64,000 nucleotides of DNA from Alphaproteobacteria bacterium (GTDB taxonomy: Bacteria > Pseudomonadota > Alphaproteobacteria > UBA7985), in NCBI GenBank assembly GCA_965660945.1, contig CBFIBS010000012.1:23461-87460 (forward strand), read 5' to 3'. The notes under the pieces were generated by a model. It was not told where the DNA came from. It saw only the letters and a list, made by a program, of their open reading frames with translations, and ran no database searches. Below are positions 1 through 64,000 of this stretch, in pieces; position 1 is the first letter of the stretch; every line of letters starts with the position of its first letter. Position numbers and translations under genes: made by a program.

Positions 1-1
1 C

Positions 2-211
2 GCCAATATGATCTTCGGCTTTCCCAAGATCATCAACTACATCTCCACCTTTACCACCCTGCACCCCGGCGACATGATCGTCACCGGCACCCCGACCGGG
101 GCCGGTGCGCGCTTTGACCCGCCGATCTGGCTGCGGCCGGGTGACGTGGTCGAGGTCGATGTGCCGACCATCGGCATCCTGCGCAACGGCATCAAGGATG
201 AAACCCCATGA
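2..211 (+). CDS. Fumarylacetoacetate hydrolase (FAH) family protein, C-terminal fragment (HpaG-like); 5' end lies outside the window
   Basis: The ORF is open to the window edge. The C-terminal FAH-fold sequence ...LHPGDMIVTGTPTGAG...PGDVVEVDVPTIGIL is present. It ends 4 nt before hpaH. Confidence 0.6.
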   Translation, partial: ANMIFGFPKIINYISTFTTLHPGDMIVTGTPTGAGARFDPPIWLRPGDVVEVDVPTIGILRNGIKDETP

Positions 212-1014
212 GCCTGACCGACGCCCAGCGCGACACTTTCGCCAAGGCCCTGTTCGACGCCGACCGCAGCCAAAGCCAGATCCCACTGATCAGTCAGCAG
301 CACCCGGGGCTGGATATGGAAGACGCTTACGCCATTCAGGCGGCACTGGTGCGCGGCTTCGTTGACGCCGGGCGTGTGATCCGTGGCTGGAAGATCGGCC
401 TGACGTCGAAGGCGATGCAATACGCGCTCGATATAGACATCCCGGACAGTGGCGTGCTGTTCGAAGACATGTTCTTCGACAATGGCGGCGAGGTGCCGGC
501 CGCGCGCTTCATCGCCACCCGGATCGAGGCCGAAATCTGCTTCATCATGAAAGACGACTTGCAAGGCCCGGGGGTTACGGCCGCCGATGTCATCGCGGCG
601 ACCGAAAGTGTTTGCCCGTCGCTGGAGATCCTCGACACCCGCATCATCCCCAAAGACCCCGACACCGGCGCCATCCGCAAGGTCACCGACACCATCAGCG
701 ATAACGCGGCCAACGCAGGGATCGTGCTCGGTGACGAGCGCCACGCCATCGACGCCTTTGATCTGCGCTGGGTCGGTGCCATCGTCAGCCGCGACGGCGA
801 GGTCGAGGAAACCGGTCTGGGCGCGGGCGTGCTCAACGACCCGGTGGAGGGCATCGTCTGGCTGGCCAACCGGCTGGCGCAGTACGGCGACAAGATCAGC
901 GCCGGCGACGTGGTACTCAGCGGGTCGTTCATCCGGCCGGTGCAGGCCCCCAGAGGATCGCTGATCGAGGCCGATTTCGGCGCCTTCGGACAGGTTTCCT
1001 GCCGCTTCGTCTGA
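208..1014 (+). CDS. hpaH: 2-oxo-hept-4-ene-1,7-dioate hydratase (HpaH / MhpD family hydratase)
   Basis: The 268-aa product aligns by eye along its length with E. coli HpaH, sharing KIGLTSKAMQ, DTISDNAANAG and a C-terminal SCRFV. Its start overlaps the stop of the upstream FAH gene. Confidence 0.8.
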   Translation: MSLTDAQRDTFAKALFDADRSQSQIPLISQQHPGLDMEDAYAIQAALVRGFVDAGRVIRGWKIGLTSKAMQYALDIDIPDSGVLFEDMFFDNGGEVPAARFIATRIEAEICFIMKDDLQGPGVTAADVIAATESVCPSLEILDTRIIPKDPDTGAIRKVTDTISDNAANAGIVLGDERHAIDAFDLRWVGAIVSRDGEVEETGLGAGVLNDPVEGIVWLANRLAQYGDKISAGDVVLSGSFIRPVQAPRGSLIEADFGAFGQVSCRFV

Positions 1015-1082
1015 GCGACTTTTCCCCGGTTTTGTCAAAGAAAACAGTTGCTTCAGGCGAAGTGTGCGATAATAGTTAACAT

Positions 1083-1580
1083 ATGAATGATTTCGACGTG
1101 AACGGTATCGGCGTCCCGGAGCGCCCGGGCTTTGAAGCCAGCCTGCCGATGATGCTCTATCGCGTGCTTGACGCGATCATGCCCGCCTACCGCGCACTGT
1201 TCGCGGAGTACGGGCTGACCGAGCAGCAGTGGCGGGTGCTGCGCACGCTTTGGGACAACGAAAGCCTTTCGAGCACGGACGTGGCCGCGCGCACCCTGAT
1301 CCCGGCGGCGAGCCTCGTCGGCGTGCTGGACCGGCTCGAACGCAAGGGCCTGATCGCCCGGATCCGCTCGGTTGAAGACCGCCGCGTGGTCATCGCCAAA
1401 CTGACCGTCGAAGGGCGCGCGCTGGAGCGCCAGATCGCCCCGCGTCTTGATCATATTCAGGCCTCGGTGCGGGCCTGCGTCAGCCCGGAGCAGTGGCAGG
1501 CGCTCACGCAGATACTGAAGGAATTCGAAGCCGGGCCCCGGTCCGCCGCTTCACAGGAGGAGGACCGACAGCATGCTTAA
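1083..1580 (+). CDS. hpaR: MarR-family transcriptional regulator (HpaR-like)
   Basis: The 165-aa product has a MarR winged-helix region (LTEQQWRVLRTLWDNESLSSTDVAARTLIPAASLVGVLDRLERKGLIAR). It sits between hpaH and hpaB, and an AT-rich leader with a GTTAAC palindrome lies immediately upstream. Confidence 0.65.
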   Translation: MNDFDVNGIGVPERPGFEASLPMMLYRVLDAIMPAYRALFAEYGLTEQQWRVLRTLWDNESLSSTDVAARTLIPAASLVGVLDRLERKGLIARIRSVEDRRVVIAKLTVEGRALERQIAPRLDHIQASVRACVSPEQWQALTQILKEFEAGPRSAASQEEDRQHA

Positions 1581-3060
1581 GACCAACCCGACAGGCGCCG
1601 GCAAGGGCGTCCGCACGGCCGCCGAATACCTCGCCGGGCTGCAGGATGACCGCGAGGTCTGGACGGGCGGTGAGCGCGTCAAAGACGTGACCACCCACCC
1701 GGCGACGCGGCGGGGGGCGGCGACGCTGGCGAGCTTCCTCGAACGCCAGTCCGACCCGGCGCTTCTCGATACCCTGACGTACGAGGACGAGGACGGCGAC
1801 CGCTGCGCCATGGCGTTCATGCTGCCCAAATCCAAGGAAGACGTGAAGCGGCGCGGCAAGGCCTACTACGAGTGGGCAACCTGGTCGCACGGCATGTTCG
1901 GCCGGACCCCCGACTACAAGAACGCCTCGCTGATGGCCTTCGCCGGTGCTGCGCAGTGGCTCGATCTCGGCACCGAGCGCGGGATGGGGAACCCCGATTT
2001 CACCCAGAACATGCGCAATTACTACGACTACGCCCGCAAGAACGATCTGGTGCTGACCCACACGCTGCTCAACCCGCACAAGTCCCACGCCGTCGCCGGG
2101 CAGGGGCGCTTTGACGACGAGGTCGCGCTGCACGTCGTGCGCGAGACCGACGCTGGGATCATCGTCCGGGGTGCGCGCCTGCTCGCCACGCTCGGGCCGA
2201 CGGCGGACGAAATCGAGGTCTTCCCCTCGACCGTGCTCAAGGGCTCGGATGAGAACATTCCCTTTGCCTTTGCCTTCGCCATTCCGATTGCCACCCCGGG
2301 GCTGAAGCTGCTGGCGCGCGATACCTACGATCTGGGCAAGAGCCACTTCGATGCGCCGCTGTCCTCGCGGTTCGAGGAAATGGACGCCGTCGTTATCTTC
2401 GACGACGTGCTGGTGCCGTGGGAGCGGCTGTTCATGTACCGCGAGCCGGGCCTGTGCAATCAGGCCTTCGCCAAGACCAACGCGGTCGTGCACATGATGC
2501 ACCAGGTCGCCTGCGGTAAGCTGGCCAAGGCCGAGTTCATGGTCGGCCTGATGTCGGCGATCGCGCAGTCTTCCGCGCGCGACAAGGACCTGCACGTCAA
2601 GGGCATGATCGCCGAAGTGATGATGATGTGCGAGACCGTGCGGGCGCTGCTGTTCTCCGCCGAGGAGCAGGCGCACGAGGACGAGTGGGGCAACTGGATC
2701 CCGCTGCGCGGTCCGCTGGACACCTCACGCAACCTGTTCCCGAAGATGTACCCGCGCATGGTCGAGATCCTGCAGCTGCTGGGGTCGAGCTCGCTGATGG
2801 CGACACCGGCAGAGGCTGATTTCTCCAACGAAATCTCCGAGGACGTGGCCCGCTACTTCCAGCTCGCCAACCTTGAATCGCGCGATCGTGTCGCGCTGTT
2901 CCGGCTGGCACACGATGTTTGTGTCAGTGGTTTCGGCAGCCGTCAGGCGCTTTACGAGCGGTTCTTCTTCGGCCCGCCCGCGCTCATGCATTCGCTGTAC
3001 TACGACCTCTATGACAAGGAGCCGCTGATCGGCCGAGTCAACGATTTGATCAAGGCCTGA
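1573..3060 (+). CDS. hpaB: 4-hydroxyphenylacetate 3-monooxygenase, oxygenase component
   Basis: The 495-aa product shares GERVKDVTTHPA, MFGRTPDYKNA, ETDAGIIVRGA and PLSSRFEEMDA...VPWE with E. coli HpaB. The 8-nt overlap with the regulator suggests an operon. Confidence 0.85.
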   Translation: MLKTNPTGAGKGVRTAAEYLAGLQDDREVWTGGERVKDVTTHPATRRGAATLASFLERQSDPALLDTLTYEDEDGDRCAMAFMLPKSKEDVKRRGKAYYEWATWSHGMFGRTPDYKNASLMAFAGAAQWLDLGTERGMGNPDFTQNMRNYYDYARKNDLVLTHTLLNPHKSHAVAGQGRFDDEVALHVVRETDAGIIVRGARLLATLGPTADEIEVFPSTVLKGSDENIPFAFAFAIPIATPGLKLLARDTYDLGKSHFDAPLSSRFEEMDAVVIFDDVLVPWERLFMYREPGLCNQAFAKTNAVVHMMHQVACGKLAKAEFMVGLMSAIAQSSARDKDLHVKGMIAEVMMMCETVRALLFSAEEQAHEDEWGNWIPLRGPLDTSRNLFPKMYPRMVEILQLLGSSSLMATPAEADFSNEISEDVARYFQLANLESRDRVALFRLAHDVCVSGFGSRQALYERFFFGPPALMHSLYYDLYDKEPLIGRVNDLIKA

Positions 3061-3137
3061 TACGGCGCCGATCAAGGCTTGATGAAGGCTCCGGTCTTAC
3101 CCTAGTCTGAGGCGCAGTCAGTAACGGGAAGACGCAC

Positions 3138-4364
3138 TTGAGCCTCGATCAGAATTTCCGGCCACCACGGCAGCAGCGCTACGACGTGGTTATCGTTGGC
3201 GGTGCCATGTACGGTTCGTCGATCGCCTGGTGGACGGCGAGCAACCCCGACTTTGACGGCTCGATTCTGGTGGTCGAGCGCGACCCCAGCTACGCCTTCG
3301 CCTCGACCAGCCACACCAATTCCTGCATCCGCCAGCAGTTCAGCAACGAGATCAACGTGCGCATCTCGCAGTTCGGCGCGCACTTCGTCCGCAACTTCCG
3401 CGACTTCATGGGCGGGGACGAGCGGGTGCCGGATATCGTGCTGCAGAGCTTCGGTTATCTCTATCTGGCCGACAATCAGGCCTTTGCCGACCTGCTGAGC
3501 CAGAACCAGCAGATCCAGTCGGACCTCGGTGCGGGCACGCGCATGCTCAGCCGCGAGCAGATCGCGGCGCAATTCCCGTTCTACCAGCTCGACGATATCA
3601 TCGCCGGCAGCCACAACCCGGTCGACGAGGGCTATTTCGACGGTGCGACCATCTTTGACTGGTGGCGGCGGTCGGCGCGCGAGCGCGGGGTCGAATACTG
3701 CACCAATGAAGTCGCCGGTATGGACCTCAACCCGGCCGGGTCCGCCGTGGACGCCGTGCGGCTGGCGACCGGAGAGACCATCGCCTGCGGGCAGGTGGTC
3801 AACGCCAGCGGCCCGCGGGCGGTGGAAACCGCGCGCATGATCGGTGCGGAGCTGCCCGTGGAGCCGCGTAAGCGCTACACGTTCATCTTTGATGCCGCCG
3901 AGCCGCTGGATCAGGACCTGCCGCTGACCATCGACCCCAGCGGGGTGCACATGCGCACCGACGGGCGCTACTACCTCGCCGGCAGTCCACCCGAAGAAGG
4001 CGACGATCCGGCGGTGGCCTACGACGACTTCGCGGCTGATCACGGGCTGTGGGAGAACAAGGTCTGGCCGGTGCTGGCCAGCCGCGTGCCTCAGTTCGAG
4101 CGTATCAAGCTGATCAACTCGTGGGTCGGGCACTATGCCTTCAATACCCTCGACCAGAACGCCATCATCGGACCCCACAGCAGGGTCAGCAACTTCCTGT
4201 TTTCCAATGGTTTTTCCGGGCACGGCTTCCAGCAGTCACCGGCGCTCGGGCGCGGTCTGTCGGAGTGGCTGATCTACGGTGAATACCGCAACCTCGATCT
4301 CAGCCCCTTCGGTTTCGACCGGATCGAAGCCGGGCGCCCCTTCCTCGAAAAGGCAGTAATCTGA
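3138..4364 (+). CDS. FAD-dependent oxidoreductase (DAO / amino-acid-oxidase-like family)
   Basis: An N-terminal Rossmann dinucleotide motif VVIVGGAMYGSSIAW is present and the length is 408 aa. The start codon is probably TTG. Confidence 0.65.
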   Translation: MSLDQNFRPPRQQRYDVVIVGGAMYGSSIAWWTASNPDFDGSILVVERDPSYAFASTSHTNSCIRQQFSNEINVRISQFGAHFVRNFRDFMGGDERVPDIVLQSFGYLYLADNQAFADLLSQNQQIQSDLGAGTRMLSREQIAAQFPFYQLDDIIAGSHNPVDEGYFDGATIFDWWRRSARERGVEYCTNEVAGMDLNPAGSAVDAVRLATGETIACGQVVNASGPRAVETARMIGAELPVEPRKRYTFIFDAAEPLDQDLPLTIDPSGVHMRTDGRYYLAGSPPEEGDDPAVAYDDFAADHGLWENKVWPVLASRVPQFERIKLINSWVGHYAFNTLDQNAIIGPHSRVSNFLFSNGFSGHGFQQSPALGRGLSEWLIYGEYRNLDLSPFGFDRIEAGRPFLEKAVI

Positions 4365-5077
4365 TGACCTCACCCTCAGAAAAGCCCGTCGCAATGATTA
4401 TCGGCGGGGGCAGCGGTATCGGTGCTGATGCCGCCAGAAAGATGAACGAGCTGGGTTACGAGGTCGCCATCCTGTCTTCCAGCGGCAAGGGCGAGGCGCT
4501 GGCGCAGTCGCTGGGCGGTTTCGGCTTCACCGGCTCCAATCTTGAACCGGCCGATCTGAGCGCCTTTGTCGAGGGCGCGATGGCCCGGTTTGGCCGCATC
4601 GATGCGCTGATCAACTGCGCGGGTCACGGCCCTAAGGGACCGGTGCTGGAGATCAGCGACGAGGACTGGCATCTGGGGCTGGACTACTATCTGCTCAACG
4701 TCATCCGCGCGACCCGTCTGGTGGCGCCGATCATGGTGGCACAGGGCAGCGGCGCCATCGTCAATGTCTCCACCTTTGCCGTGTTCGAGCCTGACCCCGA
4801 CTTTCCGACATCGGCCGTTTTCCGCGCCGGTCTGGCGGGCTTCACCAAGCTGTTTGCGGACAAGCACGCGGGCGACGGGGTGCGGATGAACAACGTCCTG
4901 CCGGGCTTCATCGACAGCCTGCCGGAGAAGCCCGATCGCGTGGCCCGTATTCCCGCCGGACGCTACGCCCGGGTGCGCGAGCTGTCGGAGAGCATCGCCT
5001 TTCTCGCCACCGATGCGTCGAGCTATATCACCGGGCAGAACCTGCGGGTCGACGGCGGGCTGACCCAGTCGGTCTAG
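4364..5077 (+). CDS. SDR-family oxidoreductase
   Basis: The N-terminus MIIGGGSGIG is a short-chain dehydrogenase glycine motif. The 237-aa length fits, and the start overlaps the stop of the upstream gene (ATGA). Confidence 0.8.
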   Translation: MTSPSEKPVAMIIGGGSGIGADAARKMNELGYEVAILSSSGKGEALAQSLGGFGFTGSNLEPADLSAFVEGAMARFGRIDALINCAGHGPKGPVLEISDEDWHLGLDYYLLNVIRATRLVAPIMVAQGSGAIVNVSTFAVFEPDPDFPTSAVFRAGLAGFTKLFADKHAGDGVRMNNVLPGFIDSLPEKPDRVARIPAGRYARVRELSESIAFLATDASSYITGQNLRVDGGLTQSV

Positions 5078-5094
5078 CCGACCAGCCGCGCTGT

Positions 5095-5568
5095 TCAGCC
5101 TTCGCCTTGCCCGTCTTCCGTCTGCGGCTCTTCTTCTGGCGCGAGGCCGAGGCGCGGCAGTTCCACCTTGGGACAGCGATCCATGATCACCCGCAGCCCG
5201 GCCGCTTCGGCCCGGGCGGCGGCGGTTTCGTTGATCACGCCTTCCTGCATCCAGATGGCGTGCAGACCTAGCCGCTCTCGCTGGGCCAGGGCCTCGTCGA
5301 CGACCCCGCCGGCCGCTTCGGCGTTGCGGAAGATGTCGACCATCTCCACCGGCCCCGGAACCTCGCCGAGGGCGGCATAGACCGGTTGCCCGAGGATGGT
5401 CTGACCGGCCAGGCCCGGGTTAACGGGGTGGACCTGATAGTCCTGCTTGAGCAGGTAGGCCATGACCTTGAACGAGTCCCGTTCGGGGTTGGCGCTGGCG
5501 CCCACCAAAGCGATGTGCGGGGCGCTTTGGAGCACGTCGCGGATCAGGCTGTCGTCGTAGTCGGGCAT
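5095..5568 (-). CDS. CoA-binding domain protein (YccU-like)
   Basis: The sequence ALVGASANPERDSFKVMAYLLKQDYQVHPVNP is typical of CoA_binding_2 proteins. I chose the internal ATG (MPDYDD) as the start. Confidence 0.7.
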   Translation of the reverse strand: MPDYDDSLIRDVLQSAPHIALVGASANPERDSFKVMAYLLKQDYQVHPVNPGLAGQTILGQPVYAALGEVPGPVEMVDIFRNAEAAGGVVDEALAQRERLGLHAIWMQEGVINETAAARAEAAGLRVIMDRCPKVELPRLGLAPEEEPQTEDGQGEG

Positions 5569-5745
5569 GGGGTGGTCTCCTTCTGCAGGTGGTGCAGCGG
5601 TAAACTGTGAAGGCCGACGTCGCAATCCCCTGCGTTTTCGGCGGGTTTCGAACTAGACAAGTCCTGACCGACAAAGGATGCTGACCGACTTGGAAACAGT
5701 CCGCACCAGCGCCTGCGCGCGCTGACCGGACAGGAGGAGGATACC

Positions 5746-6756
5746 ATGAAAAAGCTTATTCTGGCGGCGGCAGGTCTGCTGCTGACGACTACGGCGGCGG
5801 CGGCTCAGGAAGTCACCCTTCGCCTGCACCATTTCATGGGGGAGAAGGCGCCCCTGCACGGCAAGATGATGGTTCCGCTCGCGGCAGCCATCGAAGAGGC
5901 CTCTGAAGGCCGGATGAAGGTCGAGGTTTTCTCGGGAATGTCTCTGGGCGGTCGCCCCGGTGATCTCTACGACCAGGCCGCTGACGGCGCGGTCGATATC
6001 GTTGTTACCCTGCCGGGCTACACAGCCGGTCGCTTTAACCGCTCTGAGGTCTTTGAACTGCCGTTCATGATGAAGGATCCGGTTGCGACTGCTGAAGCCT
6101 ACTACGATCTGATCGCGCAAGAGCTACAGGACGGCGAGTTCGAGGAAACGAAGATTCTGACCTCGTGGGTCCACGGCCCGGGCGTGCTTCACTCCAAGGA
6201 GCCGATCAGCAGCCTCGAAGACATGGTGGGGCAGGAAATGCGCGGCCCGACCCGCGTTGTCACCGACCTGCTGGGCGAGCTGGGTGCAACGCCTGTGGGT
6301 ATGCCGCTGCCGCTGATCCCGGAAAACCTGTCCAAAGGCGTGATTTCCGGCACCGTGCTGCCGTGGGAAGTGACCCCGTCGATCCGTCTGGCCGAGCTGG
6401 TTTCCAACCACACCGAGCTGTCGGGTGACACCTCGCTGTACACGGCCGTGTTCATCATGGCGATGAACTGGGATTCCTACGAAGGCCTGCCCGATGATCT
6501 GCGCCAGATTCTCGATGACCACACCGGCAAGGGGCTGGCTGCCTCGACCGCTCAGGTCATGCTCGACGCCGATGCCGGTGGCCGTAACGTCGCCTCGGGC
6601 AACACCTTCATCACCCTCGATGGTGCTGAAATCGAGCGCTGGAAGGCTGCAGCCCAGCCTGTGGTTGACCGCTGGGTCACCCGCGCCGGCGAAATGGGCT
6701 TCGATGGTGAAGCCGCCATTGCTCAAGCACGCGCGCTGATCGACGCAAACCTGTAA
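5746..6756 (+). CDS. dctP: TRAP transporter substrate-binding protein (DctP family)
   Basis: A signal peptide (MKKLILAAAGLLLTTTAAAAQ), a 336-aa length and a good AGGAGG RBS support the call. It is followed by dctQ and dctM. Confidence 0.85.
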   Translation: MKKLILAAAGLLLTTTAAAAQEVTLRLHHFMGEKAPLHGKMMVPLAAAIEEASEGRMKVEVFSGMSLGGRPGDLYDQAADGAVDIVVTLPGYTAGRFNRSEVFELPFMMKDPVATAEAYYDLIAQELQDGEFEETKILTSWVHGPGVLHSKEPISSLEDMVGQEMRGPTRVVTDLLGELGATPVGMPLPLIPENLSKGVISGTVLPWEVTPSIRLAELVSNHTELSGDTSLYTAVFIMAMNWDSYEGLPDDLRQILDDHTGKGLAASTAQVMLDADAGGRNVASGNTFITLDGAEIERWKAAAQPVVDRWVTRAGEMGFDGEAAIAQARALIDANL

Positions 6757-6851
6757 TCCCACGCTGACCGTGGCAATGACGCTGGCGCACGCTAAAGTGT
6801 GCCAGCGTTTTTGTTGGGTTTATCGGCGGGTGAAAGGCGCAGGATTGACAG

Positions 6852-7508
6852 GTGTTTGCCGTACTTGATCGCTGGATGGAGCGGGGTGCTGCCGGCATTG
6901 CGCTGGTGGGCGGGTTGGGCCTGATCCTCGCCATTTCGGTAACCTGCCTGAGTGTGGTGCTGAAGCTGGTCCGGCGCAGCCTCGATGCTGTGCTTGGGCG
7001 GTACTTCGAGACCGTGCCGTGGGGTGGCATTCGCCCGGTGCTGGGGGAGGAAGAACTGGTTTCCTTCGCCGTCGGCTTCGCGCTGTTCGCCGCCTTGCCC
7101 TGGGTCATGCTGAAAAGGGGCCACATCCGCATCGACCTGCTCGAGCCTTGGTTCGGCGCCCGGTTGAACCGCTGGCTAGACCTGATCGGCGACCTCGCGC
7201 TGACGGTGATCGCCTATCTGATCATGACCCAGCAGTGGTATCTGATCTTCAAGAAGGCGCGGCGCTCTCAGGATCCGTTGCTCGATCTGGTCTTTGCCGG
7301 GGACTGGGCCACTGCGCTGGGGCGGGTGCGGGTGCGGGACGAGAGCCAGATCCTCGGCCTCAAGCTCTGGCCCCTGCACATCGTCGCTGAGGTGTGTGTG
7401 ATCCTGTTCTTCATCACGGCGGTCTATTGCTGCCTGCGCAGCGCGCGGTCGCTGCTGCGGCCGTCTGGCGATGCCGGAAACGGAATGGGGGAGGGCGGTC
7501 ATGCCTGA
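6852..7508 (+). CDS. dctQ: TRAP transporter small permease (DctQ family)
   Basis: The 218-aa product is hydrophobic with about four TM segments and lies between dctP and dctM. Confidence 0.75.
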   Translation: MFAVLDRWMERGAAGIALVGGLGLILAISVTCLSVVLKLVRRSLDAVLGRYFETVPWGGIRPVLGEEELVSFAVGFALFAALPWVMLKRGHIRIDLLEPWFGARLNRWLDLIGDLALTVIAYLIMTQQWYLIFKKARRSQDPLLDLVFAGDWATALGRVRVRDESQILGLKLWPLHIVAEVCVILFFITAVYCCLRSARSLLRPSGDAGNGMGEGGHA

Positions 7509-8853
7509 GCTTGTCACCGGTCTGTTCAGCAACTTCCAGATTGGCCTGCTGTCGTTTCCGCTGTTGATTGCGCTGATCTTTCTGCGCATTCCGCTGGCGG
7601 CGAGTATGTTCATCGTCGGTCTGCTCGGCACGTGGCTGCTGGCGGGCGATATGCGGATGATGAACAATCAGCTCAAGACCTTCGCCTTTGGCACGCTGAC
7701 CAACTATTCTTTTTCGATTATCCCGCTGTTCCTACTGATGAGCGAATTCGCCACCCGAGCGGGCATGTCCAGGGCGCTGTTCAAGGCGGCAGAAGCGTGG
7801 CTGGGGCACCGTCGCGGCGGGGTCGCCATGGCGGCGATTGGCGCGTCGGCAGGCTTTGGCGCGGTCTGCGGTTCGTCTCTGGCGACCGCCTCCTCGATGG
7901 GTAAGGCGGCGCTGCCGGAGTTGCAGCGGGCGGGTTACTCTGGTGCGCTGGCAACGGGTACGCTGGCCGCAGGCGGGACGCTGGGGATCCTGATCCCGCC
8001 CTCGGTGGTGCTGGTGATCTACGCCATCCTCGCCGAGGAGAATATCGCCAAGCTGTTTACCGCTGCTTTTATTCCCGGTGCGCTGGCCATGCTCGGTTAC
8101 ATGATCACCATCGGCGTCTATGTCCGGCTCAATCCGGGTGCCGAACGGACCCTGCCGCGCCTGGCTTACATCGAGCGCTTCCGGGCGCTGGGATCGGTGT
8201 GGCCGGTGATGCTGATCTTTGCGCTGGTGATCGGCGGCATCTACACCGGGTTGTTTTCGCCCACGGCGGCTGCGGCGGTTGGGGCCGGGGGGACGGCGAT
8301 TCTCGCCTTTTTGAATGGCGGGCTGAGCCTGCCGTCCGTGCGCGAATCTCTGCTGGCCACGGCCAAAACCTCGGGCATGATCTTCTTCATTATCCTCTCT
8401 GCCGGGGTCTACAATTCCTTCCTGTCCTCGGCGCTGGTGCCGCAGACCCTGGCCGGGTTTTTTAGCGAGAGCGGGCTGAACCCGTGGCTGATCCTGATCG
8501 GCATGCTGCTGCTCTACATCGTGCTCGGGACGGTCATGGACTCGCTGGCGATGATCTTCCTCACCGTGCCGATCTTCATCCCTATCGTCGCCCAGCTCGA
8601 TCTGGGGCTGAGCGCGGGCGAGGTCGGTATCTGGTTCGGCATCCTGGTGCTGATGTCGGCTGAGATCGGGCTGATCACCCCGCCGGTGGGGCTCAACCTG
8701 TTCGTGATCAACGCCATGTCGCGGGACGTGAGCATCGCCGAGACTTACCGCGGGGCGCTGCCCTTTGTGGTCTCTGACATCATCCGCATTGCCATCCTCG
8801 TGGCCTTTCCGTTCATCACGCTGTTTCTGGTGCGCCTGTTCTATCCTGGATGA
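7501..8853 (+). CDS. dctM: TRAP transporter large permease (DctM family)
   Basis: The roughly 450-aa product is a polytopic membrane protein. The ATG at 7501 overlaps the dctQ stop. Confidence 0.85.
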   Translation: MPELVTGLFSNFQIGLLSFPLLIALIFLRIPLAASMFIVGLLGTWLLAGDMRMMNNQLKTFAFGTLTNYSFSIIPLFLLMSEFATRAGMSRALFKAAEAWLGHRRGGVAMAAIGASAGFGAVCGSSLATASSMGKAALPELQRAGYSGALATGTLAAGGTLGILIPPSVVLVIYAILAEENIAKLFTAAFIPGALAMLGYMITIGVYVRLNPGAERTLPRLAYIERFRALGSVWPVMLIFALVIGGIYTGLFSPTAAAAVGAGGTAILAFLNGGLSLPSVRESLLATAKTSGMIFFIILSAGVYNSFLSSALVPQTLAGFFSESGLNPWLILIGMLLLYIVLGTVMDSLAMIFLTVPIFIPIVAQLDLGLSAGEVGIWFGILVLMSAEIGLITPPVGLNLFVINAMSRDVSIAETYRGALPFVVSDIIRIAILVAFPFITLFLVRLFYPG

Positions 8854-8877
8854 TTGAGCGATCGGGGCTTAGACAGC

Positions 8878-9600
8878 CTAGAGCGCCTGTGCTGCCTGCC
8901 ACAGCAGCCGAAGGGCGACGACGCTGACGATAAGTCTGAACACCAGCCGGAACAGCCCATCGCTGATCCGGTGGCTGACGCGCTTTCCGGCCCACGCACC
9001 GGCGAAGCCGACGGCGGTCGCAACGATGATGTGCGGGATGTAGGGGCGGAAGTCGAAGCCCAGCGAGCCGTAGCCCAGCACCTTGAAAACGTCTGCGGTG
9101 AGCATGCAGAAGGCCAGCGTGCCGGTCAGGGCGCCCTTGGTCATCGGCGTGTTGATCAGCACGGCCTGCAGCAGGCCGCCCAGCCCCAGCGTCGTTGCCA
9201 CGAACGTATGGACAGCCCCCAGCGGCAGGAAGGGAATCCGCCGGTCCCGCAGCCAGATCGACGGCGGCACCCAGACCATCAGCAGCAGGATCAGCGCCAG
9301 CCCGACCCGAAGCGCGGTCTCGGGCAGGGAGAAAAACACCAGCGCCCCGGCCAGTACGCCCAGCGTGGCGCCGAGGCTGAACATCAGGCAGATGCGCCAG
9401 TTGATCTCCGCACGGAACAGCGCGACACGGGCAACCAGTGATCCGGCCGATGCCGGCCCCATGAGCGGGATGGCGACCGAAGGCGGGAACACCAGCGTCA
9501 GCGTGGCGAGCACGATGAACACACCGCCGGTCGCGAAGGCTGCGTTGATGAAGGCCGCGATGAAGCAGCCGAAGCCAACAATGAGGATTGATGCATCCAT
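8878..9600 (-). CDS. Sulfite exporter TauE/SafE family membrane protein
   Basis: The roughly 240-aa hydrophobic protein has the repeated 4-TM architecture and glycine-rich motifs of TauE/SafE. Confidence 0.7.
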   Translation of the reverse strand: MDASILIVGFGCFIAAFINAAFATGGVFIVLATLTLVFPPSVAIPLMGPASAGSLVARVALFRAEINWRICLMFSLGATLGVLAGALVFFSLPETALRVGLALILLLMVWVPPSIWLRDRRIPFLPLGAVHTFVATTLGLGGLLQAVLINTPMTKGALTGTLAFCMLTADVFKVLGYGSLGFDFRPYIPHIIVATAVGFAGAWAGKRVSHRISDGLFRLVFRLIVSVVALRLLWQAAQAL

Positions 9601-9651
9601 GTGGGTTGTTCCGTCGCTGTAGCGGGTCACTCAGGTCATCGATGGTGTCGT

Positions 9652-10734
9652 TCAGAGCCGCATTGCAGCGCGTGCGGCCAATTGCAGCATACGAGACAGA
9701 ATCCTGCCGGCAAGCCGCTGACTACGGCTCGCGCGACGCAGATCAGCGACAAGGTATTCGATGGCCGGCTGGGCGCCCCGGTTTCTTTTGAACTGTTCAG
9801 CACCGGCACTCCAGTTGGCAAAGCGCTGACGCGATCGTGCGGTTGCATCGCTCAGGCTGATCAGCCATCGATAGAGACCCAGTTTTTGGGGCAGGTCAGT
9901 GTCGTAACCGACCACCGGACTGACGATTGTACCGTGTTGGTCGAACTGCCCCAGAACGCCGACCATTCTCCCACCGCGTTCAGGGTCGAAAAGGCCGGTG
10001 AGTTCAAAGCCGCATTGGTTCTGAAACTCTTCAAAAAAGCGACCAGTATATTGCGGGTTGAGGTGGCTGTATTTCTCGATGTAGAGCATCCGGTAGAGCC
10101 TGGCGGCCTGGTCAAAATCACTTTCACCAAACGTAGTGCCAGCCCGTTCGATAAACCGGCCTGTCGAACGAAGCCTAACATCTCGTTGATCATCGCGGGT
10201 TCGGTGCCAATCTTCCGGATAGGTGCGGAAAAATATTTTCCGGACGGGAAGCAGGGTCAGTCCTTCGCGGTGAAAGGCCTCAATGAGTGGACCGTGCGCT
10301 GCATCGTTTACGGAGCGCAGCACCGGAACAAAGCTCGGATTACTGTCGGACACGGCGTCAAAAGCATCCAACCAGGCCTCAGGCCCGACTGGTGGCAGGA
10401 TATTTGTCGACACCAGCCAGTTGTTGAGTTGTATCTGACGACCGAGTTGCATGGCCCGCACGACCGGAAAGGCTGCCCTAAGGGCTCCAGAACCAAGAGC
10501 GCGCAACAACGGATTTCGGGTAACTTGCGACAACTCGAATTGGCCGTATTCGAGATAGGCGGTAGACGGGCAGCAGATGTAGCAGGTCGGACGACGGCCA
10601 TCGTTGATGGTCGTTGGCACCTCGAAGTCCCCGACGCGTGAGATCATCATTTCTGTCTCAAGGTTGGTGACGAGCGAGCTCGTTCCAGCCGTCTGCACTA
10701 ACGAGACGAATTGGCGTGCTGAAGTGTCTTGCAC
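9652..10734 (-). CDS. Uncharacterised 360-aa protein, possibly a FemAB-like or GNAT-fold acyl/aminoacyl transferase (guess)
   Basis: This is a long ORF in a locally lower-GC segment, transcribed divergently from the KAS III operon. I recognised no diagnostic motif, so the family call is tentative. Confidence 0.35.
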   Translation of the reverse strand: MQDTSARQFVSLVQTAGTSSLVTNLETEMMISRVGDFEVPTTINDGRRPTCYICCPSTAYLEYGQFELSQVTRNPLLRALGSGALRAAFPVVRAMQLGRQIQLNNWLVSTNILPPVGPEAWLDAFDAVSDSNPSFVPVLRSVNDAAHGPLIEAFHREGLTLLPVRKIFFRTYPEDWHRTRDDQRDVRLRSTGRFIERAGTTFGESDFDQAARLYRMLYIEKYSHLNPQYTGRFFEEFQNQCGFELTGLFDPERGGRMVGVLGQFDQHGTIVSPVVGYDTDLPQKLGLYRWLISLSDATARSRQRFANWSAGAEQFKRNRGAQPAIEYLVADLRRASRSQRLAGRILSRMLQLAARAAMRL

Positions 10735-10815
10735 CTATTGCTCTCTATCTTTGCCTTCGCCCGGTTTGGATATTTGGACAAAGACCTTACCAAGGCTGCT
10801 AGCGCTTCGCTAAGG

Positions 10816-10846
10816 TTGAATGCAATATAGCTTCTACAGTGATACT
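10816..10846 (+). promoter_or_regulatory. Candidate sigma-70-like promoter for the KAS III operon (-35 TTGAAT, spacer of about 17 nt, -10 GATACT)
   Basis: The elements are read directly from the divergent intergenic region between 10735 and 10862. Confidence 0.3.
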
Positions 10847-10862
10847 GCGTGGAGGGTGCGAG

Positions 10863-11861
10863 ATGCACTCTGGTTCAAGAATTTGTGGCTGGGGCCAAGC
10901 CTTACCCCGAAGGAAGCTGGCCTCGGGTATTCTGGAAAGTCAGCATGGGCTGCCCGCTGGCTCGCTTGTGGCATCCACCGGTGTTGAAACCCGCTACCTC
11001 GCCAGCCGAAGAGGGCATGAAACGCAGGTTGCACTCGGACTTCGGGCTGGTCAGGCAGCCCTGGCATCGGCCAACTTGCCCGCGTCATCGGTTGATTTGA
11101 TAATAGCAGCCGCAGCTGTACCCCAGCAGCTGATACCCGGCACTGCTGCGCTCTTTCATCGGGGGCTTGGTCTACCCGACGGCAGCTGCCGTACGATGGA
11201 CGTAAACACAACTTGCCTGAGCGCCCTGTCGGCGCTCGAACTGGCCGACAGTTACATCCAGACAGGGCGAGCAAGTCGGGTCCTGATCATCAGCAGTGAG
11301 ATTGCGAGTGCCGCCTTGCCCTGGAAAACCGCGCCGACGGTTGCCGCCCTGTTTGGGGACGGAGCCGGGGCGTGGCTTGTCGAAGGGGCAGATCAGCCGG
11401 GCATTCTCGGTTCGTCCTTTGCCAGCTTCCCTTCGGCTTTCGAGGCGTGCCAGATACCAGTTGGCGGGACGGCCAATACCCCGCACGATGATATTGATTT
11501 CTTTATGCAGCATGCATTTTTTGAAATGGATGGTGAGGCGCTGTACCGTCTGGTCCGGTCAGAGTTCGAAGGGTTTCTTTTTGCGTTCCTCGAACAAATT
11601 GCCTGGTCTCTGGATGATGTTGACTTCTTTGTTCCGCATCAGGCCAGCCCAGTTAGTCTCGTGCATATGGCCAGAGCATTCAGGGTGCGCCGCGAGCGAT
11701 ACATTGATCTGACGCGCAGTCACGGCAATCAGATCGCGGCTTCACTGCCCATTGCCTTCGCCGAAGCCCGCACAAGGGGGCAGATCAGCGATGGCTCTCG
11801 GGTCTTGCTGCTGGGAACCTCCGCGGGGGTGCAGTTTGGCGCTGCGGCATTGATCGCCTGA
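10863..11861 (+). CDS. 3-oxoacyl-ACP synthase III-like condensing enzyme (FabH / KAS III family)
   Basis: The Cys-His-Asn catalytic triad is in context (NTTCLSAL, VPHQASP, HGNQIAASLP), and the N-terminal region resembles FabH. An alternative GTG start lies at 10839. Confidence 0.8.
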   Translation: MHSGSRICGWGQALPRRKLASGILESQHGLPAGSLVASTGVETRYLASRRGHETQVALGLRAGQAALASANLPASSVDLIIAAAAVPQQLIPGTAALFHRGLGLPDGSCRTMDVNTTCLSALSALELADSYIQTGRASRVLIISSEIASAALPWKTAPTVAALFGDGAGAWLVEGADQPGILGSSFASFPSAFEACQIPVGGTANTPHDDIDFFMQHAFFEMDGEALYRLVRSEFEGFLFAFLEQIAWSLDDVDFFVPHQASPVSLVHMARAFRVRRERYIDLTRSHGNQIAASLPIAFAEARTRGQISDGSRVLLLGTSAGVQFGAAALIA

Positions 11862-12862
11862 TGCGGGTCCTCGTTACCGGTGGGACAGGCTTTCTTGGCG
11901 GACGTTGTCTGCAGGCTCTGGCGTCGTCGGGTCGGTTCGATGCATCTGCGACAGGACGCCGTCTTTCGAGCGCGCCTGCAGGCTTCGACTTCATCGCTGC
12001 CGACCTCAGTGAGCCAGGGGCACTTGCGCGGCTTCCCGCCGTCGATGCAGTGGTCCACACGGCGGCCCTGTCATCACCTTGGGGCCGCGCGCAGGATTTT
12101 GACCAGGCAAACGTGGTTGCGACGCGCAACCTACTTGAATGGGCAGAGCAGGCAGGTGTGCAACGCCTGATCCATATCTCGACCCCCGCGCTGTACTTTG
12201 CTCCCTTCGACCGTTTTGATGTCGGGGAGGAGGAGGTCTTGCCGGGCAAGCCCATCAACGACTATGCCCGGACTAAGGCACAAGCGGAGAATCTCGTGCT
12301 CCAGTCGCCTCTCAGTACGGCCATCTTGAGGCCCAGAGCAATTTACGGGCCGGGCGACACGGCACTTTTACCCCGGCTCGAGGCCGCGTTGCGACGCGGC
12401 TGGCTGCCACTCATGCGGGACGGGCAGGCCGTGACAAACCTGACCCATGTTGACGACGTATGCGATGCCATTGTTGCTGCTCTGGAAAGTTCGGCACAGG
12501 GGGTCTTCAATATTGCAGGGGGTGAGGCGATCCCGCTGAACTGGCTGGTCAACGAAATTGCCAGAGCAAACAGCTTGGCATTCCGCTGGCAGACCGTTCC
12601 TCTGCCTATAGCCATGCTCGCTGCGCGCGGCACAGAAGCCGTCTTCACTGGTTTGAGACTGCCAAGTGAGCCGCGGCTTACCCGCTACAGCCTGGGCATC
12701 TTCGCCTATAGTCTGACGCTGAATACCAAGCGGGCCCAGGAGGTCTTAGGCTGGCGACCCCGAATTCTAATAGCCGATGGTTTCGAGGCGATCTTCGGCG
12801 TGCGCCCTGAGGCTTTACCCACACACAGGCGCGCTGACGATGGCAAAGAGCAGGCCTCATGA
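11861..12862 (+). CDS. NAD-dependent epimerase/dehydratase family protein (extended SDR)
   Basis: The N-terminus VLVTGGTGFLG is an extended-SDR motif and the length is 333 aa. The junction with the upstream gene is a TGATG overlap. Confidence 0.8.
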   Translation: MRVLVTGGTGFLGGRCLQALASSGRFDASATGRRLSSAPAGFDFIAADLSEPGALARLPAVDAVVHTAALSSPWGRAQDFDQANVVATRNLLEWAEQAGVQRLIHISTPALYFAPFDRFDVGEEEVLPGKPINDYARTKAQAENLVLQSPLSTAILRPRAIYGPGDTALLPRLEAALRRGWLPLMRDGQAVTNLTHVDDVCDAIVAALESSAQGVFNIAGGEAIPLNWLVNEIARANSLAFRWQTVPLPIAMLAARGTEAVFTGLRLPSEPRLTRYSLGIFAYSLTLNTKRAQEVLGWRPRILIADGFEAIFGVRPEALPTHRRADDGKEQAS

Positions 12863-13737
12863 AATTCGAATTTTATAACAGCGCAACAATCAAGGCGCCC
12901 GGCGCTTTGGTCGGGGCAGGGCCCGACTGGTCGCCGGTCACACTCAAGGTGCGCTGGGCTTTCCTCGATCACCCGACATTCGGACCAACCCTGGTCGATA
13001 CTGGTTATGGCCCGTCGACCTATCCATCGCCGGCATCGGGTCGTTCTTCGCCGAGCGGCAATGGTTTACCAACCCGCAGCATCGGGCTTCGACTGTATAC
13101 GAGCCTGTTCCGGGCCAGACTACGACCCGAAGGACAGATTGACGCCGTATTGGTCGACAAGGGTCTGACCATCGAAGACATTCAGTGCGTGATTGTCACC
13201 CACTTTCATGTCGATCATGTGAGCGAATTGCGCCGCTTTTCCAATGCGCGCATCCTCGCCAGCCGGCGTGGCTTCGACGCGGTTAAAAGGGCTGGCTGGC
13301 GTGCGTCCTTGGTTCACGGGACCTTTACTGAGCTTTTGCCACCGGATTTAGACCGGCGATTGGAGCCGATTGAGGCCTTGCCGCCCATCAATCTGCCGGA
13401 CGGGCTTGGTACTGGCTGGTCGCTGGTGCCAGAACTGGCCTCACTGGTGCCAATGAACGGTCATGCGACGGGGCAAGTCGGAATTTATATCCATAGCGAA
13501 CACTATCTCTACGCTGTCGATGCGCACTTTGTACTCGGTGCTCTTGATCGCGCCGCCGAGGGCTTTGAACCGGGTCTGACCAAGCCAAAGGTCGCGCTCT
13601 CCGGTCTGCCACGCCTCATAGCCGATGATATTGAAGCGGCGGAAACCACCCTTGCGCGGCTTGCTGCCTTCAAGCAGGCCGGGGGCCGGGTCGGGCTCTG
13701 CCACGATCCTGGTCACGATCCGTTCGATGCCGGTTGA
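12859..13737 (+). CDS. MBL-fold metallo-hydrolase (lactonase/thioesterase-like)
   Basis: The HxHxDH motif is present (VTHFHVDHV). The junction with the upstream gene is an ATGA overlap. Confidence 0.75.
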   Translation: MKFEFYNSATIKAPGALVGAGPDWSPVTLKVRWAFLDHPTFGPTLVDTGYGPSTYPSPASGRSSPSGNGLPTRSIGLRLYTSLFRARLRPEGQIDAVLVDKGLTIEDIQCVIVTHFHVDHVSELRRFSNARILASRRGFDAVKRAGWRASLVHGTFTELLPPDLDRRLEPIEALPPINLPDGLGTGWSLVPELASLVPMNGHATGQVGIYIHSEHYLYAVDAHFVLGALDRAAEGFEPGLTKPKVALSGLPRLIADDIEAAETTLARLAAFKQAGGRVGLCHDPGHDPFDAG

Positions 13738-15025
13738 AGCGGGAATGGCCGTCCTGGCGGCGTTTGTGCGGGCGCGTTGGCTGGCTGCGACCTTGCGCAC
13801 GCGTGAGGATGTTTTGCGCCATCAGCGCAGACAAATGGCATCGTGGCGCGCCGCGCTTACCACCCACTTTCCTCACCTTAAGGCCGAGGATCTCGAAATG
13901 GACAAAGCGCAGCTGATGGCGAACTTCGCTACCTATAACCGTGATGGTATCAGCGCGCGCACTGTTCGCACCGCGCTCGATCGGGGCGAGGCAGCCGAAG
14001 GGGGCCTGGCGCCCGGTTTGTACTGTGGTGTTTCGAGCGGGACGTCTGGCAACCGGGGGCTTTACATCATCACAGAAGCCGAGCGCTACCGCTGGCTGGG
14101 TACGATCCTCGCCAAGGGGTTACCTGACGTTTGGCGGCGGCGGCATCGCGTTGCCGTGATCCTGCCACAGAACAGCGCACTCTATAGAGCCGGAAATCAA
14201 TCCCGCTGGTTGAAGCTTGCATTCTTTGATCTCAGGCAGGGTCCGGCGTCTTGGAAAGAGGCGCTCGCTGACTTTGACCCGACCGTCATCATTGCTCCGC
14301 CCAAAATCTTGCGCTGGCTGGCCGAGAATGCTGATCTCGGCCGTCTCCGCCCGCAGCGGCTTTTTGCGGGGGCGGAGACACTCGATCCACCTGATCGCCG
14401 GATCGTTGAGGCAGCCTTTTCTCTCCGTCTGGGTCAGATTTACATGGCGACCGAAGGCCTGTTTGCCATCAGTTGTAGCCAAGGGCGGCTGCATCTGACG
14501 GAGGACTTTGTCCGGTTCGAGTTCGAGCCCGTCGGCGATCAGCTGGTCACGCCCATTGTCACTGACTTCTCCAGACACTTTCAGCTCACATGCCGCTATC
14601 GCATGAATGATCTTCTTCGGCTGGGCGGTCGAGGCTGCCCTTGCGGTTCCCCTCTCCAGGTTGTGGATGCGGTGGAGGGCAGGCAAGACGACGTGTTCTG
14701 GTTCGGCGATCGGATGGTCACCCCCGATGTACTGCGAAACGCGGTGCTAGACTGCAGCCCGTCGATCACGGATTTCCGCATTCAGCAGCGGCTCGATGGA
14801 TCGGTGGATCTCCGCCTGCCATCAACAGTCGAACCCGCTGTCCAGAAATCAGCACTCGCTGCCCTTGAGGGTGCACTGCACACGGCGGTGCCGGTTCAGC
14901 GGTGTACGCCGGATACAAACGAACAGACCGAGGGCCCCATCCTAGTCCGACTAGCCAGCTGGAACCTGACCCCCGAGCAACTCCTGTCGCACAAACTGCG
15001 GCGGGTCGAGCGGTTAAGGTCATGA
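13727..15025 (+). CDS. Adenylate-forming enzyme, phenylacetate-CoA-ligase / coenzyme-F390-synthetase-like family
   Basis: The P-loop-like acyl-adenylate motif GVSSGTSGNRGLYI is present. The start is uncertain (ATG at 13727 or 13745), and the longer reading frame overlaps the MBL gene. Confidence 0.6.
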   Translation: MPVEAGMAVLAAFVRARWLAATLRTREDVLRHQRRQMASWRAALTTHFPHLKAEDLEMDKAQLMANFATYNRDGISARTVRTALDRGEAAEGGLAPGLYCGVSSGTSGNRGLYIITEAERYRWLGTILAKGLPDVWRRRHRVAVILPQNSALYRAGNQSRWLKLAFFDLRQGPASWKEALADFDPTVIIAPPKILRWLAENADLGRLRPQRLFAGAETLDPPDRRIVEAAFSLRLGQIYMATEGLFAISCSQGRLHLTEDFVRFEFEPVGDQLVTPIVTDFSRHFQLTCRYRMNDLLRLGGRGCPCGSPLQVVDAVEGRQDDVFWFGDRMVTPDVLRNAVLDCSPSITDFRIQQRLDGSVDLRLPSTVEPAVQKSALAALEGALHTAVPVQRCTPDTNEQTEGPILVRLASWNLTPEQLLSHKLRRVERLRS

Positions 15026-16224
15026 AACGAACGGTACTCATTACGGGCCTCAGGGCGCCTGTGGCCCTGCACTGGTGCCGATTGTTCGCGGCGGCTGGCT
15101 GGCGGGTCTTCGGTGCCGACAGCCTCCGCGACCCGGTTGGTCGGTTTTCACGTTCTATCGAAGGCTACTTGCATTTGCCTCCACCGCGATCAGAACCGGA
15201 CAATTTTGCCAAAGCCATCACCAGCGCGGTTGAAGAGACTGACGCTGATCTCATCCTCCCTACCTGCGAGGAAGTGCTTTTCTTGGCCTGGGCTGCCCTG
15301 CGCCCCGAGGCCAAAGGTTGGGCTCAGCGGCTCTTTGCCCCATCACTCGAAGACCTGATCACACTCCACGACAAAGCCGCTTTCAATGCACTGCTCGCTC
15401 GCGTGGCACCGGATTTTGCGCCGTCCTTTCAAAGCCTAGAAACTGGCGCCGACGCGGCGGCCCTCGGCGAGGGGCCGTGGGTGTTCAAGCCGAGATTTTC
15501 GCGATTTGCCACCAGCGTCTTGATCAAGCCGGACCGGGCTAAGATCCTCAGGTTACCCATATCACCCGAACAGCCCTGGTTGGCGCAGGCTTATCTGCCC
15601 GGCGAGGAGATCTGTTTGTCTGCCGTCGCTGTAGGGGGGCAGGTCCTGGCCTTACAAGCCTATGAACCGCTGTTACGGTTGCGTCAGGGGCGAGGTGCCA
15701 GTGTCGCCTTTGCTGCCAGCGAGGATGGGGTCTGCTCCCAGCTGCGTCCTATGGTCGAGGCAGTCGCCAAGGCTTTGAACGTCACCGGGCAGCTCTCCTT
15801 TGATTTGCGTCGGGATGCTGAAGGGCAATGGCGCGCCCTGGAGTGCAATCCGCGTGCGACCAGTGGGTTTCACTTCTTCGGCCCTGATGATGGTCTGGTG
15901 GAAGCCGTGGACCAGGGGCGGAGCGCGCTCATGGCCCGGACCCGCCCGACAGGAGAAGTTTTGGGTGAGGCCGTTCCAGCGCTGCTCGCCGGGGGGATCA
16001 GGGGGCTGTCACTCTGCCTTGGTCTCATGCGGTCAAAGGCCGGAGCGAGCCGGCGCTTGCGTCCCTTGAGTGCATGGCCCGGAGATACGATTTCTCCGCT
16101 TGAACAATCTCGGGCCTTTTTCGAACTTTGGCTTCGATCCCGCGCGCACCGATGTTCATTGGAGGAGGCTTCCACCCTCGACATCTGCTGGAATGGACCG
16201 TCTGATCGATCGCCGTTGCCTTGA
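15022..16224 (+). CDS. ATP-grasp domain protein (carboxylate-amine ligase-like)
   Basis: The ATG at 15022 overlaps the upstream stop (ATGA). The central region has an ATP-grasp-like pattern (WVFKPRFSRFATSV...EICLSAV...ECNPRATSG). Confidence 0.55.
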   Translation: MKRTVLITGLRAPVALHWCRLFAAAGWRVFGADSLRDPVGRFSRSIEGYLHLPPPRSEPDNFAKAITSAVEETDADLILPTCEEVLFLAWAALRPEAKGWAQRLFAPSLEDLITLHDKAAFNALLARVAPDFAPSFQSLETGADAAALGEGPWVFKPRFSRFATSVLIKPDRAKILRLPISPEQPWLAQAYLPGEEICLSAVAVGGQVLALQAYEPLLRLRQGRGASVAFAASEDGVCSQLRPMVEAVAKALNVTGQLSFDLRRDAEGQWRALECNPRATSGFHFFGPDDGLVEAVDQGRSALMARTRPTGEVLGEAVPALLAGGIRGLSLCLGLMRSKAGASRRLRPLSAWPGDTISPLEQSRAFFELWLRSRAHRCSLEEASTLDICWNGPSDRSPLP

Positions 16225-16257
16225 GGCGCCCTTACCGAGCATGAGTGGTTGAACAAC

Positions 16258-17454
16258 TCAGCCTCGGTTGATGGTGGCGTCGTGCTCCACGGCCCAGGCC
16301 TCGACCCGCGGGTTGAGAACCCGGAACCACAGCGGCGGGAACAGCGCCAGCAGGAAGGTTCCCGGATAGCCGGTGGGCAGATGCGGGACGTCGTCGAAGG
16401 TGCGCAGCACCTGATAATCCCGCCAGGCGTGGGCATGGTGATCACTGTGGCGCTGGAGGTTGAACAGCAGCGCGTTGGACAGCCACTGGTCGGCGTTCCA
16501 GGAATGGATCGGGCGCACCGGCTCGTAGCGGCCCTTGTCGTTGAGTGCCCGGCCCAACCCGTAGTGTTCCACGTAGTTGGCCTGTGTCAGCATGAGCCAG
16601 CAGATCAGGTGGTGCAGGGCAAGCAGCGGCAGCATGATCCAGCCGAAGGCGAGGATCAGCGGCGCAGCGAGCAGGGCGCTCAGCCCCCAGATCTGCAGCA
16701 ACTGGTTGGTGGGGTGCCAGAACGCGCGCTGCTTGGTCTTAAGGCGGCGGGCCTCGATCTGCACTGCCCCAATGATGGCCCCGGGGACTTCGCGCAGGGC
16801 GAAGGCGTAGAAGCCCTCGCCGAAGCGGGCGCTGGCGCAGTCCTCGGGCGTGGCGACGCGGCTGTGATGGCCGGCGTTGTGCTCTAGGGTGAAGTGGCCG
16901 TAACCGACCAGCGCGTTGGCGATCTTGGCAGCGCGCCGGTCGAGCTTCTTGCCCGAATGGCCCAGTTCGTGGCCGACGTTGATCAACGTGCCGTGGAACA
17001 GTGCCGCGCCCGCCACCAGCACGAGCGTTGCCAGCGGTCCGCCATAGCCCCCCGGCGACGGCTCGCTGGCCCAGGCGTTGATCCACAGCCCGGCCGTGAT
17101 CAGCACGGCGTAGATGCTCGCCGCGTAGATCGGAACGGTCAGGTACAGCAGCGCCTTGAAAAACGGGTCACGCCCGGCGCGTTGCTCCTGCTCGGGGCTG
17201 AGGTTGATCCCGTCGCGCCCGCAGGCGAGGTCCAGCAGCGGGATCAGGCCGTAGAGGATCACCGGCAGGCTCAGCGCCAGCCAGGGCTGGTCCCAGACCC
17301 AGACCAGCGCCAGTACCCCCGGCGCGATCAGCGCGGTGACAAAGCCCACCAGCCAGCGGACCCGGAAGGCCCGGGGCAGGCGGACTTGCGACGGGGGCTT
17401 GGTCGCCGGGCTCGTCGCTGGGTTGGTCGCTGGCTTGGTCGCGGGCTTGGTCAT
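16258..17454 (-). CDS. alkB: Alkane 1-monooxygenase (AlkB family integral-membrane di-iron hydroxylase)
   Basis: All histidine boxes are present: HELGHS, EHNAGHH, NYVEHYGL and LQRHSDHHAHA. The N-terminus carries a (T/S)KPA x5 repeat. Confidence 0.85.
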   Translation of the reverse strand: MTKPATKPATNPATSPATKPPSQVRLPRAFRVRWLVGFVTALIAPGVLALVWVWDQPWLALSLPVILYGLIPLLDLACGRDGINLSPEQEQRAGRDPFFKALLYLTVPIYAASIYAVLITAGLWINAWASEPSPGGYGGPLATLVLVAGAALFHGTLINVGHELGHSGKKLDRRAAKIANALVGYGHFTLEHNAGHHSRVATPEDCASARFGEGFYAFALREVPGAIIGAVQIEARRLKTKQRAFWHPTNQLLQIWGLSALLAAPLILAFGWIMLPLLALHHLICWLMLTQANYVEHYGLGRALNDKGRYEPVRPIHSWNADQWLSNALLFNLQRHSDHHAHAWRDYQVLRTFDDVPHLPTGYPGTFLLALFPPLWFRVLNPRVEAWAVEHDATINRG

Positions 17455-17839
17455 GGCCTGACTGTGCGAAACCAGCCTGCGGGCGTCAAGCGTGGGGCGG
17501 CAGGCGCGACAATGCGCAAGGGCTGCGCGCGGCGCGGCGTTCACCGTGGCGGTGCTGGTGAACAAGCCTCTAGCCGGTCAATATCACCCAAAACGAGAAG
17601 GCAAAAATATTGATGACACCCAGAATGGTCAGATTGTTTCACCGCCGACATCGCTGAAATACCGGGAAAACCGCCGTTTCCTTTGTTCAAGCGGCGGACA
17701 AGCGGGCGTTACGGAAGCCTGCGAAAACCCTCCTCGTCAACCACGACGTCCTTTCCACTCTCCTAACCCCGCAACCTCCCTCCCTCCCGTCTCTCCTTCT
17801 CCACCACAGAGTCCAAGACCCCATCAAAGGAACAAACCC

Positions 17840-18292
17840 ATGCTTCTCAAATCCGCCCTCAAAGTCGCTGCTGCTTCTGCTGCTGTCCTCGTGGCTTCGA
17901 CCACCGTCGCGACCAGTGCACAGGCCTTCTGGTTCAATACCGTCAACATCAACCAGTATGGCTTCGACAACGCCGTTGCCGGCTCGCAGACCGGCGTCTT
18001 CAACCACATCGAATTCTGGCAGGACGGTGCCTGGAACACCGCCGTCACAGCGCAGGACGGCGCGGGCAACGTCGTTGCCATCGGCCAATCCGGCTTTGGT
18101 AATCAGGCCTATGGCGACCAGTTCGGCGACTGCAATGTCTCCGGGATCGGTCAGTTCGGCGGCGGTCACTACGCCGAGACCAACCAGAGCGGCGACTGTA
18201 ACGCTGTTGCGGTTCTGCAGTTCGGCTCCGGTCAGTCAACCACGGCCAACCAGGTCGGCTCCGGCAACTCCGCCGTGATCATCCAGTACTAA
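17840..18292 (+). CDS. Curlin-repeat protein (CsgA/CsgB-like amyloid subunit)
   Basis: It has a signal peptide followed by about ten repeats of Q-x-G-x-x-N-x-A-x-x-x-Q (for example QDGAGNVVAIGQ, QSGFGNQAYGDQ) and ends in Y. Confidence 0.85.
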   Translation: MLLKSALKVAAASAAVLVASTTVATSAQAFWFNTVNINQYGFDNAVAGSQTGVFNHIEFWQDGAWNTAVTAQDGAGNVVAIGQSGFGNQAYGDQFGDCNVSGIGQFGGGHYAETNQSGDCNAVAVLQFGSGQSTTANQVGSGNSAVIIQY

Positions 18293-18293
18293 G

Positions 18294-18314
18294 CGCCCCC
18301 TGCGCCCGGGGGCG
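18294..18314 (+). terminator. GC-rich hairpin just after the curlin stop codon (CGCCCCC-tgcgccc-GGGGGCG)
   Basis: A perfect 7-bp GC stem is visible in the sequence. There is no clear U-tract. Confidence 0.3.
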
Positions 18315-18386
18315 GGGCGGGGCTGGTCCATTGCCACTGGCGCGGCGGACTGGCCCCACCTCCCTCTCTATCACTTCCTCTCTTTG

Positions 18387-18425
18387 CCTCTTCCTCTTCC
18401 TCTTCCTCTTCCTCCTCTTCTCTCT
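18387..18425 (+). repeat. (CCTCTT)n hexanucleotide microsatellite inside an 80-nt polypyrimidine leader
   Basis: The sequence cctcttcctcttcctcttcctcttcctcctcttc is read directly; the leader is more than 90% C+T. Confidence 0.8.
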
Positions 18426-18446
18426 GTTTGCTCAAGGAACCCCGTC

Positions 18447-18881
18447 ATGTCTTTCTCGCTCAAAACACTCAAAATCGCCGGCGCTGCAGCCGTTGCTTCT
18501 CTCTCGCTCGCCGGGATGAACACAGCTGCCCAGGCCGACGCCCAGCTCTCTGGTCAACTCTCCATCGGTATCCAGGGCTCGAACCCCGAAGAAAACGCGG
18601 CCATCGCCAACGGCCTGTTTCTCTACGCCCTGTTTCAGGGGCTGAATGGTGATACCGCCATGCTGCAGCAGCTTGGCAACGGCAACGCTGCGAGCCTGTC
18701 GCAGGGTGGCTTCGGCAACTTTGGTATCGTCGAACAGAATGGCGATGGTCATACGGCGAGCTTGGATCAATCCGGCAACCAGAATGCCTTCGGCCTGTTC
18801 CAGTTCGGTGAAGGTGCTACCGGCCACGTCAGCCAGTCGGGCAGCGGCCAGTCCGGCCTGCTGTTCCAGTTCGGGTTCTGA
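18447..18881 (+). CDS. Curlin-repeat protein, second paralogue (CsgA/CsgB-like)
   Basis: A signal peptide is followed by repeats such as QLGNGNAASLSQ, QGGFGNFGIVEQ, QSGNQNAFGLFQ and QSGSGQSGLLFQ. Confidence 0.85.
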   Translation: MSFSLKTLKIAGAAAVASLSLAGMNTAAQADAQLSGQLSIGIQGSNPEENAAIANGLFLYALFQGLNGDTAMLQQLGNGNAASLSQGGFGNFGIVEQNGDGHTASLDQSGNQNAFGLFQFGEGATGHVSQSGSGQSGLLFQFGF

Positions 18882-18916
18882 TCCCAAGTTCCAGCCTCAC
18901 CCTCACCCTGGTCTAT

Positions 18917-19170
18917 GGTTGCGTGCTCGATTTGACGCCGCTTCGCGGCTTACAAATCTCCCCCGCGCAGTCAAACGGACAGGCCGCGTTACACGCGGCC
19001 TGACGTCCTTTTGTCCAAAGGTGCGCGACGCTTGGCCCCGCCGCGCGAAGCGCGGTCGGGGACAAGTCGGCGCAACTTCCTTCCTTGGACTCTCAACACG
19101 CGGAGTTCTTCCTGAGCCTGTCGAAGGGCTTTGAGTGTTGTTCCAGCGATGAACTCCAACGCGCTTACAG
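18917..19170. repeat. Dispersed intergenic GC-rich hairpin repeat (REP/MITE-like), copy A
   Basis: It shares two modules with the other copies. One is ggttgcg(t/g)gctcgatttgacgccgcttcgcggcttacaaat, shared with copy B. The other is gcgcgacgcttggccccgccgcgcgaagcgcggtcgggga...gaactccaacgcg, shared with copy C. Confidence 0.7.
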
Positions 19171-19300
19171 GCGCAGCCGTCTTGGGCGCAAAGGTAATGA
19201 GCGCGCCACCTCGGGGATCGGCGCCTTTCTGTCAAAGACGACGCCAGCCACGCCGGTTTCAGACGTGCTCCCACCGGTACTTTGGTCTATTGCACGCCCT

Positions 19301-20215
19301 ATGACGCTCATCCCGACCCAGTCCGTGCTGCGCGCCGACATCCTCTGGGGTGCCGGACTGATGGTAATTTTCAGCCTGCTCGCCCCGGTCCAGGATACGC
19401 TGGTCAAACTGGCCACGGATCATGTCTCCAGTGGCGTCATCGCTTTTTCCCGGTTTTTCATTCAAGCGCTGATCCTCGTGCCGCTAGTCGCGCTGCGCTG
19501 GGGCCCCTCACGCCTGTGGCCCCAGCGTGCGCCGCATCTTCATGCGCTGCGCGGCGTGCTGATGGCGACCCTGACCGTCATGTTCACCATCGCACTTGAG
19601 AGTATGTACGTCGCCGATGCCATCGCGATTTTCTTCGTCGAGCCGATGATCGTCACCCTGCTGGGCGGGTTGATACTGCGTGAGCAAGTGGGCTGGCGGC
19701 GCTACGCCGCCTGTGCGGTCGGCTTCGTCGGCGCTCTGCTGGTGATCCAGCCCAGCTTCGAGGAGCTCGGCTGGGTGGCGTTCTTGCCGCTGGGGGTGGC
19801 GTTGCTGTTCTCGATCTACCTGATCCTGACCCGACAGCTGGCGCAATATGAAGAACCCGTGGCCATGCAGGCCTACACCGGCGTCACGGGACTGGTGTTT
19901 CTCGGCGCGATCCTCATGGTGCTGGATCCGCTGGGCTCAACGACCTTTGCTCTGACCCCGCCCAGCCCCTACGCGCTGATGCTGCTTGGCGGCATGGGGT
20001 TGATTGCGACCTTCAACCACCTGCTGCTGGTGCAGGCCTTCCGGCGTGCGCCGGCGTCGGTGCTGGCGCCGATCCAGTATCTGGAGATTGTCACGGGCGT
20101 GCTGCTGGGTTGGATGATCTGGGCTTACGTGCCCAATGCCCTGAAGTGGACTGGGATCGCCATTATCGTGGCCTCGGGCCTCTACATTGTCTGGCGCGAG
20201 AGCCGCCGCAGTTAG
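19301..20215 (+). CDS. DMT-superfamily (EamA-like) transporter
   Basis: The roughly 305-aa protein is hydrophobic with about ten TM helices and duplicated EamA-like halves. Confidence 0.7.
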   Translation: MTLIPTQSVLRADILWGAGLMVIFSLLAPVQDTLVKLATDHVSSGVIAFSRFFIQALILVPLVALRWGPSRLWPQRAPHLHALRGVLMATLTVMFTIALESMYVADAIAIFFVEPMIVTLLGGLILREQVGWRRYAACAVGFVGALLVIQPSFEELGWVAFLPLGVALLFSIYLILTRQLAQYEEPVAMQAYTGVTGLVFLGAILMVLDPLGSTTFALTPPSPYALMLLGGMGLIATFNHLLLVQAFRRAPASVLAPIQYLEIVTGVLLGWMIWAYVPNALKWTGIAIIVASGLYIVWRESRRS

Positions 20216-20429
20216 GCGGCAACTGAGCCGCCAGCCCGGCACTAAACCGCACCCCCCCACCGACACGCCCACCAACAGGCCCGCCATCTGGCTTGCTTTT
20301 TCGGGCGGCCGGGCAAAGTTGCGTTTCAGGGCTTCCATCTAAGGCCGAAGACCGGCACAGTCAGGTCCTGAGACACCATGCTGGCCACACCAGACAGCCA
20401 GCCAATACAGACCTAAGGGAGAGACGGTC

Positions 20430-21929
20430 ATGCGTCAGGTCCAGCATTTCATCAACGGCGCCCACGTGGCGGGAGCCGGGAAGCGCAAGGGTGACATCTA
20501 CAACCCCAACACCGGCGAAATTCAGGCGCAGGTCGATCTGGCCGACGCCAGCGTGTTGCAGCAGGCCATCGCCGCCGCCGCCGCCGCCCAGCCGGAGTGG
20601 TCCGCCGTGAACCCCCAGCGCCGAGCGCGGGTGATGTTCAAGCTCAAGGAACTGGTCGAGGCTAATGCGAATGAGCTGGCCGAACTGCTCTCCTCGGAGC
20701 ACGGCAAGGTCATCGCGGACGCCCACGGCGACATCCAGCGTGGACTCGAGGTGGTCGAACTCGCCTGCGGCATCCCGCAGATGTCCAAGGGCGAATACAC
20801 CAACGCCGCTGGCCCGGGCATCGACGTCTACTCCATGCGCCAGCCGCTGGGCGTGACGGCGGGGATCACCCCGTTCAACTTTCCGGCCATGATCCCGATG
20901 TGGATGTTCTCGCTGTCGATCGCCATGGGCAACACCTTCATCCTCAAGCCTTCGGAAAAGGACCCCTCCGTGCCGGTCCGGCTCGCCGAGCTGTTCATGG
21001 AAGCGGGCGGCCCGGCCGGCGTGCTCAACGTCGTCCACGGCGACAAGGAAGCGGTCGATGGCCTGCTGCAGGCGCCCGAAGTCCGCGCCATTTCCTTCGT
21101 CGGCTCTTCGGACATCGCCCACTATGTCTACATGAACGGCACCGCCAACGGTAAGCGGATGCAGTGCATGGGCGGGGCCAAGAACCACGGTATCATCATG
21201 CCCGACGCCAATATGGATCAGGCGGTCAAGGATATCGTCGGCGCGGCCTACGGCTCCGCTGGCGAGCGCTGCATGGCGCTGCCGGTGGCTGTCACCGTCG
21301 GCGACCGCACCGGTGACGAATTCGTCGAGCGCATGATCGACGCCGCCCGCGCGCTCAAGGTCGGCGTCTCCACCGACCCCGAGGCCCACTACGGCCCCGT
21401 GATCTCGGAAGTGCACAAGAACAAGGTCGAAGGCATGATCCAGACGGGCGTGGACGAAGGCGCCGACCTGCTGCTCGACGGCCGTGGCCTCAAGCTGCAG
21501 GGCAACGAGGGCGGCTACTTCATCGGTCCGAGCCTGTTCGACAACGTCAAGCCGGGGATGGAAACCTACCACGAGGAGATCTTCGGCCCGGTGCTGCAGG
21601 TCATGCGCGTGGGCACGCTCGAAGAAGCCGCAGCGCTGCCCAGTCAGCACCAATACGGTAACGGTGTCGCCATCTTTACCCAGGACGGCCGGGCTGCGCG
21701 CGAATTCGCCAGCCAGGTCAACGTCGGCATGGTCGGGATCAACGTACCGATCCCGGTGCCGGTCTCCTACCACTCCTTCGGCGGCTGGAAGCGCTCAGCC
21801 TTCGGCGACCATAACCAGTACGGGATGGAGGGCATCCGGTTCTGGAGCCAGGTCAAGACCGTGACCCAGCGCTGGCCGGGCACCGAGAACATCGGCGACC
21901 AGGCCTTCATCATCCCCACCATGAGCTAG
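20430..21929 (+). CDS. mmsA: Methylmalonate-semialdehyde dehydrogenase (CoA-acylating)
   Basis: The 499-aa aldehyde-dehydrogenase fold matches the MmsA pattern (FINGAHV..., catalytic Cys region, GSAGERCMA). It sits in the gene context of mmsA, an acyl-CoA dehydrogenase and mmsB. Confidence 0.9.
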   Translation: MRQVQHFINGAHVAGAGKRKGDIYNPNTGEIQAQVDLADASVLQQAIAAAAAAQPEWSAVNPQRRARVMFKLKELVEANANELAELLSSEHGKVIADAHGDIQRGLEVVELACGIPQMSKGEYTNAAGPGIDVYSMRQPLGVTAGITPFNFPAMIPMWMFSLSIAMGNTFILKPSEKDPSVPVRLAELFMEAGGPAGVLNVVHGDKEAVDGLLQAPEVRAISFVGSSDIAHYVYMNGTANGKRMQCMGGAKNHGIIMPDANMDQAVKDIVGAAYGSAGERCMALPVAVTVGDRTGDEFVERMIDAARALKVGVSTDPEAHYGPVISEVHKNKVEGMIQTGVDEGADLLLDGRGLKLQGNEGGYFIGPSLFDNVKPGMETYHEEIFGPVLQVMRVGTLEEAAALPSQHQYGNGVAIFTQDGRAAREFASQVNVGMVGINVPIPVPVSYHSFGGWKRSAFGDHNQYGMEGIRFWSQVKTVTQRWPGTENIGDQAFIIPTMS

Positions 21930-21967
21930 GCCTACACTGGTCAAGCGGGACAGGCGAAGCAGGCGAG

Positions 21968-23182
21968 GTGGGCGGCACAGTGTCCGGGGATGATGTGGCA
22001 CAGGCGGCGGCCGGGGGACTGTTCCCCCTGAGCGACGAACAGCGGCTGGTGGTCGACACCGCCGCCGCCGTCACCCACGAGCGCCTGCGACCGCACGCCC
22101 GGGACTGGGACCGCGAACGACGCCTGGACCGACCGACGCTGGAGGCGCTTTGCGCGCTTGGCTTCGGCGGCATCTACACCCGGCCTGAATTCGGCGGCTC
22201 TGGCATGGGGCGGCTGGATGCTGTGCTGGTGTTCGAGCAACTGGCCCGGGGCTGCGTTTCGCACGCGGCGTTTCTCTCGATCCACAATATGATCGCCTGG
22301 ATGATCGATCGCTTTGGCGACGACGACCAGCGCGCGCGTTTCGTCCCCGACCTGACGGCGGGTCGGCGCATCGGCTCCTACTGCCTGACCGAGCCCGACC
22401 ACGGCTCGGACGCGGCCAACCTGACCACCTGCGCCCGGCAGGATGGCGCAGATTTCGTGCTCGACGGCGCAAAGGTGTTCATCTCCGGGGCCGGCTTTTC
22501 CGACCTCTACGTGGTAATGGCCCGGTCCGAGGGGCCGGGGTCCGGCGCCGCCGGGATCTCTGCCTTCGTGGTCGAGGCGGACACCGCTGGGCTCAGTTTC
22601 GGGCCAAACGAGCTTAAGATGGGCTGGAACGCCCAACCCACGGCAATGGTTCGCTTCGAGGGCTGCCGGATCCCGGCCGCCAATCGCATCGGTGGCCTGG
22701 GGCAGGGCTTCCGCTTTGCTATGGAGGGGCTCAATGGCGGACGGCTGAACATCGCCGCCTGCTCGCTGGGCGGGGCGCAGGAAGCCTTCGAGCGGGCACT
22801 GCGATACAGCCGCGAGCGAGAGCAGTTCGGGCAGGCCATCGGTGACTTCCAGAACACGGCTTTTAAGCTCGCCGACATGGACACACAGCTCGACGCCTCG
22901 CGCCTGCTGCTGAACGCGGCCGCCCGGGCCTTTGATGCCGCGGGCGAGGGCAGCAGCGCCGACCCCGGTCTGATCGCCCACGCCGCCAAGGCCAAGCGCT
23001 TCGTCACCGACGCCTGCTTCGATGTCGCCAACCAGGCGCTGCAGATCCACGGCGGCTATGGCTATCTCGCGGACTATGAAATCGAGCGCATCGTGCGTGA
23101 CCTGCGCGTGCACCAGATCCTCGAGGGCACCAACGAAATCATGCGGCTGATCATCGCCCGCGCGCTTGACGACCGCCTTTGA
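21968..23182 (+). CDS. Acyl-CoA dehydrogenase (isobutyryl-CoA-dehydrogenase-like)
   Basis: The ACAD fold is present with C-terminal ...ALQIHGGYGYLADYEIERIVRDLRVHQILEGTNEIMRL. The exact start is uncertain. Confidence 0.8.
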   Translation: MGGTVSGDDVAQAAAGGLFPLSDEQRLVVDTAAAVTHERLRPHARDWDRERRLDRPTLEALCALGFGGIYTRPEFGGSGMGRLDAVLVFEQLARGCVSHAAFLSIHNMIAWMIDRFGDDDQRARFVPDLTAGRRIGSYCLTEPDHGSDAANLTTCARQDGADFVLDGAKVFISGAGFSDLYVVMARSEGPGSGAAGISAFVVEADTAGLSFGPNELKMGWNAQPTAMVRFEGCRIPAANRIGGLGQGFRFAMEGLNGGRLNIAACSLGGAQEAFERALRYSREREQFGQAIGDFQNTAFKLADMDTQLDASRLLLNAAARAFDAAGEGSSADPGLIAHAAKAKRFVTDACFDVANQALQIHGGYGYLADYEIERIVRDLRVHQILEGTNEIMRLIIARALDDRL

Positions 23183-23309
23183 GGCCGGACGAGGCGCCTC
23201 AGCCGGAGCAGGCGCAGCCGCAGCCGACGCAGCCGACGCAGCCGCAGTCGACGCAGCCGCAGGCGCAAGGCCAGCTAGATAAGAGCAACAGCTTGAAGGA
23301 GACCATTCC

Positions 23310-24218
23310 ATGACACGCATCGCCTTCATCGGCCTGGGCAACATGGGCTCAGGCATGTGCGCCAACCTTTGCCGGGCAGGCTTTGAGGTCGGTGCCTATG
23401 ACCTGGTGCCCGAAGCCCTCGAGCGTGCAGTGCAGGCGGGCGCTCAGGCGGCGGGGAGTGCGGCCGATGCCGCCGCCGGCACCGACGTGGTGATCTCCAT
23501 GCTGCCCGCAGGCGAGCACGTCCTCGACCTGTACTTTGGTGCTGGTGGGGTTGCAGCGGCGGTCGCAACCCAGTCGGAAGCCGGGTCCGGGACGTTGCTG
23601 ATTGACTGTTCGACCATCGCGGTGGCGCAGGCGCGGGAGGCGATCGAGCGCGCGGCAGCCATGGGGCTGACCATGCTCGACGCCCCGGTCTCAGGCGGGG
23701 TAGCGGCAGCGGCAGCAGGCGGGCTGACCTTCATGGTCGGTGGTTCGACCGAAGGTTTCGCCCGGGCTCAGCCCGTGCTCGCGCCGATGGCCGGGAACAT
23801 CTTCCACGCCGGCGAAGCCGGCAACGGGCAAGCGGCCAAAATCGCCAACAACATGCTGCTCGGGGTGTCCATGATCGCCACCTGCGAGGCCTTTAATCTG
23901 GCTGAATCGCTGGGGCTGGATGCCCAGACCTTCTTCGATATTTCCAGCAAGGCCTCCGGGCAGTGCTGGTCGATGACCACCTACTGCCCGGCCCCCGGAC
24001 CCGTGCCGACCGCGCCGTCGAACCGGGACTATCAGCCGGGGTTCTCGGTGGCCATGATGCTCAAGGATCTGCAGCTGGCCACGGCCGCGGCTGCGGCCAA
24101 TGGCGCGCCGGTCGATTTCGGCCGCGCCGCCGAGCAGGCCTACGCCGCGCTCGCCGCCGATGGCCACGATCAGCGTGATTTCTCGGTGCCGATGCTGGCG
24201 CTCAAGGACGAGCTCTGA
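23310..24218 (+). CDS. mmsB: 3-hydroxyisobutyrate dehydrogenase
   Basis: The N-terminal Rossmann motif IAFIGLGNMGSGM and the 302-aa length fit, and the gene sits next to mmsA. Confidence 0.85.
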   Translation: MTRIAFIGLGNMGSGMCANLCRAGFEVGAYDLVPEALERAVQAGAQAAGSAADAAAGTDVVISMLPAGEHVLDLYFGAGGVAAAVATQSEAGSGTLLIDCSTIAVAQAREAIERAAAMGLTMLDAPVSGGVAAAAAGGLTFMVGGSTEGFARAQPVLAPMAGNIFHAGEAGNGQAAKIANNMLLGVSMIATCEAFNLAESLGLDAQTFFDISSKASGQCWSMTTYCPAPGPVPTAPSNRDYQPGFSVAMMLKDLQLATAAAAANGAPVDFGRAAEQAYAALAADGHDQRDFSVPMLALKDEL

Positions 24219-24404
24219 CCCCCTCGACGGAGCTCGGTACACGGCGCTCACGACTTCGGAGGAAGCCCTCTCTGTTCCAATTGCAACAAGACCGCGGTGC
24301 TGATCACTACCAGCGGCATTGCCAGCGGACGCGGGCTTTGTCAGTGTGGTGAGATGTAAAAAGACTCGAAAATCTCACTTCAAGATCCCCAGGAGGACGC
24401 GTCC

Positions 24405-25613
24405 ATGCTCATGGCGCTTTCAGATAAAGCCAAAGACCTGCAAGAACGCCTTCAAGCCTTCATGGACGAGGTCATCTACCCCGCTGAAGCCACCTTCCAA
24501 GAGCAGCACGCTGCCCAGAGTGATCGCTGGGTTACCCCGACGATCATGGAGGAGCTTAAGACCAAGGCACGGGAGCGCGGGCTCTGGAACCTGTGGCTTC
24601 CGCAGAGCGAGTTCGGCGCTGGGCTCAGCAATTTTGAATACGCACACCTTTGTGAGGAAATGGGCCGCTCCAACCTCGCGCCCGAGGCCTGCAACTGTTC
24701 GGCTCCGGACACGGGAAATATGGAGGTTCTGGTGCGCTACGGTACGCCTGAGCAGCAAGAGCAGTGGCTCAACCCGTTGCTGGCCGGGGAGATACGTTCG
24801 GCCTTCGCGATGACCGAACCGGACGTGGCCTCTGCCGATGCCACCAACATCCAGTCCGACATTCGCCGCGAGGGTGACGAATACGTCATCAACGGCCGCA
24901 AGTGGTGGACCTCCGGCGCGCCTGACCCACGCTGCAAGATTTTCATTTTCATGGGCAAGACCGACGTCACCGCCGAGCGTCATCAGCAGCAGTCGATGAT
25001 TCTGGTGCCGCGCGACGCCCCGGGGGTGACGGTCAAGCGCGCCTTGCACGTCTTCGGCTACGACGATGCCCCCCACGGCCACGCCGAAGTGCTGTTCGAG
25101 AACGTGCGCGTGCCTGCGTCGAACATGCTGCTGGGCGAGGGGCGTGGCTTCGAGATCGCGCAGGGCCGCCTCGGCCCCGGCCGCATCCACCACTGCATGC
25201 GCACCATCGGCCGTGCTGAGCGCGCCTTCGAGGATGCGGTCGCCCGCGCCAAGCAGCGGGTCAACTTCGGCAGCGCCATCGCTGACAAGGGCTCGTTCCG
25301 GGAAAAGCTGGCGGAGATGCGCATCGACATCGACCAGTCCCGCCTGCTGACGCTCCACGCGGCTGCGAAGATGGATGCCGTCGGCAACAAGGCTGCGCGC
25401 AAGGAAATCGCCATGATCAAGGTGGCTGCGCCGCGCATGGCTCAGCGCGTGATCGATTTCGCCATTCAGGTCCACGGCGGCGGCGGGGTCAGCCAGGACT
25501 TCCACCTCGCCGAGAGCTATGCCCAGCTGCGGACGCTGCGACTGGCCGATGGCCCGGACGAGGTGCACCTTGAGTCCGTCGCCAAGATGGAATTGCGCAA
25601 GCAGGGCCGATAG
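24405..25613 (+). CDS. Acyl-CoA dehydrogenase (FadE-like)
   Basis: The 402-aa ACAD has ...[35 protein letters not shown] and a good GGAGG RBS. Confidence 0.85.
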
Positions 25614-25643
25614 GGCCGATAGGACGGAGAGGACTAAGAGCGC

Positions 25644-26318
25644 GTGACCCAAAGGATTTCCCACATGACTTTGCACCATCGTCGTGTCTCTGCTGGTGAG
25701 CCTAGCCGGTCAGCGACACCTGCCCGAATGCGTGGTTTGGTGCGGGCTGCGATGGCAGCGGTTGTTCTGGTGCTGGTGCTGCTCGCGGGTCCCCTGGCGC
25801 GCGCGCACCCGGCCGAGCTGAACAACCGAGTGATGTTCATCGTCACCAGCCTCGAGATCACCGAGGTGCTGGGGGAGGAAGCGCTGGTGGTCGGGGCGGT
25901 TCTCGACAATGGACTGCGCAACCGCCTGACCCTGCGCGGGCTGTCGTCCACTGCCGGGACCAAGACGCGGCTCTATTCGACCAAGAAGGTCTACGGCCAG
26001 GACAACCTGATCGAACGCCGGACCTTTGCCCTGCGCAGCGGGCAGGGGCGGGCGCTGGAGGCGCCGGACTTTGTGCTCGCGGTCACCGGCCTGACCGATG
26101 CGGTGCGGGACGGGGAAGGTTTCGAGATGACCCTGACCTTCAACCGAGCGGTGGGGGAACTGACCCTGCCAGTCACCTTCGAGGTCGATGAGACCGGGGT
26201 TTATGGGTTCGCTGAAATCGACATGGGCGCGCCCAAGGCACTGGCGCAGGACTACGAATGGATCAACCCTGAAGGAGAAGACGGCTCCGCTGCTGACCCG
26301 GCGTCAAACGGTGGTTGA
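25644..26318 (+). CDS. Hypothetical secreted protein
   Basis: A signal-peptide-like hydrophobic segment (AAMAAVVLVLVLLAGPLARA) is present. The start could be the internal ATG at about 25728. No family was recognised. Confidence 0.4.
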   Translation: MTQRISHMTLHHRRVSAGEPSRSATPARMRGLVRAAMAAVVLVLVLLAGPLARAHPAELNNRVMFIVTSLEITEVLGEEALVVGAVLDNGLRNRLTLRGLSSTAGTKTRLYSTKKVYGQDNLIERRTFALRSGQGRALEAPDFVLAVTGLTDAVRDGEGFEMTLTFNRAVGELTLPVTFEVDETGVYGFAEIDMGAPKALAQDYEWINPEGEDGSAADPASNGG

Positions 26319-26548
26319 GGAAGGTCAAAGTGGAGCATTTTGACCGTAGACCTTGCGGGCGGGTGCGGTAAGTTGGGCCCGCCTTAATTTGCTCCCCGGC
26401 GGTCGACAGCCGGACCCGGTTCAAGGGCTTCACAGTGTCAAAGGCTTTGCCACAGAGGCGCTGAACACAGTTAACAACCGCGGCGAGCGAGCCCGACCGA
26501 CACACGCAGCAACCCAACCCGCGAAATTTCCCATCAAGAGGACTACCG

Positions 26549-27310
26549 ATGCTTCCCAATCCCGCCACACTCTTCGACCTCAGCGGTAAGACCGCGTTGG
26601 TGACCGGTGCCGGACGGGGGATCGGCAAGGCGGCAGCCGAAGCCCTTGCCGGTGCTGGTGCCGACGTGACGCTGGTCGCCCGTACCGAAGCAGAAATCGA
26701 GGCTGTGGCCGGTGAAATCCGGGAACAGGGTGGCAAGGCCCGGGCTGTCCCCTCCGACCTCAGTGACCTCGACGCGGTGGCGGGCCTGTCCGCGCACGGG
26801 CCATTCAACATCCTGTTCAACAACGCAGGGATCAATCGACCCCAGACCTTCGCCGAGGTCAGTGAAGAGAACTTCGACGCCATCTTCGGGCTGAACGTGC
26901 GGTCCGCGTTCTTCCTCGCTCAGACGGTGGTGCAGGGATTGCTCGACGTCGGGCAGGGTGGATCGATGATCAATGTCTCGAGCCAGATGGGACACGTGGG
27001 CGGGCGCAACCGCTCGGTTTACTGCGCCTCCAAGCACGCGATGGAAGGATTCACAAAGGCGATGGCGCTGGACCTTGCCGACAAGGGCATCCGGGCAAAC
27101 ACGCTGTGCCCGACGTTCATCCGCACGCCGCTGACTGCCCCATTTCTAGAAGACCCGGCCTTTATGGCCGATACGCTCAGCCGCATTCCGATGGGCCGGG
27201 TGGGGGAGACCGGTGACCTGATCGGTGCCGTGCTGTTTCTCGCCTCCGATGCATCGTCGCTAGTGACTGGGACGGCGATCAAGGTTGATGGTGGCTGGAC
27301 AGCGCAATAG
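26549..27310 (+). CDS. SDR-family oxidoreductase
   Basis: The motif TGAGRGIGKA is followed by a catalytic YxxxK region (YCASKHAMEG). Confidence 0.85.
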   Translation: MLPNPATLFDLSGKTALVTGAGRGIGKAAAEALAGAGADVTLVARTEAEIEAVAGEIREQGGKARAVPSDLSDLDAVAGLSAHGPFNILFNNAGINRPQTFAEVSEENFDAIFGLNVRSAFFLAQTVVQGLLDVGQGGSMINVSSQMGHVGGRNRSVYCASKHAMEGFTKAMALDLADKGIRANTLCPTFIRTPLTAPFLEDPAFMADTLSRIPMGRVGETGDLIGAVLFLASDASSLVTGTAIKVDGGWTAQ

Positions 27311-27370
27311 GGTTGCGGGCTCGATTTGACGCCGCTTCGCGGCTTACAAATTGAGCCCGCGCAAACGACC
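27311..27370. repeat. Dispersed intergenic repeat, copy B (partial)
   Basis: A roughly 45-bp near-identical segment is shared with 18917-18957, including the gccgcttcgcggc palindrome. Confidence 0.7.
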
Positions 27371-27478
27371 CATCGACGCAGCCTAGGTGACTTCCGCGCG
27401 CAGTCGTGGCACACCCTTGATCCCGCGCAGCGGTCACCGCTGCCTTCGCGGCTTTTCCTCAGTTTCAGGGACCTTCGC

Positions 27479-27715
27479 ATGCAGCCCCTTACCTTTATTC
27501 TGATCTGGGTTATCGTCTGGTGGATGATCTGGTTCGCAGTTCTGTCCGTGGGCCTGCGACCAGGCACAGCCGACCCCGAAACCGGTGCCCCCGAGCAGCC
27601 GGCTCTGTGGCGCAAGGCGATCTGGGTGACGCTGGGCTCGCTGGCGTTCACGGCAGTGTTCGTGTGGTTACTTGGGATCTTCGGGCCGCAGCTGCGGGCG
27701 ATGCTCGAAGGCTGA
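27479..27715 (+). CDS. Small two-TM membrane protein (DUF1467-like)
   Basis: The 78-aa product has two hydrophobic helices (LTFILIWVIVWWMIWFAVL and WVTLGSLAFTAVFVWLLGIF). I prefer the internal ATG to the longer GC-rich extension. Confidence 0.45.
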   Translation: MQPLTFILIWVIVWWMIWFAVLSVGLRPGTADPETGAPEQPALWRKAIWVTLGSLAFTAVFVWLLGIFGPQLRAMLEG

Positions 27716-27751
27716 GGCGCGGATGGGCGCTGTCCTTTGTCCAAAAATAAA

Positions 27752-27777
27752 GGCGAGCGGATCGAAATCCACTCGCC
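27752..27777 (+). terminator. Strong hairpin (GGCGAGCGGAT-CGAA-ATCCACTCGCC) downstream of the small membrane protein gene
   Basis: An 11-bp stem with one mismatch and a tetraloop is read from the sequence. There is no U-tract. Confidence 0.3.
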
Positions 27778-28288
27778 CTTAAGGAGACAAAGGAACCTAG
27801 AACCCAGTTCGATGGAAGGCTCTGGCCACCACACCAAAGCGTCAAACCTGGTCCTTAACAGCCTGTTTAGCGCCTGCTGAGCACGCGCTGAAACCCTCTG
27901 TTCGGTACACCAGCTGGTTGGTCCTGCCTTCCTCCCCACAAGCAATGAGCAGAACCCGGCGCGCTGTCTGCCCCGAAGGGCCCGGTCCTGTGAGACCATC
28001 TAGCGCGCAGCCATCCAATTGATGCCCGTCTCCTATGCCTCAGGCACGCATCAGGCGCAAGTCCAAATGTGAAGCTTTTGTGACGAGCCGTGACTTGACG
28101 CGGCACAGCTGTGGGCTTTTTGGGGCAGACGGCTCGGGCGCCCGCTGAGGGATTAGGCGAGGCGTCGTCCTGACCCCGGCACGCGATACACTGTCAGAGG
28201 CTTCGCACCGCCATAAAGCACTGGCCCCGCGCCCCAAGCGCGCCTAAAACGGCCCGGCAACAATCACGCCTCAACGGAGTCCCGGAGC

Positions 28289-29608
28289 ATGCGCTGGTCC
28301 CGCACCTTTCTGCCGACAATGAAAGACACCCCCGCCGAGGCGCAGATCGCGTCTCACCGCTACATGCTGCGCGCTGGCATGGTCCGGCAGAACGCCGCCG
28401 GGATCTACACCTGGCTGCCGCTGGGCCTCAGAGTGCTCACCAAGATCGCCGACATCGTTCGTGACGAGCAGGCGCGGGCCGGGGCCAACGAAGTGCTGAT
28501 GCCGACCATCCAGTCCGCCGACCTGTGGCAGGAAAGCGGGCGCTTCGATGCCTATGGTCCGGAAATGCTGCGCTTTGAAGACCGGCACGGGCGGACCATG
28601 CTATACGGGCCGACCAACGAGGAGATGATCACCGACATCTTCCGCCGCGAGGTGCAGTCCTACAAGAATCTGCCGCTCAACCTCTACCACATCCAGTGGA
28701 AGTTCCGGGACGAGGTCCGGCCGCGCTTCGGGGTCATGCGCGGGCGCGAGTTCCTGATGAAGGACGGCTACAGCTTCGACGTCGACGAGGCTTCGGCTGC
28801 TCTGGCCTACAAGAAGGTGTTCATCTCCTACCTGCGCACCTTCCGCCGACTGGGGCTGTCGGCGATCCCGATGCAGGCCGATACCGGCCCGATCGGCGGT
28901 GACCTCAGCCACGAATTCCTTATCCAGGCGGAAACCGGCGAGTCCGAGGTGTTCTTCGACAGCGCCATTTCTGCCGACCCGGCCTTTACCGAAGACCTCA
29001 CCGGCGATGCCGAGCTGGAGGCGGCCTTTGACCGGCTGACCTCGGCCTACGCGCGGACAGACGAAACCCATGATGCGGCCCTGTTCGACCAGCAGGTGCC
29101 AGCCGACCGGCGCGTCGTGTCGCGGGGGGTCGAAGTGGGCCACATTTTCTACTTCGGCACCAAATACTCCGACGCGCTGGGCGCGACCGTGCAGAACGCC
29201 GAGGGCAAGGATGTCGCCGTGCACATGGGCTCCTACGGTATCGGGGTCTCGCGGCTGGTTGGCGGGATCATCGAGGCAAGCCACGACGAGAACGGCATCA
29301 TCTGGCCCACGGAAATCGCCCCTTTCGGTGTTGGCATTCTCAACCTCAAGGTCGATGACGCCGACTGCACCGCAGCCTGTGATCGGCTCTACGCGCAGGC
29401 GCAGGCCGCCGGGCTCGACCCGCTGCTCGACGACCGCGACATGCGACCGGGTGGCAAGTTCGCCGACATGGAACTGATCGGCCTGCCGTGGGTGATCACT
29501 GTCGGACCGCGCGGCCTCAAGGACGGCATGGCCGAGCTGAAAAACCGCAAGACCGGGGAGAAACACGACGTCGCCATCGACGCTGTTCTCGCCAAAATTA
29601 CTGGCTAA
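28289..29608 (+). CDS. proS: Proline--tRNA ligase (short alphaproteobacterial-type ProRS)
   Basis: The class II aaRS motifs are present ([35 protein letters not shown]) and the length is 439 aa. Confidence 0.9.
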
Positions 29609-29658
29609 GGCGGGCCTTAACCCAAGGCTGAGCCGCCCGACATCCGACTGGAGCCAAG

Positions 29659-30984
29659 ATGGGGACCACCCTGACCATCGCCCTGCGTTACCTGACCGCC
29701 CGCCGCGAGGGTGCGGGGCTGTCGCTGGTGCCGTTGCTCTCCGGGCTGGGGATCATGATCGGTGTGGCGACGCTGGTGGTGGTGATGGCGGTGTTCGAAG
29801 GCTACCGCACGGCCGTGCTCGACCGTCTGCTGGCACAGACCGGCCACCTCGCCATCACCAAGCCTGGCTTCCGCAGTTTTGACCCCGAGCCCGCGCAGGC
29901 GGTGGTTGCGGCGCAGGCTGGCGTGGCCCGCATCCAACCCGTGCTGATCACGCAGGGGCTGGTGCTGCGCGGTGAAAAGGGTGCGGGCGTGGTGGTGCAG
30001 GCCATGGAGCTCAGCGACATGCGCGCCGACCCCGTTCTCGCCGAAGCGGCCGGGCACTTCGACGCGCTGTCCTCATCTGATGCCTCGGCGGGTGGGGCCG
30101 ACGCAGCAGGCGGGCTCTCACCCGTGGTGCTGGGCGCCGGCCTCGCTGCCGAACTGGGCCTGACCCGTGGTGACAGCCTGCGGTTGGTGCTCTCCGCCGA
30201 CAGCAGCGACCGGGCACAGGGCACCACCGCTGCACGCAGCTTCGGGCTGGTCTATGCCGGCGCTTTTTCTGCCGGACTGTTCGAGGTTGACCAGTCGGGC
30301 GCGCTGGCGCTGCTTACCGATGCGCAGGGGTGGCAGGCCCGCGCCAGAGAGAGCTACGGCAGCGGCACCAGCAACGACACGGACCAGGCCCCCGGCGAGG
30401 TCAGCGAAATCCGGCTCATGCTCAGCGACCTCAGCCAGCGCCGTCAGGTGCTGCCGCGCATCCGCTCGCGCCTGCCTGAGACGCTCCTGATCAGCGACCG
30501 GGCCAGCGACCTGTTTCGCGACTACGACTGGGTTCGGGCGCAGGGCAATGCCGCCAACCTGATCGTCATCGTCATCCTGATTGTCGCTGCTTTCGGGGTT
30601 GCCTCTGGGCAACTGATGATGGTGCAGGAGCGGCGAGCTGATATTGCCATCCTCCGCGGCTTCGGGGTGCAGCCCGGCGGGGTGCTGCGGGTGTTCCTGC
30701 TCGCGGGCCTGCTGGTGGCGGTGATCGGACTGGTGCTGGGGCTGGCGCTGGGCTGGTGGATCTCGGTCTCGCTCAACGAAATCCGGCTGGCGCTGGAGGC
30801 GGTGATCGGCCGCCCGCTGTTTAACGCCGCCTTCTACCAGATCGACGAAATCCGCGGCGATGTCCGCGCCTCGGGTCTGGTGTTCGTCTCGGCGGTGACG
30901 CTTTGCGTCTCATTCCTCGCCACGCTCTATCCGGCGTGGCGGGCCTCGCGGGTGCCGCCTGCGCTGGCGCTGAAGGAGGTCTGA
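29659..30984 (+). CDS. Lipoprotein-releasing ABC transporter permease, LolC/LolE (FtsX-like) family
   Basis: The N-terminal TM helix is followed by a periplasmic domain and three C-terminal TM helices. It resembles the LolC/E N-terminus (ALRYLTARR...). Confidence 0.75.
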   Translation: MGTTLTIALRYLTARREGAGLSLVPLLSGLGIMIGVATLVVVMAVFEGYRTAVLDRLLAQTGHLAITKPGFRSFDPEPAQAVVAAQAGVARIQPVLITQGLVLRGEKGAGVVVQAMELSDMRADPVLAEAAGHFDALSSSDASAGGADAAGGLSPVVLGAGLAAELGLTRGDSLRLVLSADSSDRAQGTTAARSFGLVYAGAFSAGLFEVDQSGALALLTDAQGWQARARESYGSGTSNDTDQAPGEVSEIRLMLSDLSQRRQVLPRIRSRLPETLLISDRASDLFRDYDWVRAQGNAANLIVIVILIVAAFGVASGQLMMVQERRADIAILRGFGVQPGGVLRVFLLAGLLVAVIGLVLGLALGWWISVSLNEIRLALEAVIGRPLFNAAFYQIDEIRGDVRASGLVFVSAVTLCVSFLATLYPAWRASRVPPALALKEV

Positions 30985-30987
30985 GCC

Positions 30988-32355
30988 GTGCTGAGATCCT
31001 TCGAGCGACAGGCCTCGCGCAAATACCTCAGCGGCCGCAACGGGCGGTTCCTGTCGCTGTCGGCGCTGTTCTCTCTGGCTGGCATCGCCATCGGTGTGGC
31101 TGCGCTGATTATCGCCAGCGCCTTCCTCAACGGTCAGCGCGACAGTCTGCTCGAGGCGATCCAGGGCCGCAGCCCCCACGTCACCCTGACGGCTGTTGAG
31201 CCAGCGCCACCCGCGCCGGTGTGCGTGCCGGAGACCGATGCACTCAACATCGCGCTGGGGATTCTGGAGACCTGTGAGACCCCACCCGCTGCGCTCAAGG
31301 GTTTCCAGCCCACCGAGGCCCGCATTGCCGCGGTTATGGACCGGCCAGAGGTGCAGGCCGCGTTTTTCGAGGTCGCCGGACAGGGCATGGTGGTCCTGCC
31401 ATCGAGCGGGGCGGTCAGCGGCACCTTCATCCGCGGGTTGGCCCCCGATGCACTCGACCAGCGTCTGACCGGGCATCCTTCTGCTTTCGCACTCTCCGGG
31501 TCGATGGATCTGGCGCGGGGCGAAGTGGCGCTGGGCTACGGCGTCGCCGCCAATCTCAATGCCGACGGCCGGGCCAGTCTGGCGCTTCTGGGCCAGACCC
31601 TCGATCTGGTATCCCCGGATGGCTCCACCACTGTCATCGGCTGGACCCCCCGGCGCCGGGATGTGCGCGTGAATATCATCTTCGGGGGCTTCGCTGAGCG
31701 CAATGAAACCTATATGGACATCGGTTCGGCGGCGACCTTCCTCGGTTTCGAGCCCGGACGCTTCAACAATCTTCAGCTGTTCCTGCGCGAGCCTGACGAT
31801 GCGGCTGCCTTCGCCAGTAGCCTTGAGCCAGAGCTCGCCAAGGATCCGGCTGAGGCGCGCCGCTTCCGGACGTCGACGTGGGAGGACCGGAACCGCGCGC
31901 TGGTCTCGACGCTGGGGATCCAGCGGGTGGTGCTGATCCTCGTGCTCGCCCTGATCGTCGTGGTCGCGGCCTTCAACATCCTCGCCAGCCAGATCATGCT
32001 GGTGCGGGAGAAGCGGCGCGGCATCGCGCTCCTGCGCACGCTGGGGGCGGGGCAGGGCTCGGTCGCCCGAGTGTTCATCGGCATGGGTCTGTTCCTCGCC
32101 GGCGCAGGCTGCCTGCTGGGGCTGGGGATCGGGCTGGGGGTCGTGCTCAATTTTGACGCCATCGTCGCCTTTTTCGCCACCATTCCCGCCATGGCTGGAG
32201 CTGCGGCCTTCCTCGGGTCGGTACAGGTCAGCCTCAGCCTCGGCGACAGCCTGCTCGCCGTGGGTCTGGCGCTGGTGATCACCGTGCTCGCCACGCTTTA
32301 TCCGGCCTGGCAGGCCGCCCGAACCGAACCCGCAGAGGTCCTTCGCTATGTCTGA
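30988..32355 (+). CDS. Second LolC/LolE-family (FtsX-like) permease
   Basis: The architecture matches the upstream gene. The start codon is GTG, and the 3' end overlaps lolD by 8 nt. Confidence 0.75.
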   Translation: MLRSFERQASRKYLSGRNGRFLSLSALFSLAGIAIGVAALIIASAFLNGQRDSLLEAIQGRSPHVTLTAVEPAPPAPVCVPETDALNIALGILETCETPPAALKGFQPTEARIAAVMDRPEVQAAFFEVAGQGMVVLPSSGAVSGTFIRGLAPDALDQRLTGHPSAFALSGSMDLARGEVALGYGVAANLNADGRASLALLGQTLDLVSPDGSTTVIGWTPRRRDVRVNIIFGGFAERNETYMDIGSAATFLGFEPGRFNNLQLFLREPDDAAAFASSLEPELAKDPAEARRFRTSTWEDRNRALVSTLGIQRVVLILVLALIVVVAAFNILASQIMLVREKRRGIALLRTLGAGQGSVARVFIGMGLFLAGAGCLLGLGIGLGVVLNFDAIVAFFATIPAMAGAAAFLGSVQVSLSLGDSLLAVGLALVITVLATLYPAWQAARTEPAEVLRYV

Positions 32356-33097
32356 TCCCCGCCAAACCGCCAGAGCGGCCACAGCCTACGGCCCCGCGTC
32401 CGGCGATGCCGCACCGTCTGCCGCCCGGCCCAATCTGGTGCTCAGCGATATTCGCCGTGCCTTCCCCCAGCCTGACGGCGCGCTGGAGGTGCTGCGGGGC
32501 TGTGACGCCACTGTTTTGCCCGGTGAGCTGGTGGCCATGGTTGGCACCTCGGGCAGTGGCAAATCCACCCTGCTGCAGATTTGCGGCCTTCTGGACAATC
32601 CCACCAGCGGCACGCTGCAGATCGCGGGGCAGGCGGTGGAAAGCCTCGGCGACCGCGCCCGGACCCGGCTGCGGCGCGGGACTGTCGGGTTTATATACCA
32701 GTTCCATCACCTGCTCCCTGAATTCACCGCGCTGGAAAACGTCATCCTGCCCCAGTCGGTCGCCGGCGTGCCAGCGGGCGAGGCGCGGGAGCGTGCCAAA
32801 ATGCTGCTCGAACGCGTGGGTCTGGGGCACCGGCTCGGCCATCGGCCGGGCAAGCTCTCCGGCGGGGAGAAGCAGCGGGTTGCCGTTGCCCGCGCCATCG
32901 CCAACCGTCCCGCCCTGCTGCTGGCCGACGAGCCAACCGGCAATCTCGACCCCGACACGGCGGAGCAGGTCTTCACCCTGTTCGTTGAACTGACACGCGA
33001 AGAGGGGCTGTCGGTGCTCATGGCCACCCACAACGAAGCGCTGGCCGCCCGCATGGATCGGGTGCTGCGGCTCGATGGCGGACAGCTGATCGGTTAA
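32348..33097 (+). CDS. lolD: Lipoprotein-releasing ABC transporter ATP-binding protein
   Basis: Walker A (GTSGSGKST), the signature ([14 protein letters not shown]) and Walker B ([12 protein letters not shown]) are all present. Confidence 0.85.
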
Positions 33098-33113
33098 TTC
33101 GGCGGCGGCGGCT

Positions 33114-33749
33114 TCAGTCGTCCAGCGTCGCGGCGCCGTAGTAGTGCCAGAGGAACATCGCCATCGGTCCACGGTGCGGCGCCCAGCGGGCGGTCAGCTC
33201 GCGCAGCACCTTGGGGGTAGGCTTGTCATCAAGGCCGAACAGCATCTGGTAGCCTTTCTGCACCGCCAAATCATCCGCCGGGAACATGTCGGAGCGGCCC
33301 TCGGCGAACAAGAGATAGATTTCCGCGCTCCAGGTGCCGAAGCCCTTGAGCGCGGTGATGTGCGCCAGCGCCTCGGCGTCTTCCATGCCGGGTAGTTCTT
33401 CGGGCCGGAAACTGCCCTCGACCAGCGCATTGGCCAGCCCGTGGATATAGCGCGTCTTCTGCCCTGACAGGCCGAGCTTGCGCCAGCCTTCGGGCTCGAG
33501 GTCGAGCAGGCGCATGGGGGCAAAGTCACCCTCGAAGTGGGCTTCAACCCGCGCCCAGATCGACGCAGCCGCCTTGACCGACAGCTGCTGTCCGCAGATC
33601 ACACGCAAGAAGGTGCCGATACCCTGGGTTTGCGCACGGGTCTCCGGCAGGCCTACGCGCTCGATCGCAGCGGCTGTCGTGGGGCAGGTCTCGGCTACCC
33701 GACGGATCATGCCCTGAACCTCGTCGGTGGTCATTGGCTGTCTTTTCAT
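33114..33749 (-). CDS. DNA-3-methyladenine glycosylase II-like (HhH-GPD superfamily, AlkA-like)
   Basis: A helix-hairpin-helix region (LTALKGFGTWSAEIYLL) with a following catalytic Asp context is present. The start was chosen at MKRQPM. Confidence 0.65.
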   Translation of the reverse strand: MKRQPMTTDEVQGMIRRVAETCPTTAAAIERVGLPETRAQTQGIGTFLRVICGQQLSVKAAASIWARVEAHFEGDFAPMRLLDLEPEGWRKLGLSGQKTRYIHGLANALVEGSFRPEELPGMEDAEALAHITALKGFGTWSAEIYLLFAEGRSDMFPADDLAVQKGYQMLFGLDDKPTPKVLRELTARWAPHRGPMAMFLWHYYGAATLDD

Positions 33750-33783
33750 CAGGCGTTCTCTCTTCGCAGTCCTGTGTGCCGGG

Positions 33784-35217
33784 TTAGTCACAGGACTTCC
33801 AGGGACCGAGGTCAAAGTGGAAATGATCCTGATGCGCGGCGTCTGAGTTGGGGTTGAGCACCAGCTGAAAGTAGTCACAGGCGCCCTCGTTGATCCTGGC
33901 AAACCAGTCTGCGGTTAAATCGCCCATGGCCGTGCCGTTGGGCCGCCAGCCCCCCTCGATGTTCACCCGGCGTCCATCCTCGAAGTGAAAGGTGCCGATG
34001 TCGATGGCGTTGGCAAAACCGTGTTCGGAGATATAGCCCCCCGAGCGCATCCGGCAGGAATAGCCGTTGACGTTGGAGAGGCCAACCACACGGGTGCCAA
34101 AGGTCTCCAGCGCCTCGGTCTGGACCACATTGCGCAGCCACAGTGCCGTCGCCTCTGCCACGGGGCAGGCCACCACCACGCGTCCAGACAGCGCGACGCC
34201 CCCGCCAAAGCCTTCGACCGCGACCGCGCCTTGGTTCTGGCAGCCGCTTTCCTCCACGAAATCTGGCGAGGACTGGAACAGGGCGCCGAGGCGCTCCAGA
34301 CGCAGTGGGCATTGTGGGTCCAGTGGTGGACGGGCCTGACCGGTGCTGGTCGTCGATGAAGCCGAGCGAATGCTTGGCGCGGCGTCGGCTTGCATCTCGG
34401 CGTCAGTGCTTGGCGGCGTAACTGTCGCTTCGCTGACGGTGGTGACAAAGGCTTCGGTCCCGTCATCGGCGGCAACCGGTATATCGCTAACGGCTTGTGC
34501 AGCAGGGACAGTGTCGGGTCGATCCATGGGAACAGGGATCCACTCGTCTTCGCGGAAGGTCAGCGCGCTGGTGTCGGTCTCTTCGGTGTCGGTGCCGACG
34601 TCGCTATTGCTATTGCTGGCGATGGTAGCGCCGAAAGTGGCAGCATCGCTGTTGCTGGTTTCCAGCCTTGTCAGACCACTGGAGCCGCGCACGGACGCCA
34701 TCCCGTCGTCGGCCGGCGCCGGGACGTCCCCCTGCCCGGCGACCGACAGGATCAGCTCGGCAACGGCCGGGTCGGCATAGGCGACCTCTTCACCCGAGGT
34801 GGAGTCATCTGCCCTATCAGCTGCCGTTTGTTCAGTCGCCGGCAGGTCGCTGTTCCCAACATCAAGGTAAGCCGGCGCTGCAGGTCGCGGTCGGGGTAAA
34901 GTCGGGGCGGTTGCGGTGCTGGTCGCCTCAGCCGGGGCTGGAGATAGGTCCGGTTGGATTTCTTCGCCAGATGCTGAACTGGCCGCAGCGTCGATTTGGC
35001 CATAGGGTATTGCAGCTTCCAGGTCCGCTTCGTCCAGCACAACGGTGTCGTTCCCCTGAAAGATGCTATCCAGCAGGCCGTCTAGCCCTAGGTCGTCTTG
35101 AAAGGTTGTGCCGGACTGAGCCTGGGCGGCCTGCATCCAGCCAGCGGAGGCCGTTGCGCAGACTGTCAAAACCAGCGCTGCGCTGCACCGGGTCAGGGCA
35201 GCGGTCCAGCGGCCCAT
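33784..35217 (-). CDS. Extensin-like C-terminal domain protein with a long acidic, Ser/Thr/Ala/Pro-rich N-terminal region
   Basis: The C-terminal roughly 200 aa carry the conserved Cys pattern of the extensin-like domain (CPLRLERLG...VVACPVAEA...YSCRMRSGGYISEHGFANAIDIG...DHFHFD). A signal peptide is present. Confidence 0.65.
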   Translation of the reverse strand: MGRWTAALTRCSAALVLTVCATASAGWMQAAQAQSGTTFQDDLGLDGLLDSIFQGNDTVVLDEADLEAAIPYGQIDAAASSASGEEIQPDLSPAPAEATSTATAPTLPRPRPAAPAYLDVGNSDLPATEQTAADRADDSTSGEEVAYADPAVAELILSVAGQGDVPAPADDGMASVRGSSGLTRLETSNSDAATFGATIASNSNSDVGTDTEETDTSALTFREDEWIPVPMDRPDTVPAAQAVSDIPVAADDGTEAFVTTVSEATVTPPSTDAEMQADAAPSIRSASSTTSTGQARPPLDPQCPLRLERLGALFQSSPDFVEESGCQNQGAVAVEGFGGGVALSGRVVVACPVAEATALWLRNVVQTEALETFGTRVVGLSNVNGYSCRMRSGGYISEHGFANAIDIGTFHFEDGRRVNIEGGWRPNGTAMGDLTADWFARINEGACDYFQLVLNPNSDAAHQDHFHFDLGPWKSCD

Positions 35218-35802
35218 GGGAGACTCACTCACCGCTGCGGATCCTCATATCCTGAATACGCTGGAAAAACCCAGACTGCTCGCCAGCAGACCGGTCGATC
35301 AGCAGTGACGACACCAGCAGAAGCGCGATCGACAGCACCAAAACACCCAACAGCCTCATGAGCCAACCAATCCTCCTGCGTCTCGCCGATGGAATTTGAT
35401 AGCAAACATATTGGTGCCATTCGAGGGCTGGATTGTGACCAATTTAGCCTGTCAGTCAGAGGCGCCGGCACGTGGTCCAGTGCAAAAGCCGGGGCTTTTC
35501 CTGAAATTGCCGATCCGATCAGTCGAAATTCACTGGGATGAGGTCAGGGCTCGAAACAACCCACAACCAGCTGGGGAAAACCACCCCAGAAACCCACAGA
35601 CTTTTTCGCGTCAGGCGCTGCGCGAGGCTTCGCGTAATGCTACGCCATGCGATCAAACAAGAAGTCAGTGGGTAATACCACGTAAAAATGTTATACGACT
35701 TTCAATGAGGAGAAACACAAAAGATTCGCCCCACTTTTGGTGGCAAATGACGGATCAGTCTGTGTTCACAAAGCATTGTAAAGTTCGCAAGGGGAACACT
35801 GG

Positions 35803-37566
35803 ATGACACATCCAGCGGTTTCGCGGTTAAAAGCGGTCATGAAGGCCGCCGCTCGGGTCAATCAAACGACCGGTGCCGCGGAAGGAGATGGGGAACAGGC
35901 TCAGGTGGCGGACGCTGCCCGTGACCGCTTGGGCATATTCGGCCTGCGCGACCGGCTCCTTGTTGACCAGCACAGCGGAGGTCGTCCGGTCCTGATCCGG
36001 GCATGGCAGCAGGCTGCGGCCGTCGGTGGCGTCGCGGTGTTGGCGCTGGCAAGCGTCCTCGCGCTCGGCCTGGGCCTCTATGCGGCCACGCGGGCCGATG
36101 TTCGCGCACTGGAAGCCCGCGAAAGGGCGCTGGTGACCGCACTCGAGTTGGCGAGCGGCCACGTGCTCGACCGCCAGATCGAGCTGCTGGATGCCACAAC
36201 GGCCCGGTCTGGGTTCATCTTCGTTGATAATGCCAACGTCAGCATCGAAGCACTGATGGCGGACAATGAGCGTCTGCTCTCGACCCTCGAAGCAGCGCTG
36301 GAGCCTGTCGACAGCGCACGTGCAGCCGGGGCGCTGGCGGCAAAATCAGCGGGTGCGGCCCCCGATGGTGCAGCCAATGATACCCAGTTACAGCGGCTCG
36401 AGTACGAGCTCGCGCTCAGCCAGACGCAGCAGGACATGCTGGCCGCCGAATTGAACCTCGAGCGTCAGACCATCGAAACGCTGTCCGATGCCCTCGCGTC
36501 GGTTCGGGTCGATGTCAGCGTGCTGGAGCGTGAGTCGCTCCGCCTGGCGCAGACGGTGGACCGCCGCGATGAGCTGATCGCCGTGCTCAAGCGTGACCTC
36601 GCAACGGTCCAGTCTGACCGCGCGGAGGGGCAGGATGCGCGGCGGAGCACCATTGACCTGCTCAATACCCAGAACGACGAGCTGATTTCGGAGCTTCGCC
36701 TGCTGCGGAGCCAGCTCAGTGGCAATGCAGAAACGCTCCGTTCGCTGCAGGAACAACTGGTCCGCAGCGAGAGCGAAAAAGACCGGCTGGCGGGACTGGT
36801 CGAGCGGCGGGATGCGCAGATCACCATCCTGACCGACACCCAATCCGGGATCCTCGAGCAGTTGGAAGCGCAGGTTGAGCAGCAGATGGCCGCGCTGCGG
36901 TCGGCAATTGATATGACCGGCGTGGACCACGATACTTCCCTGCAGCTCGATGCCTTGCTTGAAAGCGTGCAGGATCCGTTCTGGAACGGCATGGGTGGCG
37001 CCAACGATGGCATAAGCGTGTCTGCGGAAGCTGGCCTTGAAGAGATTTACGGTGACGATTCTGCCGCAGCACTGGTGTCAGATGTCCTCGGCCGTGTCGA
37101 TGCGCTTGCGCGCCGCCACGCGGAGTTGGCCCTGCGGCGCGATCACTTCGACGCCTTGCCGACCAGTCCCCCGGTTGAAGGACTGCGGCTGTCGTCCGGC
37201 TTTGGCATGCGCAAGCACCCTGTAACCGGCAAAAATCGCATGCACAAAGGCCTCGACTTCGCTGGCCCCAGCGGCACGCCCGTCATGGCCGCTGCCGCCG
37301 GTCGTGTTGTCTATGCAGCCCGCAAAGGGTCCTACGGCAACCTGATCGAGCTCGATCATGGCAATGGTGTGACCACGCGCTACGCCCATCTTCGCGATAT
37401 CGAAGTCCGTGAGGGCGATACTGTCGATATGGGTGAAATCATCGGAACCGTTGGATCGACCGGCGCTTCCACTGGGCCGCACCTGCACTGGGAAGTGCGG
37501 GTGTTCGAGCGGGCCAAGAACCCGCAATTATTCCTCGACGCTGGGCGTGCAGTCCGCAACTATTGA
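35803..37566 (+). CDS. M23-family (LytM) metallopeptidase with a long coiled-coil N-terminal region (EnvC-like)
   Basis: The C-terminal LytM motifs are HKGLDFAGPSGTPV and GPHLHWEV. About 400 aa of heptad-like Leu, Glu and Arg-rich sequence lie in the middle. Confidence 0.8.
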   Translation: MTHPAVSRLKAVMKAAARVNQTTGAAEGDGEQAQVADAARDRLGIFGLRDRLLVDQHSGGRPVLIRAWQQAAAVGGVAVLALASVLALGLGLYAATRADVRALEARERALVTALELASGHVLDRQIELLDATTARSGFIFVDNANVSIEALMADNERLLSTLEAALEPVDSARAAGALAAKSAGAAPDGAANDTQLQRLEYELALSQTQQDMLAAELNLERQTIETLSDALASVRVDVSVLERESLRLAQTVDRRDELIAVLKRDLATVQSDRAEGQDARRSTIDLLNTQNDELISELRLLRSQLSGNAETLRSLQEQLVRSESEKDRLAGLVERRDAQITILTDTQSGILEQLEAQVEQQMAALRSAIDMTGVDHDTSLQLDALLESVQDPFWNGMGGANDGISVSAEAGLEEIYGDDSAAALVSDVLGRVDALARRHAELALRRDHFDALPTSPPVEGLRLSSGFGMRKHPVTGKNRMHKGLDFAGPSGTPVMAAAAGRVVYAARKGSYGNLIELDHGNGVTTRYAHLRDIEVREGDTVDMGEIIGTVGSTGASTGPHLHWEVRVFERAKNPQLFLDAGRAVRNY

Positions 37567-37853
37567 TTAAATATGCTCACAATAATTGCGGCAAACTGAT
37601 GCTGAACCCCAAAAGAGAATTTTTCTCGATCTGAGGTTTTTTTCTTGCGTATGCAGCTATAAGATGCCGCTGACACGAGCGATGACGCGCTGTTTACTGC
37701 GTTGAAAAATGCGCTGCCATGCAGTTAGAAACAATTTTTTCTTTCTCCATGCGGCCTGCGATTGACAAAATCTTTTCCCTTGAGTTGTAAAAGAATAATG
37801 GCCCAATTGGGGCTGATACGACGTTGTTTTTTGGTGGCTGGTGCTCGTGATGA

Positions 37854-38822
37854 GTGCTTGAGCAAGCGTGCGTGCCGCCGTTGGGAGCTAGCAGATATTT
37901 GGTCACGACCCTTCCCATTAGCTCTCGAGAATGGGATCTTTACCGGACTTTTCTGTCCGTGGGATCGCTAGCGAATGTCGACCTGATCACGGCCGATCTG
38001 AGTATTTCAATCCCGACCCTTCGCCGACGTATAGCCCGACTTGAAGACCTCCATGGTTTCAAGCTTTGCCGGAACGCCGGGAGTCGATTTTCTCTAACCG
38101 CTGATGGTCAGGCGCTGCTGAGCTCGCTGCGGTCTGCCGATGACATCCTAGCCAACCTCAATCGACTGGATGTCCAATCCGGTGAGGCATCGCTGGAGAT
38201 ATTGCAGATTCGCTCAACCCAGAGGCTGATTGAGGATTTTTGGCTGCCGCTGGTTCAGTTTCGTCCCGCGATGTTTGAAAACGTCCACCTCAGGTTTTCG
38301 ACCCTCAACGGGTTTGAGGACGACCTGCAAAGCGACATGGTCGTTTCCGTGGCGCCGCAATTGCGAATTTCAGCCGGCGACAAAGTCGAGACGGTGGGGA
38401 CGGTGGAGTCCTGCTTCGGGGGCTATCAGAGTTATGTCCAGACCTATGGTATTCCAGGGCTGGAGGACCTCAAGGAGCACGTGTTTATCCGCTCTGATTG
38501 CTTTCGGAGCGACCCGGAGTTCTGGGATGAAGTTATTGAAATTGAACGACGCTGCTCGAGGAGCATTCGGGTGCCGCACTATCCGATGGCCCAGCGAATG
38601 GCCCGGGCTGGTTTGGGCTTCACGGTGTGTACTAGTTTCGGGCAGGCCTTTGACAACGACGTTCAAATTTTCTCGCATCTGGGACGCAGGCAGACGCCCA
38701 TTTTCGCCGTCTTTCATGGATCGAACTGGCGCGGACAACGTGGGTTTCAGCTGAGGGAAGATGTGCTGAAGGTCATGAAGAACTCGTTCCGCGGTATTTC
38801 TGACCATGGGGCGCGGCGTTAA
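37854..38822 (+). CDS. LysR-family-like transcriptional regulator (divergent)
   Basis: The N-terminal HTH is LysR-like (WDLYRTFLSVGSLANVDLITADLSISIPTLRRRIARLEDLHGFKLC). The true start is uncertain (ATG at 37854, or GTG/TTG slightly downstream). Confidence 0.5.
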   Translation: MLEQACVPPLGASRYLVTTLPISSREWDLYRTFLSVGSLANVDLITADLSISIPTLRRRIARLEDLHGFKLCRNAGSRFSLTADGQALLSSLRSADDILANLNRLDVQSGEASLEILQIRSTQRLIEDFWLPLVQFRPAMFENVHLRFSTLNGFEDDLQSDMVVSVAPQLRISAGDKVETVGTVESCFGGYQSYVQTYGIPGLEDLKEHVFIRSDCFRSDPEFWDEVIEIERRCSRSIRVPHYPMAQRMARAGLGFTVCTSFGQAFDNDVQIFSHLGRRQTPIFAVFHGSNWRGQRGFQLREDVLKVMKNSFRGISDHGARR

Positions 38823-39856
38823 TGGCCAGTCAGCTGCCGAAAAGCCTCGCGAGTTGGAGCCTTATCCGCTCCTTCCTTTCGCTGGCCTATTTTTTGGAGT
38901 ACGGGCCCGCAGCGCGCGAGTTGAACGTCTCTGTGCCCGCACTGAGGCGGCGTATCCAGCGTCTTGAAACGTACTTGGGCTACAGCCTGCTTGTGTATGA
39001 GCGCCGGACCATGAAACTGACAGAGGCCGGCCAGAAAGCTCTCGAAATTGCATTCAACGCCGATCGGCGGATTGCCGCCATCCGAGACAACGAAGACCAG
39101 ATCCGACAGGCATCCCGGCCACCCCTGAGACTGGCGATGGATGAGAATGTACTGACTTACTTCTGGATCCCTTTCTGCGTTCGCCACGCTGCCTTGCTCG
39201 AACGGTACCAGATTTCAGTGCATGTTGATCGGATCCCGGATTTTTCCGGCGGAGCCGACACCGACTGTGCTTTCAGCTTTGGCGACGCGCCGCAGCTGGC
39301 GGCGATTACCGAACCCGTTGGTTCCTTTGGTGTCTACTTTGCCGGCCACGAGGCCTATGTGGCGCTGCACGGCATTCCAACGTTAGATACCTTGGGGGAA
39401 CACACCTTCATTCGCCCGGAGACCGATCTGTTTGAAACGCTGGGTGGTGCCTTGCTTGATGATGTCGAACGTCTGTCTGGCGCGACCATCCGGGTCGATT
39501 CCGTAGGCCTGGCCGACCAAGCGTCCCGGTTGGGTCTGGGCTACTACTTCGGCACGTCTTGGCTGGAGCGCGAGGGCTATGTGCTCTTTCCCGGTTTTCC
39601 GGTCATCCCGATGGTGACCTACGCCTGCATCAGTGAAGAATTTGCGGTGGAACCAGCCAACCGGAAGTTTATCGACACGATGATTGAAGAGGCGAAGCTG
39701 TTCTTCAGGGATCGGGACCCCGAGGAGCAGTTTGTTCCCGTGGCGGTAAAGGTCGGTCTCAAGGCGAGCAAAGAACTCCGGCCACTCAACACGCTGGCAA
39801 GGGTTGGGCCACGGGCAGGACCAAAAAGAGGTGGTAGGGGTCGGGACAAGAATTAG
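38822..39856 (+). CDS. LysR-family-like transcriptional regulator, tandem paralogue
   Basis: The HTH is LysR-like (WSLIRSFLSLAYFLEYGPAARELNVSVPALRRRIQRLETYLGYSLL). The start and the upstream stop overlap (TAATGG). Confidence 0.5.
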   Translation: MASQLPKSLASWSLIRSFLSLAYFLEYGPAARELNVSVPALRRRIQRLETYLGYSLLVYERRTMKLTEAGQKALEIAFNADRRIAAIRDNEDQIRQASRPPLRLAMDENVLTYFWIPFCVRHAALLERYQISVHVDRIPDFSGGADTDCAFSFGDAPQLAAITEPVGSFGVYFAGHEAYVALHGIPTLDTLGEHTFIRPETDLFETLGGALLDDVERLSGATIRVDSVGLADQASRLGLGYYFGTSWLEREGYVLFPGFPVIPMVTYACISEEFAVEPANRKFIDTMIEEAKLFFRDRDPEEQFVPVAVKVGLKASKELRPLNTLARVGPRAGPKRGGRGRDKN

Positions 39857-39927
39857 GCCTATAGACGCCGCGCTCGCTCTCCCGGCCTGTCTGCTTCGAC
39901 TTCAGTCTCCCGGCCCGTCTTCCCGGC

Positions 39928-40935
39928 CTAGCCGCCGGTAACGCTCATGTGTCGGGAAACCGCCGCGGCAGCACCCGGGCCAACCCGGAAATCATGCCCC
40001 TTGGGCTTACGCGCAATGGCCCGATCTATCGCATCGGACAGCGGTTCATCACTCTCGCTCTCCCGCAGAACGGCGCGCAGGTCGGCGCTGTCGTCCTGCC
40101 CCAGACACATGTACAGCATGCCGGTGCAGGTCAGCCGGACCCGGTTACACAGCTCGCAGAAGTTATGGCTTAGCGGGGTGATGAAGCCCAGACGCTGACC
40201 GGTTTCCCCGACGCTGAAATAGCGGGCGGGGCCCGCGCTGCGGAAGGACGTTTCGGCCAGTGTCCAGCGTGCTGAAAGCTGCTCGCGAACGGTTTCCAGT
40301 GACATAAACTGGCCCGCGCGGCCGCTGTCATCAGCGCCGCTGTCGTCCATGATCGTCCCCATGGGCATGACCTCGATGAAGGTCAGGTCAAAGCCTTCAT
40401 CCGCGCACCAGGCCACCATCGTTTCCAGCTCATCATCGTTGATGCCCTTGAGCGCGACCGTGTTGATCTTGATCGCCAGCCCGGCGCTCTTGGCAGCCTG
40501 CAGGCCTTCGAGCACCTGAGGCAGGCGTCCCCAGCGGGTGATATCGGCGAATTTCTGTGGTTTGAGCGTATCCAGCGACACGTTGATCCGGCGCACGCCA
40601 GCCCGGGCGAGGTCCGGCGCGAAGCGGCTGAGCTGGGAGCCGTTGGTGGTCAGGGTCAGCTCGTCGAGCGCGCCCGTCTCGAGATGGCGTCCGAGGCGCT
40701 CGATCAGCCACATGATGTTCTTGCGCACCAGCGGCTCGCCCCCGGTCAGGCGCAGCTTGCGCACGCCCTTGGCGACAAAGGCGCTGCACAGCCGGTCCAT
40801 TTCCTCGAGCGTCAGCAAGTCCTGCTTGGGCAGGAACGTCATGTCTTCGGACATGCAATAGACGCAGCGGAAGTCACAGCGGTCCGTTACGGAAACGCGG
40901 ACGTAGTCGACAGTGCGGCCAAAGGGGTCTCTCAT
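39928..40935 (-). CDS. moaA: GTP 3',8-cyclase (molybdenum cofactor biosynthesis protein A)
   Basis: The radical-SAM CxxxCxxC motif (CDFRCVYCM) and the C-terminal MoaA Cys cluster ([13 protein letters not shown]) are present. Confidence 0.9.
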
Positions 40936-41166
40936 GGACCTGATATTGGCGTCTTCGTGCCACAAAGAAAAGCGGTGCTGTGATCATAACCCGGGGAGCC
41001 GCTATGTCCGGCGCGGACGCCTCCACCGACAAAAGCTGTCGTAGTGTCGGGCCCAGCCTCTGCTATCGGGCGGCAGCGAGGCTGGCAGCGACGCCGATAA
41101 CGACGCTGACGCCTGCGCCGACACCGACCGTGATAACGACACCAAGCTGGACCTTTCATCCCGATC

Positions 41167-41925
41167 ATGCGCGCCTTTGAAAACCGATTTTTCCGCTTGG
41201 AACCCGTGAGGCCCGGGCTGTGGCTGCTGGTCGAGAAAACCGTGCGCTCGCTGGTACGTGCCAATGTCTGGGTGATCGAGGGCGAGGATGCGGTGCTGGT
41301 CGTAGACGGCGGCTGGGGGCTTGTTGACTGGCCCTTGGATGAGATCTTTGCTGATCTGGACCGGCCGCTGTGGTCCTTCACCACCCACGCGCACTGCGAC
41401 CATATCGCTCAGGCGTTCCAGTTCACCGGACGCCGGTTCGGGCACGAGCTGTCGGATGCGGTGATGCGGGCGCCTGATCAGGAAAACACCAATGCCCAGC
41501 CTTGGACGCCATACTTGCAGATTTTGGCCGAAGGCTTCGAGGACCTTGGTTTCGTACCAGAGGACTACGGCACGGCCTTTCGTCCGGCGCCGCTGACTGA
41601 TGTGCTGGCGCAGGGTGACACCATCGATCTCGGTGGGCGGCGGCTCGAGGTTCACGAGACGCCCGGGCATTCGTGGCACAGCCTGACGCTGTTCGAGGCC
41701 GAGCAGGGCTGGCTGTTCCCCGGTGACGTCATGATCGCCACCTATATTGTCGACATCCTGCCTGATTCTGACAAAACCGAAGTTCTGCGCACGCATCAAC
41801 GCTTGCTTGAGCTCCCGTTTCAGTGGAGTTTCGGCGGACACGGCGCGCCGCTGGACCGGCGTAAGGCCGAGGGTATTATTGAGCGCTACGCCGAGCGCAA
41901 AGCTGAGGAAGGTTTGCGCGCCTAG
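41167..41925 (+). CDS. MBL-fold metallo-hydrolase
   Basis: The HxHxDH motif reads THAHCDH, and the length is 252 aa. Confidence 0.75.
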   Translation: MRAFENRFFRLEPVRPGLWLLVEKTVRSLVRANVWVIEGEDAVLVVDGGWGLVDWPLDEIFADLDRPLWSFTTHAHCDHIAQAFQFTGRRFGHELSDAVMRAPDQENTNAQPWTPYLQILAEGFEDLGFVPEDYGTAFRPAPLTDVLAQGDTIDLGGRRLEVHETPGHSWHSLTLFEAEQGWLFPGDVMIATYIVDILPDSDKTEVLRTHQRLLELPFQWSFGGHGAPLDRRKAEGIIERYAERKAEEGLRA

Positions 41926-42070
41926 GGTGCTTTCATCGCGGTGACGGCTCGACAATTGCAGACGGGGTTCCAGTTCAGGGCTGTGATCGGAACCGAGACG
42001 CTGTATCAGGCCGGCACGCCATCGAAAGCCAGCACGCAAGCGCCAATGACGACATGAGGGAGAGAAGCGC

Positions 42071-42850
42071 ATGTCAGACTACGAGACTATCATCGCCAGC
42101 CGCGAGGGCCGGGTACAGGTCATCCAGCTCAACCGTCCCAAGGCGCTGAACGCGCTCAATGCCAAGCTGATCGCCGAAGTGCTGGAGGTTTGCCGGTCCG
42201 CGGATGCCGATGAGGGCGTTGGTTGCATCCTGATCAAGGGCTCAGAAAGGGCCTTTGCCGCTGGCGCGGACATCTCGGAGATGGCGGACAAGGACTATGA
42301 CCACATCTACGGCGTCAACCCCTTTGGCGAATGGGATAAGATCGCGGCGACCCGGACGCCGATGATCGCCGCCGTGTCCGGCTTCGCGCTGGGCGGCGGC
42401 TGCGAGCTGGCGATGATGTGCGACATTATCATGGCGTCGACGACGGCCCGCTTTGGTCAGCCGGAAATCAAGCTGGGGATCATCCCCGGCGCTGGTGGCA
42501 CGCAGCGGCTGACCCAGGCGGTGGGCAAGGCCAAGGCCATGGATCTGTGCCTGACCGGGCGGATGATGGACGCAGAAGAGGCTGAGCGCGCGGGGCTGGT
42601 TGCGCGGGTGCTGGAGCCCGAAGCGCTGGACGAGGAAGCGATGAAGGCAGCGGCCACGATAGCCGGTTACTCGAAACTCAGCACCATTGTCGCCAAGGAT
42701 GCGGTGGGACGGGCGCAGGATATGGGCGTCACGGAGGGCGTCCAGGCTGAGCGTCGGCTGTTCGCGGGGTTGTTCGCGACTGAAGATCAGAAAGAAGGCA
42801 TGGCTGCGTTCATGGAAAAGCGTCCTCCGGTGTGGAAGCGCGACCGCTGA
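42071..42850 (+). CDS. Enoyl-CoA hydratase (crotonase family)
   Basis: The crotonase motifs ...AFAAGADISEM... and ...GGGCELAMMCDI... are present, and the length is 259 aa. Confidence 0.85.
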   Translation: MSDYETIIASREGRVQVIQLNRPKALNALNAKLIAEVLEVCRSADADEGVGCILIKGSERAFAAGADISEMADKDYDHIYGVNPFGEWDKIAATRTPMIAAVSGFALGGGCELAMMCDIIMASTTARFGQPEIKLGIIPGAGGTQRLTQAVGKAKAMDLCLTGRMMDAEEAERAGLVARVLEPEALDEEAMKAAATIAGYSKLSTIVAKDAVGRAQDMGVTEGVQAERRLFAGLFATEDQKEGMAAFMEKRPPVWKRDR

Positions 42851-42879
42851 GGCTTTGATCTCGGTTCTGTGGTGGCCAA

Positions 42880-43150
42880 TGGGTGGCGCGCTCGGGCCTT
42901 GGCCGCTTCGCGGCCGTCGGCCCTCCCACGCGCATTTCAACGGACGCGCCGCGCTGCGCGCGCCACGAAGATTTAAGGTTCGCAAAGTCGATGCTGAGGT
43001 GAAAGACGGAGGCGAAGCCGACCGACCGCGCAGCGGGCGAATTGCGCGACGCTTGGCCCCGCCGCGCGAAGCGCGGTCGGGGAAAAGTCGGCGCAACCTT
43101 GCTTCAACGCAGAACTCCAACGCGTTGACAGCGAAGCGTTTTGAGCGAAC
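42880..43150. repeat. Dispersed intergenic GC-rich hairpin repeat, copy C
   Basis: A roughly 55-bp near-identical core (gcgcgacgcttggccccgccgcgcgaagcgcggtcgggga[a/c]aagtcggcgcaac) plus ...gaactccaacgcg... is shared with 19021-19170. It also contains ggccgcttcgcggcc. Confidence 0.7.
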
Positions 43151-43327
43151 GGGTATTGAGTGCGCCGCTCCTGGGTTTTGGGCTGACTTGGCGGGCCTTC
43201 CCTCCCTGCTCGACACACTCTCTGCCGCAGCCTAGGCTTCTCCCTGCCTCGCCAGTCCGCTGGCCAAAAAACTAGTGTAACACCCGGCCAGCTGGCCGGG
43301 CAAAGCCATGGAACAAGACAGCCCACC

Positions 43328-44560
43328 ATGACCCAGCCGCTCCCGTCTGCTCTCAACGATCATTACCGCATCGTGGACGATCCATTCGTCCTGCACCATC
43401 GAATTGGCGGCGCGGGGCAGGGCCCGCTGACCGGGCTGCGGCTTGCGGTCAAGGATCTTTTCGACGTCGAGGGCCTGCCCACGGCTTGCGGAACGCTCGA
43501 CTGGCCGGGCCGCAACCAGCCCGCTGCGCGAACGGCACCAACCGTGCAGGCGCTCCTCGATGCCGGTGCCAGCGTGGTCGGCAAGACCATCACTGACGAG
43601 CTGGCCTGTTCGCTCGTTGGAACCAATCTGCACTACGGCACCCCCCGCAACCCGATCACCCCAGACCGGGTTCCCGGCGGGTCGTCGAGCGGGTCTGCCG
43701 CCGCTGTCGCAGGTGGGCTGGCTGATCTGGGCCTGGGCACGGACACGGGCGGGTCGATCCGCATTCCCAGCCTCTACAATCGTTTGTTTGGGCTGCGGCC
43801 GACCCACGGACGCGTCAGCGTCGAGGGCTGTATGGAACTGTGCGCGCCCTTTGACACGGTCGGGCTGATGACCCGGGAGGCAGACAGCCTTGCCGCTGGG
43901 ATGGCTGTTCTCATGGGTGAAAACACGCCACCTGCGCGGGAGCCCGAGGCAGAAATCCTCATGGCCTCAAGCCTGTTTGCCGGGCTCGAGCCGCGCATGG
44001 CCGAGCTGGCGCAGGCGGCCATCGACCACTTCGGCGCCATGGGCGACCTGTCATCCCTGCCGACAGATTCCGTTCCGGCCCTTTCCACAGCCTGCTACGA
44101 GGCCTACGGCGTGCTGCAGGGGCGCCCGATCTGGCTGGCCCACGGCCCCTGGATCGAGCGCGACCGGCCTCGCCTTGCCCCCGAGATCGAGGCCCGCTTT
44201 CGCCTTGGTGGGACGCGCAGCGCCGAGGACGAGGCCCATCACCGACAGGCCGCTGAAGGCCACCTCCGGCCCATTTCCGAAGCGCTGGAAAGCGGCGCTT
44301 TCATCGTCATGCCCACCGGGCCAACGGCCGCGCCGAGCTTTGCCATGATGCAGGACGCCGGCGCTCTGGAAGAACGCGAGGCCGTGCGTCGTCAACTGCT
44401 CGGGCTGACGGCCATGGCGCCCATCCTCGGGGTGCCGCAAATCCATATTCCCATGCCCGATGAAGACGGCATTCCGCGCGGGGTGTCGGTCATGGGGCCG
44501 CGGGGCAGCGATCTAGCGCTGCTCGGTCTGGCACGCGCGTGGGCAGCAAAACTGCCCTAA
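43328..44560 (+). CDS. Amidase (amidase-signature family)
   Basis: The Gly/Ser-rich amidase signature GGSSSGSAAAVAGG...GTDTGGSIRIPS is present. Confidence 0.85.
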   Translation: MTQPLPSALNDHYRIVDDPFVLHHRIGGAGQGPLTGLRLAVKDLFDVEGLPTACGTLDWPGRNQPAARTAPTVQALLDAGASVVGKTITDELACSLVGTNLHYGTPRNPITPDRVPGGSSSGSAAAVAGGLADLGLGTDTGGSIRIPSLYNRLFGLRPTHGRVSVEGCMELCAPFDTVGLMTREADSLAAGMAVLMGENTPPAREPEAEILMASSLFAGLEPRMAELAQAAIDHFGAMGDLSSLPTDSVPALSTACYEAYGVLQGRPIWLAHGPWIERDRPRLAPEIEARFRLGGTRSAEDEAHHRQAAEGHLRPISEALESGAFIVMPTGPTAAPSFAMMQDAGALEEREAVRRQLLGLTAMAPILGVPQIHIPMPDEDGIPRGVSVMGPRGSDLALLGLARAWAAKLP

Positions 44561-44566
44561 GCCGCG

Positions 44567-45328
44567 CTAAACAGCGCTCAGCCCGCCGTCGATCGGCAAG
44601 GCTTGTCCGTTCATGAAGCTGTTCTCATCCGAACAGGCCCAGATCATCGCCTGCACAATCTCATCGACATCGGCAACCCGGCGCATGGGAACCCGGCTGG
44701 AGACCTTGGCATAGGCTTCTTCCTTGGGCAGGCCCAGATGCCCCACCACGCCATCCATGATCGGCGTGTCGGCAAAGGCCGGGCAGATAGCGTTCACCCG
44801 CAGGCCCTTTCGCGCATACTCGTCGGCCGCCGCGCGGGTCAGACCGACCACGGCGTGCTTGGCGGCGGCGTACGCGCCGAGGAAAGGCGCACCCAGGATG
44901 CCGGCCACCGAACTGGTGTTCAGGATCACGCCGGAACCCGCCTGCAGCATCACCGGGATCTGCGCCTTCATGCCATAGAAGACCCCGTAAGTGTTGACGC
45001 GCAGGGTGAGGTCAAACTCTTCGTGCGTGACCTCGTGCAGGGGCTTGGGCCCATGACCGCCCATGCCGGCGTTGTTGTAAGCGACATCGAGCCCGCCATA
45101 GGCCTCGACCCCGGCAGCAACCAGCGCCTGGCAGTCGGCCTCCTTGCTCACATCGCAGCGCAGCAGCGTCACCGGTCCCGTGCACAGCGCCTTGGTCGCC
45201 TCCAGCCCCGCTTCGTTGATATCTCCCAGCACCAGCCGGGCCCCCAAACCGCTGAGGCGTTCCGCCAGCCGCCGGCCAAAACCGCTGCCAGCACCTGTGA
45301 TCAGAACTGATTTGTTCTCGTAGCCCAT
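44567..45328 (-). CDS. SDR-family oxidoreductase
   Basis: The motif TGAGSGFGRR and an NNAG catalytic region are present. Confidence 0.85.
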   Translation of the reverse strand: MGYENKSVLITGAGSGFGRRLAERLSGLGARLVLGDINEAGLEATKALCTGPVTLLRCDVSKEADCQALVAAGVEAYGGLDVAYNNAGMGGHGPKPLHEVTHEEFDLTLRVNTYGVFYGMKAQIPVMLQAGSGVILNTSSVAGILGAPFLGAYAAAKHAVVGLTRAAADEYARKGLRVNAICPAFADTPIMDGVVGHLGLPKEEAYAKVSSRVPMRRVADVDEIVQAMIWACSDENSFMNGQALPIDGGLSAV

Positions 45329-45407
45329 TTTCGTCTCTTTCGTGATCGATTAGCTATAGGGGTGGGTCGGGGGCCATTCCCCCGACTGAAAAAACAGAGG
45401 AAAGCCC

Positions 45408-46109
45408 GTGTCGCGCACTGCCTTACCCGAGCAACTAGCCGAAGGCTATAACCGTTTCGTCAACCACAGGGCGCCCGCTGAGCAAGCGCTGTATCAGCAA
45501 CTCGGCCAGGGCCAGTCACCCCACACGCTGGTGCTGTCCTGCGCCGACAGTCGTGTTGACCCAGCGACGATTTTCGGGGCGGCGCCAGGCGAGTTGTTCG
45601 TCCTGCGCAACGTCGCCAACCTCGTCCCGTCCTTCGACCGCTACAGCGATAACAGCCAAGAAGGCAGCGAAGTCGGGGGGCAGGGCCCGCTGACCGCCAC
45701 TGCCGCCGGGCTCGAGTTTGCCGTTGGTCACCTTCGGGTGAGCCGCATTCTGGTCATGGGCCACGCACGCTGCGGCGGGGTCGCGGCAGCGCTGCACCAG
45801 TGCAAGCATCCGGAGATCGCCCACGATAAGACCAGTGGGCGTTATTTCATCGACCGCTGGGTCGGGCAGATGACTGGCGATGGCCGCCAGGTGCTGGCCG
45901 ATCATCCCGGGGCCGACGCCGATACGCTGCAGCAGCAACTGGAGTTCCGCAACGTGCGGCAATCCGTGGAGCGGCTGCGGTCCTACCCCTTCATCGCCAG
46001 CGCCGAAGCCGAGGGCCGCTTGAGCCTGCACGGCGGCTGGTTCTCGATTGCTGACGCTGCGCTGTGGTGGATGCTGGACGACGGCAGTTTCGCCGCCGTT
46101 GAGGCCTGA
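45408..46109 (+). CDS. Beta-class carbonic anhydrase
   Basis: The beta-CA zinc ligand motifs SCADSRV and HARCGG are present. The start is probably GTG. Confidence 0.75.
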   Translation: MSRTALPEQLAEGYNRFVNHRAPAEQALYQQLGQGQSPHTLVLSCADSRVDPATIFGAAPGELFVLRNVANLVPSFDRYSDNSQEGSEVGGQGPLTATAAGLEFAVGHLRVSRILVMGHARCGGVAAALHQCKHPEIAHDKTSGRYFIDRWVGQMTGDGRQVLADHPGADADTLQQQLEFRNVRQSVERLRSYPFIASAEAEGRLSLHGGWFSIADAALWWMLDDGSFAAVEA

Positions 46110-46243
46110 ACCCAAAACCTGTAAGCCTGCCAGAGGGCAAAGGACGGTTTGACTGACTTCCGCATACAGCCCCTATAGCCTAGCGCTGCGGACAGTCATC
46201 AGAGAAAACAGGCAACCTAACCCAAACCCGAAAGCAGAACGTC

Positions 46244-47425
46244 ATGGTAGAAAGCGTCGTAATCACCAGCGCAGCCCGCACCGCGATTGGTGCCTTCGGC
46301 GGCACGCTCAAAGACGTGTCAGCGATTGATCTGGGTACCATCGCTGCACGCGCGGCCATTGAGCGTTCAGGGCTGGACGGTGATGCCATCGGCCACAGCG
46401 TCATCGGCAACGTAATCCACGGTGAAGCACGGGATATGTATATCAGCCGGGTGATCTCGGTGAATGCCGGGGTTTCCCGCTTTGCGCCTGCGCTGACCGT
46501 CAACCGGCTCTGCGGGTCCGGGCTGCAGGCGATCGTCTCCGCCGCCCAGACCCTGATGCTTGGGGATTGTGATGCTGTGCTCGCCGGCGGTGCTGAGAGC
46601 ATGTCCAACGGCGGCTATCTCATGCCGCGCCTGCGCTTTGGTGCGCGCATGGGTGAGACGGCCGTGGTCGATATGATGCAGGGCGCGCTCTACGACCCCT
46701 TCGGTCACGGGCTGATGGGCATCACCGCAGAGAACATCGCTGAGCGCTATGGCATCGACCGCGAAGCCCAGGATGCCTTCGCGCTGGAAAGCCAGCGCCG
46801 GGCCGCCGCCGCGATCGACGCAGGTTATTTTGAGGATCAGATCGTGCCGGTGCCGGTCAGCCAGCGCCGCGAAACCCTCGACTTTCTGGTCGACGAGCAC
46901 CCGCGCGCTGTGACGGCTGAGAAGCTCGCGGGGATGCGGCCAGTTTTCAAGCAGAATGGCAGCGTCACGGCGGGCAACGCCTCGGGGATCAATGATGGCG
47001 CGGCCGCCCTGACATTGGTTGCCGAGAGTGCTGTCGGGCGCCTCGGCGTGAAACCACTGGCACGGATTATGGCCTACGGCCACGCCGCTGTGGAGCCTGA
47101 CGAGATGGGCGTTGGCCCTGTTCCGGCGGTCCGGGTCGCCCTCGAGAGGGCGGGGATCAAGGCGTCAGATCTAAGCGTGATCGAAAGCAACGAAGCTTTC
47201 GCAGCTCAAGCATGCTATGTCTCGCGCGAGCTCGATCTGGATCCGGCCAAGGTCAACCCTAACGGCGGGGCCATTGCTCTAGGGCACCCGGTTGGTGCGA
47301 CCGGCGCCATCCTTGCCACAAAGGCAATTTACGAGTTGCAGAGAGTGCAGGGGCGCTATGGCCTGATGACCATGTGCATCGGCGGTGGTCAGGGTATTGC
47401 CGTGGTGATTGAAAATATGCTCTAG
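46244..47425 (+). CDS. Acetyl-CoA C-acyltransferase (thiolase II)
   Basis: The thiolase active-site regions are present (NRLCGSGLQA, C-terminal GGGQGIA), and the length is 393 aa. Confidence 0.9.
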   Translation: MVESVVITSAARTAIGAFGGTLKDVSAIDLGTIAARAAIERSGLDGDAIGHSVIGNVIHGEARDMYISRVISVNAGVSRFAPALTVNRLCGSGLQAIVSAAQTLMLGDCDAVLAGGAESMSNGGYLMPRLRFGARMGETAVVDMMQGALYDPFGHGLMGITAENIAERYGIDREAQDAFALESQRRAAAAIDAGYFEDQIVPVPVSQRRETLDFLVDEHPRAVTAEKLAGMRPVFKQNGSVTAGNASGINDGAAALTLVAESAVGRLGVKPLARIMAYGHAAVEPDEMGVGPVPAVRVALERAGIKASDLSVIESNEAFAAQACYVSRELDLDPAKVNPNGGAIALGHPVGATGAILATKAIYELQRVQGRYGLMTMCIGGGQGIAVVIENML

Positions 47426-47480
47426 GGAGCGGGTAAAACCCTCAATAGTGCTCCTAGGTTCGTGATCGAAAGTTATTATT

Positions 47481-49067
47481 TTGACGGAAAATACGCCAGC
47501 TCGGCCCGAGCTTCAGGCCTCGCCACTGACCCATAGCGACTACGACTTCCACGCACGGCCTGCGGCGTCGCTCCGCAATCTGGCGCTCGTTGCTTTACTC
47601 GGTGGCTTCATTCCGGATGAGCGCCTGCTCTATCCCAGCAGCGATGATGACCTCAGCGTGGTCGATATTGGCGCGGGGCCAGGTTTTGCAGCCAATGCCT
47701 TTGCCTTCATGTACCCCGGCGCTCACTTCAACAGCGTCGATCACAATCCGGAGCTAGCTGCATCGGCTGAAACCCTGAAGTCGTCCTTGGGCAACGAGAA
47801 CGTCACCGTTCATCACGGCAGCCTCGATGATTTCAATCGGGCCCAGACCGGTAAGCAATGGGATGTCGCTCTCAGTCTGGATACTTACGGGCAGATGGTT
47901 TCCGAGGACCGCCCGGGTGTGTTTGACACCTTTGAGCAGGTGAAAGACGGTGGTCTGGTGCTCTTTACCTACAACTGTTCAGTCTTCAATACCCAGTTCG
48001 ATCCTTTCCGCGAGTTCCTCAAGCTGTTCATCGACACTATGGGGCAGGAACCCATCGAACAGACAAAGGGTGCCATGCATCTAATGGATGAGCTGGTGGG
48101 TGAGCAGGCTGGCTATTTCTCTCAAAATCTGATCGCCGACCGCTTTCGCCGCTCGGCCCATGCGGGCGCGCGGAAGGTCTATCAGGAGTTCATGAACATC
48201 GAGTGGGAGCACTACTTCGCCCACGAGATTTTGCCTCTGTTCCTGCGTCGCGGATTCAAACTTTGCGGGGATGCCGCCCACCTTAACAACGCCAAGGCTC
48301 AGGCTTTGCCTGTGTCGATGGTCGAGCGCCTTAACCGCTACCCCAATCGCATCATCAGTGAGACTCTGTACGACTTTTCGGTCAACCGAAGCCATCGTTC
48401 GGACCTTTACATAAAGAATGCGGAGAAGGTCAGCAGCTCCGAAATTATTGATTTCTGGGCGGATGCCCGTCTGGTGCTGAGGGTTAAACACGAACAGCTG
48501 GAAATGAACCGAACCTTCCGCCTGAACGAAGACCTTCGGCTCAACCCGGCCAAGTTCGGGCCGGTTTTCAGCGCGCTGGCCTCTGGCCCCGAAAAATTCG
48601 GCCAGCTACGACGCTTCTTCCCCGACGGCCCTGAAGGTGATGCGGAGATGATCGACATTATCCGGATTGGTCACGCTCTGGGTTACCTCAACCTCTATTA
48701 CGGTGAGGACGTGTTCGAGGATCACGATCAGTCGGTGTTAGACTTCGATGCGGGGCTGACGGCATGGATACGGGAGACCAAAGCACCGGCCTACCAGCTG
48801 TTCCTGCCCTATCTGGGTGAATTCCGCCCGGTTCCGCCAGGCCTCTATGCTTTGGCGGTCAGTGCCCGGGCTGGTGGCGAAAACGACCTCGTCAACCGAG
48901 GAGCGGAGGTGCTGCGCGACATCATGCGCGTGCAGGCGCAGGCCGGGGTTATCGGTGCAGAGAACGCCATCGAAAACGCCGAGGAGATTATCGAAGGCTT
49001 TGTCGAGCGCTTCAATCGCGGGTTGCGTCCAATCCTCGACCGCGGTGGTTACTTCCGCGCCTGGTAG
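47481..49067 (+). CDS. Class I SAM-dependent methyltransferase with a long C-terminal (methyltransferase-regulatory-domain-like) extension
   Basis: The SAM-binding motif I VVDIGAGPGF is present. The total length of 528 aa is much larger than a bare MTase fold. Local GC looks lower than the flanks. Confidence 0.5.
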   Translation: MTENTPARPELQASPLTHSDYDFHARPAASLRNLALVALLGGFIPDERLLYPSSDDDLSVVDIGAGPGFAANAFAFMYPGAHFNSVDHNPELAASAETLKSSLGNENVTVHHGSLDDFNRAQTGKQWDVALSLDTYGQMVSEDRPGVFDTFEQVKDGGLVLFTYNCSVFNTQFDPFREFLKLFIDTMGQEPIEQTKGAMHLMDELVGEQAGYFSQNLIADRFRRSAHAGARKVYQEFMNIEWEHYFAHEILPLFLRRGFKLCGDAAHLNNAKAQALPVSMVERLNRYPNRIISETLYDFSVNRSHRSDLYIKNAEKVSSSEIIDFWADARLVLRVKHEQLEMNRTFRLNEDLRLNPAKFGPVFSALASGPEKFGQLRRFFPDGPEGDAEMIDIIRIGHALGYLNLYYGEDVFEDHDQSVLDFDAGLTAWIRETKAPAYQLFLPYLGEFRPVPPGLYALAVSARAGGENDLVNRGAEVLRDIMRVQAQAGVIGAENAIENAEEIIEGFVERFNRGLRPILDRGGYFRAW

Positions 49068-49129
49068 CCGGTTCCGGGTCTTCGAAGCCGAGGTGTGAAA
49101 GCGCGCGTTTGCAGCTTCCAGCTGGCCCG

Positions 49130-50926
49130 TCAGAAGTTAGCGGCGTGCGCGACGGCGAACGTGTCTTCGGGCTTGCGCATTCGCTCGCACAGCTCGGCAA
49201 CACGAGAGAGTTCGTGGCGGTAGAAATAACCCGCCGACAAGACCTTACCCTCCACGTAGTCAGCGCTGAGCGCGCCATTGGATTTCGCAGCGGACACTAT
49301 TTTGGCATGCATCCATGCCATCACCACTAAGCCGAAGGCATCGAGGTACAGTGTAGCCTGTGACAGCCCCTGTCGTGGCCCGCTCTGCTGGAACTCTGCC
49401 CCAAGGGCTGTTGTTGCGCCTGCCAGCTCCTGCATCGCGGCCTGCAGTTGTGCGGCGAGATCGGGGGAGAAGCCGCCCGCGATCGCTTGCTCCAGGTCGT
49501 TCTGGACCAAGGCTGAAAATGCTGCCAGCCCCCGGCCGCCATCCCGCATGACCTTGCGACCCAGCAGGTCGAGACCCTGAATGCCGTTGGTCCCCTCGTG
49601 GATCGGATTGAGGCGGTTATCGCGATAGATCTGCTCGACCTGAAAGTCCCGCGTGTAGCCGTAGCCGCCGTGGATCTGTATGGCCTCGTGATTGGCACGA
49701 AGAGTGGCGTCGCTGATCCAGCCTTTGATCACAGGGGTAAGCAGGTCGAGGATTTGGTGTGTCCGCGCCCGTTGATCGGGGTCGGCGTCGTATTTCTCCA
49801 CGTCTACCAGACGGGCGGCGTAGAAGCACAGCGCCAGCGCAGGTTCGCACAGCGACTTCTGCACCATCAGCATGCGCCGCACGTCGGCGTGCTCGATGAT
49901 CATTACTGGCTTGGATGTGGGATCACGCTCGTCAGCGTGACGGCCCTGCGGGCGTTCCCCGGCGTAGCGCAGACTTTCTGCATAGCCCGCCAGCCCCAGA
50001 CAGGCCGAGCTGAGGCCGACACCAATCCGCGCCTCGTTCATCATGTGGAACATATAGGCCAGTCCGTGACCCGCTTCACCGATCAGCTCGCCTTCACAAC
50101 TATCGTCCTCACCGAAAGCTAGGATGGTGTTGGTGGTGCCGCGGTAGCCCATTTTATGGTTCAGGCTGACCAGCCGCACGTCATTGGAAGAGCCGATCTC
50201 TCCTGCGGTATCAGTGCGTCGCTTGGGCACGATGAAGATCGAAATGCCCTTGGTGCCTGTCTGTGCGCCTTCGATGCGGGCGAGCACGAGGTGGACGATG
50301 TTTTCGCTGAGTTCGTGATCGCCTGCAGAAATCCACATCTTCTGACCGCGCAGCTTGTAGTGCCCGGGTTTATCCGAGATTGGGGTTGCAGTCGTGCGAA
50401 TATCGGCGAGGCCCGAGCCCGCGTGCGGCTCCGAAAGGCACATGGTGCCAAAGAACCTGCCCTCTAGCATAGAAGGCAGCCAGCGGTCCTTTTGCTCGGG
50501 GGATGCATGCGCTTTGATCAGGTTGGCCGCACCGACCGTTAGGAAGGGGTAGCCTGAGGTCGCGATGTTCGTGGCCTGAAAAAACGCTGAAGCCCCTTGC
50601 GCCACAGCCCACGGGAGGGCCAGTCCCCCGTCTTCCTCGTCGTGGTGGGCGGCGAAAAAGCCAGCTTCGCGGTAGGCATCCATGGCCTCGGCGACCTCCG
50701 GGATCAGCTCGACTACGCCATTGACCACACGGGGTTCATTCAGATCGCCCTTGCGATTGTGCGGGGCAAAATAGTCGTCGGCGATCTTGCGCGCGGTTTC
50801 CAGCACCGCTTCGTAGGTCTCCCGGTTGTGCGATTCAAAGCGCGGTAAGGTAGAGAGGTCTTCCACGCCCACCACGTCAAAGAGGGCGAAGGCGACTTCG
50901 CGTGCCATGAGGTCGGAGATCTGCAC
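49130..50926 (-). CDS. Long-form acyl-CoA dehydrogenase (about 600 aa, with C-terminal AcylCoA_DH-associated domain)
   Basis: The ACAD core motifs (...IQIHGGYGYTRDFQVEQIYRDNRLNPIHEGTNGIQ...) are followed by a roughly 150-aa C-terminal extension. Confidence 0.85.
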   Translation of the reverse strand: MQISDLMAREVAFALFDVVGVEDLSTLPRFESHNRETYEAVLETARKIADDYFAPHNRKGDLNEPRVVNGVVELIPEVAEAMDAYREAGFFAAHHDEEDGGLALPWAVAQGASAFFQATNIATSGYPFLTVGAANLIKAHASPEQKDRWLPSMLEGRFFGTMCLSEPHAGSGLADIRTTATPISDKPGHYKLRGQKMWISAGDHELSENIVHLVLARIEGAQTGTKGISIFIVPKRRTDTAGEIGSSNDVRLVSLNHKMGYRGTTNTILAFGEDDSCEGELIGEAGHGLAYMFHMMNEARIGVGLSSACLGLAGYAESLRYAGERPQGRHADERDPTSKPVMIIEHADVRRMLMVQKSLCEPALALCFYAARLVDVEKYDADPDQRARTHQILDLLTPVIKGWISDATLRANHEAIQIHGGYGYTRDFQVEQIYRDNRLNPIHEGTNGIQGLDLLGRKVMRDGGRGLAAFSALVQNDLEQAIAGGFSPDLAAQLQAAMQELAGATTALGAEFQQSGPRQGLSQATLYLDAFGLVVMAWMHAKIVSAAKSNGALSADYVEGKVLSAGYFYRHELSRVAELCERMRKPEDTFAVAHAANF

Positions 50927-51221
50927 GGTTGAGGATCCTTATTCTGTCATATCGTGGCACGCAAAGTTCACACGCCCGGACTGTAGCGAGGCAAGGGCAG
51001 GGTGCAACGGTAAACTGGTGGACCGTAATCTTTGCCGCAGATCCGATTATGGTGACCATCTGCAACGCAGAAGACACGCATGAAACGAATTTACAAAAAG
51101 TTATTCAATTTTGTTTGGTGGTGTTTGAGTCTGGGCGATAAGTGCCGTGATAGATCTGCGCCCGATCGACCGAACGTCGGGCGGTGCGGATCACATACTT
51201 TGATGCATTGAGGAATATAGC

Positions 51222-51773
51222 ATGGCGAATAACGCACTCCGTCTTGGTTTCGTGGCCTTGGGTTTCGTGTTGTCGGCTGGAACCGCCCTTGCCCATCCAA
51301 GCCCTTCAGCAACAAAGCCAATCGTTTATGCCAAGAGCCCCATTGTGGTTGCCACGCCCGCTGCCAGCGGCCATGTCCATGCGCATAGCCACGGCTGGGG
51401 GCGCAACCATGTTCATGCTCACGGCCCGGCCCATCATCCGGTTGCTGCGCCCGTCGTTGCCCGTCCCTACGACTGTGTTTGCGCGCGTAGCGCATCGGGT
51501 GAAAAGGTCCCAGTCTACTTGACCGCCAGCCGGTGGCATGGCCCTGCCAAGGCCTATGTCGGGGGTGGAAAGCGTCTCATCGACGTCACTGGCTACCATC
51601 AGGGACACTGGCGGGTCGGCTACTACCCCGAGGGTGAAGACGGCATCCAGTACGGATGGGTTCGGGAAAGTGATTTGGTCTGCAAGGAATACGGCGGCGG
51701 CTCTGCTTCTGTCACGGTTCCCTTACGCGCGCATGAGCCAGAAGTGATCGAGGCTCCCCTTTATCTCAAGTAG
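51222..51773 (+). CDS. Hypothetical secreted protein with a His-rich tract
   Basis: A signal peptide is followed by ASGHVHAHSHGWGRNHVHAHGPAHHP. It is preceded by an AT-rich promoter-like region. Confidence 0.5.
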   Translation: MANNALRLGFVALGFVLSAGTALAHPSPSATKPIVYAKSPIVVATPAASGHVHAHSHGWGRNHVHAHGPAHHPVAAPVVARPYDCVCARSASGEKVPVYLTASRWHGPAKAYVGGGKRLIDVTGYHQGHWRVGYYPEGEDGIQYGWVRESDLVCKEYGGGSASVTVPLRAHEPEVIEAPLYLK

Positions 51774-51985
51774 CAGCGTTTTGGGCAGGGCTGAGTTTAA
51801 CCGCATCAGCTCTGCCCCGCTGATACTAACACGCGCGCCAAATCAGGCTGGCAGTAGGCCAGATGCGGGCCCTGAGAATTCCTCTCAGCGTCGTGATTTA
51901 CCCTGCACCAAAGTGTTGAAAACTCCTGTTCTGCGTGGTCTAACAGGGAGGTTTGCTGATGCAATTCCTCGGGGAAAGTTTTTCA

Positions 51986-53146
51986 ATGTCTGCCTATGTA
52001 TTTACTTCGGAGTCCGTCTCCGAAGGTCATCCGGATAAGGTCTGTGATCAGGTTTCCGATGCGGTTGTCGATTTGTTTCTGTCGCGCAATCCGGAAGCGC
52101 GGGTCGGGGTCGAAACCCTGACCACCACCAACCGGGTGGTACTGGCCGGTGAGGTCCGAGGCGATGTCAGCAAAGACGAGATGATCGCGGCGGCACGGGA
52201 TGTGATCAAGCGCATCGGTTATGAGCAGGATGGCTTCCACTGGCAGAACGCGGCCGTTGATTGCTACGTTCATGGCCAGTCCGCGGATATCGCCCAGGGT
52301 GTTGACGAGGGCGAAGGCCTGTTCACCGAAGAGGGCGCGGGTGACCAGGGGATCATGTTTGGCTATGCCTGTAACGAGACCCCGACGCTGATGCCAGCAC
52401 CAATCCAATACGCCCACGAAATTTTGCAGCGGCTTTCTGCGCTGCGAAAGGGCGGTGAAGACCGCCTCGGTCCCGATGCCAAATCGCAGGTGACGCTGGT
52501 TTACGAAAACGGCGTTCCTGTGGCGACGACCAACGTGGTGGTCTCGACCCAGCATAGCGCTTCTGCGACGCAGGATCAGGTGCGGGACATTGTCCGCGGC
52601 GTGGTCTCTGACGTGCTGCCCGCGGGCTGGATGCCGGGCGAAGACAGCTTTTACTGCAACCCGACCGGACAGTTCATCATCGGCGGCCCCGATGGCGATG
52701 CCGGCCTGACCGGGCGCAAGATCATCGTCGATACCTACGGCGGTGCGGCGCCCCACGGCGGTGGTGCCTTTTCCGGCAAGGACCCGACCAAGGTCGACCG
52801 TTCGGCGGCCTACGCCGCGCGCTATCTGGCCAAGAACGTGGTTGCAGCCGGGCTGGCCGAACGCTGCACGATCCAGCTGTCCTACGCGATCGGCGTGGCA
52901 AAGCCGCTGTCGATCTTTGTGAACACCGACGGAACCGGCACGGTCGATGACAGCCGCATCGGTGAGGTCGTAGGCCAAGTCATGGATCTGCGCCCTAAGG
53001 GCATTCGAACCCACCTCGGCCTGAACCGGCCGATCTACGAGCGCACCGCGGCCTACGGGCATTTTGGCCGAACCCCTGACGAAGATGGCGGATTCTCGTG
53101 GGAGCGCACCGACCTGATCGAAGCGATCAAGGCTGAGCTATCCTGA
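51986..53146 (+). CDS. metK: S-adenosylmethionine synthase
   Basis: The N-terminus [27 protein letters not shown] and the overall length match MetK. The ATG at 51986 is preferred over the upstream in-frame ATG at 51953. Confidence 0.9.
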
Positions 53147-54162
53147 TGCTAGACCGCGGTATGCCGGAGACGGCGCGCTACGACGTTACGTCGATGGGCA
53201 ACGCCATCGTTGACGTGCTGTGGCAGGCACCGGAGAGCGCCATCGCTGAATATAGCCTCAATCGGGGCAGTATGACGCTGATCGACGAAGACCGAGCGGA
53301 GTTCCTGACCAGTGTCATGGGTGATGAAAGGCTGATGGAGTCCGGCGGGTCGGCCGGCAATACAGCCGTGGGCATCGCAGCGCTGGGTGGGCGTTCAGCC
53401 TACGTTGGCAAGGTCAAAGATGACGAGCTGGGCCGAGCCTTCCAGTCCAGCCTGACCCAGACCGGAACGCTGTTTGAAACCCCGTTCAGCACGGAAGGGC
53501 CTGCGACCGCGCGCTGTCTGATTTTCGTGACACCTGACGGTCAGCGAACCATGAATACATTTCTGGGCGCCAGCACCCGCCTGGCGCCACGCGACATTAA
53601 TGCCGACGTGATTGGTGGCTCTGCAGTCACCTATATGGAAGGCTATCTCTGGGACCAGCCCGAGGCCAAGGACGCCTTCCGCCTCGCTATTGAGGTTGCC
53701 CATGCTCAGGGTCGCCTGACTTCGCTGTCGCTCTCCGACCCCTTTTGCGTTGATCGCTGGCGCGACGAATTTGTCGACATGATCGACGCTGGCATGATCG
53801 ACATTATCTTCGCCAATCAGGACGAACTCAAAAGCCTGTATCAGACCGAAGACCTTGCCCAGGCGCGTTTGCGGGGGCTGGCTGCCAACGTCAAGCTGAT
53901 CGCGCTGACCAAGGGCTACGAGGGGTCAGAACTTCTGGTACCGGGGGAGAGTGCCATTGACGTTCCAGTGGTCGAAGTGGTCAAGCGGGTCGATACTACG
54001 GGCGCTGGAGATTTGTATGCGGCCGGTTTCCTGCATGGTTTCACGCAAGGCGAAGCGCTCGAGACTTGTGGTCTCTGGGGCGCGCGGGCCGCAGCGGCTG
54101 TGATCCAGCGGGTGGGCGCGCGTCTGACTGCAGCTGAACTCGCCGCGGTAACAGCCGCATAA
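53146..54162 (+). CDS. Adenosine kinase / PfkB-family carbohydrate kinase
   Basis: The C-terminal PfkB motif DTTGAGDLYAAGFL is present. The start overlaps the metK stop. Confidence 0.75.
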   Translation: MLDRGMPETARYDVTSMGNAIVDVLWQAPESAIAEYSLNRGSMTLIDEDRAEFLTSVMGDERLMESGGSAGNTAVGIAALGGRSAYVGKVKDDELGRAFQSSLTQTGTLFETPFSTEGPATARCLIFVTPDGQRTMNTFLGASTRLAPRDINADVIGGSAVTYMEGYLWDQPEAKDAFRLAIEVAHAQGRLTSLSLSDPFCVDRWRDEFVDMIDAGMIDIIFANQDELKSLYQTEDLAQARLRGLAANVKLIALTKGYEGSELLVPGESAIDVPVVEVVKRVDTTGAGDLYAAGFLHGFTQGEALETCGLWGARAAAAVIQRVGARLTAAELAAVTAA

Positions 54163-54341
54163 TATTGTCTAAAAATCTCCGATTTTTCTATTTTTTTGGG
54201 TTGGTCGTGCTATAACAAGCCGCTCGCATAAGGCTGCGACCATGGGTCGGAAACAGCCTGTGCACTTGGGGCGAAGCTCTCGGTCCTGCCTGATTTGAGC
54301 CGGAAACCCTGCGTCTTCGCCGGTACTTAGCGGAGTGTTAC

Positions 54342-57074
54342 ATGCCTGGCTCAATCATCGCTCGACTGTCCCGGATCGGGGCGGCTGGCGCCTTGGTGCT
54401 TATGTCTGTGTTTACTGGTGGCAGTGCGGGGGGGCAGGGAACCTCCGGGCTCAGCGATGATGTTCCGGTCGCCCTGATCCTCGATGCCTCGCGCTCGATG
54501 CTGGACGAGGTCGAAGGCCGCCGCCGCATGGATGTGGCCCGCGATGCCATGCTGCAGATTGCGCCCGGTCCGCTGACCCAGCGCCGCGCCTCACTTGTCA
54601 GCTTTGGCAACGACCGGGTCAACGAGTGCGATAACATTCCGATAATCCACCCCTTCGGCAGCGACGATGTCCGCAGCACGCTCGACGCCATTCAGGCGCT
54701 GGAGCCGGCCGAGCCGGGTGAGGGGGAAGAGTCGCTGTTCGGCTCCCCGCTTTACCGCGCGCTTGAAGTGGCGATGGATACCTTGCCCACCGAGGCTGAA
54801 GAGGCGTCGATCGTCATGGTCACCGACGGCATTGACGCCTGTGACCGAAATATCTGTGAGCTCGTGCCAACGCTGCAGGACCGCAGCATCACCGTCGATA
54901 TCCTTGCCATCGACGTGGACCCCGTCCTGCTGGGGCAGCTCGCCTGTGTGCCGGCGGGAACCGGCGGTGCGTTACTGCCCTCCGACAACCTGACTTCCAT
55001 CAGCTCCTACGTCAGCCTGCTGTCCCGGGCGGCGCAGGGGGAAAGCGTCGACTTGCAGCCCTACATCGACGACGCTGAGCGCCTGCGCGCTGAGCTGAGC
55101 ACCATGCGTGAGGAGCGTGACGCGCTGGATCGCTTGGGCCAGTCGCTGGATGCTGATCTGCTCCGGGTGTTTGGGGAGCTGGACGAAGCCCGTATCCGGG
55201 TTAGAAGCCTCGAAGCCGTTCTCGCCAACGCCGAAGACCAGAATGCGGAGCAGGTAAACGGTCTGGAGGCCCAGATCGCTGATGCGCAGGCGAGGATAGC
55301 CGCGTTGCAGGATCGCATTCTTGCACTTGATGCAGCCGTAACGCGTTGCGATCAGGAAAAGGCTGCGTTGGAACAGCAGCTTACGCTTGCACTTGGCCGC
55401 ATTGCCGAACTTGAGTCGCTGGAACCCGTTGAAGTTGTCAAGGAAGTTACGGTCATTCAGGTTGAAGCGGACCCAAAGGTTGTTGCGGACTTGGAAACTG
55501 CAAAACAAGCTCTTGCCGCTCTGGGGTGCCCCTTTGAATCGCTCGACGCCTGCGAGCCGACAAACCAAGATCGTGAAGTTGCTCTGCTTGCGGAGATCGA
55601 CGCATTGCGTGACGATGCCCGGGTCAGACAGGGCGCGCTTGAAACGATTGCCAACGAACGCGACCGAATCGAGGCTGGTTGGGAGCAGTCAGAAAAGCGA
55701 CTACAGCGAATGATCGACGGCCTCGCGCTGACCGCGACTGCCTATGAGACAGCCTTAAACGACGACTTTAACTGGCAGGGGCAGGTTGCCAGCCATGAGG
55801 CTGCCGGCCGCGGAATGGCCAGCGTGCGTGCCAACCGCCAACTGATGGCTCTCGTCTCCCGCAGGCAGCAGGTTCAGATCATAGAAGCCGATACGTCCGG
55901 CTTGAAGGAGCAGGTGGACAGCCTGACTGCGCAGCGCGATGCGATGGAGGGACGACTGGCTGAGATACTCGATGAACGCAATGGGTTCCGCGCCAGCCTC
56001 GCCGCCATGACCGACGAGCGCGATACCATGCAGAGCGAACGCGATGGCCTCGCCCGACGGGTTGAACAGTTGACCCAGCGTGCGGCGCTGTTCGTCGACG
56101 AACGCGACGCTGCCGTTGAACTCTCTGAGGAGCGACTTGGAGAGATCCTGCGTCTGACGGAAGTGATGCAAACCCTGAATGGCGAGCTGAGTGACACGGT
56201 GGCTTCCTTCAATGAAGCCGAGGCCGCCCGCGCTTCGCTTGCGCTCGAAAACCAAGGGCTGAACCAGCAGATCGAGGCAGATGCGGATCAGAAACAGGCG
56301 TTGAATGACGAAATCGAAGCCCTTCGCTCGGCCCTTGCAGCGGTGCAGGCTGAGCGTGATGAGGCGCGAGCCGACCGGGTTCATCTGCTGGAAGAGGTGT
56401 CCCGGCTGGATATCACCGTGGAGACTGTGCTGTCCAAGAACGTGACGCTTCAAACCCAAATCGATGCAGCGCTGCAGCAAGCAGAGGTTGATCGGTCCCA
56501 GGCCGAACAGGCAATCGCTGACAAAGACGCAGCGCTAGAACAGTGGGACAGGGTGAAGCTCGAGCTTTCGACGGCCCAAGAACAGCACAAAATACTGACT
56601 GAGAAAGTCGATGGCCTCCTCACCAGTCTCGAGCAGCGTGATGCGCAAATCGCTGCTTCTGGCGAAACGAATAGAGATCTGGACCAGGAGAACCGCTCGC
56701 TAATGGCCTTTGTCGATGGCTTGGAGGGTGAGCTCAACGACCGTGAGGTCGCGCTACGGGAGAGTGAGCGCCAGCTCGAGGAAACGCGCGCTTCGTTGGC
56801 ACGCGTGACCGATCAGTCGGCCGCGAACCAGGCCTTCTTTGACCTTGTTGTCGGTCAGTGTACCGCGTTAATGGGCTGGGAAGGTGGAGCGGAGGAAGAC
56901 GTCGACCGCCAGACGCTTGCCTATGAGTGTGCAGCGGCCTTTGAGAGCGCGCGGCGATGGCGGGCGGATCTGACTGAAATGGTGGATTTACGAGACCGGA
57001 GCCTGCAGGCCTGTGAAGCGCGGCAGGCAGCGCTCGAAGCGCAGTCCTGCGCACTGTTGCCGTCAGACGATTGA
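54342..57074 (+). CDS. Secreted von Willebrand factor A (VWA) domain protein with a roughly 600-aa coiled-coil region and a Cys-containing C-terminal domain
   Basis: A signal peptide is followed by the MIDAS motif DxSxS (LILDASRSM) and a second VWA motif (MVTDGIDAC). The long heptad-like region has recurring ...ERD...L... segments, and the last roughly 90 aa contain five Cys. Confidence 0.65.
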   Translation: MPGSIIARLSRIGAAGALVLMSVFTGGSAGGQGTSGLSDDVPVALILDASRSMLDEVEGRRRMDVARDAMLQIAPGPLTQRRASLVSFGNDRVNECDNIPIIHPFGSDDVRSTLDAIQALEPAEPGEGEESLFGSPLYRALEVAMDTLPTEAEEASIVMVTDGIDACDRNICELVPTLQDRSITVDILAIDVDPVLLGQLACVPAGTGGALLPSDNLTSISSYVSLLSRAAQGESVDLQPYIDDAERLRAELSTMREERDALDRLGQSLDADLLRVFGELDEARIRVRSLEAVLANAEDQNAEQVNGLEAQIADAQARIAALQDRILALDAAVTRCDQEKAALEQQLTLALGRIAELESLEPVEVVKEVTVIQVEADPKVVADLETAKQALAALGCPFESLDACEPTNQDREVALLAEIDALRDDARVRQGALETIANERDRIEAGWEQSEKRLQRMIDGLALTATAYETALNDDFNWQGQVASHEAAGRGMASVRANRQLMALVSRRQQVQIIEADTSGLKEQVDSLTAQRDAMEGRLAEILDERNGFRASLAAMTDERDTMQSERDGLARRVEQLTQRAALFVDERDAAVELSEERLGEILRLTEVMQTLNGELSDTVASFNEAEAARASLALENQGLNQQIEADADQKQALNDEIEALRSALAAVQAERDEARADRVHLLEEVSRLDITVETVLSKNVTLQTQIDAALQQAEVDRSQAEQAIADKDAALEQWDRVKLELSTAQEQHKILTEKVDGLLTSLEQRDAQIAASGETNRDLDQENRSLMAFVDGLEGELNDREVALRESERQLEETRASLARVTDQSAANQAFFDLVVGQCTALMGWEGGAEEDVDRQTLAYECAAAFESARRWRADLTEMVDLRDRSLQACEARQAALEAQSCALLPSDD

Positions 57075-57391
57075 TCCGGAAAAGAAGGCGAGGGCGGTTA
57101 AGCGGCGGGATGGGCAAGTTTAACCAGCCCTCGCGAGTTGCGGCTTGTAAGTGCTAAACGATTGCCGCCTTGTTGACCGCAGCCGCGGAGGCTGTTGGTC
57201 GTTTTTGGCTCCACGCCAGCACCACGCTCTTGGCTGCAATGCCCGTGCAAACGCGCTAAGCAACTGATCGGATGCGTATTTCTCAGGTGTTGGGCCAGTG
57301 GCTCCTTTGCTTATGCGTCACGCCTTCCGTTCCGCAATTTTAAAACGCACAGCGTGCCGGCTTATGCGATGGCCGGTTGCGTAGGTCGGCG

Positions 57392-57898
57392 CTATTCGGC
57401 TGTGTCATCGGGGCGGACGCTTCCAACGTTGGCGTCAACCTGCGCCTTAAGGGTTTCGATTTCATCCAGCAGCGCAGCCCGTTCGCTGTCCCAGCCTTCC
57501 TGCCGGACGTTCAGGTGGCGGGAGAAGATATTGAGCGTCGCCTGCGCAAGATTGGAATCGTCGTGCGGTGCGGCCTGAAACAGCACGACGTCATCCCCGC
57601 CCAGACGGAGAACCGGCCCGATCTGGCACGAGGCGGTCAGGGATCGCGTGCTGCCTGCGGCGGGGAAGGTTGCCTCGAACCGGCTCAGCGTTGGGCCGTG
57701 CGGGGGCAGGCCGTTGCTCAGGCTGCGGATAGACACCGCTTTTGACAGGCCATGCTCAGCGAGTATCCGCTGCAGTGCCGGGTTGGACCACACCAGCGCG
57801 TGGCTTTCCAGTGCGCACAGCCCGACCGGCGCGATCATCGCATCGAGCAAGGCGATCAGACCATCGCCGCGAGGGGTTTCGGACGCCGCCGGTGCCAT
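57392..57898 (-). CDS. Hypothetical protein, co-transcribed partner of the truncated haemoglobin
   Basis: The 168-aa ORF starts 6 nt after the globin stop on the same strand. No family was recognised. Confidence 0.4.
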   Translation of the reverse strand: MAPAASETPRGDGLIALLDAMIAPVGLCALESHALVWSNPALQRILAEHGLSKAVSIRSLSNGLPPHGPTLSRFEATFPAAGSTRSLTASCQIGPVLRLGGDDVVLFQAAPHDDSNLAQATLNIFSRHLNVRQEGWDSERAALLDEIETLKAQVDANVGSVRPDDTAE

Positions 57899-57904
57899 GG
57901 CTGA

Positions 57905-58285
57905 TCAGGTTCCGGTCGCGCCAGCCGTCGGATCGACAATCACCGAGCGGACGGAATCGACCGCATCGAGCAGCACGGCCTTGTCGTTTGCGCTGAGGCC
58001 ATGGCTATCGAGGGTCTGGTCGAGGATCACAGCCAGCTCATCAAAGTGCGTCTGCTGGACCCGCAGATGGCGGTGCGCCCGCCGCAGGGCTTCGACGTCG
58101 AGGTCGTAGGGCCCGCCCATAACAGCGCCGACCGTCTGGATCTGATGCTCGATCAGGCCCTCCATATTCACGCCGTCGAAGTAGGGCGCAAGGGCTTTTG
58201 AAACCAGCAGACGGTCATAGAAATCGCGGACCGTTTGAGCGACAAAGCTATAGCCGCCATATCGGTTCCAGATAGTCTCTTGCAT
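57905..58285 (-). CDS. Group I truncated haemoglobin (trHbN-like 2/2 globin)
   Basis: The 126-aa product has the twin Gly-Gly motifs (NRYGGYSF, VMGGPYD), B10 Tyr (FYDRLL) and a proximal-His region (RRAHRHLRV). The pattern matches M. tuberculosis HbN. Confidence 0.7.
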   Translation of the reverse strand: MQETIWNRYGGYSFVAQTVRDFYDRLLVSKALAPYFDGVNMEGLIEHQIQTVGAVMGGPYDLDVEALRRAHRHLRVQQTHFDELAVILDQTLDSHGLSANDKAVLLDAVDSVRSVIVDPTAGATGT

Positions 58286-58515
58286 GGGTTCCCATCCTGT
58301 CTGCCTTGGTTACACTGTTGGGGGCTTGCATAATTGGCGCCAATCGTTCTTAGGGCCATCTTGCCCTCAGGTAGTGTATAAAGTGAAGGTTTGCAGCTCT
58401 TTGCGACCTGTAGGTGATAGGCCCTTGCGAGCCATTTCTTAGGGCAAAGCCCTAAACTTACCAATTTGACGAAAACTCGTCATTTAGACGGTCAATTTGA
58501 CGGAAGGCAGGGATC

Positions 58516-59871
58516 GTGGACCCCAGAATTTTCAAAGCTTACGACGTGCGTGGAATTGTCCCAGAGCAGCTGAACCCGGCCGTTGCAGCGCGGATCGCAG
58601 GTGGAGTGAAGAATGCGACCGGCGGGCAGACCTTTGTTGTTGGGCACGATGTGAGGTTGCATAGCCGTGGGTTGGTCGAAGCAATGATCGAAGCCTTGGT
58701 CAGCGCTGGTGCTGATGTGATTGATCTGGGTTTGTGCGGGACGGAAGAGGTTTACTTCTGGACAGGGTACGAGAACGCAGATGGCGGTCTGATGGTCACG
58801 GCCAGCCATAATCCGGCTGAGTACAATGGCGTTAAATTTGTTGGTAAGGCGGCTGCGCCACTGAGCCAGGACGGTATGGATGCTGTGCGGGACTGGGCAG
58901 CCTCCGAGGCGCCTTTGCCGGTGTCTGCGAACAAAGGGCAGGTGCGCAGTCCACAGCGTCCTACGGCTTACATCGACCGGCTGATGGACTTTGCTAGTCT
59001 TGAAGGCATTCGACCCCTTCACGTTGTGCTCAACGCGGGAAACGGCTGCGCCGGTCCGGTGATTGAGGCACTGGCTGAGCGAATGCCATCGCAGGTGCGG
59101 CTGAGCCTCGTGCACGGCGAGCCGGACGGGACCTTTCCCAATGGGATTCCCAACCCACTGCTCCCCGATCGGCGGCAGGCAACCACCGACGCGGTGCGGG
59201 AGCTGGGCGCCGATTTCGGGGTCGCCTTCGACGGCGACTTCGACCGCTGCTTCTTCTTCGACGGCGAAGGCCGGTTCGTGGAGGGATACTACATCGTCGG
59301 GCTGCTGGCGCAGGCCATCCTCGGCCGCTCGGCACCCGGGACGCCGATCGTCTACGACAACCGCATGACGTGGGCGACCGAGGCTGCTATCGCCGCCGCC
59401 GGTGGCCGGGCGGTGGTGTCGCGCACCGGGCACGTGTTCCTGAAGCGGGCGCTGCGCGAGCACGGCGCGGCCTATGGCGGGGAGATGAGCGCCCACCACT
59501 ACTTTCACGCGTTCTACAGCTGCGACAGCGGCATGATCCCCTGGTTGCTGATCGCACAGCTGGTGGGCGAGGGCGACCGGTCGCTGTCCGAGCACGTCGC
59601 ATCGGCGCAGGCTGCCTTTCCCTGTTCGGGCGAGATCAACTTTCGGCTCGATAACACCGCAGCTGCGCTCGCGCGGGTCGAAGCCGCCTTTGCTGGAACG
59701 GGTCAGCGGGAGGATATCGACGGGGTCAGTTACAGCTTTGCTGACTGGCGGTTCAATGTCCGTCTGTCCAACACCGAGCCACTTTTGCGCCTCAACGTCG
59801 AAACCCGAGGCGACCCGGCGCTGCTATCGGAAAAGACCGACGAACTGCGGGCGCTGATCGAGGGAGTTTAG
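58516..59871 (+). CDS. Phosphomannomutase / phosphoglucomutase (alpha-D-phosphohexomutase family)
   Basis: The active-site Ser loop TASHNPAEYNG, the metal-binding DGDFDR loop and the sugar-binding GGEMSAHH are present. Confidence 0.85.
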   Translation: MDPRIFKAYDVRGIVPEQLNPAVAARIAGGVKNATGGQTFVVGHDVRLHSRGLVEAMIEALVSAGADVIDLGLCGTEEVYFWTGYENADGGLMVTASHNPAEYNGVKFVGKAAAPLSQDGMDAVRDWAASEAPLPVSANKGQVRSPQRPTAYIDRLMDFASLEGIRPLHVVLNAGNGCAGPVIEALAERMPSQVRLSLVHGEPDGTFPNGIPNPLLPDRRQATTDAVRELGADFGVAFDGDFDRCFFFDGEGRFVEGYYIVGLLAQAILGRSAPGTPIVYDNRMTWATEAAIAAAGGRAVVSRTGHVFLKRALREHGAAYGGEMSAHHYFHAFYSCDSGMIPWLLIAQLVGEGDRSLSEHVASAQAAFPCSGEINFRLDNTAAALARVEAAFAGTGQREDIDGVSYSFADWRFNVRLSNTEPLLRLNVETRGDPALLSEKTDELRALIEGV

Positions 59872-60743
59872 TCGCCTGCTGCTGGGGCTTTGCCGGCCTT
59901 CTCGGCGGCTTTCACGGCGTTCCAGGCGGCGTGTAGTTCGTCGATATGGCGGTCGTCCCAGTGGAATTCCAGCGCCCGTTCGACCGCATTGAAGCGGCGG
60001 GTGAACTTGGCGTTGGCCCGGTGCAAGGCGTTTTCCGGGTCTATATTGAGCCGCCGAGCCACGGCCGCGGCGACGAACAGCAGATCACCGACTTCCAGCT
60101 CCAGCGCGTCGCGGTCCGGCGGGCTGCGCTCAGCCTCTTCCTTCACCTCCGCCAGCTCCTCATCCACCTTGCCGTAGATTTCGTGCATTTCCGGGTGGTC
60201 GAAGCCGACCCGCGCTGCCTTGCGCTGGATCTTGTCGGTCGCGAGCAGGGCTGGGAAGATGCTGGGAATATCCTGCAGCGTCGCGCGGGGGTCGACGTCC
60301 GGGCTGGTGAGGCCGGCAGCGGCCTTGGCGGTCTGCTTGGCGTGCTTTTCTTCGGTCTTGATCCGGTCCCAGTCGGCCTTCTGCGCAGCCTCGTCGGGAT
60401 AGGCCGTGTCTTCAAAGACGTGCGGGTGACGGTGCACCATCTTGTCGGCGATGCCGTGGGCGACGTCGTCGAAGTCGAACAGCCCGGCTTCCTGCGCTAT
60501 CTGCGCGTGAAACACCACCTGCAGCAGCAAGTCGCCCAGCTCCTCCTTCAGATCGACCCAGTCGTCGCGTTCGATAGCGTCGGCAACTTCGTAGGCTTCC
60601 TCGACCGTGTAGGGGGCGATGGTGGCAAAGGTCTGCTTTACGTCCCAGGGGCAGCCGCCGTCAGGGTCGCGCAGTTGCTTCATCACGCTGAGGATCCGCG
60701 CCAGACCGTTGCCAGCCTGCGGGGTGGGGATGTCGTGCTTCAT
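59868..60743 (-). CDS. mazG: Nucleoside triphosphate pyrophosphohydrolase MazG
   Basis: It has tandem MazG domains, with EEAYEVADAIE and ...ELGDLLFVAAAVARRLNIDPE..., and is 291 aa long. Confidence 0.85.
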   Translation of the reverse strand: MKHDIPTPQAGNGLARILSVMKQLRDPDGGCPWDVKQTFATIAPYTVEEAYEVADAIERDDWVDLKEELGDLLLQVVFHAQIAQEAGLFDFDDVAHGIADKMVHRHPHVFEDTAYPDEAAQKADWDRIKTEEKHAKQTAKAAAGLTSPDVDPRATLQDIPSIFPALLATDKIQRKAARVGFDHPEMHEIYGKVDEELAEVKEEAERSPPDRDALELEVGDLLFVAAAVARRLNIDPENALHRANAKFTRRFNAVERALEFHWDDRHIDELHAAWNAVKAAEKAGKAPAAGD

Positions 60744-60828
60744 GGCGCGGGCTGTTCCTGCTTCCGGATCAATAATGGTGGAGGGCGTCTCACGGGAGGG
60801 CCAGGGGGCTGGTGATTGCGGGTGTCAG

Positions 60829-62211
60829 TCACTGCCAGCGTACGTCCTGCCGGGTAAGTTCAGCCTGAACCGCTGTCATATCAGGTTGCTCCATGGCGGT
60901 GCCCGCCTTGACCGACAGCGCCGCGGCGATGCCCGCGCCCTGTCCGCTGACCGCGCAGCAGGCCATGTTGCGCGTGGCAGCGTGGGCAACCTTGTCACCC
61001 CCGGTCGAGCGACCGACAACCAGCAGGTTTTCGATGCCCTTGGGCACCAAGGAGCGGAAGGGTACGTGCATATACCGCCCCGTGGTGGGCAAGATCAGGA
61101 TACCGTAGCCGTCGATGAATTCGGGGTAGATGCCAACGCTGTCTTCGAACCGGCCCTGCTCTCGCACGTCGGTTTCAGTCATGTTGTAGATCGCATCGAT
61201 TTTTCGGGTGTCGCGGATGCCGATGCTCATGCCGAAGTTGCGCAGGCGCACGCCTTCGCAGCCCGGCGTGTAGGCGCGCAGCGCGTCGATGGCGAGCATG
61301 GCCTGCCGCCGCCCCTCGATCTCGAATTCGGTCAGGCTGTCCGGGTCGGTGCCGTCGACTCCGGCAAGGTGGACAAGGTTCATGTAGGTGAGCTCGCCGC
61401 TGTCGTGCACGGCGCCCCAGGTCCCGGCGATGGTATCCAGATCGGCGGGGATCAGGCCTTCGGCCCGCGCCTGATCGAAGGGCTTGCCCAGATAGGGCGA
61501 GTACATCTCGTCTTCCTTGCCCGAGGTCTCGATCTGCCATTCACCGCTGGACCAGCTGGCGTAGGTCGAGGGGTTTTCGCGGATGCCGTCGAGGAAAGCC
61601 GCCTTGTTGACCCCGGCGAGGTGGAACATGACCGAGGCTGCCTGCAACTCCTCGCGCGGTGTCGACTTCATGGGCGCCCCGGCGCGGAAGGCAACGTCGG
61701 CGTCACCGGTGGCGTCGATCACCCGCTCGGCGAGGATGGCTTCGCGGCCGGCCTTGCTTTCAACGATCACCCCAGTGACGCGCGGTCCCTCCATGATCGG
61801 AGCGACAAAGGCCCGGTGCAGCATGGGGTGGATGCCGGCTTCGAGCACCAGTTTGTCGGCGACCAGCTTGAAGCCCTCGGAGTCCAGTTCGTAGGACAGG
61901 GACTGGCTTTCGGGGACAGCGGCGCCTTCGGCCTTGGCGCGCTGTTCAAACTCCCAGCCCAGACCGCCAGCCTCGACGGTCTGCTCGTGACGGTACCAGG
62001 CAAAGCCCTCGACCCCGACCACGGTGATATTGCCGCCAAAGCAGCCGAAGCGTTCGAGCAGAGTGACCTCTACCCCTGCGCGCGCGGCGGCCAAAGCGGC
62101 GGCTAGTCCCCCCGGACCGGAGCCGACCACGAGGACGTCTGTTTTGTGCACGATCGGGGTTTGGCGGGCGGGTTCGGTGATGCTGGGCATGGCTGCAAGT
62201 CGCTGTTTCAC
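60829..62211 (-). CDS. FAD-dependent oxidoreductase (FAD_oxidored-type, common in sugar-utilisation loci)
   Basis: The Rossmann motif VLVVGSGPGGLAAALAAARAG is present. The start may instead be the internal ATG at about 62190. Confidence 0.7.
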   Translation of the reverse strand: MKQRLAAMPSITEPARQTPIVHKTDVLVVGSGPGGLAAALAAARAGVEVTLLERFGCFGGNITVVGVEGFAWYRHEQTVEAGGLGWEFEQRAKAEGAAVPESQSLSYELDSEGFKLVADKLVLEAGIHPMLHRAFVAPIMEGPRVTGVIVESKAGREAILAERVIDATGDADVAFRAGAPMKSTPREELQAASVMFHLAGVNKAAFLDGIRENPSTYASWSSGEWQIETSGKEDEMYSPYLGKPFDQARAEGLIPADLDTIAGTWGAVHDSGELTYMNLVHLAGVDGTDPDSLTEFEIEGRRQAMLAIDALRAYTPGCEGVRLRNFGMSIGIRDTRKIDAIYNMTETDVREQGRFEDSVGIYPEFIDGYGILILPTTGRYMHVPFRSLVPKGIENLLVVGRSTGGDKVAHAATRNMACCAVSGQGAGIAAALSVKAGTAMEQPDMTAVQAELTRQDVRWQ

Positions 62212-62294
62212 TGTGGGGTGAAGACTGACACTGCCGCAGGCGGATTTAAAGTCAAAAAGGGCAGCCCAGAGGCCCGACAGCGCTCATTCAGCCC

Positions 62295-63323
62295 TCATTC
62301 GGGCCTAGGTGCAGCCGTGCTGTCCCGCACCACCAGAGTGACGTCGAGTTGCGGGTGAAGACCTTCCCGGTGGCTCTCGCCGTTGATGCGGTCGAGTAGC
62401 ATGCGGGCCGCCATCCGTCCCAACTCCAGCCGCGGCTGAGAAATCGTGGTCAGCGCCGGAACAAAGAACCCGGAGACTTCAATATCATCAAAGCCGATGA
62501 CGGAGACGTCTTCCGGCACCCGGAACCCCTGCCGCGAGAGTTGGGAGATGAAGCCGAAGGCCTGCTGGTCGCTGGCGCAGAACATGGCCGTCGGACGGTC
62601 GTCCATGGTCCGCCAGATTTCAGCAGCCAGCTTTCCGGCTTCGAGGTTGAAGTCGCCGGGCAGGATGAAGTCCTCGCGCACGGGCAGACCGATCGAATTC
62701 AGCCCAGCGCGAAAGCCCTGCAGCCGGGTGGTGGTCAGAATGTTGCCGCGGGGGCCAGTGATGTGCCCGATCTTGGTGTGGCCAAGGTCCGCGAGGTGGC
62801 GGACCGCCTTCTCCGCGCCGCCGGTGTTATCGACAGTGACTGAGGGGGCAGGGAGGTCTTCCGGATATTCACAGGCGGATACGACGGGCACTTGCGACAG
62901 GCTCGTCACGCGGTTGCGCAGGCGGCCGAGGTCTATCTGGCCATCGAGCACGACGAATCCATCCACCCGGGCTGCAGCGAGCAGACTGGCGTGGTCGAAG
63001 GCCCCCTGTCCGGTCATGGAGCTCTCGGTGACCAGCACGCCAAAGCCATTGGGCCCGGCGATCTGCTCGATACCTGCAATGATCGACGAGAAAAACGGGT
63101 TGGACAGGTCCGGTGCGATCACGCCGATGGCGTTAGCCCGTTGCTGGCGCAGGTTGCGGGCTGCTTCATTGACCACATAGCCGGTCCTTTCGACCGCCTC
63201 GAGCACCTGCCTCCGCGCCTTTTCACTGACCCGCTCCGGGTAACTCAGGGCGCGGCTGACCGTCGCTGTCGATACGCCGGCGACGCGGGCAACATCCTGG
63301 ATGGTGGGGACTTCAGTTTTCAT
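62295..63323 (-). CDS. LacI-family transcriptional regulator
   Basis: The N-terminal HTH is TIQDVARVAGVSTATVSRAL, and the periplasmic-binding-protein-like sugar-binding core follows. Confidence 0.85.
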   Translation of the reverse strand: MKTEVPTIQDVARVAGVSTATVSRALSYPERVSEKARRQVLEAVERTGYVVNEAARNLRQQRANAIGVIAPDLSNPFFSSIIAGIEQIAGPNGFGVLVTESSMTGQGAFDHASLLAAARVDGFVVLDGQIDLGRLRNRVTSLSQVPVVSACEYPEDLPAPSVTVDNTGGAEKAVRHLADLGHTKIGHITGPRGNILTTTRLQGFRAGLNSIGLPVREDFILPGDFNLEAGKLAAEIWRTMDDRPTAMFCASDQQAFGFISQLSRQGFRVPEDVSVIGFDDIEVSGFFVPALTTISQPRLELGRMAARMLLDRINGESHREGLHPQLDVTLVVRDSTAAPRPE

Positions 63324-63430
63324 GGTAACGGTTCTTATCGAGAATGGATTTCGTGCACAAATAATGACCATTGATACCTTGTGCACAGTTTGACGCTTGA
63401 CTCTCGTATTCATATTCCTGCAAACAGCGG

Positions 63431-63444
63431 TGCAATCGTTTACA
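63431..63444. promoter_or_regulatory. LacI-family operator palindrome TGCAATCGTTTACA (fits TGNAANCGNTTNCA)
   Basis: It is a perfect fit to the generic LacI-family half-site arrangement and lies between the lacI-family gene and the divergent ABC binding-protein gene. Confidence 0.5.
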
Positions 63445-63494
63445 TATAGGCTGCGTTGGGAGTGTAATCCTTTTCATTACCCTCTGCTAGGTAT

Positions 63495-63508
63495 TGTAAT
63501 CGATTGCA
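63495..63508. promoter_or_regulatory. Second LacI-family operator palindrome TGTAATCGATTGCA
   Basis: It has the same consensus fit and lies 64 bp from the first. Confidence 0.5.
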
Positions 63509-63569
63509 GGGCTTTGGAGGGCCCGATTTGTTCACGGGAAAGCTTGTCTTTCCAAGGGAGGAATACCTC

Positions 63570-64000
63570 ATGATGAAACTTAAGTCGGCTGCAGTCGCAG
63601 CTGCTGCCCTCGTTGCGTCTGTTGGCGTTGCCGGGGCGGAAAAGATGGAAGTCACCCACTGGTGGACTTCTGGTGGTGAAGCTGCGGCCGTGTCCGTATT
63701 CGCCGACGCAGTAAATGCTTCCGGCCACGAGTGGGAAGATGCGGCAATCGCTGGCGGTGATAACGCCCGTGCTGTCATTCTTTCACGGATTGCCGGTGGC
63801 GACCCAATGGCAGCGACGCAGCTGAACACTGGTCGTGACGCGGAAGATCTGGTTCAGGCAGGCCTGATGACTGATCTGACCGACCTCGCAGAAGCTGAGG
63901 GTTGGGCTGACTTCATTCGCCCATCCAAGTTGCTCGATTCCTGTACCTACGAAGGCCGCATCTACTGCGTGCCGGTTAACATTCACTCTTTCCAGTGGAT
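63570..64000 (+). CDS. Sugar ABC transporter substrate-binding protein (family 1 extracellular solute-binding protein), 3'-truncated by the window edge
   Basis: A GGGAGG RBS lies 9 nt upstream. The signal peptide is MMKLKSAAVAAAALVASVGVAGA, and the N-terminus is MEVTHWWTSGGEAAA... as in SBP_bac_1 proteins. Confidence 0.75.
   Translation, partial: MMKLKSAAVAAAALVASVGVAGAEKMEVTHWWTSGGEAAAVSVFADAVNASGHEWEDAAIAGGDNARAVILSRIAGGDPMAATQLNTGRDAEDLVQAGLMTDLTDLAEAEGWADFIRPSKLLDSCTYEGRIYCVPVNIHSFQW

Follow-up and report, generated by a model that had tools for sequence, protein, structure and literature searches.

What a run of tightly overlapping genes for a condensing enzyme, a reductase, a hydrolase, an adenylase and a ligase might build together is the question raised by positions 9652–16224 of the window (the whole 64,000-nt stretch of alphaproteobacterial DNA that was analysed). 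The original prediction described a five-gene unit here, and all five overlapping + strand genes are indeed present, but a sixth gene on the − strand (9652–10734) was overlooked. With it, the region makes up a biosynthetic cassette of six genes, which represents one version of a widespread, modular family and is organized as follows:

9652–10734, − strand: tandem-GNAT gene, divergent to the five-gene run (360 aa; predicted (amino)acyl transferase)
10735–10862, no strand: divergent intergenic region (128 bp; GC 0.484)
10863–11861, + strand: KAS III (FabH-like) condensing enzyme gene (332 aa; PF08545 and PF08541)
11861–12862, + strand: extended SDR gene (333 aa; PF01370; TGxxGxxG and YxxxK motifs)
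12859–13737, + strand: metallo-β-lactamase-fold (MBL) hydrolase gene (292 aa; PF00753)
13727–15025, + strand: F390-synthetase-related/PaaK-like adenylase gene (432 aa; P-loop SSGTSG)
15022–16224, + strand: ATP-grasp carboxylate-amine ligase gene (400 aa; PRK06849)

Layout, control region and genomic setting

The four junctions of the + strand genes were found exactly as described, namely a 1-nt overlap at 11861 (TGATG), 4-nt overlaps at 12859 and 15022 (ATGA), and an 11-nt overlap at 13727–13737. Because these genes overlap at every junction, a single operon is their likely structure. A Shine-Dalgarno sequence (GGAGG, 10852–10856) precedes the KAS III start codon (ATG at 10863). The tandem-GNAT gene is the sixth member of the unit, and the + strand ORF 9601–10641 was rejected as a gene, being an antisense shadow of it with no Pfam match. 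The proposed promoter-like element TTGAAT...GATACT fared less well, as 19 nt lie between TTGAAT (10816–10821) and GATACT (10841–10846), and a sigma-70 promoter scan called no site in 10735–10862, this element included, but the TTGAAT block is conserved in two related loci (L001 and L005), and in four others (L010–L013) TAGACATTGACAAGTT is conserved at the corresponding position. None of the eight proteins scanned with Pfam showed a carrier-protein, NRPS or PKS domain, as had been predicted.

The suggestion of a lower-GC island is partly correct. The GC content is 0.594–0.615 in the five + strand genes and 0.568 in the tandem-GNAT gene (~0.60 in total), compared with 0.661 and 0.685 in the flanks and a window mean of 0.627. 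Since 24% of same-size windows have a GC content as low, the earlier estimate of mid to high 50s was overstated, but GC3 drops sharply, to 0.61–0.68 in the cassette, whereas the two flanking genes have values of 0.86 and 0.89. Recent horizontal acquisition is not supported: in a relative with ~77% protein identity the cassette has the same neighbours, DctM and AlkB-curlin, on its two sides. The gene at the 3′ flank, convergent to the cassette as originally noted, encodes a true AlkB (PDB 8sbb, E 6e-77); it lies outside the unit, having host-like GC3, and no AlkB adjoins the cassette in L008–L013.

Families of the encoded enzymes

The KAS III enzyme matches both expected domains (PF08545 and PF08541) as well as PRK07204 (240 bits). 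Its best PDB match is FabH 4dfe (E 2e-40), followed by MxnB, CorB and PqsD (3e-19), and OleA matches over the C-terminal part only (1e-17). The predicted Cys-His-Asn triad is intact and aligns with C112/H244/N274 of E. coli FabH. The SDR likewise matched its predicted family (PF01370, 3e-34); among named families it comes nearest to OleD (2-alkyl-3-oxoalkanoate reductase), with 164 bits against NF042422 over the full length (cut-off 580), and the next-best named models are HpnA and thioester-reductase domains. OleD models are also the top match of the E. coli SDR counterpart. No close solved structure of the SDR was found.

The MBL hydrolase matched PF00753, and the HFHVDH motif pointed out previously is invariant in the family alignment. 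The HxHxDH pattern and two further residues, one His and one Asp, do not vary over 12 homologues, with the C-terminal His read by eye from the alignment blocks (it is absent from the tool's invariant list), and a complete binuclear metal site is predicted. The family profile matches the AHL lactonases 9khq (3e-25), GcL (3e-19, full length) and AiiA (1e-17) and 4-pyridoxolactonase (4e-17), but the thioesterase PqsE at only 6e-4. The enzyme is therefore a member of the fold's lactonase-like branch, and because it is far nearer lactonases than PqsE, a lactone intermediate would fit better than plain thioester release.

The adenylase can be placed by its sequence in the F390-synthetase-related/PaaK-like branch of the ANL superfamily. 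The SSGTSG motif is present as predicted and the TIGR02304 score (239.9 bits) is just below the cut-off (251.9), but the expected PF04443 gave no match. The E. coli counterpart reaches 755 bits against TIGR02304. The only solved relatives of the adenylase are PaaK 4r1l (1e-6) and AjiA1 6wuq (1e-5), and its 1,411 homologues bear generic names throughout. The group that true F390 synthetase adenylylates is a hydroxyl, not a carboxylate, so the cassette enzyme may perform other chemistry. PaaK-like ligases often use aryl acids, and the scaffold is therefore not necessarily a lipid.

The remaining two proteins are candidate tailoring enzymes. The predicted ATP-grasp ligase was recognized by PRK06849 (230 bits) and by weak ATP-grasp Pfam matches (PF15632 and PF02655), and its family profile matches CPS and BL00235. 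The best Foldseek matches of its AF2 model (pLDDT 91.7) are the ATP-grasp L-amino-acid ligases BL00235 (3vot, 2e-16), RizA and BacD/YwfE, then PurK and PurD; judging from this model, the L-amino-acid ligases are its nearest structural relatives. The tandem-GNAT protein has a predicted fold nearest to those of the aminoacyl-tRNA-dependent transferases FemX and MprF (Foldseek TM 0.44–0.53), with ~10% identity to these, to Fem transferases and to the aminoacyl-tRNA-dependent peptide synthase Sbb17; it has no membrane flippase domain. On this moderate structural similarity we assign it to the Fem/MprF structural class as a predicted (amino)acyl transferase. Among Pfam families, neither FemAB nor DUF2156 was matched, and Acetyltransf_6 only weakly. 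An acyl-CoA donor is equally possible for this enzyme.

The fold matches of the tandem-GNAT protein include PDB 2wpw, which is Orf14, the tandem GNAT of clavulanic acid synthesis. In that pathway the ATP-grasp ligase Orf17 and Orf14 act on one intermediate. Natural fusions of two kinds were found, ATP-grasp::tandem-GNAT and tandem-GNAT::Rieske, which tie the tailoring genes together, and the cassette ATP-grasp ligase shares 32% identity (E 2e-50) with the N-terminal half of the former.

Distribution and modularity of the cassette family

The cassette is not a local oddity. All four core genes (KAS III, SDR, MBL and adenylase) are present in each of the 68 related loci with full flanks (68/68), and the order KAS III-SDR-MBL-adenylase was seen in every related locus listed, although the order itself was not tallied. 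The core occurs in Alpha-, Beta- and Gammaproteobacteria and in Bacillota. E. coli, Ralstonia, Paraburkholderia and Ketogulonicigenium keep the KAS III-SDR-MBL-adenylase order, while in Bacillus mycoides and Pontibacillus an ATP-grasp gene lies between the KAS III and SDR genes. Recurrence in other genomes had been proposed as a check, and the core gene set recurs across phyla, with differing tailoring sets. An ATP-grasp gene and a tandem-GNAT gene accompany the core in 57 of the 68 loci, 46 of them also with a Rieske gene. In E. coli and Ralstonia the tailoring set consists of PAP2, an OlsE-like hydroxylase and a desaturase; this form is found in 674 of 5,426 complete E. coli genomes (12%), and cassettes are also carried on plasmids. 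Some core loci have a sulfotransferase as an alternative partner, and in Ponticaulis the partner is a GT1 glycosyltransferase, with genes for a branched-chain keto-acid dehydrogenase complex lying upstream. No further neighbour family conserved across genera was found.

The E. coli form is the narI-tyrTV island, which has, together with its Ralstonia counterpart (TIGR02304 type), the same four-gene core in the same order; the F390-related protein (H11) of the island shows 35.5% identity in an alignment that covers 72% of the query. Searches of the literature and of database names yielded no function for this island. The same holds for the product or function of the cassette family as a whole, in agreement with the original statement that the locus cannot be assigned to a described pathway.

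Candidate products of the cassette

We tentatively favour the view that the core builds a β-hydroxy-acid scaffold to which the ATP-grasp/GNAT pair adds one or more amino acids, giving a lipo-amino-acid or pseudopeptide. The scaffold would probably be fatty or lipid-like and made without an acyl carrier protein. The adenylase would activate a carboxylic acid, KAS III would form a C–C bond by Claisen condensation, the SDR would reduce the 3-keto group, and the MBL hydrolase would make or break an ester, thioester or lactone bond, by which the intermediate is released or processed. The ATP-grasp ligase may then form an amide at the scaffold carboxylate, and the tandem GNAT may move an aminoacyl or acyl group onto a hydroxyl or amine, with aminoacyl-tRNA as a possible donor, so that a small product would be expected without NRPS or PKS. 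Substrates, step order, any tRNA use and the product are what we infer here from family resemblance, as are all the functional steps. The earlier proposal of an acylated, amide-linked molecule made independently of NRPS, PKS and ACP holds, and is strengthened by the likeness of the ATP-grasp model to L-amino-acid ligases and by the Fem/MprF-like tandem GNAT. The tailoring enzymes require a hydroxyl or carboxyl handle, those of E. coli also a membrane lipid, and all of them would be served by a β-hydroxy fatty acid. Against this scheme, an ANL adenylase, an ATP-grasp ligase and a lactonase-like MBL would not all be required, the SDR scores well short of the OleD threshold, KAS III is nearer FabH than OleA, and the tandem GNAT lacks sequence-level membership of Fem/MprF.

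In ornithine lipid, an amide bond joins a 3-hydroxy fatty acid to an amino acid; the molecule is also O-acylated and subsequently hydroxylated. OlsE is the best match of the hydroxylase in the E. coli-type cassette, but the relation to ornithine lipid synthesis (OlsB/OlsA and the hydroxylases OlsC/D/E) is a functional analogy only, since the enzymes are unrelated and Ols uses acyl-ACP and single-domain acyltransferases.

We consider it unlikely that the cassette works in the manner of OleABCD, with KAS III joining two acyl chains head to head, the SDR reducing a 2-alkyl-3-keto acid, the adenylase closing a β-lactone in the role of OleC, and the MBL replacing OleB in opening or decarboxylating this lactone, to give a β-lactone, a mycolic-type 2-alkyl-3-hydroxy acid or an olefin that is tailored afterwards. 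The loose echo of OleABCD noted originally is real insofar as the four roles pair one-to-one (thiolase-fold condensing enzyme, extended-SDR 3-keto-acid reductase, ANL adenylating enzyme and lactone-acting hydrolase), no carrier protein is needed, OleD is the named family that the SDR matches best in this cassette and in the E. coli one, and the MBL profile matches lactonases over the full length (1e-17 to 3e-25). However, KAS III is FabH-like, the SDR reaches only 164 of 580 bits, the adenylase is of F390/PaaK rather than OleC type, an MBL-fold enzyme takes the place of the α/β-hydrolase, ATP-grasp and tandem-GNAT genes are added, and the gene order differs. Moreover, an olefin would offer no handle to the ATP-grasp, sulfotransferase and glycosyltransferase partners, and β-lactone hydrolysis would reverse its own formation step.

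PqsA, PqsD and PqsE also combine a CoA ligase, a KAS III enzyme and an MBL-fold hydrolase without a carrier, a logic shared by the cassette. It is rather improbable, in our judgement, that a PaaK-like ligase here supplies aryl- or arylacetyl-CoA, that KAS III condenses it with malonyl-CoA as PqsD does, and that the MBL, like PqsE, releases a β-keto or β-hydroxy acid, which tailoring with amino acids would turn into a diffusible signal or antibiotic. Phenylacetate-CoA ligases and AjiA1 as the sole solved relatives of the adenylase, the relationship of KAS III to PqsD, and the common Rieske oxygenase partner are consistent with this route. PqsD and PqsE are nevertheless distant relatives, the MBL is much nearer lactonases, equivalents of PqsBC and PqsH are missing, and the cassette has an SDR and amino-acid-adding enzymes. 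The membrane lipid-type PAP2, OlsE-like hydroxylase and acyl-CoA desaturase of the E. coli and Ralstonia forms, and the keto-acid dehydrogenase complex directly upstream in Ponticaulis, point to aliphatic substrates.

That the operon serves catabolism or detoxification, such as acyl-lactone or aromatic-acid breakdown, is very improbable. The MBL is nearest quorum-quenching lactonases, degradation pathways also use PaaK-type ligases and thiolase-fold enzymes, and a TRAP transporter and AlkB are close by, but neither of these neighbours is co-conserved with the cassette, KAS III keeps its condensing triad, ATP-grasp ligases and Fem-like transferases form bonds, and the partners elsewhere are glycosyltransferase, sulfotransferase and desaturases. 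That a second fabH and a galE-type envelope sugar epimerase are chance neighbours is scarcely credible, even though PF08541/PF08545 and PF01370 are common to FabH and GalE; this housekeeping identity was ruled out by the curated cut-offs (155 bits versus 292 for fabH, TIGR00747; 58 versus 262 for galE, TIGR01179) and by the gene set and order conserved across phyla, with an accessory distribution in E. coli and on plasmids.

Organization and distribution of the cassette

The cassette at 9652-16224 represents one form within a broad modular family, in which a core of four genes is combined with alternative sets of tailoring genes. In the window, it is made up of the following genes:

9652-10734, minus strand: tandem-GNAT gene (360 aa), divergent from a 128-bp low-GC spacer
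10863-11861, plus strand: KAS III gene (core)
11861-12862, plus strand: extended SDR gene (core)
12859-13737, plus strand: MBL hydrolase gene (core)
13727-15025, plus strand: F390-synthetase-related adenylase gene (core)
15022-16224, plus strand: ATP-grasp gene

The five overlapping plus-strand genes of the original prediction were all found as open reading frames, with overlaps of 1, 4, 11, and 4 nt as claimed; the extent of the unit was right for this strand, while the sixth gene, on the minus strand (9652-10734), had been overlooked. As for the window alone, an orphan operon was rightly spotted, and its real extent is six genes. A plus-strand ORF at 9601-10641 (346 aa, GTG start) is a shadow ORF and was rejected as a gene, because it runs antisense to the conserved gene for the 360-aa protein and gave no match in Pfam. 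Judging from the GGAGG located 6 nt upstream and from the same start in homologues, the ATG at 10863 is the most likely start codon of the KAS III gene. A promoter and terminator scan gave neither a sigma-70 promoter nor a convincing terminator near the operon. In the related loci L010-L013, a conserved block, TAGACATTGACAAGTT, with a perfect TTGACA lies in the divergent spacer of these more distant relatives, ~70-90 nt ahead of the KAS III start, and the window and the related locus L001 carry TTGAATGCAA at the matching place. These blocks are candidates for a common promoter or operator.

Marine alphaproteobacterial MAGs labelled Geminicoccus sp. and Rhodospirillaceae share 96-97% identity with the window. 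Relatives of the adenylase were detected in at least 317 species by a narrow pattern scan with one genome per species. All four core genes were present in 68 of the 68 loci with full flanks, and the order KAS III-SDR-MBL-adenylase, which was read from the related-locus listing, was found in every locus of that listing. The ATP-grasp and tandem-GNAT genes adjoin the core in 57 of the 68 loci, 46 of which carry a Rieske gene too, and the core stands alone in seven. No further neighbour family was conserved across genera, only generic ABC ATPases. The layouts are as follows:

Layouts of the core and its partners (annotated records)
Paraburkholderia: core, ATP-grasp, and GNAT genes
Bacillus mycoides plasmid p249: KAS III-ATP-grasp-SDR-MBL-adenylase, then a 381-aa tandem-GNAT homologue
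Pontibacillus: same order as in p249, including ATP-grasp, without the GNAT homologue
E. coli and Ralstonia: core, PAP2 phosphatase, "sterol desaturase," and acyl-CoA desaturase
Ketogulonicigenium and Ruegeria: core and sulfotransferase
Ponticaulis koreensis (related locus L045, 3498-12561): branched-chain keto-acid dehydrogenase genes (E1α, E1β, and E2) directly upstream of the core, GT1 glycosyltransferase gene directly downstream

The best match of the "sterol desaturase" of the E. coli type is the ornithine-lipid hydroxylase OlsE. The E. coli form is a seven-gene island between narI and tyrTV-purU (4023-10904 in L084 and 5001-11882 in L087, both related loci), which is carried by 674 of the 5,426 complete genomes (12%), including LF82, NRG 857C, ABU 83972, and UPEC isolates. 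The layout in Ponticaulis is a hint that the starters may be branched acyl-CoAs and the product glycosylated.

The set is thus no local peculiarity, as the core was seen across classes of Proteobacteria, in Bacillota, and on plasmids. Database names are uniformly generic ("F390 synthetase-related protein," "CoF synthetase," "ATP-grasp domain-containing protein," "GNAT family N-acetyltransferase," and "hypothetical protein"), and the narI-tyrTV island of E. coli likewise carries generic annotation only. No product, phenotype, or name for the cassette was found in the full-text literature searched, which covers few subscription journals. Both results agree with the earlier statement that the genes cannot be assigned to a described pathway. 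The cassette had no PADLOC match, and so is not an anti-phage defence system.

Predicted enzymes of the core and the tailoring set

The enzyme families named in the original prediction were each borne out by Pfam and NCBIfam. The KAS III protein matched PF08545/PF08541 and PRK07204 (240 bits), and its best matches were FabH (2e-40), followed by the pyrone-forming MxnB and CorB, with PqsD at 3e-19. OleA structures were matched only in part (residues 241-328 or 59-150; ~1e-16 to 1e-17). Its Cys-His-Asn triad is intact, as had been noticed, and aligned with C112/H244/N274 of FabH. The SDR matched PF01370, and OleD is the named family that it matches best, over its full length, here as in E. coli, though the scores on the OleD models NF042422 and NF042423 (164 and 119 bits) are far below the cut-off of 580. 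No close solved structure was found for it.

The MBL hydrolase (PF00753) possesses the HxHxDH~H~D~H binuclear metal site of AHL lactonases. Residues H115, H117, D119, H120, H202, and D221 were invariant among 12 aligned homologues, and the C-terminal His was identified by visual inspection of the alignment, outside the computed invariant list. Its family profile matched AHL lactonases, GcL, AiiA, and 4-pyridoxolactonase at 3e-25 to 4e-17, and the thioesterase PqsE at 6e-4. The metal site is common to this enzyme and to the AHL lactonases (AiiA, AidB, AttM, and GcL), but the single sequence did not reach the score of the AHL lactonase equivalog NF045699 (33.6 bits; cut-off, 375). The enzyme is a branch related to these lactonases and not a member of them.

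The adenylase narrowly missed the cut-off of TIGR02304 (239.9 bits over residues 7-369; cut-off, 251.9). Since the adenylase of the E. coli core scores 755.5 bits, it is the E. coli type that this model describes, while the adenylase of the window is a divergent relative in the same cassette context. Its solved relatives are only phenylacetate-CoA ligases and AjiA1, and the match to PF00501 was weak and partial. An F390-synthetase-related gene was also found among hypothetical genes, without KAS III, SDR, or MBL genes, on the Pseudomonas amygdali megaplasmid pMPPla107 (related locus L086, 6791-8089), indicating that the adenylase family is not always tied to the core.

The ATP-grasp protein matched PRK06849 (230 bits), with weak matches to PF15632 and PF02655, and had no sequence match in PDB. 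The three-domain ATP-grasp fold is present in its predicted model (pLDDT 91.7), to which the L-amino-acid ligases BL00235 (3vot, 2e-16), RizA, and BacD were closest by Foldseek, followed by PurK and PurD; the family profile matched CPS and BL00235. The fold is shared with the L-amino-acid ligases, and the ATP-dependent joining of a carboxylate and an amino acid is a putative function here.

The 360-aa protein, which shares 76% identity with its orthologue from a TARA Oceans contig, gave only a weak sequence signal (Acetyltransf_6, in 16 of 28 homologues). It has a tandem-GNAT fold of the Fem/DUF2156 type (AlphaFold model, pLDDT 93.9). This fold is shared with Fem and aminoacyl-PG synthases, and the use of aminoacyl-tRNA as donor is putative; the donor may instead be acyl-CoA. 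Homologues adjoin the adenylase gene in nearly every related locus, and when 1.84 billion proteins were searched with the profile, 1,450 representative clusters were retrieved. In Mesorhizobium, the gene that directly follows the adenylase gene encodes the true homologue; a gene of ~390 aa on the opposite strand, considered as its counterpart, was actually that of the ATP-grasp protein. The ATP-grasp/GNAT system of the lipocone paper was also considered and is a different system.

Natural fusions join the tailoring proteins to each other: ATP-grasp::tandem-GNAT proteins of 660-783 aa and one tandem-GNAT::Rieske protein of 524 aa (representative proteins P0313, P0363, P0375, P0411, P0307, and P0299). 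The N-terminal half of one ATP-grasp::tandem-GNAT fusion is 32% identical to the ATP-grasp protein of the window (E 2e-50). These fusions argue that the ATP-grasp, tandem-GNAT, and Rieske proteins act on one substrate.

A candidate route and its alternatives

Judging from these families, the adenylase would activate an acid, which may be aliphatic or aryl, the KAS III would condense the activated acid, the SDR would reduce the 3-keto group, and the MBL hydrolase would release or process an ester, thioester, or lactone; in the window form, the ATP-grasp and tandem-GNAT proteins would then add one or more amino acids. The sulfotransferase, the glycosyltransferase, and a Fem/MprF-like transferase need a hydroxyl, the ATP-grasp protein a carboxylate, and the desaturase, the OlsE-like hydroxylase, and PAP2 an aliphatic membrane substrate. 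Because a β-hydroxy fatty-type acid fits the needs of all these partners across the family, we propose it as the scaffold made by the core before amino acid addition, a reading that is plausible while somewhat short of an even chance. The lactonase-like MBL hydrolase together with the OleD-like SDR is a hint of a β-lactone intermediate.

The cassette would fall into the known group of carrier-independent pathways based on the thiolase fold. A loose echo of OleABCD had been pointed out earlier, and some likeness in function stands, whereas membership does not. The best named match of the SDR is indeed OleD, but with scores of 164 and 119 bits against 580; the KAS III is closer to FabH, with only a partial match to OleA, and its condensation may be decarboxylative as in FabH or head-to-head and non-decarboxylative as in OleA; the adenylase is TIGR02304/PaaK-like, unlike the OleC-type AMP-dependent β-lactone synthetase; and the hydrolase is of the MBL fold, with no OleB-type α/β-hydrolase in the cassette. 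We consider an Ole-like route unlikely. An aryl signal made in the manner of PqsABCDE is quite unlikely; the KAS III matches FabH at 2e-40 versus PqsD at 3e-19, the MBL profile matches lactonases at 3e-25 versus PqsE at 6e-4, and PqsBC and PqsH are missing from the cassette. The cassette would work somewhat like OleABCD and PqsADE but belongs to neither: every defining component open to testing either came from another family or fell well short of its curated cut-off. A catabolic function is, in our estimate, very improbable. That these are housekeeping genes is scarcely credible, because the KAS III and SDR scored far under the cut-offs of the fabH model TIGR00747 (154.6 bits versus 292) and the galE model TIGR01179 (57.6 versus 262).

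A broader proposal, possible and rather doubtful, is that the core is an undescribed, carrier-protein-independent scaffold builder found in several phyla, including B2-type E. coli, whose interchangeable tailoring leads to lipids or signals, and that an aminoacyl-tRNA-using Fem/MprF-like enzyme and an ATP-grasp ligase here build a lipo-amino-acid without NRPS. Orphan operons are common, so the surprise is limited; interest is raised by the breadth of the family, the sister form in E. coli, the fusions, and the possible role of a Fem/MprF-type transferase in small-molecule synthesis. If the β-hydroxy acid route is right, it would be a compact one to β-hydroxy-acid molecules decorated with amino acids that needs no NRPS, PKS, or ACP. 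The core matters through its commonness (the species, tandem-GNAT clusters, and E. coli genomes counted here), and one core with several alternative tailoring sets and natural fusions offers direct experimental handles in culturable hosts, namely Mesorhizobium, Roseibium, Bacillus mycoides, and E. coli.

Base composition, origin, and neighbouring genes

The GC content is 0.594-0.615 in the five plus-strand genes, 0.568 in the sixth gene, and 0.484 in the spacer, compared with 0.661 in TauE, 0.685 in AlkB, and a window mean of 0.627. The contrast described earlier holds at third codon positions, where the cassette has a GC3 of 0.61-0.68, whereas the two flanking genes reach 0.86 and 0.89 and values upstream are 0.75-0.88; "mid to high 50s" was too strong, because of the GC values of these five genes and because 24% of the same-size windows are as low. 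The cassette is not alone in its low GC3, which other genes within the window share. Further low-GC patches were noted at 35396-35806 (136-aa ORF, GC 0.50), 37854-39856 (two genes, 0.556-0.583), and 63440-63829 (one ORF, 0.554), and the operon is therefore not the sole region of unusual composition.

Recent horizontal acquisition is not demonstrated by these data. In a relative with ~77% protein identity, DctM and AlkB-curlin likewise flank the cassette, and the cassette proteins are 70-84% identical, no closer than AlkB (75%). Cassette and flanks barely differ in the lineage of this lower-GC relative, and the cassette is host-like in Mesorhizobium. The borders of the cassette showed neither a tRNA gene nor an Rfam family, and they lack flanking direct repeats. 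Patchy spread across phyla and onto plasmids indicates horizontal transfer at the level of the family.

The convergent 3' gene (16258-17565, minus strand) encodes a genuine AlkB, as predicted (8sbb, E 6e-77). We do not count AlkB among the tailoring enzymes of the unit, since it is unrelated to the desaturase of the E. coli type, has a host-like GC3, and is not beside the cassette in the related loci L008-L013. An N-terminal Lys/Pro/Ala/Thr-rich repeat, KPATKPATNPATSPATKPP, precedes its membrane domain near 17390-17460, and this region is also a short direct DNA repeat. Two adjacent genes at 17492-18881 (plus strand; GC3 0.62-0.67), syntenic with L001, form a curli-like fibre locus, because both contain curlin repeats (PF07012).
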